Positions 1-49,142 of a DNA stretch of 49,142 nt are shown one piece after another. Below the pieces are notes generated by a model. That model was not told the DNA's origin, made no database searches, and worked only from the letters and a program-made list of their open reading frames with translations. This DNA is from Rotaria socialis. Taxonomy: Eukaryota. The translations under genes were made by a program, and so were the position numbers. The stretch is from positions 1 to 49,142 of the forward strand of contig CAJNYD010000461.1 in assembly GCA_905331295.1 (NCBI GenBank). Direction: 5' to 3'. How positions within the stretch are numbered: position 1 is the stretch's first letter; each line of letters starts with the position of its first letter.

Positions 1-211
1 CGTTTACTGTGATATTCGACAGTCGTTTACGGTTAGCGTTTAGTTACGATGACCGTTTACGGAGATTTTTCACGGTCCTCGTTTACGACGATCGTATTTC
101 TTCGTATAACTTCGTTTACGGCAACAGTGAACGACTACAAAATACGGTCGCCGTTTTTCACCGTGAATGATAGGTATACGGCCGTTTACGGCTCAGGTTG
201 ATCGACCTGGG
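1..211. mobile_element. Right end of a TIR DNA transposon/MITE (CCCAG-type terminus, probably CMC/EnSpm-like) with CGTTTAC subterminal repeats
   Basis: Repeated CGTTTAC(G) motifs across 1-190 end in GATCGACCTGGG at 211 (reverse complement CCCAGGTCGATC). The sequence becomes AT-rich after this point. The other end lies outside the window. Confidence 0.5.
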
Positions 212-2294
212 ATAAGTTTTCAATGTAATAAGAGTTTTATTACACTATTTCAAAGAGTTCCCTGTAGAGGAAATCATCTTCTACTAATAACTCACGCTTT
301 TTATGTTTCGGTTTTGTCAAACAAAGTCTTCAAAGTGAATACAGGATGTGTTAAATTCCAAATTCTACTTGCTTCTGATCTTACGTGAGAACATACTAAG
401 CGATCGGCGTCAGCTGAAGTGAGTACAGTGTTCGTGTGACATCACAGAGAATTCAACTCAAGCAACCACTTACAATCATTCCTCCAAATTACTCACTCAT
501 CATTTGTATGGTGATTTATCTATCCTGTTTGTATTTAGTAGCCGCTCCTAGAAAGAGATTCGTACGATTCCTTTCAATCAACTTGCATTTTGTCTTTATT
601 GATCAAGCTAGATTTTGACTATTCATCGAACTATCTTTATATTTTCTAGTTTCCCTCGTTTCTCAATTAATGAATATTGAATTCTAAGACATGATTGAGT
701 AAGAGTTTCGCCAAACTTGAAGCTCGAAATGTTAAGAAAACAACACATATGGGCTTCTTTCAGCCTCTGGAAGTCTATAATTCTCCCATTAATTACTATG
801 AAATGCTATAGCCTATAGGTAGAAAATGTCAGATGCATACAATTATGAAAACTACCAATTAATTATGCGTATCGCTTTTCATAAACATATGCCTACTATT
901 GATAAAGGAGAAAATCCCATCTATTGAGTCATTCTCCGACCACTGGAAGCAGTTCGTGGTACTCTTGAATCACTCTACATACTCAAAATTCACCCTGTAA
1001 ACCATAATTGAGGTAAAGAATCGCCTTCATGTCCCTTATCATAAATGTTGTGGACCATTCATTAGGTCGATAAACGCTTTCCAATATCGTTTCTCAGAGA
1101 GAATCACGGGTATAATATGTTCATCAGTCATTTTCAGGGGTTTATGAAAGTGTAATGTGTATCAATTCCTTTTAGGATCTATGAAGCTTTTAAACCCTTT
1201 TTAAAGGGTTTATAAAATGGTTCATGACTCCTTAATAAACGCTTGAAAAGGGTTTGCTACACGTTGCACTTTCATTAACGCTTTAATCGTATTTTATTCT
1301 ACGGTTTTGTTTTAAAGCTCTTTTTCGTCGTAACATTTTCGTTCGAGACGTTTTTGGTTTTGGTTTTCGAAAAAAAGTTAAGTAGTTAGTACTTCGATTA
1401 TGTTAATTATTCTCCTCCTACTAACTGGCTAACGTTTTCCCTCTCAGAATATCATCCACTCACATAGATGAGATGTCGTTGAACTAGAAAATTTCGGAAT
1501 TATTCGAAGCCGGATTTGGAATCAAAAAATATAACTCCGCTGATCACTTACTTGACATGGAAAAAACTCAAAGCTTACTCAAGTTGGATTAGACAGGTTA
1601 CGGCACCACACGGATTTCGCTCATTTTAAAAACACTTTTGAATGTTAAGTTGACTATTGAACCAAACTTCTATCAGGCTTGTGTGGAACTATAATGTCTC
1701 ATGTTGGCACGATTTTATCCGAAGTAATAATCGATAATCTATTGTTGCGCATTTTTTCAATTCAAAATTCTATTCAAATGAAATGCTTGTCGCAAATAGG
1801 TTACAAGAGTGTGCGTCTTTTTTAATGTAAAAAGACTAAAAGAATAACTTGATAGAATAAAAGAAAACATACAACACTTGATAAATCTTGCCGAGCATTC
1901 TTCTAGCTAACTACACCTATATCACGTTGAGAAGAACGACTTACTTGAGATTATCACGCACTGATGAAATTTAAATCTTTAATCGCATATCAAACATGAT
2001 TTTCGAGTGCTATTAGTAGTTGCAACAAAACTATTATTAATAGAGTGACTGTATAATTCTTTGTACAATAAAACTCTAATTTCTTGCATGCAATATCTGT
2101 TAAATTGATAATTGATAAAATGCTTTTTCAAGGATAGATGCTATCATTTCTAATCGAAACCATAACAAAATTTCAAAAACCAAATAAACGCATTATCATC
2201 AATCTGATTTTGAATCACTAAATAAAAACGGGGACGAAAATATCTTGATGCTGAACTGGACAATTGTTCGAAGCAAGTCAAATTGAATCATGAT

Positions 2295-3002
2295 TAGGGG
2301 TGGACCATTAACATTAATTTTAAAATTAATGTTAATGTTTCTCATTAACCATTAATATTAATGTCAATGTTCTCAAATGATATTAACGGTTAACGGAAAC
2401 ATTCACCATTAGTATGAATAGTAATGTTTTCGTTAATATTAGGGATTATACTTTCATTAATCATTAATATTAATGTTAATGTTTTCATTAAAATCAATGA
2501 CTTAATATTAATGGTTAATGCTTTCATGAAAGCATTATAACTTTCCATATTAAGTAATTAACACTTTCGGAGAAAACATTAGCTATTAAGATCAGTTAAT
2601 TGATTAATAATTGTAGATAATGTTTCCTTAGAAAAGCCTAATTCAGTAATATGGAAAAATTAATGTTTTCATGAAAACATTAACATTAATATTAATGATT
2701 AATGAAAATATAATCCCTAATATTAACGAAAACATTACTATTCATACTAATGGTGAATGTTTCCTTTAACCGTTAATATCATTTGAGAACATTGACATTA
2801 ATATTAATGATTAATGAAAACATTAATTTTAAAATTAATGAAAACATTAATTTTAAAATTAATGTTAATGTTTTTCATTAATCATTAATATTAATGAATT
2901 AAGTTTTTCTTAGAAAACATTAAGCATTAAGATTAATGGCTGATGGAAGTCATTAATTAATGTCATTAATTAAGTTCCGTTAAAAAAAATGGTCCACCCC
3001 TA
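2295..3002. mobile_element. hAT-type foldback MITE
   Basis: TIRs TAGGGGTGGACCATT (2295) and AATGGTCCACCCCTA (3002). Exact 8-bp TSD ATCATGAT at 2287-2294 and 3003-3010. Interior is made of CATTAATATTAATG units with a long internal inverted repeat (~2330-2488 vs ~2671-2826). Confidence 0.9.
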
Positions 3003-3999
3003 ATCATGATAATCTATGATTAGTTAAGGATTATTTAACACATGACATTTGCGGTATATACTGAAAGTATAACGAATGTATGAAGCGGAGAAATTTTTTT
3101 TATCAGAAGCGTAACATGATAATTATGACGTTGAACACACTTCAAATGTTTTGATAACGATAGAAATAAACATAGAGTTGTTCGAAATAATTTATCGCCT
3201 CGATCCGCGACATCTTCGTTCAGTAAAACACCAAGGGGAGAAAGCAGGTTATAACATTATATTCGATTTTAGGAACCTTGATCCTATTTTCCGCTTACAG
3301 AGTATTTTGACTTAACAAATACCATCGTAGCATTTTTATATTAAATAGTTTGTGAAACTTTTCGTTTGCTGGATGTGGTAGATGCTGTCGTATTTGCTAT
3401 TGTTGAAATTTTTAATGTAGAGTGTTCTTATCAAAGACAAATACTAATAATCATATATATGTTGTAACTTCAAGTGAAAACAATGGAATAGTTAATTATA
3501 AGTGAATTATATTCGAATAAATGATGTTTCATATAAACATGAATGCCTTGATAATCTGTTGAAAATTATCGAAAAATTTTGATACTTGGTATCAAAACTG
3601 GGCTGTGGGATGTACTTTTATCGAAACCATAGATCAAATTAAGATTTGGAAACCTTCAACTACAACAGAATAAAGAATTTGAAAGTGCATAGTGTAGTAG
3701 TTTATGAAAAATTTCACTGAAATCACCACCATTCTATGGACCCCACTCGTGATAAATATTATTTCTACTTACCATCTTTCTCGTGTGCCCTTCACCTTGA
3801 GTTAAAGATAGATAACGTACCTGCTATCGCACAGATCCCCTCCTTTTTTTGTCTCTCTGTGTTATTAATTATGTTCTATTGACGAGTCGTCACTGGTCCA
3901 CATGAAATATATCGTGTTATCCATATACTTGAAAAAAGCATTTGATCATTGACTAACTTGTGTATTTTGATAGTTGCATGATCGATCTAATTGTTTTTT

Positions 4000-6212
4000 A
4001 TGATGTTCTCACCGGTTAGTTTCGTCATTCTTTTCACGATAGTCTCCTTCCCGAATGCGTACCCGTCAAAATTATTATCTCAAAACAGCAATATGAACTA
4101 CACAGATATTAAATCTCTGAACATGAAGGAAGCGACAGATCTATTGCGAAATTTTACTCTGCAGCATTTCAGAAAAAAGATTCTTCCTATCCTTATGTGT
4201 GGAACGACTAAGATCAAGATCAATGGGATGCTGGCTATACCGTTTTACGCGGCACAACCGATTTCTCATGTTTTCCCTATGTTTCTGAATAATGTAACTA
4301 TTCGTACTAATGACCACACCAATAAAAGCCTCGATAAGATTGCCAAACTTAAGGTCGCTCTCAATCGTCTTCGTAAATTGCTTCGTCATCCAAGCGTCCT
4401 ACAAGAGATAGCAATGCGCAATTTCTCGATATGGGGTCGAAAAAAGTTTATCAATGGGCAAAAATTGATTTACATGTTTGGGAGCGTGCGTCTCACTGGT
4501 GGCTTTGAAATTATTATCAAAAGTTTAAAACAAGGTAAAACGAGTGCGTACTTGATACTTTTAATTAGTGCAAATCCATTTTGTTTCATGATGGTCGCAT
4601 GGCTTTTAGGTTTTCTTAGTTTTGTTCAGTCTCGGGAATGCTACGTATTAGAAGAATCAAGTTTAGTTACTATCATACTCATCGCAATCAGAATGACTAC
4701 TTGCGAATATATCTCTTTACTAAGAACAAACATATTATCTTGAGTTTTTATATATTTCGATACTTAAAATTTTCTATTTTCGTCTTAAACTTCAGAATAG
4801 ATTCTCTTTCGCAACTTTGAATTTCGCGTAATAAATTTCACACACCGAAGACGCCAATTAGAATTCCGGTAACCCAATAATCACTAGATACATCATGACA
4901 ATAAAACGATTCAATTTCAAAAAATTCTGGAATAGCGATTATCCTAACATACTTACGCAAATCTTCGTGGAAGTCGACGTCCTTTCATATAATTCCGTAT
5001 TAAAGTGACTCCCAGATTTTCGCTTTGCCTTGATCTTTGAGCAATGTGATATAATCAGATACTAGTCTCTAGAAAACTTCAGTCGTTTCAGTACGCCATT
5101 AATGGCCAATCCATATTACCTTCGTGTTGCAATAATTTTAGAAGTTCTGTCTCAAGCTTTCATCTTGCCTTAACTCTCTTAGGTATGGTAATATGGTCAG
5201 AATGAGTCTCTGAAATTTGTAAGTGATTTCCACATTGAATTTCAAAAGTTAGATTAACTCAGTCTCACACAAAAATTCTCGTAATTTCTCGTATTTTTGG
5301 AACTTTGGGAGCTTGATAAAACCATTCAGCTCAGTAAGGATAAGTTCTTGTTCGAATTTAGGACTTTTTCTGGAATAATAGGGATGAGTTTGGCCATAAA
5401 ACTGATTCGACAATGTTTAAAACTGTGGAATAAGCTGCCTTCTTTCGAATATATATTAAAGCGTTTTCTGTCTAATGCTGTACGAAGGCAAAATTTGCAT
5501 AATTGTCTAAGTAGCTTCTGAATACTTGATTTTCTAGATCGTATATCCAAAAAAAACGTCCCCAAGCACTTTTGAGTGATAAATTCTTTTTAAAAACACC
5601 GTCAATAGCTGTCAAGTGTAAACAGTAGGATAATAATGTGCTTTATGGCTGCAATATGGATATACTATCGATAACGCTAAATTCTATGGAAATAATATCA
5701 ACATGAAGTCAAAACCTAACAGAAAAGAAAAGGACAAATAATCAGCAGAACAAGAAGTAGAAAAATTCTTCTTTTTATCCAGTTTCACTGTTTCTTTTCT
5801 TCTTTTCATCCCATTAAATGATATTCATATGAATGCAAAATAAATCAAGATATCCATTGTTTTCAATTTTTTTGTACATACAGTAGACGACATTCTTTTT
5901 CAAAGGTGTACAATAAATATTAAATGCAAAGCATATAAAGACAGCATTTCTAGTTTTTGTTTCTGAAAACAATTCTGATTTTTTAAAATTTAAGCTGGCA
6001 CGATGGCGAACGGAAAAAATCCCAACTCGAAAGTAATGTCTATATCGAACTGGAGAGCAAATGGGCCGCTGATAGACCTTGTTGAAACTATGGCACACGA
6101 ACTTGGTCACTCTTATGGCATGAAAGAATTTGGCGGTGCTTATCCATTCGGTTGGTTATTAAAGGATATGTATAAACTGAAACTATGGAAATATAGAGAG
6201 TTACCGATGTAA
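4000..6212 (+). CDS. Secreted zincin-type metalloprotease-like protein (spliced)
   Basis: Exon 1 is 4000-4534 (ATG, hydrophobic signal peptide MMFSPVSFVILFTIVSFPNAY, donor GT at 4535). It joins in frame to exon 2 at 5995 (acceptor AG 5993-94), which encodes ETMAHELGHSYGMKE. The frame ends at TAA 6212. Alternatively, the GTAAGT donor at 6209 may splice to 6312 and continue in the 6343-6582 frame. Confidence 0.6.
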
Positions 6213-7094
6213 GTATGCTACTAATGATACATGGTGGAGGATGTTCCACTTATATGCACGGTTAGCGTTTTTTCCTTCTTTCCTCTATATGTTTTTCTAT
6301 TAATCCATCAGATCGTTTCCTAATGTATCAAAGCTTTTTTCTTTGTGTCTCTTCATGATGTGTGGCGAGCTCGTCTCGTTACTAGTTTGTTTCTTCTGTA
6401 CGTTCTATGCGCATTTTCCTTTTCTTTTCTGCCTAACAAACTATACATGCAACGATTATATTATTTTATCTTCGCGTCGAATAAATGGTACACACTTTTC
6501 TACGACGCGTGCTACCCTATTCCGGATCGGTAAGTCAAATAATAGGATGCTTCATCGTAAGAAAAATGATGTCATCTTCTAGATTTTTATCAAACTTTGT
6601 AACTTTATCCACTATTTTTCAGTTGTCGTAGAAATGGTTCACATTTTGACAGTGCTCCTTTGGTTTGTTTAATTTACGTAGAAAGTTTAATAACTTAAAG
6701 ATATTTTCGATAAACATAATCGATCGTGAAAATAGAGAAAGCGTACATTTACAGTGCGTACATTTCTGATGTTCGTGATTTTTTATTTTCATATGAAAGT
6801 TCAGACGAATGACTTGTTGCTTCGTATATGTACATAAAAATTATCAACGCAGGATAACAGCTTTTTATCAGTAGCGGCATAACTGAACTTTGGTCTGTTG
6901 ACGCAATTCAGCTTCGAAGTCCGACGCTCTATTTAGTCGAGTGTGGTTCTGAATTTAGGATAAGAGGGGAAAACTTTGGCGTAAATTAAATTTTCAATGT
7001 TAAATTTTATTTGCCACTCTTTAAAGACTAATGTTCGAAAAATAATAATATTTTATAAGGTTTGATCAAAGTTTTCTCGCTTGAGGAAGCTGTG

Positions 7095-7501
7095 CAAGGG
7101 GAGAAAGGCAGATTTCGGATTTTGGGATTCATTTGGGATTTAGAAAATCCTAAACTCCAAAACGTGAATGATGGAATTTCCATCTGAATTTTTCTCCATA
7201 TGTAAGTCTCATGATCCTTAGAATATTCTAAAATTTTCAGCGCAAACGGATGTTTCCTTCTCAAGATAACGAATGCGCAAGAATTGCTCATTTCATGGCA
7301 CGGTCAGAAAATCCAGTTTTTTTGAAAATTCAATATTTTAAGAAGGAAATATTTGTTCGAGTTGAAACTTTTAGGATCTTCTATGGACCATGAAACCAAT
7401 AGATGGGAAGAATTTCAGGTCGAAACTGTGTCATTCACAGGGGGGAATGCTTTTCAATTTTGGGATTTTGAAAATCCCAAAAATCTGCCTTTTCCCCCTT
7501 G
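7095..7501. mobile_element. Non-autonomous TIR element with CAAGGG termini (P-superfamily-like MITE)
   Basis: 21-bp TIRs match at 19/21 (CAAGGGGAGAAAGGCAGATTT / AAATCTGCCTTTTCCCCCTTG). Flanks AAGCTGTG and AAGCTGAA resemble a decayed 8-bp TSD. Confidence 0.7.
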
Positions 7502-7955
7502 AAGCTGAACCTATGGTTTCGCATGGATCAGTCACGAGAAAATTCCTGTAAAGCTCTGACTGGCGATGATAGCACCACCCTTCTTCCATACAATAGGAGA
7601 GACACAAGCAACAGAAATTTCGGCTGTGAACTATGAAGCCCTAAAGTCTTATGAAGCCTCATAGAGTTCTCTGAAATTTTCTACTTATTTTAGCAAAAAT
7701 GTGAACTTTTATTGTTTTCATCAATCTCATGGAAAAGCCTGAACTAATTTGAAGTTAAGATACATCATAGTTGCGAATGGGATGAATATGGCTTGAGCTG
7801 TGTGTAACGAATTTTGTTTGATGATAAATGGATAGTTTATATTCGTTGCTGCTGCAGCTTTTTTTTATTTTTTATTTGTGATCACAAAGAGAAACTGGAA
7901 GAGTAGCGTTACCGCTATCCACGGTGTATAAGATGTTAGTTACACTACTCCACTC

Positions 7956-8109
7956 TGTAACTTTCCGGTTCTAATTACATTCCAGTTCTGATATATAATA
8001 CAATGCACTCGCTTTATATACGTGCACACGAGAGAGAGAAGAATAGAAAAAGATATAATAGGCATATGCGCATTACGTAGGTTATGTCAAAAGACGTAAT
8101 CAGGTTACA
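7956..8109. mobile_element. Short solo-LTR-like segment
   Basis: 154 bp bounded by TGTAAC...GTTACA, with TATATA and GAGAGAGAG tracts. Composition resembles 36818-36952. No TSD seen. Confidence 0.35.
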
Positions 8110-9319
8110 CAAAAGTAGATGGATAACATTAAGAAGTATAACAGATTGACTGATGAGAGTCACGAGTTATGAAAGGCCTATGGCATATTGCATAACACTC
8201 ATCATAATGTATTCCTCCTTCCTAATACCGGATCAGAGGATATTCCAAAGAAATGGAAACGCAAATATATGAACAATAAAGGATGTCCATGCATTATTGG
8301 CACACTGTGGCTGCAACCAAAATGCATATCAACAGCAGTTTCAATCTTTCACATCTATACTCATTCGCAATTGAATTATAAGTTTTCTTCAGCGCTCATA
8401 TAATGTTGAAGTTTCTCGAAATCATTTGAGGTCTTAAAGTCCGCTGTTTCTCTTTTTGCGATAAACTGCGGCTTTTTATTAAAACGAAACCAATCGACCT
8501 TAATTCAAGATTATACCATTGGATTTAAGGCAGATTCGAATGTTAGCAGTTTTTTATAGAATTAATCGCGATGCATTATAGAGTATCAGGGAACAGGTAA
8601 CTAAATATCATCACCTTTGATTTAATTTACGATTAACTTTTTAATCAAGCAGCATTTAGTTCACTGATTAAGTAAACTATGTAGCTTATAAGTAAATATC
8701 TTTAAGCAGTGATAAACTTTTGAGAAGAGACTTGTGTCATAGCATAGACTCTTCTGAGTCCAGACAAGATACCTCATCATTCGTGTTCTTGTTGTTTTTT
8801 TTCATTCATGAGCATTTCATTCAGTTTCAGACTTACTTTGGGATGTGTGGTGTGCGCTTACTGACACTGGCGTCACTGAAACACTGATGGCCACTGTATC
8901 ACTGATCTCGGGTGCACTGATGCCATCAGCGTCACTTGTACGTGAGGTACACTGATTTCACTAACACATTGATGTTGATTTCCATTAACTGCAATTCGTA
9001 AGCGGATTATTATGACATCCTCCAGTTAAAATATTACAATACGTAGGATGTTCTTATTGGATGAGAGACTATATCATTTGAATAGTTTATAAAATGTATT
9101 TCCTGTATTTCTTGCAGCCGATTCTAGTGAATATTAAATTCTATTAAAGAACAAGCGAAGTATTATTTTTTATCACTATATGATATACGCTGTATTCAGT
9201 CGATCATTTAGATCAGTAGTAATTCTTTTGAGAGCATATGGAGACATGTTTTCAATTTTAAAAGGACTTGCTAAAACAATGTTAAGCACACCGGTCTCTT
9301 CAGTACGAAGGGAAACTTG

Positions 9320-12046
9320 CAAGGGGGAAACGGCGGATTCCCAGGATTCCGAATCCCATGGGAATCCGATATACGTCCTAGAAATGACTAATGTAGACGT
9401 CTCAAAAACACTTAAAATATAACTTTTGCTAACACATAACAAAGTCATTTCATTCATTTAATATTTTGAAACCCATTCCTTTGAGAGAGCCATGTAGTGG
9501 TTTGGGAAATAAGCGTGTGGATGTGAATGCTTCCTGGTGATGGAAGGAAAACGTTGATCCTCACCCTCATCAATATCGTAAACTGAACATTCTGGACTAT
9601 AGAAGGTACTGCTTTCTAACGAAATAATGTGACCCAAATCGTGACATCTAGTATGATTATTTATACAGTTCTATTAGGTGAGAATCTCAAACGCTTTGCA
9701 CAATGACGCTCATATTGGTTCATAGAAGGGTGAATCGGACCACAACTTTAAATTCAACAGAGAATATAAAGTTACAATTGAATTAAGGAACTAGCTCCGA
9801 AGAGGAACTTGCGATGTTTTCATTTTATCCAATACTTAATAAGTCGTAGTTTTGCGGTCAACACTATTCTTCTAGACTGATCAATAATGATCCACTCGTG
9901 AATATTAACACAAAAAAAAAACAGGTAAATGATCTATTGACTTTTTACCAAATGATCGGAACGATATACTAACCGATTAGCTTATATTAGCTCACTATCC
10001 AGCTAGTTTAATAAAATAGACATGATTAATGAGAAAACGTAACGGGTTAGTTCTGATCGATGTTACTTTGGTTTTTGTGGCCCGTTCATAGGCAAAGGAA
10101 AATGAAACAGAAGAGCTTTTTTGTGTCTTTAGTATTGGTGCATATCTTATGAAAAAAATTGTGGCCAAAAAGAGTGAGCTACAATTTTGGAGTTTACCAA
10201 TGTCTAACTTTCACTGAAAATTCCAGCTCAGAACTTTAACTCCGTATTTCTGATTACTCAAATGGATACTATTCACCATGCTTTGTCGATTGATGATGCT
10301 CAAGCAACAGCGCATTTATAATTACAAGCTCCAATTTGTGGAGACACTAGAAATTTGTGAACTCTAAACTTGGAGCTCATTTTTTTGACCAAAATTTGTC
10401 TAGACTTAATGCCGACTGGGCTAATTTTTTTCTGTGGAAGAATAATGATCACTCGACTGCCAAACTTCAAAGAAAGCTTGAAGCTATTAATTGAATCTTC
10501 GAGAAAAAGGCAGATAGCTAGAAAACAAAACGGATAGAGATGCGGAACTCGAGGAAGATCTTGAATATTCGGGCAAAGTTCAGGCATTCTAGTGCATGTG
10601 GAATCTGTTTTGTTCCTATTCAAATGCAGTGAGTTGAAATTTTCATTAAAGTTTTCAAAATGTCACAAAAGATAAGAAAAAAACGGGTTCGAAACAATCA
10701 GCTTCAAAGTGATCTCATGATCTTCTCCTTTGTGATAATTTTAAAAAGATATTTGCCAAGGTTATAATCTAGCCTATAATCTTCTTTCCAGATTTTATGT
10801 GAATTTTGCTTGGAAGAAAACAAGAGAATCTGCGATAAAACAAAGTAGAGCAGTTGTGCGAGGCTAGTGTGAAAACAAATCTATGTTTTCTAATCTGACG
10901 AAAATCATTAAAACTCATTTGATCAAGAGTCAAGCTAGTACTTCAAATATAATATTGCTTTTTTATCAAAATTAGAGAAATATAACAGATCGAAAGACGA
11001 AATTTATAATTCGCCTTCTTTGTCAACTAGCGATAAATCTCAATTTCATATAATAAGAGCCCCCGAGTCAATTTCTCCTTCAATCTCAAACTATTATTCC
11101 TCTTGTGTAAAAATTGATGCCAAAAGCAAATTAGTCATAGATAGAGAGTCGCTTGTCTTTTAATAGACTGAACGGCTGTGCTACTACCTAATTGATTTAG
11201 ACGTGTTTAGCTATCAGATCACTGAATGAATAACAGATTGCACATAATATGCTATAGATTCATTTGATTCGACATATTTCTTGTATCTCATTAATTTATC
11301 GTATTCCTTGCTGCTGTTTGTTATGCTGCCTCGGGCATCTTCTCTTAAGAATACGAAAGCAAACTGCCAAGTTGTCAAAATGGACTCGATACCCATCCAA
11401 TTAGGTTAAGTGTCTAGAATTTTAAAAATAGATAGCCCCAGTGAAGTACCTTGTGGTATGCACATGAAATACATGAGCATTTGAAACAAGAATGTCATGC
11501 ACTGTGGGCAAATCTGGAGGGCGGTGCATTCCATGAGCATAAGAAAAAAATTGTATGCAAAAAGTGGTAGTTTTGAGTTCCAATCACTTTCCAGATCGAA
11601 TATTTTTCTCCTGGCTATAATTTCGCAAGTCGAAATTATATCTAGTGTTTTTAATCATGATATTAATGAAATTCTCTCTCCCATGCGCGTCGCTTTCTTG
11701 AGATTCTTGAACAAGAAAGTGATGAGCTATGGACAAATCGTGATGTCTGGACAGGTCAAGCATATGAAAACAAAAGTTCGCCTAGGAAATACTTTTCCTC
11801 AATAGTTTAATGCAGCTTTTCTAGTCATTTGATAAAGCAGTGGAGCCTTAGCACTGAGCTCTATGAGATTTTCGGAACTAGAGTGAAGATCATAGAGGTT
11901 AAATACGAACTTCTGGAATGTCATTCGTTATTATAAAAGTTCCGAGAATCCATGGGATTCCGGGATTCCGGGAATCTCGGGAATCCCATGGGAATTCCGG
12001 GAATCTTGGGAATCTTGGGAATCCGGAATCCGCCGTTTCTCCCTTG
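9320..12046. mobile_element. 2.7-kb CAAGGG-terminal TIR element (P-like) with degenerate internal coding fragments
   Basis: TIRs CAAGGGGGAAACGGCGGATTCC (9320) and GGAATCCGCCGTTTCTCCCTTG (12046) match at 21/22. GGAATCC/GGGATTCC subterminal repeats occur at both ends. No clean TSD. Confidence 0.6.
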
Positions 12047-12216
12047 AAATAATGAGTACAGAAAGATCCTGTAGAGCTACTTGACATCGAAATCTTTAAT
12101 TCGAGCTTTATTTTGCTGAAACTTTCATGCAATTTAAACATATTCTAATTCATTTCTAGATTGGGTAACAGTTTTACTGTGTCGCTTTAATCTACCAACG
12201 AAATTTCATACAAAGA

Positions 12217-15200
12217 ATGTGGTCAGAACGAGATCAGACGTTCAAGTATGAGCAGCCTCAGTCGTATAAGTTTGATTTCAATATTGATCAAGTCAATGAA
12301 ATGAATAATGAAACTACGACTGATGCTGGAATGATACCACTAAATGATGATTTACAACAACAAAATTTAACTCCAGATCAATTGCAAGAGTTATTCTCTC
12401 GAGTTAGTTCTGAGCTAGTTGCAGAATCAACGGACGATCAAGAGTTTTTTAAACGCGAAGCTACAATCAAAGTACCAAAAACAAGTAAAACAATGCAAAC
12501 ACCATTTCCACCTCCTCCATTAGATCGTCAAGAAGATGTCGACATTCACATCGAACATTTGAAACAGTTAGCTAAAAAAGAAGCAAGTTCACTGGTCATT
12601 GAAAGACATTCTCCTAATGAAAACGAAGTTGATCATGTGCTATCAACTATTACATTAACATTTAATCAATCAATGATAAGTGTTTCTTCATTAGATGAAC
12701 AAATGAAAGCTGAAGATCTAGGTATATCATTAACACCAAACGTAGAAGGTAGATGGAAATGGATAGGAACGCAAACAGTTCAATTTGAAGCACAGCATCG
12801 TTTACCATATTCAACAAAGTACACACTAAAAGTCAACAAAGAACATTGCGTGTCAGTAATCGGAGGTAAATCTATCTGAAACTATAGAAGTTACATAGAA
12901 GACAGATGTTTGTTCACTAAATTAATTAATTATATTCCTCCTCTTTTTTTCAGAAAAACATTTTCATTCAAGCTTCGAAAAGCAAACGTATCGCTTTTAA
13001 ATATTTCGCAAAAGAGATCCTTGCTCTCAAAATAAATCATAATATACTACGATATGATCTGAAGTAACCGGTGGCGAACAAAGAATTATAGTGTTTGTAT
13101 TTTGAGTATTTCTCTTCTATTATCGATTTGATTAAGACATCTTTTGTATCAAATGATGCAGGCTGAAATTCTCTATAACATCGCATATTGTCAGGATTAA
13201 AAATGAAAATGTTCATGATTTAGTCAGAGTAGTTTCCTTACCGACAATTAACTTAGGAATTAAAATGATCAGAGACACCGTTTCTTTTGATCTGTACCAA
13301 TCACCCGACCGTCCACACGTAGCTCGAACAACAGTGGTTGTCAACAAGAATATCATGGTTGTTTCCCATACAGGAAAATAAAACAGCCAAAAATTGTTTG
13401 TTCTTTAAAAAAGAAAGGTAGAAAGTTACATTTGAAAATTGGATATTAAGTTAGTACACCAAAGAAAAATACTTTAGTTTAAATAGTACACGAATAATTT
13501 GTAGAACAGATTCTGGATGTTTCAGCAAGATGGAAGGGTAGCTGTTTTCTGTAAAAACAAGTAGAACAAGCAAAAACTTTCACTTTGTTGGGCTAAGGAC
13601 CTCTTACTGTTGTTCTTAGAGCTATTTCATTTTCACGCGTTCAGTGGTTTGAAGCGTTTAGAAATAGAACATATTGACTGTCCGATTAATTTCAATAAAA
13701 TATAAATTTGTCTTCTTCTTTCTCAAGGTTCAACTTTCTGTATTAATGCTACCATTATCTAATTTTTTTAAATATTCATCCAAACGCCATGCTAATATCG
13801 AGATATAGATTTTGATTTGCCTATATTCTACATTCATTTTGATATTTCGATTGCTTTTAGGAAAATTAGAGAACGAATTTTTCTTCGAATTTTCAACAAC
13901 CACGCCAACAGTTCTCGAGTTCTTACCAAATGAAGAAGTTTCAACATTAAAACCTACATGTTTTCTGTTATTTGATCAAAAAATTGATAAAAATGAAATT
14001 TTCAAGCATTTATGCGTAGTGCGTGGTGATGAACATAAAATGTCAACAAATGAACTAGAACTAGTAGATGAAACAACAGCAAAAAGTGAATTCAAATCGT
14101 TCATAAATGAAAAAGAAGGAAATCATGAGCAATATGTTGCATTTACATTTAAAGATGATTTATTAAAAGCAACACAATATACAATTCAAGTACCTACAGG
14201 CTGTCCATCAGCCGAGGGACCACTGATGACAACATCAGAGTGGTCAACTAGCTTTAATACTTATGAACCTTTAAAAATAATTGATTGGTTTCCAAACACA
14301 AACGATGAGTGGCGAAACACTGCTATTCCTGGTCGAACTTGGTCACTTACATTTAATAATTCTTTAGATCATTCAACAATTAAAAAATCTTTATTCAGAT
14401 TCGAGCCAGAAGTCAGTGGTCTAGGTGAGCATAGACGAAACTCGTTTCATAACATATTTTCTCATTAGTTTGTGTCAAAAATCAATCTTAAAGAAAAACT
14501 TCTTTTAGGTATTGAACATACAGAAGACAACGATCGAAAAATATTATTACATAATGAATCTCAGTCAAATACTATTTATACATTACTTATACAGTCAGAA
14601 ATATTGAAAGATATTTATGGTCAAACACTACAACATGATCATTCCGATCAGCCAATTCAGTTCGAAGTACAAGCTATAGATTCACCAACATTGGGAGTTT
14701 TACAGGGTGAATCAGGTATAGTACAAAAAAAGATAGATATTGCCAATAAAAGAGATGTTTATACTAGGCATGATCATAATGGATCCTGCTCTATTAAATG
14801 AACCGTGTTACACATTTATCGTTTGTAACTATTCAGAGCTAATACTTCGCATTAATCGAGTGAAACCAGAACATTACCAGGAGTATTTACTATACGTCAA
14901 TCGACGTTATCGCAGCGATGAAGAACAAGAGCCAGATAATAAATTACCTGGTGAAGAATTATAAAATGAAATTATACAAACAAACTGTCAATTGAATGAA
15001 CCAAAAGATATAAGAGTTCCTTTGAAGGCATATTTTACGAAACCATCTGGATTAGGCCAACTATTAATATTAATTGAACTAACCGAAAAGGCACGCGCTG
15101 AATTTCGAAATGAGCATTGGAATGATAGACCAACTATATCAATCTGGCTACAATGTACACGATTAGCAGTTGATGTATTTTCCTCTTCAGGTAATTGTAT

Positions 15201-18200
15201 TTTAAAAGAAAAATAGAAACGAACAGATACGCATATCCATTGTAATGATTAAAACCATTTACTGAATATCGTTTCGAGCTGAAGCAGCACTGTACATGCT
15301 AAACTGATGTTGTTTCAATTCTAATTCGATTGGGCTGTGCCTCATTTTTCATAAAATACGCCATCTCAAGCTCTAAGAAACTGGATATTTTGATCTGAAA
15401 TTAATTATACACTTGATGTTTCATATAATGAAAAGTAAAGATCTCCATAAGATAGTACCATATGATACGTCCATCTGGTTCTATTCAATTAAGAAGTCTA
15501 GTCAGGAATAATCAAAACATTTAAAAGGTAAAACTAATTGTTTGCATCGAAAACAATCGATGAAACTCGATATCTCTGAAAGAAATGTTTGGAGAATATT
15601 AAAAATGATATTGCTAAGATACTGAGAGGATTATTTATTCTACAACGTCCATTATTTCTCATAGATTAAGTAAAACAAGGATGAAAATAACGGCAGCTAT
15701 ATCATGTTTAACGCTTTAGTCTTGCATAAATTACAGTAACAACTGTTTATTCTAGATCCGGATTGTACATTAACCACATGGGTTACTGATCTAATGACCG
15801 GTGCACCCATCAATCAAGCAACTGTTTCAATATCGAATCAGAAAAAAGAAACAGATCAACACGGATTATGTACCATTAAACGATATAGGCCAGGGAATGT
15901 TCAAGAAACAGAAGAAGAAGAAGACACAAAAAATGAAATATTAGTCGTAGAAAAAGGCGACGATCTATGTATGCAAGTAAATACTCATTCTTATAGATCA
16001 ACTGGTGATGTTTACATTTGGCATGTATTCAATGATCGTGGTTTATATAGACCAAAGGAAGAAGTGCATATAAAAGGTTATGTTCGATTAATGAAAATTG
16101 AGGGTGAAGCAAAAATACCTACTTATGCTCAAGGTGTAATTGATTATATAATCTGTGGTTCTTACAGTGAACAACTTCAACAGTCAAAAGTAGAATTGAA
16201 TAATTATGGAGCATTTGATATCCATTTTACATTACCTGACAATGTTAACTTAGGTAAAGTTGATTGTCCTTGCAAAACTTGTTCAGAAAAGGTTCATAGA
16301 TTTCGTTTTAAGAGTCGTTGTAGGTGTAGGCTCGGGTGATTGTTGCTATTAATGTTTAGACATTCCATTGACTCACACACACACCTACACCCTGATAGAC
16401 CAAAGAAGAATTAATTGATTTCGAGTTCCCATTATTTTTAGGTAACGAATACGTTAGATTCAGTTTACTCGATTCAAAAAGTAATGAACAACATTGTTTT
16501 CAAATTCAAGAGTTTCGAAAACCGGAGTATGTAGTTTCATCAATGATTCGACCACCGTTAGCATATTATTGCTATCCAACTGTTGATCAATACGCTATAG
16601 CTAGTTGCGAAGGAAAACTATTTGTCGGCGGTTGTTTAAATGATGCATATGTCCGATGGACAGTACAAGCTACAACAACAACATTTACACCAGCTAACCA
16701 ATACGGCTATATGTTTGGCAGAGCTCAATCGTTCTGTTACTATTCTAGCTATGATAGAAAAACCAAAATATCATATCCAAAAAAGCACTTTCAGGGAAAA
16801 ACAAACAGTAAAGGTCAACATGAAATAAAAATTACTTATCATGGTATTGAACAAGAACCAAGGCCAATCATTGTTCATACATTAGCAACCATTACTGATC
16901 TGAATTATCAAACACAAGAAACAAAAGCAAATTTTCTCATACATCCATGTGCATATTATGTTGGATTTCAATTCGTAAAGAATTATGGAAAGAAAGATGA
17001 GCCTGTACAAACAAAAGTCATCGTAACAGATATTGATGGAAATTTAATTGATAATATTTTGGTTCGATGCGAAGTCATTGGATATGGTAGCGAAAAAAAA
17101 GAAGATCGAAATGGTTTAACAATATTTGAAGAAATAAAAGATGAACAAACATTAACAATAGTCAGTTCAAATAAAGGCGCAGTTAATATTGATTATACAC
17201 CAAAATTAGGTAAGGCTTTAAATTTGAAGAAGAAAAAATCAAGTTACAGGTCATCATAATAAGATTTTTTTGTAATAAAGCCTTTTGGTTCAGCTCGAAA
17301 GTGGTACTTTAATGAATGTATAGTTTTAGTTCGAGAACTTTAGAGAAATTTCTACTATCATTTTCATATGAGTATGAATGAAAAGTAAGTGATATAATTT
17401 GATGTTGTCAATATGTAAATATTCGATTATCATCATAGATTAGCCCATTTATAAATTCTTTGAGTGTGTAAGTTCATAATGGAGATCTTCATGAGATTGA
17501 ATATCAAGCCATGCTCTTTAAAACGTTATTGATGAATAACTGAGATATGATTTCGACGAATCCACACCAAATCACCTTTGGTCATCACGAACCTTGTAGA
17601 AGGTTAGAGTGAACTCATATATTTCGGAAATGATATTTAGATGCGTACTATAATATAGATAAAATATTGCAAGTATCCATACAGACAATAGATCATCTGC
17701 CATAGAGACATCATCAATGCGATGCTTCTTTTGTCATAACACTATTTCACTTCTATTTGATACTAGATGGTAGATACAATATAACATACAGTGCCAAAGA
17801 TGAACAAGGACGATTAGCTATGAGCTACTATGAAAATTTTTATGTTTCTGGTGGTTATAAAAGAGAAATACAACACGATAAAGAAATTAGTTTCATTCCA
17901 ACTGATTCAATCACAATTATACCGAATGCAAAAAAGTATCAACCGGATGATCTATGTGAATTACTAATCCTAGCACCGTTTAGTCCAGCTAATGGACTAC
18001 TTATACTCGATTGTGACGGTCAAGTCTCAGAACCAATACTATTTCAAATAGAACCTGGAAAAAATTCAACAACTATTGAATTTAAAATATCAAAAGATTG
18101 GATACCAAACGTCGAGGTTCACGCTGAATTAACGGGATCAATCCCAAGAGAAATAGAAGTGATTGATTCACCACATCGTCCAGCAACTGCTATTGGTTCA

Positions 18201-21197
18201 GTATCGCTAAAAGTATCAACAGATATTTACAAACTAAATGTTTTAATTAACACAAAAGAAACAAATAAAATGTATGCACCATCATCGATCATTCATATTG
18301 ATGTCAACGTCACGCAATACTTAGATAATGCATCTGTAGATAAAGCAGAAGTTTGCTTAATTGTTGTTGATGAAGCCATATTATCATTAACGGGTCACAA
18401 ATTAGAGAGTCCATTGAATCAATTCTATCATAATCGATCAGAAAATATCAGACATCATCAAAGTAGAGAGCATTGCTTACTTTCCAATGTTCAATATATT
18501 GAACAACTTAAGAAAAAGATACAAGAACGTCTCACCTTAAACGACAGTGACCGTTGTGGTGGGGGAGGTGGGGGAGGTGGTGGCGATGACAGATCGCGCC
18601 ATACCTTCATGGCAACTGCTGTTCGGTCGAACTTCAATCCCCTCGCATGTTGGACACCCTCATCAATCACTGATTCATCAGGACATGTTTCAATTGAAGT
18701 TAAATTGCCTGATAGTCTAACACGCTACCGTGTATGGGCGCTAGCAACGAATGATAAGCAATACGGTTTTGGTGAAATGTCATTTACTGTACAACTACCA
18801 ATTATGGTTCGACCTTCACTACCACGCTTTCTTAATTATGGAGATACAGCTCATTTCTCAGTTATTTTACAAAATCAAACTGATCAATCATTACTATTAC
18901 ATGCTGGCTTAAGAGCAACAAATGCTAAATTATTAGCATCACAAACAAATCAACAAGCAGTTGGTTATTCAATTGTTATACAACCTAGTAAACGAGCTGC
19001 TCTTAAATTTCCTGTAACAACAATTCATTCTGGTATAGCTCGATTTCAGTTTGTAGTGAGTACTGCCAAAAATGAAACATGTGCATCATTTGATGGTGCA
19101 ATTGAATTAAGTTTACCTATATTTACACCAGCAACATCTGAAGCATTTGCAACATATGGCGATATATATGATGAACAAGCAGTTTTACAACCAATAAAAA
19201 TACCAAAGAATGTTCTTGCACAATTTGGTGAAGTATCAGTAACAACAAGTTCAACAGCATTATCATCATTAACTGATGCAATTATTTCACTCTATACATA
19301 TCCATATGAATGTACAGAACAATTAAGTTCCAGATTATTAGGTATACAGTCACTGTGGGATGTTTTACAAGCATTTCACTGTAAAGAATTACCTGACATA
19401 TCGATATTGAAAACTAAATTAGAATCAGATATAAATATCTTAAAAGGTCGTCAATATCCAAATGGTGGATTTGGTTATTGGTCAAACCGAAACGATTCTC
19501 ATGCTGATCCATATATGAGTGTACATGTTGCACATTGTTTAGTTGTTCTTGTGAATAAAAAGGTAAGAGCTTTTTATTGTACAAACAACGATATATTGAG
19601 AAATAAGTAGCAGTTGTGTAGGTGGAATTCTATTGCAAGTTCGAAAAGATTCTGTTTAGTATATAAATCTAATCAAAACTGTACTACAAAAAAATTTTAA
19701 ATATCAACCATGTTTCATTATTTTAAAGGTATTTGATATTGACGAGAATATGCTGAACACTGCACTAAAATATCTTGAAAATATTGAATCTGAAATTAAT
19801 AAATTACCATACAGTGAACATTGGTCTGAAAGAACTCGATTTAGTTTGATGAGTTATGCATTATATGTACGAGCAAAACATCTTCAAAATGTTGCTGATG
19901 AAGCTTCACAATTATTTCAACGAAGTGGATTTGATAAACTTAGTTTAGAATCAATAGGGTGGCTATTAGTAGCACTCTCTAATGACACGATTTCTAATAA
20001 ATATGAATTAATTGACCGAATATACAAATATTTAAAAGATAAAGTAAATGAAACAGGGGAAACAGCGAATTTTATAACATCTTATGGTGATGATGGTCAA
20101 TCAGTGATGTTACATTCAAATCAACGAACAGATGCTATATTATTAGAATCATTATTACATATTGATCCAAAGTCTACTCTTTGTACTAAATTATGTAAAG
20201 GATTACAAGCACATAGAGTGAAAGGCGCGTGGAAATCAATACAGGAAAATTGTTTTGTTTTAATTGCATTGGATAAGTACTTTCATATCAGAGAAAAAGA
20301 TGAACCAGATTTTGTTGCTAATATTTGGTTTGACAATGCCTATTGTGATCAACATCAATATAAAGGTAAGATCATAGCCGTATAGCAGTAGTTTAGCAGA
20401 ACCTTCAAAAGTATGGGTTTTCGAACTGGTTTAAGTTTCCTAACGAACGATTTTTTTTTACAGTCTAACTTGATGATTTCGAAATATCTCATGTATTCTG
20501 ATTTCTTTTCTTATAATATAAAGGTCGAACAACAAATGCATATACAAGAAATATTTCAATGAAAGCAATCTTGTCGCCGTCATCATCACCATCCAATATA
20601 AATAATAATGATAAGAATTTAATCATACACAAAGATGGTAATGGTCGATTGTATTATCGTATTGCAATGAATTATGCGCCATCAAATCTGCAACTAAAAG
20701 CAGTTAACTATGGTTTTAAAATTGAACGAATATACGCAGCTATCGATGATCCATCACATGTTCAGAAACAGCCTGATGGCACTTGGAAATTCAAATTACA
20801 GGAAAAAATCCAAGTCACTTTAACAATGACAACAACACAACAACGACATCATATAGCATTAGTTGATTATTTACCAGCGGGTTGTGAACCATTAAATAGA
20901 AAATTAAACGGTACATTGACAGATAATACAAACTCATCAATAACTGGATCCAAAAGAAATAATTATTCTGATGGACGTCGACCATATTTAACTATCGGTT
21001 GGACTGATCATGAAAACTTAAGAGATGAACGTGCTGAAGCATTTCGATCAATATTATGGCCTGGTGTATATGAATGGAGTCATGTTATGCGTGCAACATG
21101 TGCTGGAACATTTATCACGCCACCAGCTAAAGCAGAAGAAATGTATTCACCCGAAAACTTTGGTCGCTGTGCCACAGAAATGGTTATCATTGACTAA
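12217..21197 (+). CDS. Bacterial-type alpha-2-macroglobulin (thioester protein), 9 exons, with one in-frame TAA (possible pseudogene or null allele)
   Basis: Phase-consistent GT-AG exons: 12217-12865, 13861-14424, 14509-14715, 14768-15190, 15756-16253, 16442-17209, 17767-19562, 19729-20365, 20524-21197. Motifs include [43 protein letters not shown]...[12 protein letters not shown], thioester YPYECTEQ (C at 19311), [15 protein letters not shown] and [15 protein letters not shown] at 14962-14964. Confidence 0.9.
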
Positions 21198-21389
21198 GAA
21201 GCATGTCTTTAATTTAAAATTCCGTAATTAGTTTTCTATATCTCATTTGATTTTTTTTTATATATTCACATTACTTATCTCAAACTATTCATTTTACCGG
21301 TTTAACTAACTTACCATTATAACAGTTGAATAAACTTGATCATTTTATATTTTTATTGCAAACGCTAGTAGTGCGATAGGGATTTGTCC

Positions 21390-22332
21390 TAGAGTTCTGC
21401 GGGACAGTCGCGAATCCCAAAAAATCCAGTGTTCCGAATTTTTAAATCATTACATAAAAACGTGTGATACACTTTAAACCTTTTATTTATAACAAACATC
21501 TTAACGTTTAAATGGAAAGCAGAAAAAAAGGATTGGAAAATGTACTGAAAACTGTTCATCATCATCATCATCATCTTTTTCAGCTGTTTCTTCATATAAT
21601 TATTGACTTGCTGCCGTTAATTTTTTTAATGTTACAGAAGGTGTTGAGTCAGTTGAGTTTTCATTCTTTACACACTTCAACAACTAAATAATAAATTTCA
21701 TTTAAAACTCGTATATTTCTCTTAATAAATAACAAATTACTAATTTTATCTGTATATAAATGCGTTGTGTGCTTTTTTGAGTGTATGAAAATTAATCTAA
21801 ACGAAAATTATTCGAATTTAATTTAAAAAAAAGTAACTTTCTAAGTAGAACTTGTAGTTGATAGTAATGAGTTAAATAATGACAAAAAAAAAGAATCTTC
21901 ACGCAATGATAGACAAATTGTTGATATAAAAGAGAGCACATGTGTGTCAGATATATCGAAGTTATTATAGACATGCATTACCTCAAATAAGCTAAAACAT
22001 TGTAAATAATATCTATCACACAAAGCGCGGTTTGGCTAATCTAAAATTGATTAGATTAAAATATTCTTCGTCGGTTATATAAAAATTTAATATACTATGA
22101 AAACATGAGGGTACTATTTTTCTCAAATATCTTCATTTACTTGGAGCAGGGTTCAAAGTACCAATTTCTATTTTTCTTCGACAAATTTTCACTCTTTCTC
22201 TTTTTTTCTATTGATCAAATAGAAAAGGTCTTTTGTTTTCTTTGACGGAACTACGCAACATGTAAACATTTTTTGTCAACGGGACAAACGGGATTTTACG
22301 GGACACTACAAAGTTTTTTCCGCAGGTCTCTA
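21390..22332. mobile_element. Degenerate hAT-like non-autonomous element
   Basis: Imperfect TIRs TAGAGTTCTGCGG and CCGCAGGTCTCTA, with GGGAC subterminal motifs at both ends. The flanking 8-mers match at only 4/8. Confidence 0.45.
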
Positions 22333-22755
22333 GTCTGGCTCTTCTTTTCACACACACACCACTGTCCCGAAACAATTTATGTCTTTATTATAATAAATCA
22401 TTAAAAAAATAACAACGAAACAATCTGCTTTTTATTATTATGAACCGTTGAAAAGAAAAGAAAGTCAATAACAAAAATAAAATTGATAATGAAACGATAT
22501 ATGATTTTATTATTATCAATGGTTAACAACAAAAAGAACCAACAACAATAATGAAATTAAAAGGAAGTAGCAACGAAACGCTAATGGTTTTATCACAATG
22601 AATCGTTAAGAAAAACAGAACTAAGGTACTGTACTTGTATTTTTTGAGGAATTTTTTAGTTATGAATCTTTTTTGGTTTACGTGATCGGTCTTTATTTTT
22701 ATTTATGCACTTCAAGTGTGCTCGTGTTGGTCGAGCAAGTGAAGTCGAAGAAAGA

Positions 22756-25676
22756 TTAAGATCTTTGGATTCTAAAGATGACTTGTATATCAAAATAAGA
22801 ATAGCGTGATAAATGAAAATATATCAAGAAGATGATCTGTCTGAGCACGTTATTATTACCTTTAGAGTGGGATTGTGTTTTCCAAGCAATTGGACTAAGA
22901 AAACCGTTGTTCATACTATCCTCACGATTTTGTGATGAGATTCCAGACGAAAATTCATCGAGTTGATGAATAATATGTGTAGCTGTAATAGATGTTTTTC
23001 CATATGTATGTTTTTCTATAACACTTTCGCGATCAAAAATGTTAGTAGAAACTATAGGTATAGATGGAGACAATATATTGGAACTGCCCTTTTGCTCATC
23101 ATTTTATTACTTTATTAATCAAATGACTCTGGACTTTCAGTGGAATGCTGATGCTGAATCAAGTTGACGAGCAGAAGAACTACACGAATAACTTTCTCGT
23201 TGTGCATCCTTTTCAAGAGTGCTTTTGGTTGAGTAGAATACATGATCGTCGTACGATCTAAACATTATAGATTTATTGAAGTACAAAGATTAAAATATTT
23301 ACAATATCATACGTACCTCCTGTTGGAAATCAACGAATAGATTTCGATCGATATCAATATTCATACCAATAGATTCTGAAACAGAAGTTGTACAAGTTCT
23401 CTTTAGATTTATTCCCATAACGTTACCATTTTCAGACAACGAAATGACTGAGTCGCTACTCCTTGAAGAAATACCCTACGGTATCAAAGCCACAATTGAT
23501 AAGTAACGATTGCCATATTCTGGATGACGTACAAAATCTTAAACATCTTTTTGTACAATACCAACAGCTTCGAACGAAATCATTTTACATGATTTACGGT
23601 ACGCTTCCATGGTAACAGGTTTATTATCACCACTATATTCTGATAAAACTAACAAGAAGTTTCGTTCAGAATCAACGTCGTTTTCAAATGGAATTCTTTT
23701 TATATAGACAAACGTTGATCGTGAAGCATGAGTTTTATTTCACGTGAGCATAGAATTAAAACATCAGATGCTACTAGATGATTCAACGATTCCTTCAAAA
23801 GACCACCACCAGAATTATTATGTATCAGTATCGATCGGTGTCGTTGTTTCGTTGTAAAGCAAATAGTAGGAAATAGAATAACAGCTGTACTAACATTATT
23901 AAAATTCCACGCATATCGTTGACGTTCTGCAATAGAATAGGAAAATCGTTTTTTCAGCAACATTATTAAGTTTAGAAATTTTTTATCTATTAAATTATGT
24001 ATTCATTCGTCTATTCTAGGCACAATAGCTGTTTTTTGTTCAGGTGATAATTTTACGTAAGATTTTAGTCCCAAATTTTTCAAAGATTCTTAAAAACACG
24101 ATTAATTCAGTATGTTGCTTTAACCTTTTTTACGTAAAGACATAATCTTTGAAACAGAGGTTAATCGCACTAGGATATGAGTATAATGATGGTGTATAAT
24201 TTCAACAGGTGAATCTGTGTTTTAAGTTATTAGAGAACCGAAACATATTCATTGTTAAAATGAATAAAAATTCACTCACGTTTATTCTGTTTAAGCTCAT
24301 TATGTTGAGTTGAACTTGAACTGTTTGTTAAACCTTGTTGATGATCTGGTGCAGCAACAATTAATTTCCGTCCAATTGAAGAAAACTTACGAGCATTTGT
24401 GGCGTCGAGTAACATTGCATATTGACGCATACTGCAAGAAATAGGATCTATTGCACGCAAAGCAACATCTTTCTTAATTCGAAATGGTTGACAATCAACT
24501 GGTACAAATTGATCTGGATAGTTTTAATGAAAAAGAGATTCAACATGATCCATAAAAGCAATATCAATAACACCAGCTGGTGGAAACTGATGACGAGCAT
24601 TCAAGTAATTTTGGTGAATGATAAATTCAATTTCAATAGTTCGAAGAAATGTGGCCATTCAGTAAGCATGTTGTATAGCCTTACCTAGCCGAGCTGATAG
24701 ACATTCATCGGTATTTCGTGTATTAAAGTCTATTCATTAAGTAATTGATAATACCGAGCATAAAACAAACTTACTTTTCTGTTTGCACATGTTTCCCCAT
24801 ACCATTATTTTATGTATGACATCCTCTTCGAATACAAAAGTTACATTCCCCATGAAAGACAAAATAATCAAATATTGCTCCAATGAATCTATTTTGTAAC
24901 AATCAATCTGCTTTTGTTCTAATTTATCCTGAATAACAGGTTCATCAGTAGGCTAAGACAGAAAAGGACCAATCGAAGGACCAAAGCAAGACAGGCCCTT
25001 CAGTCTAATGACAATGCTGGAAATAATATCACCTGTTGAACATCCCTGATACAAAATAAATAGTAATAATTTATTCATAGTATGAAAGTAAAGACATGCC
25101 AGAATATTTAACTGAGAACGTTTCACTTATACAGATCTATTTGCTAATTGCCGAATATATGCATGCGATCCTCCATCAAACAGCGTCATTACAAGTGCTT
25201 AACAAAGAAATGATGAATATTATTACTTAGTAATGAGAAGGCAACATATCTCGACAATTCATTTCTGCTACTGTTCTACACATATTGTGTGAAAGAAAAG
25301 GCGGGGGGGGCGGGGGGGGGGGGGGGGGNNNNNNNNNNCCCCCCCCTAGACACCTCGTCTAAAGTTGCATTAACCTGCTGTCCTAATGCAGTTTGACTAC
25401 TTGACCGAAACTTTGCGGGTCGATCTAAAACAACCGATTTGAGCACATTGTGCAATATCTTCGTCAATCCTGACTTGCCATAAGCTAAAATTACGATTGC
25501 TATAGATTTGTTGGCAATTTGTGATTAAAAGAATTTGCACTTAAAACAAATGAAAATCCAGGTGTATCAGCCACACAGTTGATAAGCACTATAGTATGTG
25601 AATCAGCGTGGACTGAGTGAATATCAGCAAGTCCATTTATGTATTCTTCTAACTCTACTGTGAGTATAATACCAGG
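22756..25676 (-). pseudogene. Decayed spliced gene, DUF3987/YfjI-like P-loop protein (tentative)
   Basis: Minus-strand translation gives HKLPTNL...AYGKSGLTKIL (Walker-A-like, ~25468-25485), ATLDE, LVMTLFDGGSHAYIRQL, GCSTGDII and further exon-like blocks with GT-AG introns. Several stops and frameshifts; spans an assembly gap. Family assigned from motif resemblance only. Confidence 0.45.
25301..25346. other. Assembly gap (N at 25329-25338) flanked by poly-G/poly-C, probably artefactual
   Basis: Run of N with G and C homopolymers at the contig ends. Confidence 0.85.
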
Positions 25677-26172
25677 TCAAAATTTTAATTGCCTTGAATT
25701 ATTTATATTCCGACTCAAATAACTCATTTATAAATAACAAAAATCAACAATACTAATATAACTAAAACGAGTCTATGTAATTTCGCCAATTGACAAAAAC
25801 TACAATTGATGCAACGATGAATTGGCGATAAAATATTACCCCAACTAAAACAATCACTTCTTCGGAAACAATTTTCTTTTCATTATGTACATCATTTTAT
25901 ATACTAACAGATTAGACACTGTTAAATCAAATCCAACGTTCCAATCAAACATTACTCAACATATGCAAATTCAATTCCGTGATAAAAACAATTAGAATTT
26001 TTCTGTTTTTATTATTCATCGTTAATTCCATTAAAATTAACGCTTTAAATCTACACTCACAGGATATAAAATGGTGAACGCCTTTCTTTTGTCATATTAA
26101 GCAGAAAATACATTAGCTTTTCTATTTCTTTCGTTTAAAGTTTCCTTTTCTTTTTTTGCGCGGTTCTAGTTA

Positions 26173-26269
26173 CTACCCCCTCCTCCCATTATAGAAGACC
26201 CTCCTGAAGAAAAATTTTGTCCGACATAATAGAGGACCAGGAGTCTTTTACTGTGGTGGTGGGGGGTAG
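26173..26269. repeat. GC-rich imperfect inverted repeat (hairpin)
   Basis: CTACCCCCTCCTCCCATTATAGAAGACCCTCCTG pairs imperfectly with CAGGAGTCTTTTACTGTGGTGGTGGGGGGTAG. Confidence 0.55.
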
Positions 26270-26846
26270 GTTCCTTTTTGTACTCTATAATTTCACTTTC
26301 ATATTGTCGTGCAAATCAACATAAATCACTTATTACTGTAGTTTTGCTTATTGTGACTGAACTTGAATTCATCTGTGTCATGCTATGGCAAGAGTATAAT
26401 ATATATATGATTTTCTTTTTATTCTGCCACAGAGACGAGGTTATCCATGGCAAATACGTGTAAAGACTAGCCATACACTTCATTTATTAAATAAAGCATT
26501 ATTTTATATATATTTAATGAATTTTTTTTTTTTTATAATCTCAATAATTCAGTACAATCAATGGTTGAATGACTTAATATCGTTTCTAAGAAAATTTCTT
26601 TTAAATCAAAAGTTTGACGCTCAATCTTCAATATAGGCCCAATTGTTCAGGTATTGGCAAAAAATTCATTATACATTCTACACGTATCTGAGTTATTTTC
26701 TGTCATCAACGACATATTCATATTTTAGTGTCGCAATCGAATATTGAATAAGCATGATTTGATCTTTATTGATATAAACAAAAAGAATGATTCTATATTG
26801 ATTAATAGTAATCAAAGATGTCAAAAAAAATGGATATTAGTATGGT

Positions 26847-28420
26847 TCAAAAAGCACTCGCAGTTGTACGCGATCCACGAGATTTAGCCAAGCTCAACAG
26901 TTCGACTGAAAGGAAAAATAGTAAAAAGAAATATTATCAATGTATAATTCACTTACTAGGTATTGGAAAAATGATTGTTGAATTTTTCTCAGCTGCTACT
27001 TGTGTTAATGTTTGAAGGTAGCGTAATTGTAATGCAATTGGACTTTCACTAATTATATCAGCAGCTTCCTAAACATATAAAATTGCTTCTACACTATATA
27101 TCTACACTGAGGAAATCGTACTTTTAATGATCGCGATGCATTTTTTTCACCTTCAGCCGCAATGACCTTCGCACGGGCTTCTCGAGCAGCTAGAAAGATA
27201 AACAAGATCTAATTATTTAATAAAAAATAAATAAAGTCGGACCTTCAGCTTCAGTAGCCATACTACGTTGCATACTGACAGGCAATCGGACGTCTTTGCT
27301 AAATTAGATAATCAAAGTTATCAATAAAACAAAAGACAATAATTAGCTCAAAATACTTACACTTCAACACGTTCGACTTGAACTCCCCATGGTTCAGTTC
27401 CTTCATCAAGATGAACTTGCATTGAATGTGAAATATTTTCACGATCAGATAAAATTTCTTGTAAAGTTTTTGTACCCCTATGATTAAAACAGAAATACTT
27501 TATTCAAGTCTTATTTTTCATATTAACTTACAAAATATTACGAAGTGTTGTTGCTGCAAGTAATTGTGTTGAATTACCTGAATTTTCGACATTAATTACG
27601 CTGATTGTTGGATTACATATTCGAAAATAGACAACAGCATCTACTGAAACTGTCTATATGAAGACAAAAGAAAAGAAAAGTTGTCTACAGTTCTTTAAAT
27701 TACAAACCACAGAATCTTTTGTAAGAATTTCTTGAGGAGGAACATCGAAAGTAACTAGAAAAATGAACAAATCGAATAATAATTCTTTCGATAATCGATA
27801 ATGACTAACCAGTTCGCAAATCGACTTTAGTTATTGAATCAACACATGGTAAAATAAAGAATAAACCAGGACCTTTGGCGCCACCTGATAGAAGATAATC
27901 ATATTTTCATTATATTTTTACTTTATTTCTACCTGAGAGAATTCGACCAAGACGCATAATAACTACTCGTTCATATTCTTGTACAACCTATTCAACAAAT
28001 ATTCGTTTGTATAAAACGATTTGATATATTTTCTTTCTGTCTTTCTTACTTTTACAGTAACACAAAGTGAAAATGGAAATGTAATTACACAAAGAATATA
28101 GGATAATACAACAAGAAACCAACCGCATGCCCCAAGGCCTTCTTTTGTATTTTGTACGTCGCCTAATAATTAAGACGAAAATATTATTTTTCTAATTACT
28201 TAAATAAACTATGATTTAACAGCAGCTGAATAAGCCAAAAACTTCGAAAATTTTTTTATTACATTGATAATTTCTTGGACCAGTATCTCTTGGTACAGTC
28301 GACATATTTCCTGAAAAATGATCATAGATTAATATAGTACATGAAAAAGAAAAATTTAGAATCTTATAACTTACTGTTCAAAGCAGCATCAGTTGAAATT
28401 CGTTCTTTTTTTGATGCCAT
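26847..28420 (-). CDS. Stomatin / band-7 (SPFH) family protein, mec-2-like, 12 exons
   Basis: Exons (minus): 28420-28375, 28310-28263, 28162-28050, 27987-27933, 27884-27810, 27754-27708, 27653-27532, 27477-27361, 27298-27243, 27189-27122, 27068-26957, 26905-26847. They give an open frame with [64 protein letters not shown] and [10 protein letters not shown]...IIFPIP. Confidence 0.95.
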
Positions 28421-29548
28421 AGAGATTTTTTGTTCCACAGAGCTAACTCTATTCAAATGCTAAAAGTAAAATAAACCTTTTTTACCGTTATTTTTTATGT
28501 GGCCAATGCTATTTTCATAGGAGCAATTCTGTTGATAATGTAAAAACGTAGTTTATTTATGCGTCTTTTTTTTCTCATACGTAGATGCTGATTGTATATG
28601 ACGTAGACAACAAAAAAAACATCGTGTTCTTTTTTGTGACTAAAAGTTTCGTCATAGTATGACATACCGATCATAGATTCGAAAGGTGCTCCCATGTGCA
28701 TCCTCCCACTTTCACTTGTGTAGAAAAAGATGAATTAAGAAAGAAAATAACGAATGAAAAATAAAACTTGCGAAGAACAACATAAAAGTAGTGCTCCATG
28801 AGTTACAAATTTTCGTCCGTACACATCAGCGCTGTGCTTCGCATCGCATTAATAGCCGAGACACGTCTAATCACATTGAAAAATAATGTATGTACCGCAA
28901 AACTTAAAGAGGATTTCGTGAGTTCTACGAAACCTTTAAAGGATTTTGGGTTCGTTTCAATCGTCGAAACCACCCTTTTTTTACAACGTACTTGATCTCA
29001 GATGTAAACTACATTAAAATCATGTGTCACTTGAAAAGAGTTTTTATTAACTGTGTTTATTCAGAGCAAGGTGAACTTTTCTCGTTTCTTTCAAATAAAT
29101 TGATAATGCGCGTATTAGTAAATGTATCAATGGCCAAATTTTTTCCTCTGTATTTCTTCAAGTCATATGTCATTGTAAAGAGACGAATTGAGAAATTGCT
29201 TCTTGGCTTATGTTATTTTTCATTATGACTACGACGATGATTTGTATTTTGTCTAAACTACCATTTCAGACAGATGAAAGAGTATCAAAATGAATAATTT
29301 GCCTTATTTTAGTAGCTCGTGATGGTCAATTGTAATCTCGATACCCTATAGTATGTCTTCCTAATAATGTTTTGAGCCGCTTCTTCACAAAAGAGAAGAT
29401 TAAAACAAAAATCACAACCAATAGAACTAAGATGTGAATAGCTTTCAAAGCAGAGGCATTTTTATTTTTTATTATACAAAAACATTTTCTCTAGCGGGAA
29501 AAATTTAGCACATTTTGAGTATTTACCTATTTTTTTCGCTATTCAACA

Positions 29549-30487
29549 CAGAGGTGTGCGGGATAGGGAATTTTCGTGCCCCGCGAATTTCCAGCACCCG
29601 TCCCGCCGACCCCCGCGCAGTTAAATTGCGTAAGCTCCCCCGCCCCGCTCACCCCGTCCGTATAACCCGAAGAAATTTTATATTTAACAAATTGTTTATT
29701 TTAAATTATTTATTGTATATAATCAATTAGATTTGTTTACAAAAAATCTGAGAGAAAAGTGTGGCGTGGGGGTGGTATCCATTTACTACATGTCTCTAAT
29801 GACACTCACACCCTGCTTTATCTAGTATCTATATGTAATATTTGTGTAATTAAATATTTTTATCAGATAAATTGTTCTTTTGTCATTTCCTACAGCTTTG
29901 ATGTAAATAATTTACTGTTATTATTGCGCGAAGATATTCTTAAGTTACTACGTGGTCTCTTGCGGGATTGAAAAAGGTGGTAGTTAGGTGAATTTATATT
30001 TAAAATAATCTAGTAAAACAGAAATATGAGAGAATTGATCTAGTCGTATTTGAAAATCATATTTTGCTGCAGCAACTCTATTTTTCACTTGTCAGTTTTT
30101 CAGGAAAATCCAAAAACATAGTTCAATACAGTATCTTTTTCTCTATCTACTGACATCAATGCTATATCTAGACTCGTTCAAAAACCTGCAGAGCAATCAC
30201 GTAACACTTTCTGTTGTTTAACTTTTTTCTCACTGTTTTATCGGCTCAGAGTCTTTACCGAACGAAAACGAAAAAAGAAATACGTAATAGGCAAGCTTGT
30301 AGATCATTAGATGAAAATAAAGAGCCAATCAATATGTATTTCGTACTACGCACCTAGACTAACGACCTCTCAATAATTTCTACTACCCTTCACGGTGCCC
30401 CATGAAAAATCTTGACCCGCCAGAAACCGTGCCTTTTATTTTTATTTCACCCGCCCCGCTCGCCCGTCAGTGAATCTCACACCTCTG
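29549..30487. mobile_element. hAT-type non-autonomous element
   Basis: TIRs CAGAGGTGTG and CACACCTCTG. Exact 8-bp TSD ATTCAACA at 29541-29548 and 30488-30495. CCCGC-rich subterminal regions. Confidence 0.9.
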
Positions 30488-30569
30488 ATTCAACAATAGT
30501 CGAAAATTATTCTATATACCATTCAATGTAACATTTAATGAGCTACATTTTGGTAAAAAAAGAACTTAC

Positions 30570-31373
30570 TCTTTTAATGAATATTAATAACTAGTATTTA
30601 TTGCTAATGAATAATTAGTTGATACCATTTCGATTTACTTTCAACTTGCAAGTATTTTATACTAAAGAGCATTAAGCATTGGACCCAACTATATACTAAT
30701 TACTATTTCGAAAAGGATCATTTTAGTGAAGTTTTCAGCTTAACTTGCGTAACAACGACCTGCAATTATGCATTGAATCAATTCAAGTCCAGCAAAGTTC
30801 TACAGAAACAAAAAAAATAATCGTTCTTTGTAGTTCGATAAGCTCCATCTGCTTTTTTACTTTGAGCCAACTTGTATTGGAACATGAACTGAGAGTGAGT
30901 TTCTTCAAATTTGGAAGTTCGAACTCTGGAATATTTTCTCCACATAAGAATTCGATTTCAAGTGATACCAAGTTCGAAAGAGATGAAAGTTAAGCGAATA
31001 GTGGATAGGGATGGTTGGGTATTACATTTACGATAAATAGAGATCGCAGTTGAAAGAATTTATTAGTACCAGCATGATTTTCAAAGAAGTAGGCCACTTG
31101 TCCTGGTGTATGCTTATGATTGGAAAGCTTTAATGAATGCCATCGATTGATGTTCTAGTATTGAAAGATGCTATCAAAGTTGTTCTTACTGGTTGAAGTA
31201 AAATCAAATGTATGGCAAAATTCAACGAGAAACTTTTGAAAACGCCAGTTCAGATTTGAGAACGTGATGACTGCATCAATGGAAGTTGTGTAAGATAAAA
31301 TTTCAATAAAAATCTCATTCGGAATGCTTTCAAATAATGTAAAATCATTTTGATCATATCATTTAATAGCCAT
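30570..31373 (-). pseudogene. F-box (+LRR-like) pseudogene
   Basis: ATG at 31373, F-box FESIPNEIFIEILSY...FSNLNWRF, then LRSL/LVSLEI/LPNLKKLTL repeats. In-frame stops at 31359-61, 31155-57 and 30990-92; the downstream exon is also disrupted. Confidence 0.85.
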
Positions 31374-31784
31374 GAGAGCAATCTTCATTGTCTTCTTTTT
31401 TTATTTATTTTATTTGGTCACATAGATGTTCTCTACAAGCGTAATTGTCATAGGAACTTTTCTTCTTAGACTTTGTACTTTTTTTTCTTTGAAAATAATG
31501 GTCTATCAGTCGATAGCAACATGTTTACGGAGTACTAATGATTGATTATATTCTATTCACTTTTTGTTCAGTGAGATCATCAGAAGTGAACGAAAATTTA
31601 TTTCACAGTTCATCTTCTTTCGCTTTATGTAAACAGGTTTTCTCAGATATCCCTAAATCTTCGACAGTGTCCCCACGCGGGCAGCTTGTGCGTGACTTTT
31701 ATCTTAATTCCAATATCAAGAAGCAATATTTTTTGAACTTCAATTGCTTTTATCATTTTATTTTATTTTGTCTAACATATTCAC

Positions 31785-32345
31785 TTATTCCCTCTACTGA
31801 AAGGAGGGTATTACAAAAAACGAGTTAAATACGTTCGTTCGTCTGTTCGTCCAATAGGAAAGCAGATGCATAAACTTAACTAAACTCAAGAAAAATCTGT
31901 AGAGATAGGTTTCACCGAAGGTAACCAGGGTCGGGGAACACGACAGCGTCGTTAGTTTTTTAAAGTTTTGTAGTTCAAGCAAGTTTATAATCGATTAGGA
32001 GCAGTTTAGATCGTCGCGTTCTCGTAAGAGGAATTCTTTGTAGGGGAAATTTTTTGAGGGTACCATTCGATGGTGTTTATAGTGCTAGATGTATCGTATG
32101 GTTATATGAGGTCTTATTACGAATAGGCTATAGGCATCTTGCGATGGAATTGTTTCTCAATTTGGCAACGACTAGCCGCTCACCTGCACTAAGACGTTGA
32201 AAGCTTTTTTTCAAAGTCTTCAGTTTATTCTTTGTATGTCAATTTTTATTGTAGCACGAAGAATTTATTCAAACTTAATTCCTAGAATTCTAGACTAGGG
32301 CATCTACGAACGGCCGTGAACTGGAAAGGTACTCGGGAATCTTGT
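31785..32345 (+). mobile_element. Helentron-associated/DINE-1-like non-autonomous element (degenerate)
   Basis: 5' TATTCCCTCTACTGAAAGGAGGGTATT hairpin followed by a GTTC/GTCT microsatellite. The 3' end GACTAGGG...CTTGT resembles the 40358-40911 element. Right boundary uncertain. Confidence 0.45.
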
Positions 32346-32835
32346 CTCATTCTTCTCTAAATTATGAGGAATTCATCGCATATGTAGATGAAACTGGATT
32401 AAATTAGTCCCATAACTATTGTTTTCGGGCTTTTGAAAGTACTCTTGTTTTTCATCTAATAATTATAGAATGAGGCGAAGCTTTCTATCAATCATGCCGT
32501 GTTTAAAAGGATCACGTTCGCCGCATATATGAAACAAAACTAACCGCTCAGTTAAAAATCTGTTGTGATTCTAAGACTATAGACCTGGGAGACTTATAAA
32601 GTAGTTACAGGTTGTCTCGAGCAGAAAAGTTGAAACAATTTTCGAAAAGAAGAGATATCTTGAAGTTCTTCCGAAGACAGGTCGTGAAATAATTGGTCAA
32701 CTCGTGTGAAATACTTGAAATTTATATTTGTCGTGATTATCTTACTAAGTTTAGTTTTTCCTGATTGCAAGTAGATTCGATTCAAAAGATGTAAATGTTA
32801 GATTTATCTATCTGTGAACGTGCACCCCGGAATGG

Positions 32836-33457
32836 ATATATGCATTCTAGACGAGAAACGCATCGAAACAAAAAGAACCCAGATGGAGTTGAGCAAAAAT
32901 GAGGACAAATCTAACCGAAATCGAGTTAGAAAAAGTCAGTTTGATTTAATCTATGATCTACTCGTGCAGATTCATGTTAAATATCTAGTGCATAGGTCAA
33001 TTTGAGTTGTAACTTTACTAAAATGGGGTATTTCGACCATAACTATCTTGAATGAGTCTTTTTCTTCACTCCGTTATCAAGCTGATTGAAAGTTTTCGGA
33101 GCATAGCTTGAGCTGTAGCAGATCGGATGCATTTAACTTCGGTATTCCCATATAGTACTAGTAGGTACCACTTAAATGTCGTTTACTTGGTGATACTTCC
33201 AAGCAAGTTTTCTATTTCTGCTCGGTTAATCATTATCCTTTTGTAGTTACATTCCCCTCCTTCGGGGCGTGCTAATCAACCGGAGAGAAAGAGAGATACA
33301 CGTGTAATAGACAATATCAGTATGTATAGAGGAGAAGTCGTTGTATACCTTAATTAAGATCGCACTACTGATTTGTGAATTGATTCTTCTATTACATTAT
33401 TATTTTATATAATTTTGTAAATTCTTGAAGATAATATTTGTTTTGAATGTTCTTTCG
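32836..33457 (+). repeat. 622-bp direct repeat, copy 1
   Basis: Apparently identical to 36189-36810 (offset 3,353). Segment 33236-33362 recurs again at 36812-36938 with one mismatch. Confidence 0.95.
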
Positions 33458-33478
33458 AGAATAATTCAGAATAATTAA

Positions 33479-33523
33479 GCCATCTGATGATTCCTTTAGC
33501 CGGGATGAAATCTAGATAATGGC
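33479..33523 (+). ncRNA. Type I hammerhead ribozyme motif 1
   Basis: Stem I GCCAT/ATGGC; core CTGATGA; stem II TCC/GGA; GAAA; palindromic stem III ATCTAGAT; AUA cleavage triplet. Followed by CACACCCCATACCCACACCC. Confidence 0.8.
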
Positions 33524-33570
33524 AGCTCATTCACACCCCATACCCACACCCTCAAATTTATTAGATTAAT

Positions 33571-33619
33571 TGCCATCTGATGATTTGGGTTGTTCCAATG
33601 AAATCTATAGATTATGGTA
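33571..33619 (+). ncRNA. Type I hammerhead ribozyme motif 2
   Basis: Stem I TGCCAT/ATGGTA; CTGATGA; stem II TTGG/CCAA; GAAA; palindromic ATCTATAGAT; AUU triplet. Identical to motif 3, but its tail is truncated to CACAC. Confidence 0.8.
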
Positions 33620-33748
33620 GCTGGTCACACTACAGTTATTTGAATTTATCAACATTTATATATGAGTTATTTTAATTCTATATTTATGTCAGATATAAAA
33701 TAATCAAATAATCTTTTGATTTTTGTCAAAAAAAATGATTAAATTAAT

Positions 33749-33797
33749 TGCCATCTGATGATTTGGGTTGTTCCAATGAAATCTATAGATTATGGTA
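33749..33797 (+). ncRNA. Type I hammerhead ribozyme motif 3
   Basis: Same structure as motif 2, followed by CACACCCACACCCC. Confidence 0.8.
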
Positions 33798-33840
33798 GCT
33801 GGTCACACCCACACCCCTTAAATCGACTTAAAGATATTAA

Positions 33841-33884
33841 GCCACCTGGCGAGACCCCTAAGCAAGGTTGAAATCGATTGCGGT
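33841..33884 (+). ncRNA. Degenerate type I hammerhead motif 4 (core CTGGCGA)
   Basis: GCCAC/GCGGT stem I with a mismatch; stem II GACC/GGTT; GAAA; ATCGAT palindrome. Followed by CACCCACACCC. The core A6->G change probably inactivates it. Confidence 0.65.
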
Positions 33885-34056
33885 AGCTTCCTGCACCCAC
33901 ACCCTATACTTGTTTATGATTATAGTTAAGTGAATGCTATTTGGAAAATTTTAAATGTGCAAATGTACTCTATTTGATTATTGTATGGAAAAGTAATTCG
34001 AATGTATCCATAAGAATAATTTAATAATTACTATCTAGTAGGTACAATATTAAGAA

Positions 34057-34105
34057 TACCACCTGATGAAGTCTAGCCAAGACAGAAACAACTGTTGTCG
34101 TGGTA
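34057..34105 (+). ncRNA. Type I hammerhead ribozyme motif 5 (GUC site)
   Basis: Perfect stem I TACCAC/GTGGTA; CTGATGA; stem II GTCT/AGAC; GAAA; stem III ACAAC-T-GTTGT; GUC triplet at 34097-34099. CACACACACCCACCC lies downstream. Confidence 0.88.
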
Positions 34106-34533
34106 CGGCATTCTAATTTCTAAATGCACACACACCCACCCTAGACACAAGAATTTACAAATGCATGCTTATCTGTTATTTACTTCGCCAACATGAGAGC
34201 GAGATACAAGTTATTACCCTCACCGTATGGTAGCAGTAGCAAAAACCAAAGAGTGATAATGATAAAACAAATAAATGATAACAATATGAAAGTACTGAAG
34301 TTTACAGGGTATTCTTGGAAAACAACAAATTTGAGAATTTCTTAATCTGAAAATTGCAGATTATCTTGTCATTTTATCTCTATGAATTACAAAATGAACG
34401 CCAACCGCGTTGTGTAAGATCAACCTTGCGATTTGACTCCATACTTCTTGTCTACACGTAGGACAATTTCCTTTATAATAGTTTTGATATCTTTCTATAG
34501 CGGGTCAAGCGCGACCACTAATGAGAAAGCATC

Positions 34534-35514
34534 ATGAAGGCGAGAACCAAGCAAACACTCCTGTTGGTATTCCGTTTGGCTATATACCTTCTCGCATGGG
34601 AGACGTTGATTACCAACACTTTGACAATTTTTGTACAGTCTCTAAAAGTAACGCGTGGCAGCTACTATGAAGTGATCGATCGTCAAATTCACAATACCAG
34701 TAATGAATACACGGATTATCTATACGCCATCAAGGACAACTACACAGTGTTGGACTGCACGGAGCCGATTGGTCCTGTACGTGATAACAATTTCAACTAT
34801 CGATTTTTAAAACAGCCCATCTCTCTGATATTTTTTTGGATTGGTCAACTAATCATGATTGCCGTGTCATCTGCCGACATATTTTGTTTCATTCAACAAT
34901 ATCGCCGAGGGCCGGCTGAAGCCACTAATCAATCGACTACTGCGGAAGAGCGAGATTGCTGCATGAGATGCAAGTCATGCTGTGACAAATTCGGATCGAT
35001 TCTCATGAAGGTCGGTCGTATTGTATTCGTATCAACTACTTATGCGGTGCCTGCGTACTATATGGCTAATTTTGATTACAAGACGCCGTGTCTCACACCT
35101 TACCCGAAGTTGTTTCTTGGTGATACCGGTCTTATTTTCTATTACGGTAATTTGAGTGTCATGGTCGTGATCAGTACGATCCTCTTGTGGCGTCAGATAC
35201 GGACGGGAATTCCCGAGACTGTGTTCGATATCAAAAGACTCCGCATCTGTTGTGAGTCAACTGCCAAAGGCGCTTCGTTTTGTGCCCTGTTAACATGCAA
35301 CCGAAAAGCTATTATGCGTGCGGCATTATTGCAGATAGTGATGGGAATTGCGGCTGTGGGTCTATTTGGTTCTATGGTAATATTTTTCACCGAGCTGGCA
35401 AGTAAAACTGACGGCTTTGCTACAGCTGTTAACGGCGGTCTTCGTATGGGTTTCAGCGTCGTTGCTTTTCTTGGTAATCTTGATACCATTGCCTGCTGTG
35501 ACTGTTGTCGCTGA
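34534..35514 (+). CDS. Uncharacterised intronless multi-pass membrane protein (326 aa, ~6 hydrophobic segments, Cys clusters)
   Basis: Uninterrupted ORF, visibly more GC-rich than its flanks. N-glycosylation sequons lie in the first loop; Cys clusters CCMRCKSCC and C-terminal CCDCCR. A possible 5' UTR acceptor ends at 34500. Confidence 0.75.
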   Translation: MKARTKQTLLLVFRLAIYLLAWETLITNTLTIFVQSLKVTRGSYYEVIDRQIHNTSNEYTDYLYAIKDNYTVLDCTEPIGPVRDNNFNYRFLKQPISLIFFWIGQLIMIAVSSADIFCFIQQYRRGPAEATNQSTTAEERDCCMRCKSCCDKFGSILMKVGRIVFVSTTYAVPAYYMANFDYKTPCLTPYPKLFLGDTGLIFYYGNLSVMVVISTILLWRQIRTGIPETVFDIKRLRICCESTAKGASFCALLTCNRKAIMRAALLQIVMGIAAVGLFGSMVIFFTELASKTDGFATAVNGGLRMGFSVVAFLGNLDTIACCDCCR

Positions 35515-35617
35515 TGCTAATTATTAAAATCGTACACACTTCTCGCTTCTACTTAAGTATTTTATGCACGAGTTTTTCAAACTTTTCAACTGATTCATAC
35601 TATGATCCAGAAAAACT

Positions 35618-35652
35618 GGGTGTGTGGGTGTCTTCATTCTACACCCACACCC
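35618..35652. repeat. Inverted pair of telomere-type repeats (GGGTGT / ACACCC) forming a hairpin
   Basis: GGGTGTGTGGGTGT-cttcattct-ACACCCACACCC. Confidence 0.7.
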
Positions 35653-36188
35653 TCAAGACTGAAGTCATATTTAGTAGGATAATAAAATATATGCGTACTG
35701 CTAACTTTAATTGTAAATCGCGTGTACTATCTCATCTGTGACAAGAATAATTGGAAATTAACTAAATTTCCAGGGTCATATAATTTGTTAAAATATCACG
35801 TGATACTTTAGATTCGTATTATTCTATAAAGATGATTTTTGTTGTATACGAATATAGACAGCTATAAAATATATGATTATTGAATTAATAAACAGAAAAA
35901 TAATGATAATACAAGATATACTCATCATAATTGGTTATTATTATTAAGTTGATTTATTCTCAAATAGAATTAAAATTAATTATTAATTTATATACCGATT
36001 CAATTCTTATCTTTTTAAGAATATTTTCTGAGAATAAAAAAAGTACTAATGACTTCTTCTTTATATATTTGGATAAATAAATTTAAACAGAAAAAGCGGA
36101 AAATAGATTGTAAATAATTTAATTGGTTCATTAATTTGATTTATTAGAAGAATTTTCAATAGTTTTATATTTAATTTAATTGTGATAC

Positions 36189-36810
36189 ATATATGCATTC
36201 TAGACGAGAAACGCATCGAAACAAAAAGAACCCAGATGGAGTTGAGCAAAAATGAGGACAAATCTAACCGAAATCGAGTTAGAAAAAGTCAGTTTGATTT
36301 AATCTATGATCTACTCGTGCAGATTCATGTTAAATATCTAGTGCATAGGTCAATTTGAGTTGTAACTTTACTAAAATGGGGTATTTCGACCATAACTATC
36401 TTGAATGAGTCTTTTTCTTCACTCCGTTATCAAGCTGATTGAAAGTTTTCGGAGCATAGCTTGAGCTGTAGCAGATCGGATGCATTTAACTTCGGTATTC
36501 CCATATAGTACTAGTAGGTACCACTTAAATGTCGTTTACTTGGTGATACTTCCAAGCAAGTTTTCTATTTCTGCTCGGTTAATCATTATCCTTTTGTAGT
36601 TACATTCCCCTCCTTCGGGGCGTGCTAATCAACCGGAGAGAAAGAGAGATACACGTGTAATAGACAATATCAGTATGTATAGAGGAGAAGTCGTTGTATA
36701 CCTTAATTAAGATCGCACTACTGATTTGTGAATTGATTCTTCTATTACATTATTATTTTATATAATTTTGTAAATTCTTGAAGATAATATTTGTTTTGAA
36801 TGTTCTTTCG
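36189..36810 (+). repeat. 622-bp direct repeat, copy 2 (ends at N 36811; partial copy 3 at 36812-36938)
   Basis: Sequence identity with 32836-33457. Confidence 0.95.
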
Positions 36811-36817
36811 NTCCTTT

Positions 36818-36952
36818 TGTAGTTACATTCCCCTCCTTCGGGGCGTGCTAATCAACCGGAGAGAAAGAGAGATACACGTGTAATAGACAATATCAGTATG
36901 TATAGAGGAGAAGTCGTTGTATACCTTAATTAGGATCGAGTTAGTGCTTACA
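36818..36952. mobile_element. Short LTR-like segment (135 bp), complete only in this copy
   Basis: TGTA...TACA termini. The other two copies break off after GATCG (33362, 36715). Followed by A-TGGCAC (weakly PBS-like). No TSD. Confidence 0.35.
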
Positions 36953-38124
36953 ATGGCACACCAATCAATTCCATAACTTTGATTTATTTGATGATAATGA
37001 TGATGCACGATTGAGCACAGCTTAAAAGTAAATAAACCTTACTTAACGTTCAAACCTGTTCTTTTCTTTTCTTTGTGTTCTTATGATCAGTATATATTAA
37101 CTCATAAACTACATGTAGATTCCAGTTTTACTGAAAGTGACCAATATCGTCCTTTGGAATTCTAAAAAGATGGAAACTACCATTCTAAGGATGTCCTTAA
37201 CTAAATAATAGCTTACACTATTAATTATATGATGACAAAAGATAACGTGTGAAGGATACCTCTATGACAGTGATGAAATTACTTGTCACATTGAGTCATA
37301 TAAAGAAAAGTGTTGTCATAGATTTTCCCTCAGTAGCGATACAGAGAAAGAAATAATACTCGAAAATATATGCAGCATGAAAAAAGTCTCTTATTTTCGC
37401 CTACCCAGACATATATATATATATGAAGAGCAAAATAGAGATGCGAAGTAAAGGTAATCGTCAGTAAATTTAGAAGGCTGCTGATGACTCATTTATGACT
37501 TTATGAAAAGTTGGAATTCTGCACTGAACTGCTGAAAGATGTTGGAAAAAATTATCGAGAGTGCTGCCTTTTTCTAATTGTTTTGTCGCAGAAATAACTG
37601 ATACTTGAATACTTCTTGTTGGTTGCACCGTCATGAAGGAAGATAAGAAATGTTTTTTTTAAAAGAGCTATTAGCTAATCTGATATTTTTGCTGATACTT
37701 CAATTGGAGTTATGCGAATGTTTTGATGAAAACATATAACAGAAATCGAGAGAGAAAAAGAGAAATAAAAACAACAAAAATAATGCTTCTTTCAGATGAA
37801 CAACTTTATAAAAAAAAGTGGGTGATGATTGTGAGTGCGGAGAACAAGGAAAAGGTTGCGCAAGTTGGAAAAACCCATACAACGACGCCATAGGTTTGCC
37901 AGTCTGCCGTTTTTCGTCACATCATTTTTTTTTGTCGCAGTATACATTTATAGACCTTCTCTTGTTTTGTTTTTCAACAAAAAAAGTGCTATTTTTCTGC
38001 TTGCAAAATTCTCATCGTTCGATGTATGCTATTTGGTTTCTTTTTTTTAGATATTCATTCTTGTACTTATTATTATAAATCGATCATACAAAAACAAATA
38101 TTCAAACGAATATATATTTTTTCA

Positions 38125-39808
38125 ATGGATATTTATCATTCATTTGAGTCATTGGGATTAGACGATGGAAGTTTGTGATTGAAACAAACTCTATTTGTGT
38201 TGAATTAATATTCTCTTTTTATTTTTCAGGCATCACTGCACCCGATGCGATCTCCTTAATTTCAATGCCCAATCTAGTAGATTTACTTGTAGAGATAAAT
38301 TTACATTGTAAATTTTGCAAATATATTACTCGATTTAACTCTCATTCTTATTTGTATTTTCTTATTGATATAGAAGAAAACTACAGTCAACATCAATGGA
38401 CACCAAACAATATCGGTGAAGCTCCCACGGAAGAAACTGATGGTTTGTCTCAATGAATGATGTATTTTTTCAATTAATGTATCTCTGTTCTTTCAGCATT
38501 GCGCCAATATCCTCGCAAATCAACACTTCAACAACAAGTAATTATGCAGCCAACAGACGAAGTTGGACAGATCGGTGTTAGTCTTACCAGTAATCCAATA
38601 TCATATGGATCGACAGTGGTTGAAGAATATCCTACCAATGGGAAGAAATCTACAAAATTAGTTAAGTCAGTGGTAGGGATTTTTACAGTAATCATCAATA
38701 ATCGGACAACATTTTTATTCGTGTTCAATTGAAATAGGATGTGTCATCGACAATCACTTTTGCCGAATGCAGTCAGTTATTAGTAACATTTGATGAAGCA
38801 TCTATGGCAGTATCAGTCCCCCCATGTCCATATCAACGTGCTCGATATGAAGGTGAATGCTCGGGTGCTAATCGATATATTTTCGTACCTTGGAATCAGA
38901 TTTTTACGATCACTGTGAGTCATCATTCCTCTGAAAAATATTTATCTATAACTTTCTACGATGAATTTATCTAGATTCCAGATCTTCGTCTTGTTTTGGC
39001 AGCAAACTTCACTGTGCAATTGCGTATCACTCGTACCACAGTACAACATGGCACAAGTGGCCTCACTTTGCTTCATCCTTATCCGATATGGATAAATAAT
39101 GACGACGCGAAAGCTCATAATGGCTCATTATTTGTTCCAGTCACTGAACAAAATATGAAAAATGGTTATCTCCAGTACGTCGAGTTACTTCAATTTTCTT
39201 CTTAACTGATAATCTTTTTTGATTATCTAGCATCAACAATCTTGCCCTGCTTCGACTCAAACAACCTGATCTGGCAAAAATTACAGCATTAGCCGTTTAT
39301 TCACCGACACAGCTATCGTTCTCAGGTAAGAATAAAATTCTGCACACTGTTGATCAATTAAATCATTAAATCATTTTTAGATCTACATTCGACAGGAACG
39401 AACGGGGGCAAGAAAATAAGAGATGAATATGATCTGCAACGGTCAATGTTAGTGTTTCAATTGTTTCTTGTCTATGAGCATAACATGGCATATTGCACAG
39501 ATGTTATTTGCAAGACAGATATAATTCAGGAATATGAGGGTATATTTTGGTTATCATCAATATAAAAGTGAACAAGAATAAGTGTTATTACGTCTATTTT
39601 AGCGAAAGAAATGAGCAAGTTGAGACCAATTTTGGACAGTTATGGTGCTCCACAACGGTCAAGAAGTCCGATGAAGCACAAAAGAATCGGTCGACAAAAG
39701 AAATCGCGAGGGGTAAGTTTATTTTATAGACGAAATTGAGTATCAATGATTGATTTCTATTATCTATAGACATCTTCGAAAAAGAGTCGAGGTGTAGCCA
39801 AACGGTGA
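38125..39808 (+). CDS. Rel-homology-domain-like putative transcription factor (multi-exon) with basic C-terminal NLS-like tail
   Basis: Exons ~38738-38914, 38975-39174, 39231-39325, 39381-39539, 39603-39712 and 39770-39808 splice in frame. They read PCPYQRARYEGE...IPDL...LRITRTT...LLHPYPIW...NNLALLRLKQ...YDLQRSMLVFQL...KHKRIGRQKKSRG...KKSRGVAKR*. The 5' exons (38125 onward) are less certain. Confidence 0.6.
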
Positions 39809-40357
39809 ACAAATGCCTGAAGGGGCTCATCCGTAAACTTTATTAATCAAGAATCTTGCTTAATAAAATTAATTCATTCTATTTTTTTTCTTGTATCGAC
39901 ACACATGCTTTATGTGAGCTTGATTCAATTGTTTATCTTCTACATATTATTCGAGAATATTTCTTTGTTTTTACTGTCCGAGTGTACGTTTTGTTTTCTT
40001 GAATGTAATAAAAGTATATTATCAAAAAAATGTAGTTGGGTGATACAGTGCTGATGATTGATGGTTGAAAACGATGTTGCTTAAGGGGGTGTGTATCAAA
40101 ATGAGCGAAAGAAATAATATCGAAGGAAAAAAAAGCGACAGCATTTAGAGCGAAATATAAAATCCCGAAAAAATTTATTTTAATATTTTTAGACTGCTAA
40201 GATGAAGATTTTTTATTTTCTGATAAAACTTTAAGTACACCAAAAAATGAAATGAATGAAGTGTCATCTAATAATTGATCAGCATCGATTTCAAAAAAGC
40301 TTTCCGTATATTCGTATACGTATACACATATTGTATCCATTTCTTTCGCGAATGCAA

Positions 40358-40911
40358 TATTCCCTAGACTGAAAGGATAGGGTCTAGAAACCGTAATTCA
40401 CCTGTGTCTGTCTGTCTGTAACACTGGCACAAATGACCGTTTCTATGCCACAAACGACCATTTTAATGACACAAAGGGCATTGTTACGGCATAAACCATG
40501 AGTGAATGCATGACATGATCACGTGAAACAGTCCGCTCTGGAGATGGGGTCAGCGAATGGGCGAGCTGATCCCCCTACGGAACTTTGAGCTAACCATCAC
40601 GAAATTTCTGAACCCTGTATTTTTGTGGCTAGGTAAGACTCAACCTCTCCGCCGCCTTAAGGGTCTTTGAGTCCCATTCTGTCCGTGTTTCGTCTTCACG
40701 TTTAGTGCTTTTACTTGAAACCTTTAATTTTCGTCTAATTCTTACTTCAGTTTCACTTATTCCCACCCCCTTTACAGGTCTGTTTAAAAAGATCACCACC
40801 AGCTGCTGACACAAACAACCGATTTTCTGTCCTGTCCATGCATTTCTTCTCCTCAGCGCTGACAGTCTAGGGTCCAGTGAATCGACTTTTGATGTCGATG
40901 AACGTTACTTG
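40358..40911 (+). mobile_element. Helentron-associated/DINE-1-like non-autonomous element
   Basis: 5' subterminal repeat CCCTAGACTG with a nearby partial inverted copy, then a (GTCT)n microsatellite. The 3' subterminal repeat CAGTCTAGGG (40863) is followed by stem-loop ATCGAC...GTCGAT and CTTGT. Confidence 0.7.
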
Positions 40912-41634
40912 TGGCTCAAAAGCAATAAATGTATCAGTTGACTGAATAGTTTTTTCACGAAATGGATCTTTCAATCATACTGATAAAATTGTTATTATTT
41001 ACTTTTGATTTATGAAAAGTGTTGCTCTGGCAGATCGTTGTTTCCAACAATCCGCACAATTTCGTCATTGCAACATGTATTTGATCAGTAAAGATCTTTT
41101 TTTTCTTCTAATTATGAAGCTTTTTGAATACTTTATTTTATCCATAAATAATCATAACTACGAACACTGTTTATTTAGTAGTGCATACAAAAATAGGATA
41201 ACATGAATAAAATATGAACACTAAACAAAAAGGAAATGCACAACAACCTTATGAATATAGCTAGTGTAATGGAAATAAAAATATGAAAAAGATCTAATGT
41301 TGATCTGTTGATGCAGTAACATTTCCACCATGACCACACTGAAAAAAAAATCCGTGTAATGATATAATCCTGTACTGTTATTTTTTGTCGATAAACTCTT
41401 GAAGGGTTTATGCTTGTGTGATCAATCCTTTAAAGGTTTTTTGAATATGGCGTTCATCAACCATAGGGTATATGAAAATTCAGCGGGTACATTAAAGTTA
41501 TGAAAGAGTTTTTAAGATGGTATTGCAAACGAACCGTATGTTGCTGAACGATTAACCAATTATCACAATATGGCTTTGAGATTAGCGTTTATCATGATAC
41601 GGTATGAGATTTATGATTTTATTTTTTCTTTTGA

Positions 41635-42205
41635 AAGAGTTTATCACTCTACTAATTAAGGTTTATCTTTCTTCCCTTTATTGATCATTATATCATTCTA
41701 CGGGTAAGGGTTGATTCTTCTCTCCATTGAGTTACAAGGTATATCATCCGACCGAGAAAACTAATCTTGGCGTCGTTCACTTTGTAAGGTTTATCACTGC
41801 ACGGTTAAAGATTGATTTACCTCCTTCAGCCTACACAGGGTTTATCATTATACGGATAGTGATTGATGACTTTCCATCCTCCTGAGAAGGGTTTATCACA
41901 ATGTGGATGAGGGTTGATCTACCTCCTTCAGTCTACAAAGGGTTTATCATTATACGGATAGTGATTGATGACTTTCCGTCCTCCTGAGAAGGGTTCATCA
42001 CCATGCGGATGAGAGTTGATCTACCTCCTTCAGTCTACAAAGGGTTTATCATTATACGGATAGTGATTGATAACTTTCCGTCCTCCTGAGAAGGGTTCAT
42101 CACAATGCGTATGAGGGTTGATCACCTTCCACCTTTCTACGAAGTGTTAATCAGTGCACGTATATAAGGTTTGATTCTTCCACCTTGTTGCAAAGATTTT
42201 ATCAA
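41635..42205 (+). repeat. Subterminal tandem array, 51-bp subunits forming a 102-bp higher-order repeat
   Basis: GGGTT(T/C)ATCA at 41838, 41889, 41940, 41991, 42042 and 42093. Alternate subunits are nearly identical. Confidence 0.85.
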
Positions 42206-42680
42206 AGTATTCTTCTAAGATATTTTTTTTTTATTCTGAAGAATCTATTATTGGTGACTCAGTATTGATTAATTCCTGATTTATGATAGAAAGAAAATTT
42301 TATCAGCAATGCAAAATACATAGTAAAATGATACGGTCGAAACTATATATTAACGATGAATAAAACATTGCGGAAAAGGTGCGTGATAAAATATGTACCA
42401 AAGTTCTTTTTATGTTTGACATACCTTTAGTGAAACTATTGAATTTTTCATTTGTTGTACGTTTCTAAGTGCTAAAAGAAGATATCACCACCTATCGAAC
42501 ATTTTTGTTATTAGATGAAATATTCATGCCTGATATAATGGACGGACTATGCAATCGAGGACGAAAACAATTAACAATAATCTTGTATTTTTGTATATCA
42601 TTCATACGATGATAATGATCCTTTCTTTGGATACTTGTAAACTACTTTTTTTGTTATTTTAGATAAATTAATTATTTAGT

Positions 42681-45600
42681 ATGAATTGGTCTTCTGGACA
42701 AGTTATTACTTGGTGCAAATCATTCATTAATGATGAATCAATCTTATCGAGATTTGAAGGTCAGTCTATTCTAATTTATTACACAACAGCATGTTTATCT
42801 TTGTCAAATGAAAGCTCGTTTTGTGTTTGTGTGAAGAAATAGATCATCATTATGCATGCTAGAAGTTTTTATTATTAGCATTTATAGTTCGGTTAGTCAC
42901 CTTCGTCCGTTTTTTTAAACAAAGTAGACGCGTACGTTCGTGTGAACGAAAAGAATTGAATATTGTTTATATTTTTCCGATCCAATCATTTTTCAATCAC
43001 GTTTTTCTTATTCGTCGATTCGCTTTTAATTTGTAAACAAACAAGATTCCGTATTTTTTATTATTACAGAAAATCACTCATTTTATTTTGATCTTTCTCC
43101 TTTATCAAAGTCATAATGTCGCCATTCAGTTGTCCACTTTGTGTATCGAATCGGTGTTTCGGCAGTTTTGCCAAAATGTTCCAACATATAACATTGTATC
43201 ATCAGCACGAGCCAAATTTCAATATCACATGCGACTTACATAATGCATGTGGAGTTTTGTACAGAAATTATTCTGCTTATAAAGCTCATGTCTATCGACG
43301 ACACGCATCTGAAGTTCTGTTGAAAAACAAACCGAATAATACTTCAAATGTTACTCCTAATGAAAGTCAACAGCAAGAAAGTATGAATAATCTATTTATG
43401 GAATTAGGTACAATCAACGATTGTGATAATACATGTGATCCTGCTAATGATGATATTGAAGCAATTCTTATAGATGATGATTGCGAAACGAATATTTGTA
43501 ATCCTGAATTGTTTTTTGATTCCATTAACGCCGACGAAAGCTTTTCTGAATTTTTGTTGATTATGAAACGATCGTACTTGCAGTTTATTTTGGAATTACG
43601 TGAAGAATATTTACTGCCGCAAGGTGTTACAAATATCATTTCCACGTACATTGTAACGCTTTTTCGTCATTTAGAAATTTTATTGAATAAAAAAGCATTT
43701 ATTCCATCTACAAATATTTATTCATCTTCAACGTCGTTACCAGAACAAAACAAGAAAATAATTGAAATTTATCAACTGCACGAAATATTCAATGATTTAT
43801 CAAATATGATCGAATCGATTTCTAAAAATAATTATCAATTTATTAAAAGTTGTGAGAAATATTTCGATTTTAATTTACCTGAACAAGTTGTGTTATCATC
43901 ACCTAATGAACCTATCGAATCAGCTTATTTTATTCCGATTGATCGAACATTGTCATTGATGTTAAAATCTCAACGACTTCTTTTAGAAATCTCGGAAAAT
44001 ATTCAACAACAACGAATCAGCGCAGAAAATGATTCGGATCTAATGTATTCAATAAGAGATGCGCATTATGGTAATCGTTTCGATGAAGATAGCTTTTTAA
44101 TCCAGTTGTATTTGGATGACATTGGTCTTACTAATCCGATTGGTGCGAAACGCGACAAACATAAAATGACTATGATATATTTTTCTCTGGAGGATGTACC
44201 AGATAAATATCGATCGAAACTCGATTTCATTCAGTTAGTTGCTGTTTGTGAGAGCAAACATCTCAAAGTAAATATTTTAATGATAAACTCGAATATATAC
44301 TGACAGAGTTGGGATTTAGAATTTTTTTCTTGTTATTATTGATGCAATATAAGAATATGTTAGTTTTTTTATTTCTTTATGAACGCTAACTAAAATCTTA
44401 GCTAAACTTGAGATATTTTATTCAAGAAAGAACAGAACATCAATACGATTTTGTAATATCTAATATTTTTCTTATTTGAGAACGATGTTAAAGCTCGCCG
44501 CTTCTTCGCGCCGATTATTGAAAATTTAAACAAGTTGCAATTGCATGGTATTTCAATTCATGGCGTTCATCTTACGTTTTCTTTCTCTACCGTTGTTGCT
44601 AACAATCTAGCATCCCATTTTATAGGTGCATTTCAATCTTGCTTCAATGGTGGTCATTTTTGCCGAAGGTGTTATATTACATATTCAGAGAAGAATTTGC
44701 CAATTCCATTATCGAAAATTCAGACTCGATCAATGATTGATCACGATGATCTTGTTGATAAGATCATCAATGATCCTAATAGAATACCTTTGAAAGGTGT
44801 TATTGGACCTAGTCCTTTGCTAGAGTTGATTGGTTTTCATGCAACAACATCATTACCTCGAGATCTCATGCATGATTTCATTGAAGGAATCTGCCCAGTG
44901 ATTATAATTTCTTTACTCAAACAAGCGTCTTCATTGCGAATTTTAACATACAGTGAGAATATTTTTGTTATCTTTATAATCTTCATATTTAGAGTTTTTG
45001 TTTAATTAGATAGTCATACAATTTTCACATACTATGAGGGAAGCGTTCCTCTAAATTAGATTTATTTTTTCGCTGGTTTTCAATTTTTATTATTGTTGAA
45101 ATTATCGAATTGTTAGAAATCAAAGCAATCTTAATAAAAACATAATATTCGATTTTTCATAAGTTAGATGTAGGAGAATTAATTTCATTAAATGAAATAC
45201 AGCATTAATTAGGTTCTTTTTTTAATTCTATAAACAATAGCGACTTTTTTTTAAATCGTAGTAAAACTACTTGGTATTATTCTTTCGAATAATTCGTTTC
45301 TTATGCATTCATTGATTTGTATTTTTCACATGTTAAGTGCGCATACAAGAACGTATGGAAAACTTTCAATATGGAAAATTTGATTCCAGCAATCAACCGC
45401 CACCACTACTTGTAAAACACCTTCAAAACGATCATATGGTTGCCACAGCCGCTCAAAAATTATGTTTTTTCAAGCTTTTCCCTATAATTTTTAATGATAC
45501 AGTTGATCTTTTACCTTCATTTATAGTATACAAAGTACTACGAGAAATACTTGATCTTATATTGTCTTATCCATTTCGAAAAAAATGGTTGTATATACTT

Positions 45601-48600
45601 GGTGAATTATGTGATACTTTCCACGAAACAATGCTAAGTCATTTTCCGGAAAAAATAACGCCAAAGGCTCATTTCATTCGCGAGTATAAATACATGATAA
45701 ATGATTTTGGTCCAGCAGTTCGACAATGGTGTTTTCGATATGAAGCCAACCATTCCTACTTCAAGAAAATCACGGCCCGAACGAATAATTTTAAAAACAT
45801 TGCGAAGATGCTTGTTACACGTTATCATTTAAAGCAGTGTTTGACATTTGGTCATTTATCTCAATTACAATCAAATAAATATTCAGTTGGAATAAAAAAA
45901 GCTCGAAGTACTTGCTTCGATTCAGCAATGAAAGTTATCCTACTGAAACATTTCGATCATGCTGACTTTGACACAGATTTTTATCAATGCAAAACGTTAG
46001 TTTATGATAATGTTGAATATCGCCGATGTGGAGTGCATATTATAGATTTAAAACCATCTCATGAGCAACCAATATTTGGTCAAATTGCTATGATTATAAA
46101 AAAAGAATGAAAAATGGTGGTTATTAATTGATGTTCTTGATACCATTTGTTATGATGAAAAATTGTTTGCTTGGCAAATACAATCTACAGCTCGATACTC
46201 TTTGATTGATCCTAATAATTTAGTATATTATCACAAAGGACTGGATATTTACATGGTGAACAACTTGAGTTTTGTCTCATTTATATCACGTCTAACATTA
46301 CATTAACCATAACATGAACATTTAATGTTTTGAACGCTTATTCTCATATAGATTTTATTATGGCTTCATTTTAAAACTTTCATTAATCTTTTTTTATTTA
46401 TAATCTGCACGTGTCTGATAGTATAAGATTTTATTCAATGACTGCATGGTCCCTTTATGAATACGCATTGTGATTAATGAAGGCATTGGTTATGATTCAT
46501 GACCAATGAGACTTTATATGATTTAATATTGTATTTGCGTTTTGAAATATCATATCCTTATGTTATAGCTATAAGACTCTTGCACATTGCACGTTTTTTT
46601 TATATAACAACGCATACTAACCCAGCTTTCTAACTGTTTCAACTATCTTTTTTTTCAAAAAAAACACGTTTTTAGTCTTTTCCTTATATTTATATATAGG
46701 TTATTATTTGTTTTCTAGAACATGATGTAGATGGTCCAACGCTCAAGATGCTGAATAATGTTGAACGAATATCACTGTTAATACCGAAACTGAAACAACA
46801 GTTACTTTTCTTAGAAGAACGTGAGAAATTATTTCGAAAAGTTGATGACGGTTCAATTTCGTGTGATGGTTCGATTTCATATGATGGTTCAATTTCAAGT
46901 TATGGTTCAATTTCATGTGATGATTCAGTTTCATGTGATGGTTCATTAATTAATACATCTACAATACCTAAAGCACCAATTTTTACTGCAACAAATGCTC
47001 AAACAACACCTGCTGTTTCAGTTAATTCGAAATCACAATCTTCAATTTCTCTGTCAACTCCAAATCTTTCATCAAGAATGTCTATGAATAATTTAACAAC
47101 TGGTCAAGTTATTACTGTTGCAGATACTTCTTCATCTTTTCCAGATGTATATGAAGTACCAATATTACCAAAAGCTTTATTAAAAGATATTGAATCTGGA
47201 AATCTCAAAAGTTTTGGTCCACATTGTCAAAGTCGGCAAATACTAATCGATGCAGTAGTTCACGATCTGATTGAAAATTATAATTTACTGTATGTTATTT
47301 CTACAGTGAAATATATATAGTTGTCATGTTCTTGTATATTTGATCAATCGATCTTTTGTACCCTTTTTCGATAGTTTTTCTTTTAAAATGCAAAAAATTA
47401 ACTTTCTTTTTATTAATTACGTTGTTAAAATTTATATTTCAACAAATATGAGAAACGAAACCGTTAACTCAAACAGTTTTTGTTGAAATATCTCAAATGA
47501 TAAGATGAGATTTCTCTCGGTCATAAAATTGTTAATTATCGACAGTTTTAACGCTTGCTCAATTTTTTATTCACGTTTCAAACATTGACTATAGTCCAAG
47601 ATTGAACAATTAATATAAAACTTCTGTTTTTTCTTTGAAAAAGCTTTTTAAATTAATGTGGAATTTCGCATTCATTTTTATTGTTCATTTTTTTAGCTAT
47701 CTATCAAAAACACAATATAATATCGTTGGTTCTGCTCTTGTACGATGTTTGAAATTACCTTCAACACCAGAAAATCTAGTAAGTTCATTTATCAATTAGA
47801 AAAACATATCATGTTGTAATTTTCAGACGATTTGGAAAGATGCTTTACAAACTAAATTAAAACGTACACGTGCTGATTATCCAAATAGCAGTCTTGTTCA
47901 AGTATTTCGATTAAAATATTCCAAGGTGGGATCTGGACGTCCAGTCAAACAAAAAATTGGCGAAATTGTTGAACGTGATAGACATAAACAGGTAACTAAT
48001 AATTAAATATTACTTATAATTTCATTGTTTCTTCTAGATGGTAATAATGCCATATAGCAACGAGCTGTCTGATGAAATTCAAACTAAAGTGGTACAATTA
48101 CAAAATTTTTCTGAACTTGAAGTAAGTACGCAATTACGGTTATGGAAAGAAACATTTATCTTTCGTCGACAAGTCGTACGAGATCAATCAACAAGTGATA
48201 TAATAAAGAATTTTCCTGCTTATAGTAATCCTTTTTTGGTAAATTGGTTTCTCAAGATTATCTTCTTTGCATTAAACATTTGTTTTCTATTATAGATTTT
48301 CGAAGAAGTAAAGATGTTGATGAACATTGACTTAAGTAAAGAAGTTCGACAACAAGTTCCTATTTTACTAGATAAATTAGTCGAAACTCCTGCATTCATT
48401 GCCGGTAAATAAAATAAATGATAAACGTTCATGAATAAACAATTATTGATTTTAGATTCATCTCCTATTCGATTAATTAAAATCTTATGTCGAAAATTCG
48501 GCGAGACTGTTCAACATGTATTCTGCGAAAACGTAAGTTTGTCTTTAATATGTTCAAATTTTTACTTAAAAACAGATAAAAATTTATTTGAATTTATCTC

Positions 48601-49142
48601 AGTGAATAAACGATTGACTTAAGTAATTAAAGAGAAATAAAGGATATTTAAAGTTCCAGTTTTTAAGAAAGACCTTTATCTTATTCGATGTTCTATCGTC
48701 TTTAATATCGCAAAGATTTATTTAAAGTTGTAATTTTTCTCAAGTGTTGACTAAAGTTATTAGATGTCTTTAAAACATATTGACACCAGACAGTGATGTA
48801 TCATGGCATGCCTTTTGTTTTTGTTAGTGCAAATCAAAAAAAATTATCTTTATAGGAACCACCAACGCCTTATCCAACATTGGTCTCGATTGATGGTATC
48901 ATTCATATTTACGTTGACTTTCATCCGATCGTTTCAACTAGTTCACCAGATGATGCTCTTGGTCTTCTTATCGCAATGTATTCTATTTTTGAATTATCAT
49001 TTGATAAAAAGAGCAGAACCAGCCGATTTTTATATTGTGTTTTATATGGTTGTAAACAATTTATATCAAATTCAATTCGAGTATTGATAAAGGAAAAGAA
49101 TATTGATATTCATTGTGAACGTCTTCAACTGCCATCTATCTC
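42681..49142 (+). CDS. EnSpm ORF2 (TnpA-position accessory protein) with N-terminal SAM-like domain, partial
   Basis: Exons 42681-42759, 46719-47289, 47697-47778, 47827-47991, 48038-48238, 48296-48404, 48456-48532 and 48856 to window end are phase-consistent. The first junction reads MNWSSGQVITWCKSFINDESILSRFE-EHDVDGPTLKML; the C-terminal part has ALGLLIAMYSIFELSF. Confidence 0.7.
43116..46306 (+). pseudogene. CMC/EnSpm-type DDE transposase with N-terminal C2H2 fingers, apparently inactivated
   Basis: Exons 43116-44267, 44481-44952 and 45338-46306. Motifs: CPLC..H..H, LYLDDIGLTNPIG, A(N)NLASH, FCRRC, DLMHDFIEG, TPKAHF, WCFRYEANH. A +1 frameshift in the A-run 46098-46104 gives TGA at 46110; the shifted frame ends at 46306. 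Confidence 0.85.
46847..46945 (+). repeat. 18-bp coding tandem repeat (DGSISC-like x5-6) in ORF2
   Basis: GATGGTTCAATTTCATGT-type units. Confidence 0.85.

Follow-up and report, generated by a model that had tools for sequence, protein, structure and literature searches.

Hammerhead motifs and reverse telomeric tracts at an internal locus of Rotaria socialis: probable stacked ends of Athena/Terminon-type retroelements

Telomere-attached retroelements and minimal hammerheads

In the passages of PMC6431247 that deal with them, Athena/Terminon retroelements end in a hammerhead ribozyme (HHR) followed by (ACACCC)n, and their copies are 5'-truncated by telomeric repeats. These copies form head-to-tail arrays, with host genes in between, and can become internal (same passages of PMC6431247); the bdelloid telomeric repeat is given as TGTGGG in part of PMC7943196. 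Hammerhead plus telomere-repeat ends and truncated head-to-tail piles are thus already published for bdelloids. The stretch of DNA analysed here, "the window", is 49,142 nt of Rotaria socialis (contig CAJNYD010000461.1, forward strand), and it contains a cluster of five hammerhead motifs at 33479-34142. With the Athena/Terminon elements, which are endonuclease-deficient Penelope-like elements (PLEs), as portrayed in sections of PMC6431247, PMC8557442, and PMC7943196, the cluster shares a hammerhead followed on the same strand by (ACACCC)n, a bdelloid host, 5'-truncated copies that are bounded by telomeric repeats and lie head to tail, and a host-type gene between repeat copies. However, the ends in the window are very short (about 90-260 bp for those called B, C, and D below) and lack reverse transcriptase (RT) or accessory ORFs, four sequence classes occur within 660 bp, and the cluster is internal in its contig. 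The host also differs, being Rotaria rather than the Adineta vaga of the figure in PMC6431247. Athena, Rotaria, and hammerhead together gave no match in the literature searched, which lacked the primary Terminon paper, and we do not claim that four-family stacks are unreported.

The minimal type I hammerheads of PLEs form the second point of comparison. As set out in parts of Cervera and de la Pena 2014 (PMC4209133), whose Table S1 includes rotifer Athena hammerheads, these have a 5-bp helix I, a small palindromic helix III, type I topology, predicted dimer-dependent cleavage, and many variable families per genome, and all of these features are shared by the motifs of the window. In contrast to the conserved G10.1-C11.1 pair described there, window motifs 1-3 have U.U, and 6 of the 15 rows in the alignment discussed below are unpaired at this position; in addition, GAAA is preceded by an extra A in window motif 5, and the core of motif 4 is altered. 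A dimer model and low activity have been reported for the minimal PLE hammerheads (portions of PMC4209133, summarised in a passage of PMC6765202), and their in vivo role is termed a mystery in a passage of PMC7761336.

Non-LTR retrozymes, in the account given in parts of Cervera and de la Pena 2020 (PMC7229834), resemble the cluster in being non-coding tandem repeats of ~170-230 bp with type I hammerheads. Their hammerheads are canonical, with loop-loop contacts, and they form homogeneous arrays and circular RNAs; in contrast, the units of the window are heterogeneous, minimal, and telomere-tailed. A homogeneous tandem array with canonical hammerheads is absent from the window, which has one two-unit repeat and four classes.

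Taken with the evidence below, the cluster is probably a set of four 5'-truncated 3' ends of Athena/Terminon-type retroelements, which belong to different families and are stacked head to tail. Each end most likely consists of a hammerhead motif and then a short ACACCC tract, and the likely extents are A (up to 33553), B (33554-33817), C (about 33818-33906), and D (about 33907-34141).

Anatomy of the cluster

Exactly five type I hammerhead folds are found by our own descriptor on both strands of the 49,142 nt, all of them on the + strand between 33479 and 34104. The descriptor reads, in order, stem I, CUG[AG]NGA, stem II, GAAA, stem III, UH, and stem I; it was composed after the motifs were known, and it permits A or G at position 6, which is needed for motif 4. 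In dinucleotide shuffles (n=200) the mean is 0.06 matches per window, with at most 1 within any 700 bp. An earlier note on this DNA had described five same-strand type I folds within ~630 bp, and the descriptor and the shuffle test bear this out. Position H17 falls at 33518, 33613, 33791, 33879, and 34099, in agreement with the cut sites that the note had predicted after 33518, 33613, 33791, and 34099. The four sequence classes of that note also hold: stems II and III fall into four, one of which is shared by motifs 2 and 3, which are identical. Its uniform CUGANGA core is correct for motifs 1, 2, 3, and 5, in which CUGANGA, GAAA, and UH are present and closed by helix I, but not for motif 4, which has CUGGCGA. 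The small palindromic helix III is perfect as AUCUAGAU, AUCUAUAGAU, and AUCGAU, while the palindrome of motif 5 contains a central U.

A scan with Rfam gives no match at the gathering threshold, and the 7 matches at E<=10 are chance matches, none of them a hammerhead. These minimal variants evidently lie outside the Rfam models, and the silence of Rfam is not counter-evidence. A model built from the 15-motif alignment and searched with filters off gives 8 matches at E<=2: the five motifs, plus three weak ones that are not hammerheads; by this search there is no sixth hammerhead in the 49,142-nt window. Two motifs outside its training set are regained by the model: motif 2 and, with a weak score (17.7 bits, E about 0.01), motif 5.

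Unit A (31850-33553, + strand, delimited by contig depth) is a high-copy repeat without long ORFs that ends in hammerhead 1 and its tail. Its left end is approximate (about 31,790-31,890; unique contigs stop at 31810-31890), and it may comprise one element or several. In the region 31500-33502, six frames read through stops contain no Pfam domain, no match to RT or ORF1, and no coding remnant. The copy at about 31850-33470 (~1.6 kb) differs at many positions from most other genomic copies. The DNA past the tail of metagenome locus L003 seemed to resemble the first part of unit A (about 31.9 kb), but this similarity was rejected: the best alignment score was 35 against a shuffle maximum of 34, and no locus stood clearly above shuffles. 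Hammerhead 1 (33479-33523, + strand, found by the descriptor) is of type I, with the palindromic stem III AUCUAGAU, U10.1.U11.1, and a predicted cut after 33518; over 58 nt it is 93% identical to the tailed hammerhead of locus L009. Its reverse telomeric tract, with two ACACCC, lies at 33532-33551 (+ strand).

Unit B (33554-33817, + strand) is a two-copy tandem end with a period of 178 bp, recognized by a 77-nt repeat that is 96% identical, and it contains hammerheads 2 and 3. Hammerhead 2 (33572-33618, + strand, found by the descriptor and by the alignment model) has the stem III AUCUAUAGAU and a predicted cut after 33613, and the identical hammerhead 3 (33750-33796, + strand, found by the descriptor) has a predicted cut after 33791. 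The full telomeric tail is present on the last copy only, as the reverse telomeric tract at 33804-33817 (+ strand); directly after hammerhead 2 there is CACAC-TACAG. This layout recurs in L009 (72% over 219 nt) and L002 (71% over 182 nt). Moreover, internal units of L009, L012, and L014 (+ strand pair) end in CACAC or CTCACC, with the full tract on the last unit only. Since the internal units of relatives show the same form, the CACAC of motif 2 is the normal form of an internal unit and not a damaged tail, and since motifs 2 and 3 make up one tandem two-unit end, there are likely four element ends rather than five.

Hammerhead 4 (33841-33884, + strand, found by the descriptor) belongs to unit C (about 33818-33906) and is followed by a reverse telomeric tract at 33894-33904 (+ strand). 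Besides the core CUGGCGA, it has an A.C mismatch in stem I and G.U at 10.1-11.1. In run X3 there is a C instead of T at 33869, which gives G10.1-C11.1, so the motif differs between runs. Relatives with a stem II like that of motif 4 (L011, L014) retain CUGAUGA. The base A6 matters for hammerhead activity. Motif 4 has probably decayed and is predicted to be inactive, because its core is changed, its stem I is mismatched, its active fold lies 11.4 kcal/mol above the minimum free energy (MFE), and relatives keep CUGAUGA.

Hammerhead 5 (34058-34104, + strand, found by the descriptor and by the alignment model) belongs to unit D (about 33907-34141) and has a predicted cut after 34099. It has a longer stem III, ACAAC-U-GUUGU, a GUC cut triplet, and G-C at 10.1-11.1 with the extra A before GAAA, which is retained in a relative in L004 (82%). 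Its reverse telomeric tract (34127-34141, + strand) is joined to single-copy DNA. The U.U of motifs 1-3 at 10.1-11.1 recurs in L002, L008, L009, L012, and L014 and is thus considered a bdelloid variant.

Units B, C, and D each start directly after the preceding telomeric tract. The window has 11 ACACCC hexamers on the + strand, and six of them fall within 33479-34142 (664 bp), where 0.05 are expected. Of the tails that the earlier note had placed ~7-25 nt after four motifs, those of motifs 1, 3, and 4 start 7-9 nt downstream of stem I and that of motif 5 about 23 nt downstream; however, the CACAC of motif 2 is not the truncated tail proposed there. The note's stack of five motifs is likewise retained, but as a stack of what are likely four ends.

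Depth was taken from the contigs of 4 DNA runs (8 runs from two studies contain the stretch), and summed contig depth does not equal copy number. In 4/4 runs this depth is ~10- to several-hundred-fold over the single-copy background at about 31.8-34.3 kb, with unit A at high depth from bin 31717-31933 to 33669; from 34.3 to about 36.1 kb it is single-copy. Within the cluster, contigs of single-copy depth (>=96% identity) span 33787-33966 with 0 differences (X2) and 33779-33966 with 1 difference (X3), and further single-copy contigs cover 33945-34055 (X2) and run from 34096 onward into unique DNA (X3, X7). Since single-copy contigs span them while the motif bins are far deeper (tens to >1000 times deeper than the bridging contigs), the junctions between motifs 3 and 4, between motifs 4 and 5, and between motif 5 and unique DNA are real and local. 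Motif 1 with its tail (33488-33548) is covered by contigs with 0-1 differences. Among the contig pieces listed for 3 DNA runs, there is no bridge over the junction between motifs 1 and 2 (about 33554) or over 33710-33739; as a result, the order of units may be partly assembly-made, although uncovered bins prove nothing, and the same holds for the lack of cover at 33860-33919 in X7. In run X1, a joint leads from 33647 to 33479, that is, in other copies a motif-2-type spacer is joined to a motif-1-type hammerhead, and motifs 1-3 therefore belong to one broad family. One contig of run X9, whose RNA origin is only guessed, contains a motif-5-family copy and says nothing about expression. To the right of the cluster, 36189-36938 consists of a 622-bp exact copy of 32836-33457, a single N at 36811, and then a third copy of 127 bp. 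Contigs join across the N in 4/4 runs, which suggests that 223 bp around it are an assembly overlap artefact.

The monomer MFE folds of the motifs are not the hammerhead fold, and their z-scores against shuffles range from -0.9 to +0.5. Computed stem III duplexes between like motifs reach -7.4, -9.8, -4.3, and -9.3 kcal/mol, and none between unlike motifs is stronger than -2.6 kcal/mol. The predicted double hammerhead of motifs 2 and 3 lies 3.8 kcal/mol above the MFE, compared with 14.6 for two monomers, and the five unlike pairs tested lie 9.5-28.4 kcal/mol above it; for the motif 5 monomer the active fold is a mere 1.4 kcal/mol above the MFE. On these energies, cutting is predicted to require a dimer of two like hammerheads joined through the palindromic stem III, which in this cluster only motifs 2 and 3 could form in cis; this agrees with the published dimer model and low activity. 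The cluster offers a compact test bed: within 660 bp it combines two like motifs (2 and 3), neighbours that are unlike, a probable inactive control (motif 4), and, in motif 5, a candidate for near-monomer behaviour.

Relatives in metagenomes and the link to reverse transcriptase

A search of metagenomes used a pattern in which the 5' strand of stem I, the cores, and the downstream CACACCC were fixed and no base-pairing rule was imposed. It yields 15 metagenome loci with 13 distinct matches (two are duplicates), and no matches in viral contigs or in prokaryote genomes. A stem II of >=4 bp is present in 10 of the 13 distinct matches (shuffles, n=2000: mean 0.94, max 5), and stem I with a near-palindromic stem III in 12 of 13 (shuffles, n=2000: mean 0.81, max 5). 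Locus L006 was rejected as a relative and is a chance match.

The alignment (n=15) comprises window motifs 1, 3, and 4 and 12 motifs from the loci; the duplicates, L001, L006, motif 5, and most internal units were left out. Its cells are paired in 92.8% of cases, and 9/13 pairs change on both sides, including 5/5 stem II pairs, a level that is reached by 0/500 shuffles and approached by no slid register; the shuffle count is not a probability, because the rows are different families, chosen by us, and the structure was drawn from them. The compensatory stems described in the earlier note thus recur among metagenome relatives, and these changes in sequence provide strong support for the hammerhead structure.

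The relatives also resemble the cluster in their arrangement. At least two units are present in 7 of the 12 distinct hammerhead loci, and a telomeric tract separates unlike units in four (L003, L004, L008, and L011), as in the window; the terminal tail in these loci is given by construction of the pattern. In L014, hammerhead pairs at 219-889 and 2210-2284 face each other on opposite strands, with a fifth motif 1.3 kb off.

One locus, L010, connects such an end to a reverse transcriptase. It contains a bdelloid RT ORF whose end is followed, about 320 nt farther downstream on the same strand, by a hammerhead and ACACCC. This ORF has 446 homologues, many of which are annotated reverse-transcriptase-domain proteins of Rotaria, Adineta, and Didymodactylos; because the RT piece has no Pfam and no PDB match, its identity rests on these homologue annotations, and its assignment to Athena would rest on host, end structure, and literature. 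L010 represents a related family, not one of the window's four exact families, and it is the only one of the 15 loci with RT upstream of the motif, the contigs being short (1.0-4.3 kb). Downstream of the tail, L012 has an RT fragment and L009 has DNA that matches the N-terminal region of an RT-family protein, which is where another truncated element would be expected to follow. Within the window, the best 120 of the 446 bdelloid RT-family homologues give no tblastn matches at E<0.01, in accord with the earlier report that the window lacks reverse transcriptase. A complete Athena/Terminon element, with an endonuclease-less RT ORF 5' of the hammerheads, is also absent from the window, whose copies are remnants. 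None of the four ends in the window is connected to an RT or element ORF, so that their family assignment depends on end structure and relatives. The link to Athena/Terminon 3' ends and the "stacked termini of several element families" proposed in the earlier note are supported.

Formation of the stack and its surroundings

For the stack of truncated ends, the published model suggests how attachment might proceed. The C-rich tail of an element RNA would pair with an exposed (GGGTGT)n overhang, either at a chromosome end or at a healed break, and RT supplied in trans would copy a short stretch and then stop. The new end would be capped with telomere repeats, which could receive the next element. 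Attachment would thus have begun with D (motif 5), followed by C (motif 4) and B (motifs 2 and 3), with A (motif 1) last. The cluster is not at a contig end but internal within the window, and because 31 kb of ordinary genes lie to its left, the site would have become internal afterwards. The cut site of each motif falls between element body and tail, and none of B, C, and D starts at a cut site. Every unit keeps an intact hammerhead together with the spacer 3' of the cut; thus, the anatomy of the cluster suggests that the copied RNAs were uncut, or were re-ligated, at the terminal hammerhead, in which case cleavage probably did not make the priming end.

High copy number raises the question of whether the stack is partly an assembly chimera of hammerhead repeats, since the junction between motifs 1 and 2 and 33710-33739 lie outside the listed contig pieces, and the 622-bp, 100% identical duplicate (32836-33457 = 36189-36810) stops at an N. 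However, motif 1 with its tail, the junctions among motifs 3, 4, and 5, and the link to unique DNA are all held by contigs with 0-1 differences, and the same stacking is found in independent metagenome contigs. This explanation is therefore highly improbable; a full chimera is unlikely, while a partial one may exist at the left junction. If the order is real, the motifs could still belong together, either in the 3' region of a single Terminon-like element, which would then be composite, or as a dedicated multi-ribozyme module for processing and telomere attachment that is maintained as a whole. Relatives can have several hammerheads per end (four in L008 and four in L012), and the X1 joint places motifs 1-3 in one broad family. 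Yet the junctions on both sides of motif 4 are single-copy at >=96% identity, internal units of L009, L012, and the + strand pair of L014 lack the full tail that four units carry here, and motif 4 is without A6. A cooperative module is further disfavoured because unlike neighbours are predicted to fold poorly as dimers, both in their stem III duplexes and as double hammerheads. We consider a composite region or module improbable, and the "dedicated RNA-processing and telomere-attachment module" offered in the earlier note is set aside on the grounds of the single-copy junctions, the poor unlike dimers, and the lost core base of motif 4.

A different origin would make B and D, and perhaps A, small non-autonomous retrozyme-like elements, amplified through circular RNA and attached by Athena RT in trans. 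Contigs of X1 and X5 (2/4 runs) lead from 34131 back to 33905, a step of 227 nt that lands close to where unit D starts, although the letters between the sides of this joint are not known. The motif families are high-copy, and unit A is ~1.7 kb, high-copy, and without detectable coding remnant. In addition, several units in the window, L003, and L011 begin merely 10-70 nt upstream of stem I, but short truncation alone accounts for short units. The hammerheads, too, are of the minimal palindromic PLE type rather than the canonical retrozyme type presented in parts of PMC7229834. Such an origin is thus rather unlikely. There is a similarly small chance that Rotaria harbours non-coding hammerhead retroelements of miniature size that seek telomeres, multiply by way of circular RNA, and use RT borrowed from Athena, with the stem III palindrome as a family-specific lock. 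If so, the units of ~180-230 bp and the 1.7-kb ORF-less form would live as retrozyme-like parasites on a telomeric retroelement, and the lock would allow only like units to cleave each other. Four stacked, truncated Athena/Terminon-type ends remain the best explanation of the cluster.

To the right of the stack, an intronless single-copy ORF of 326 aa lies at 34534-35514 (+ strand). Its product has several hydrophobic stretches and Cys-rich patches and belongs to no Pfam family; its 90% cluster includes a member named Rotaria socialis, and it has nine representatives at 50% clustering, of which the named ones are bdelloid (Adineta vaga, Rotaria magnacalcarata), and an atlas search gives scores of 0.80 or less only. 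With the hammerhead stack on one side and another copy of the unit A repeat on the other, the ORF resembles a host gene that is trapped among elements. About 100 bp past its stop, at 35618-35652 (+ strand), a G-rich telomeric tract is followed by a 9-nt spacer and a C-rich tract. Folded as a hairpin, this sequence has an energy of -20.9 kcal/mol (z -4.5, 0/200 shuffles), and it looks like either the scar of an end-to-end telomere fusion or a hammerhead-less element end; the G-rich/C-rich hairpin pattern has no match in the 15 metagenome loci.

Farther away, a multi-exon gene for a bacterial-type alpha-2-macroglobulin occupies 12169-21197 (+ strand), with Big_5, MG4, A2M_BRD, A2M, and bMG10 domains; the gene, with its introns, was likely acquired horizontally. 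At 43092-49140 (+ strand) there are several long ORFs with a zinc-finger-like start and no Pfam match in the four tested, whose motifs we take to recall an EnSpm/CACTA-type transposase. AT-rich nested direct and inverted repeats at 2306-2933, with 155-nt arms that are 97% complementary, are possibly a foldback or MITE-like element, and a tandem array with a 51/102-bp period is present at 41788-42204.
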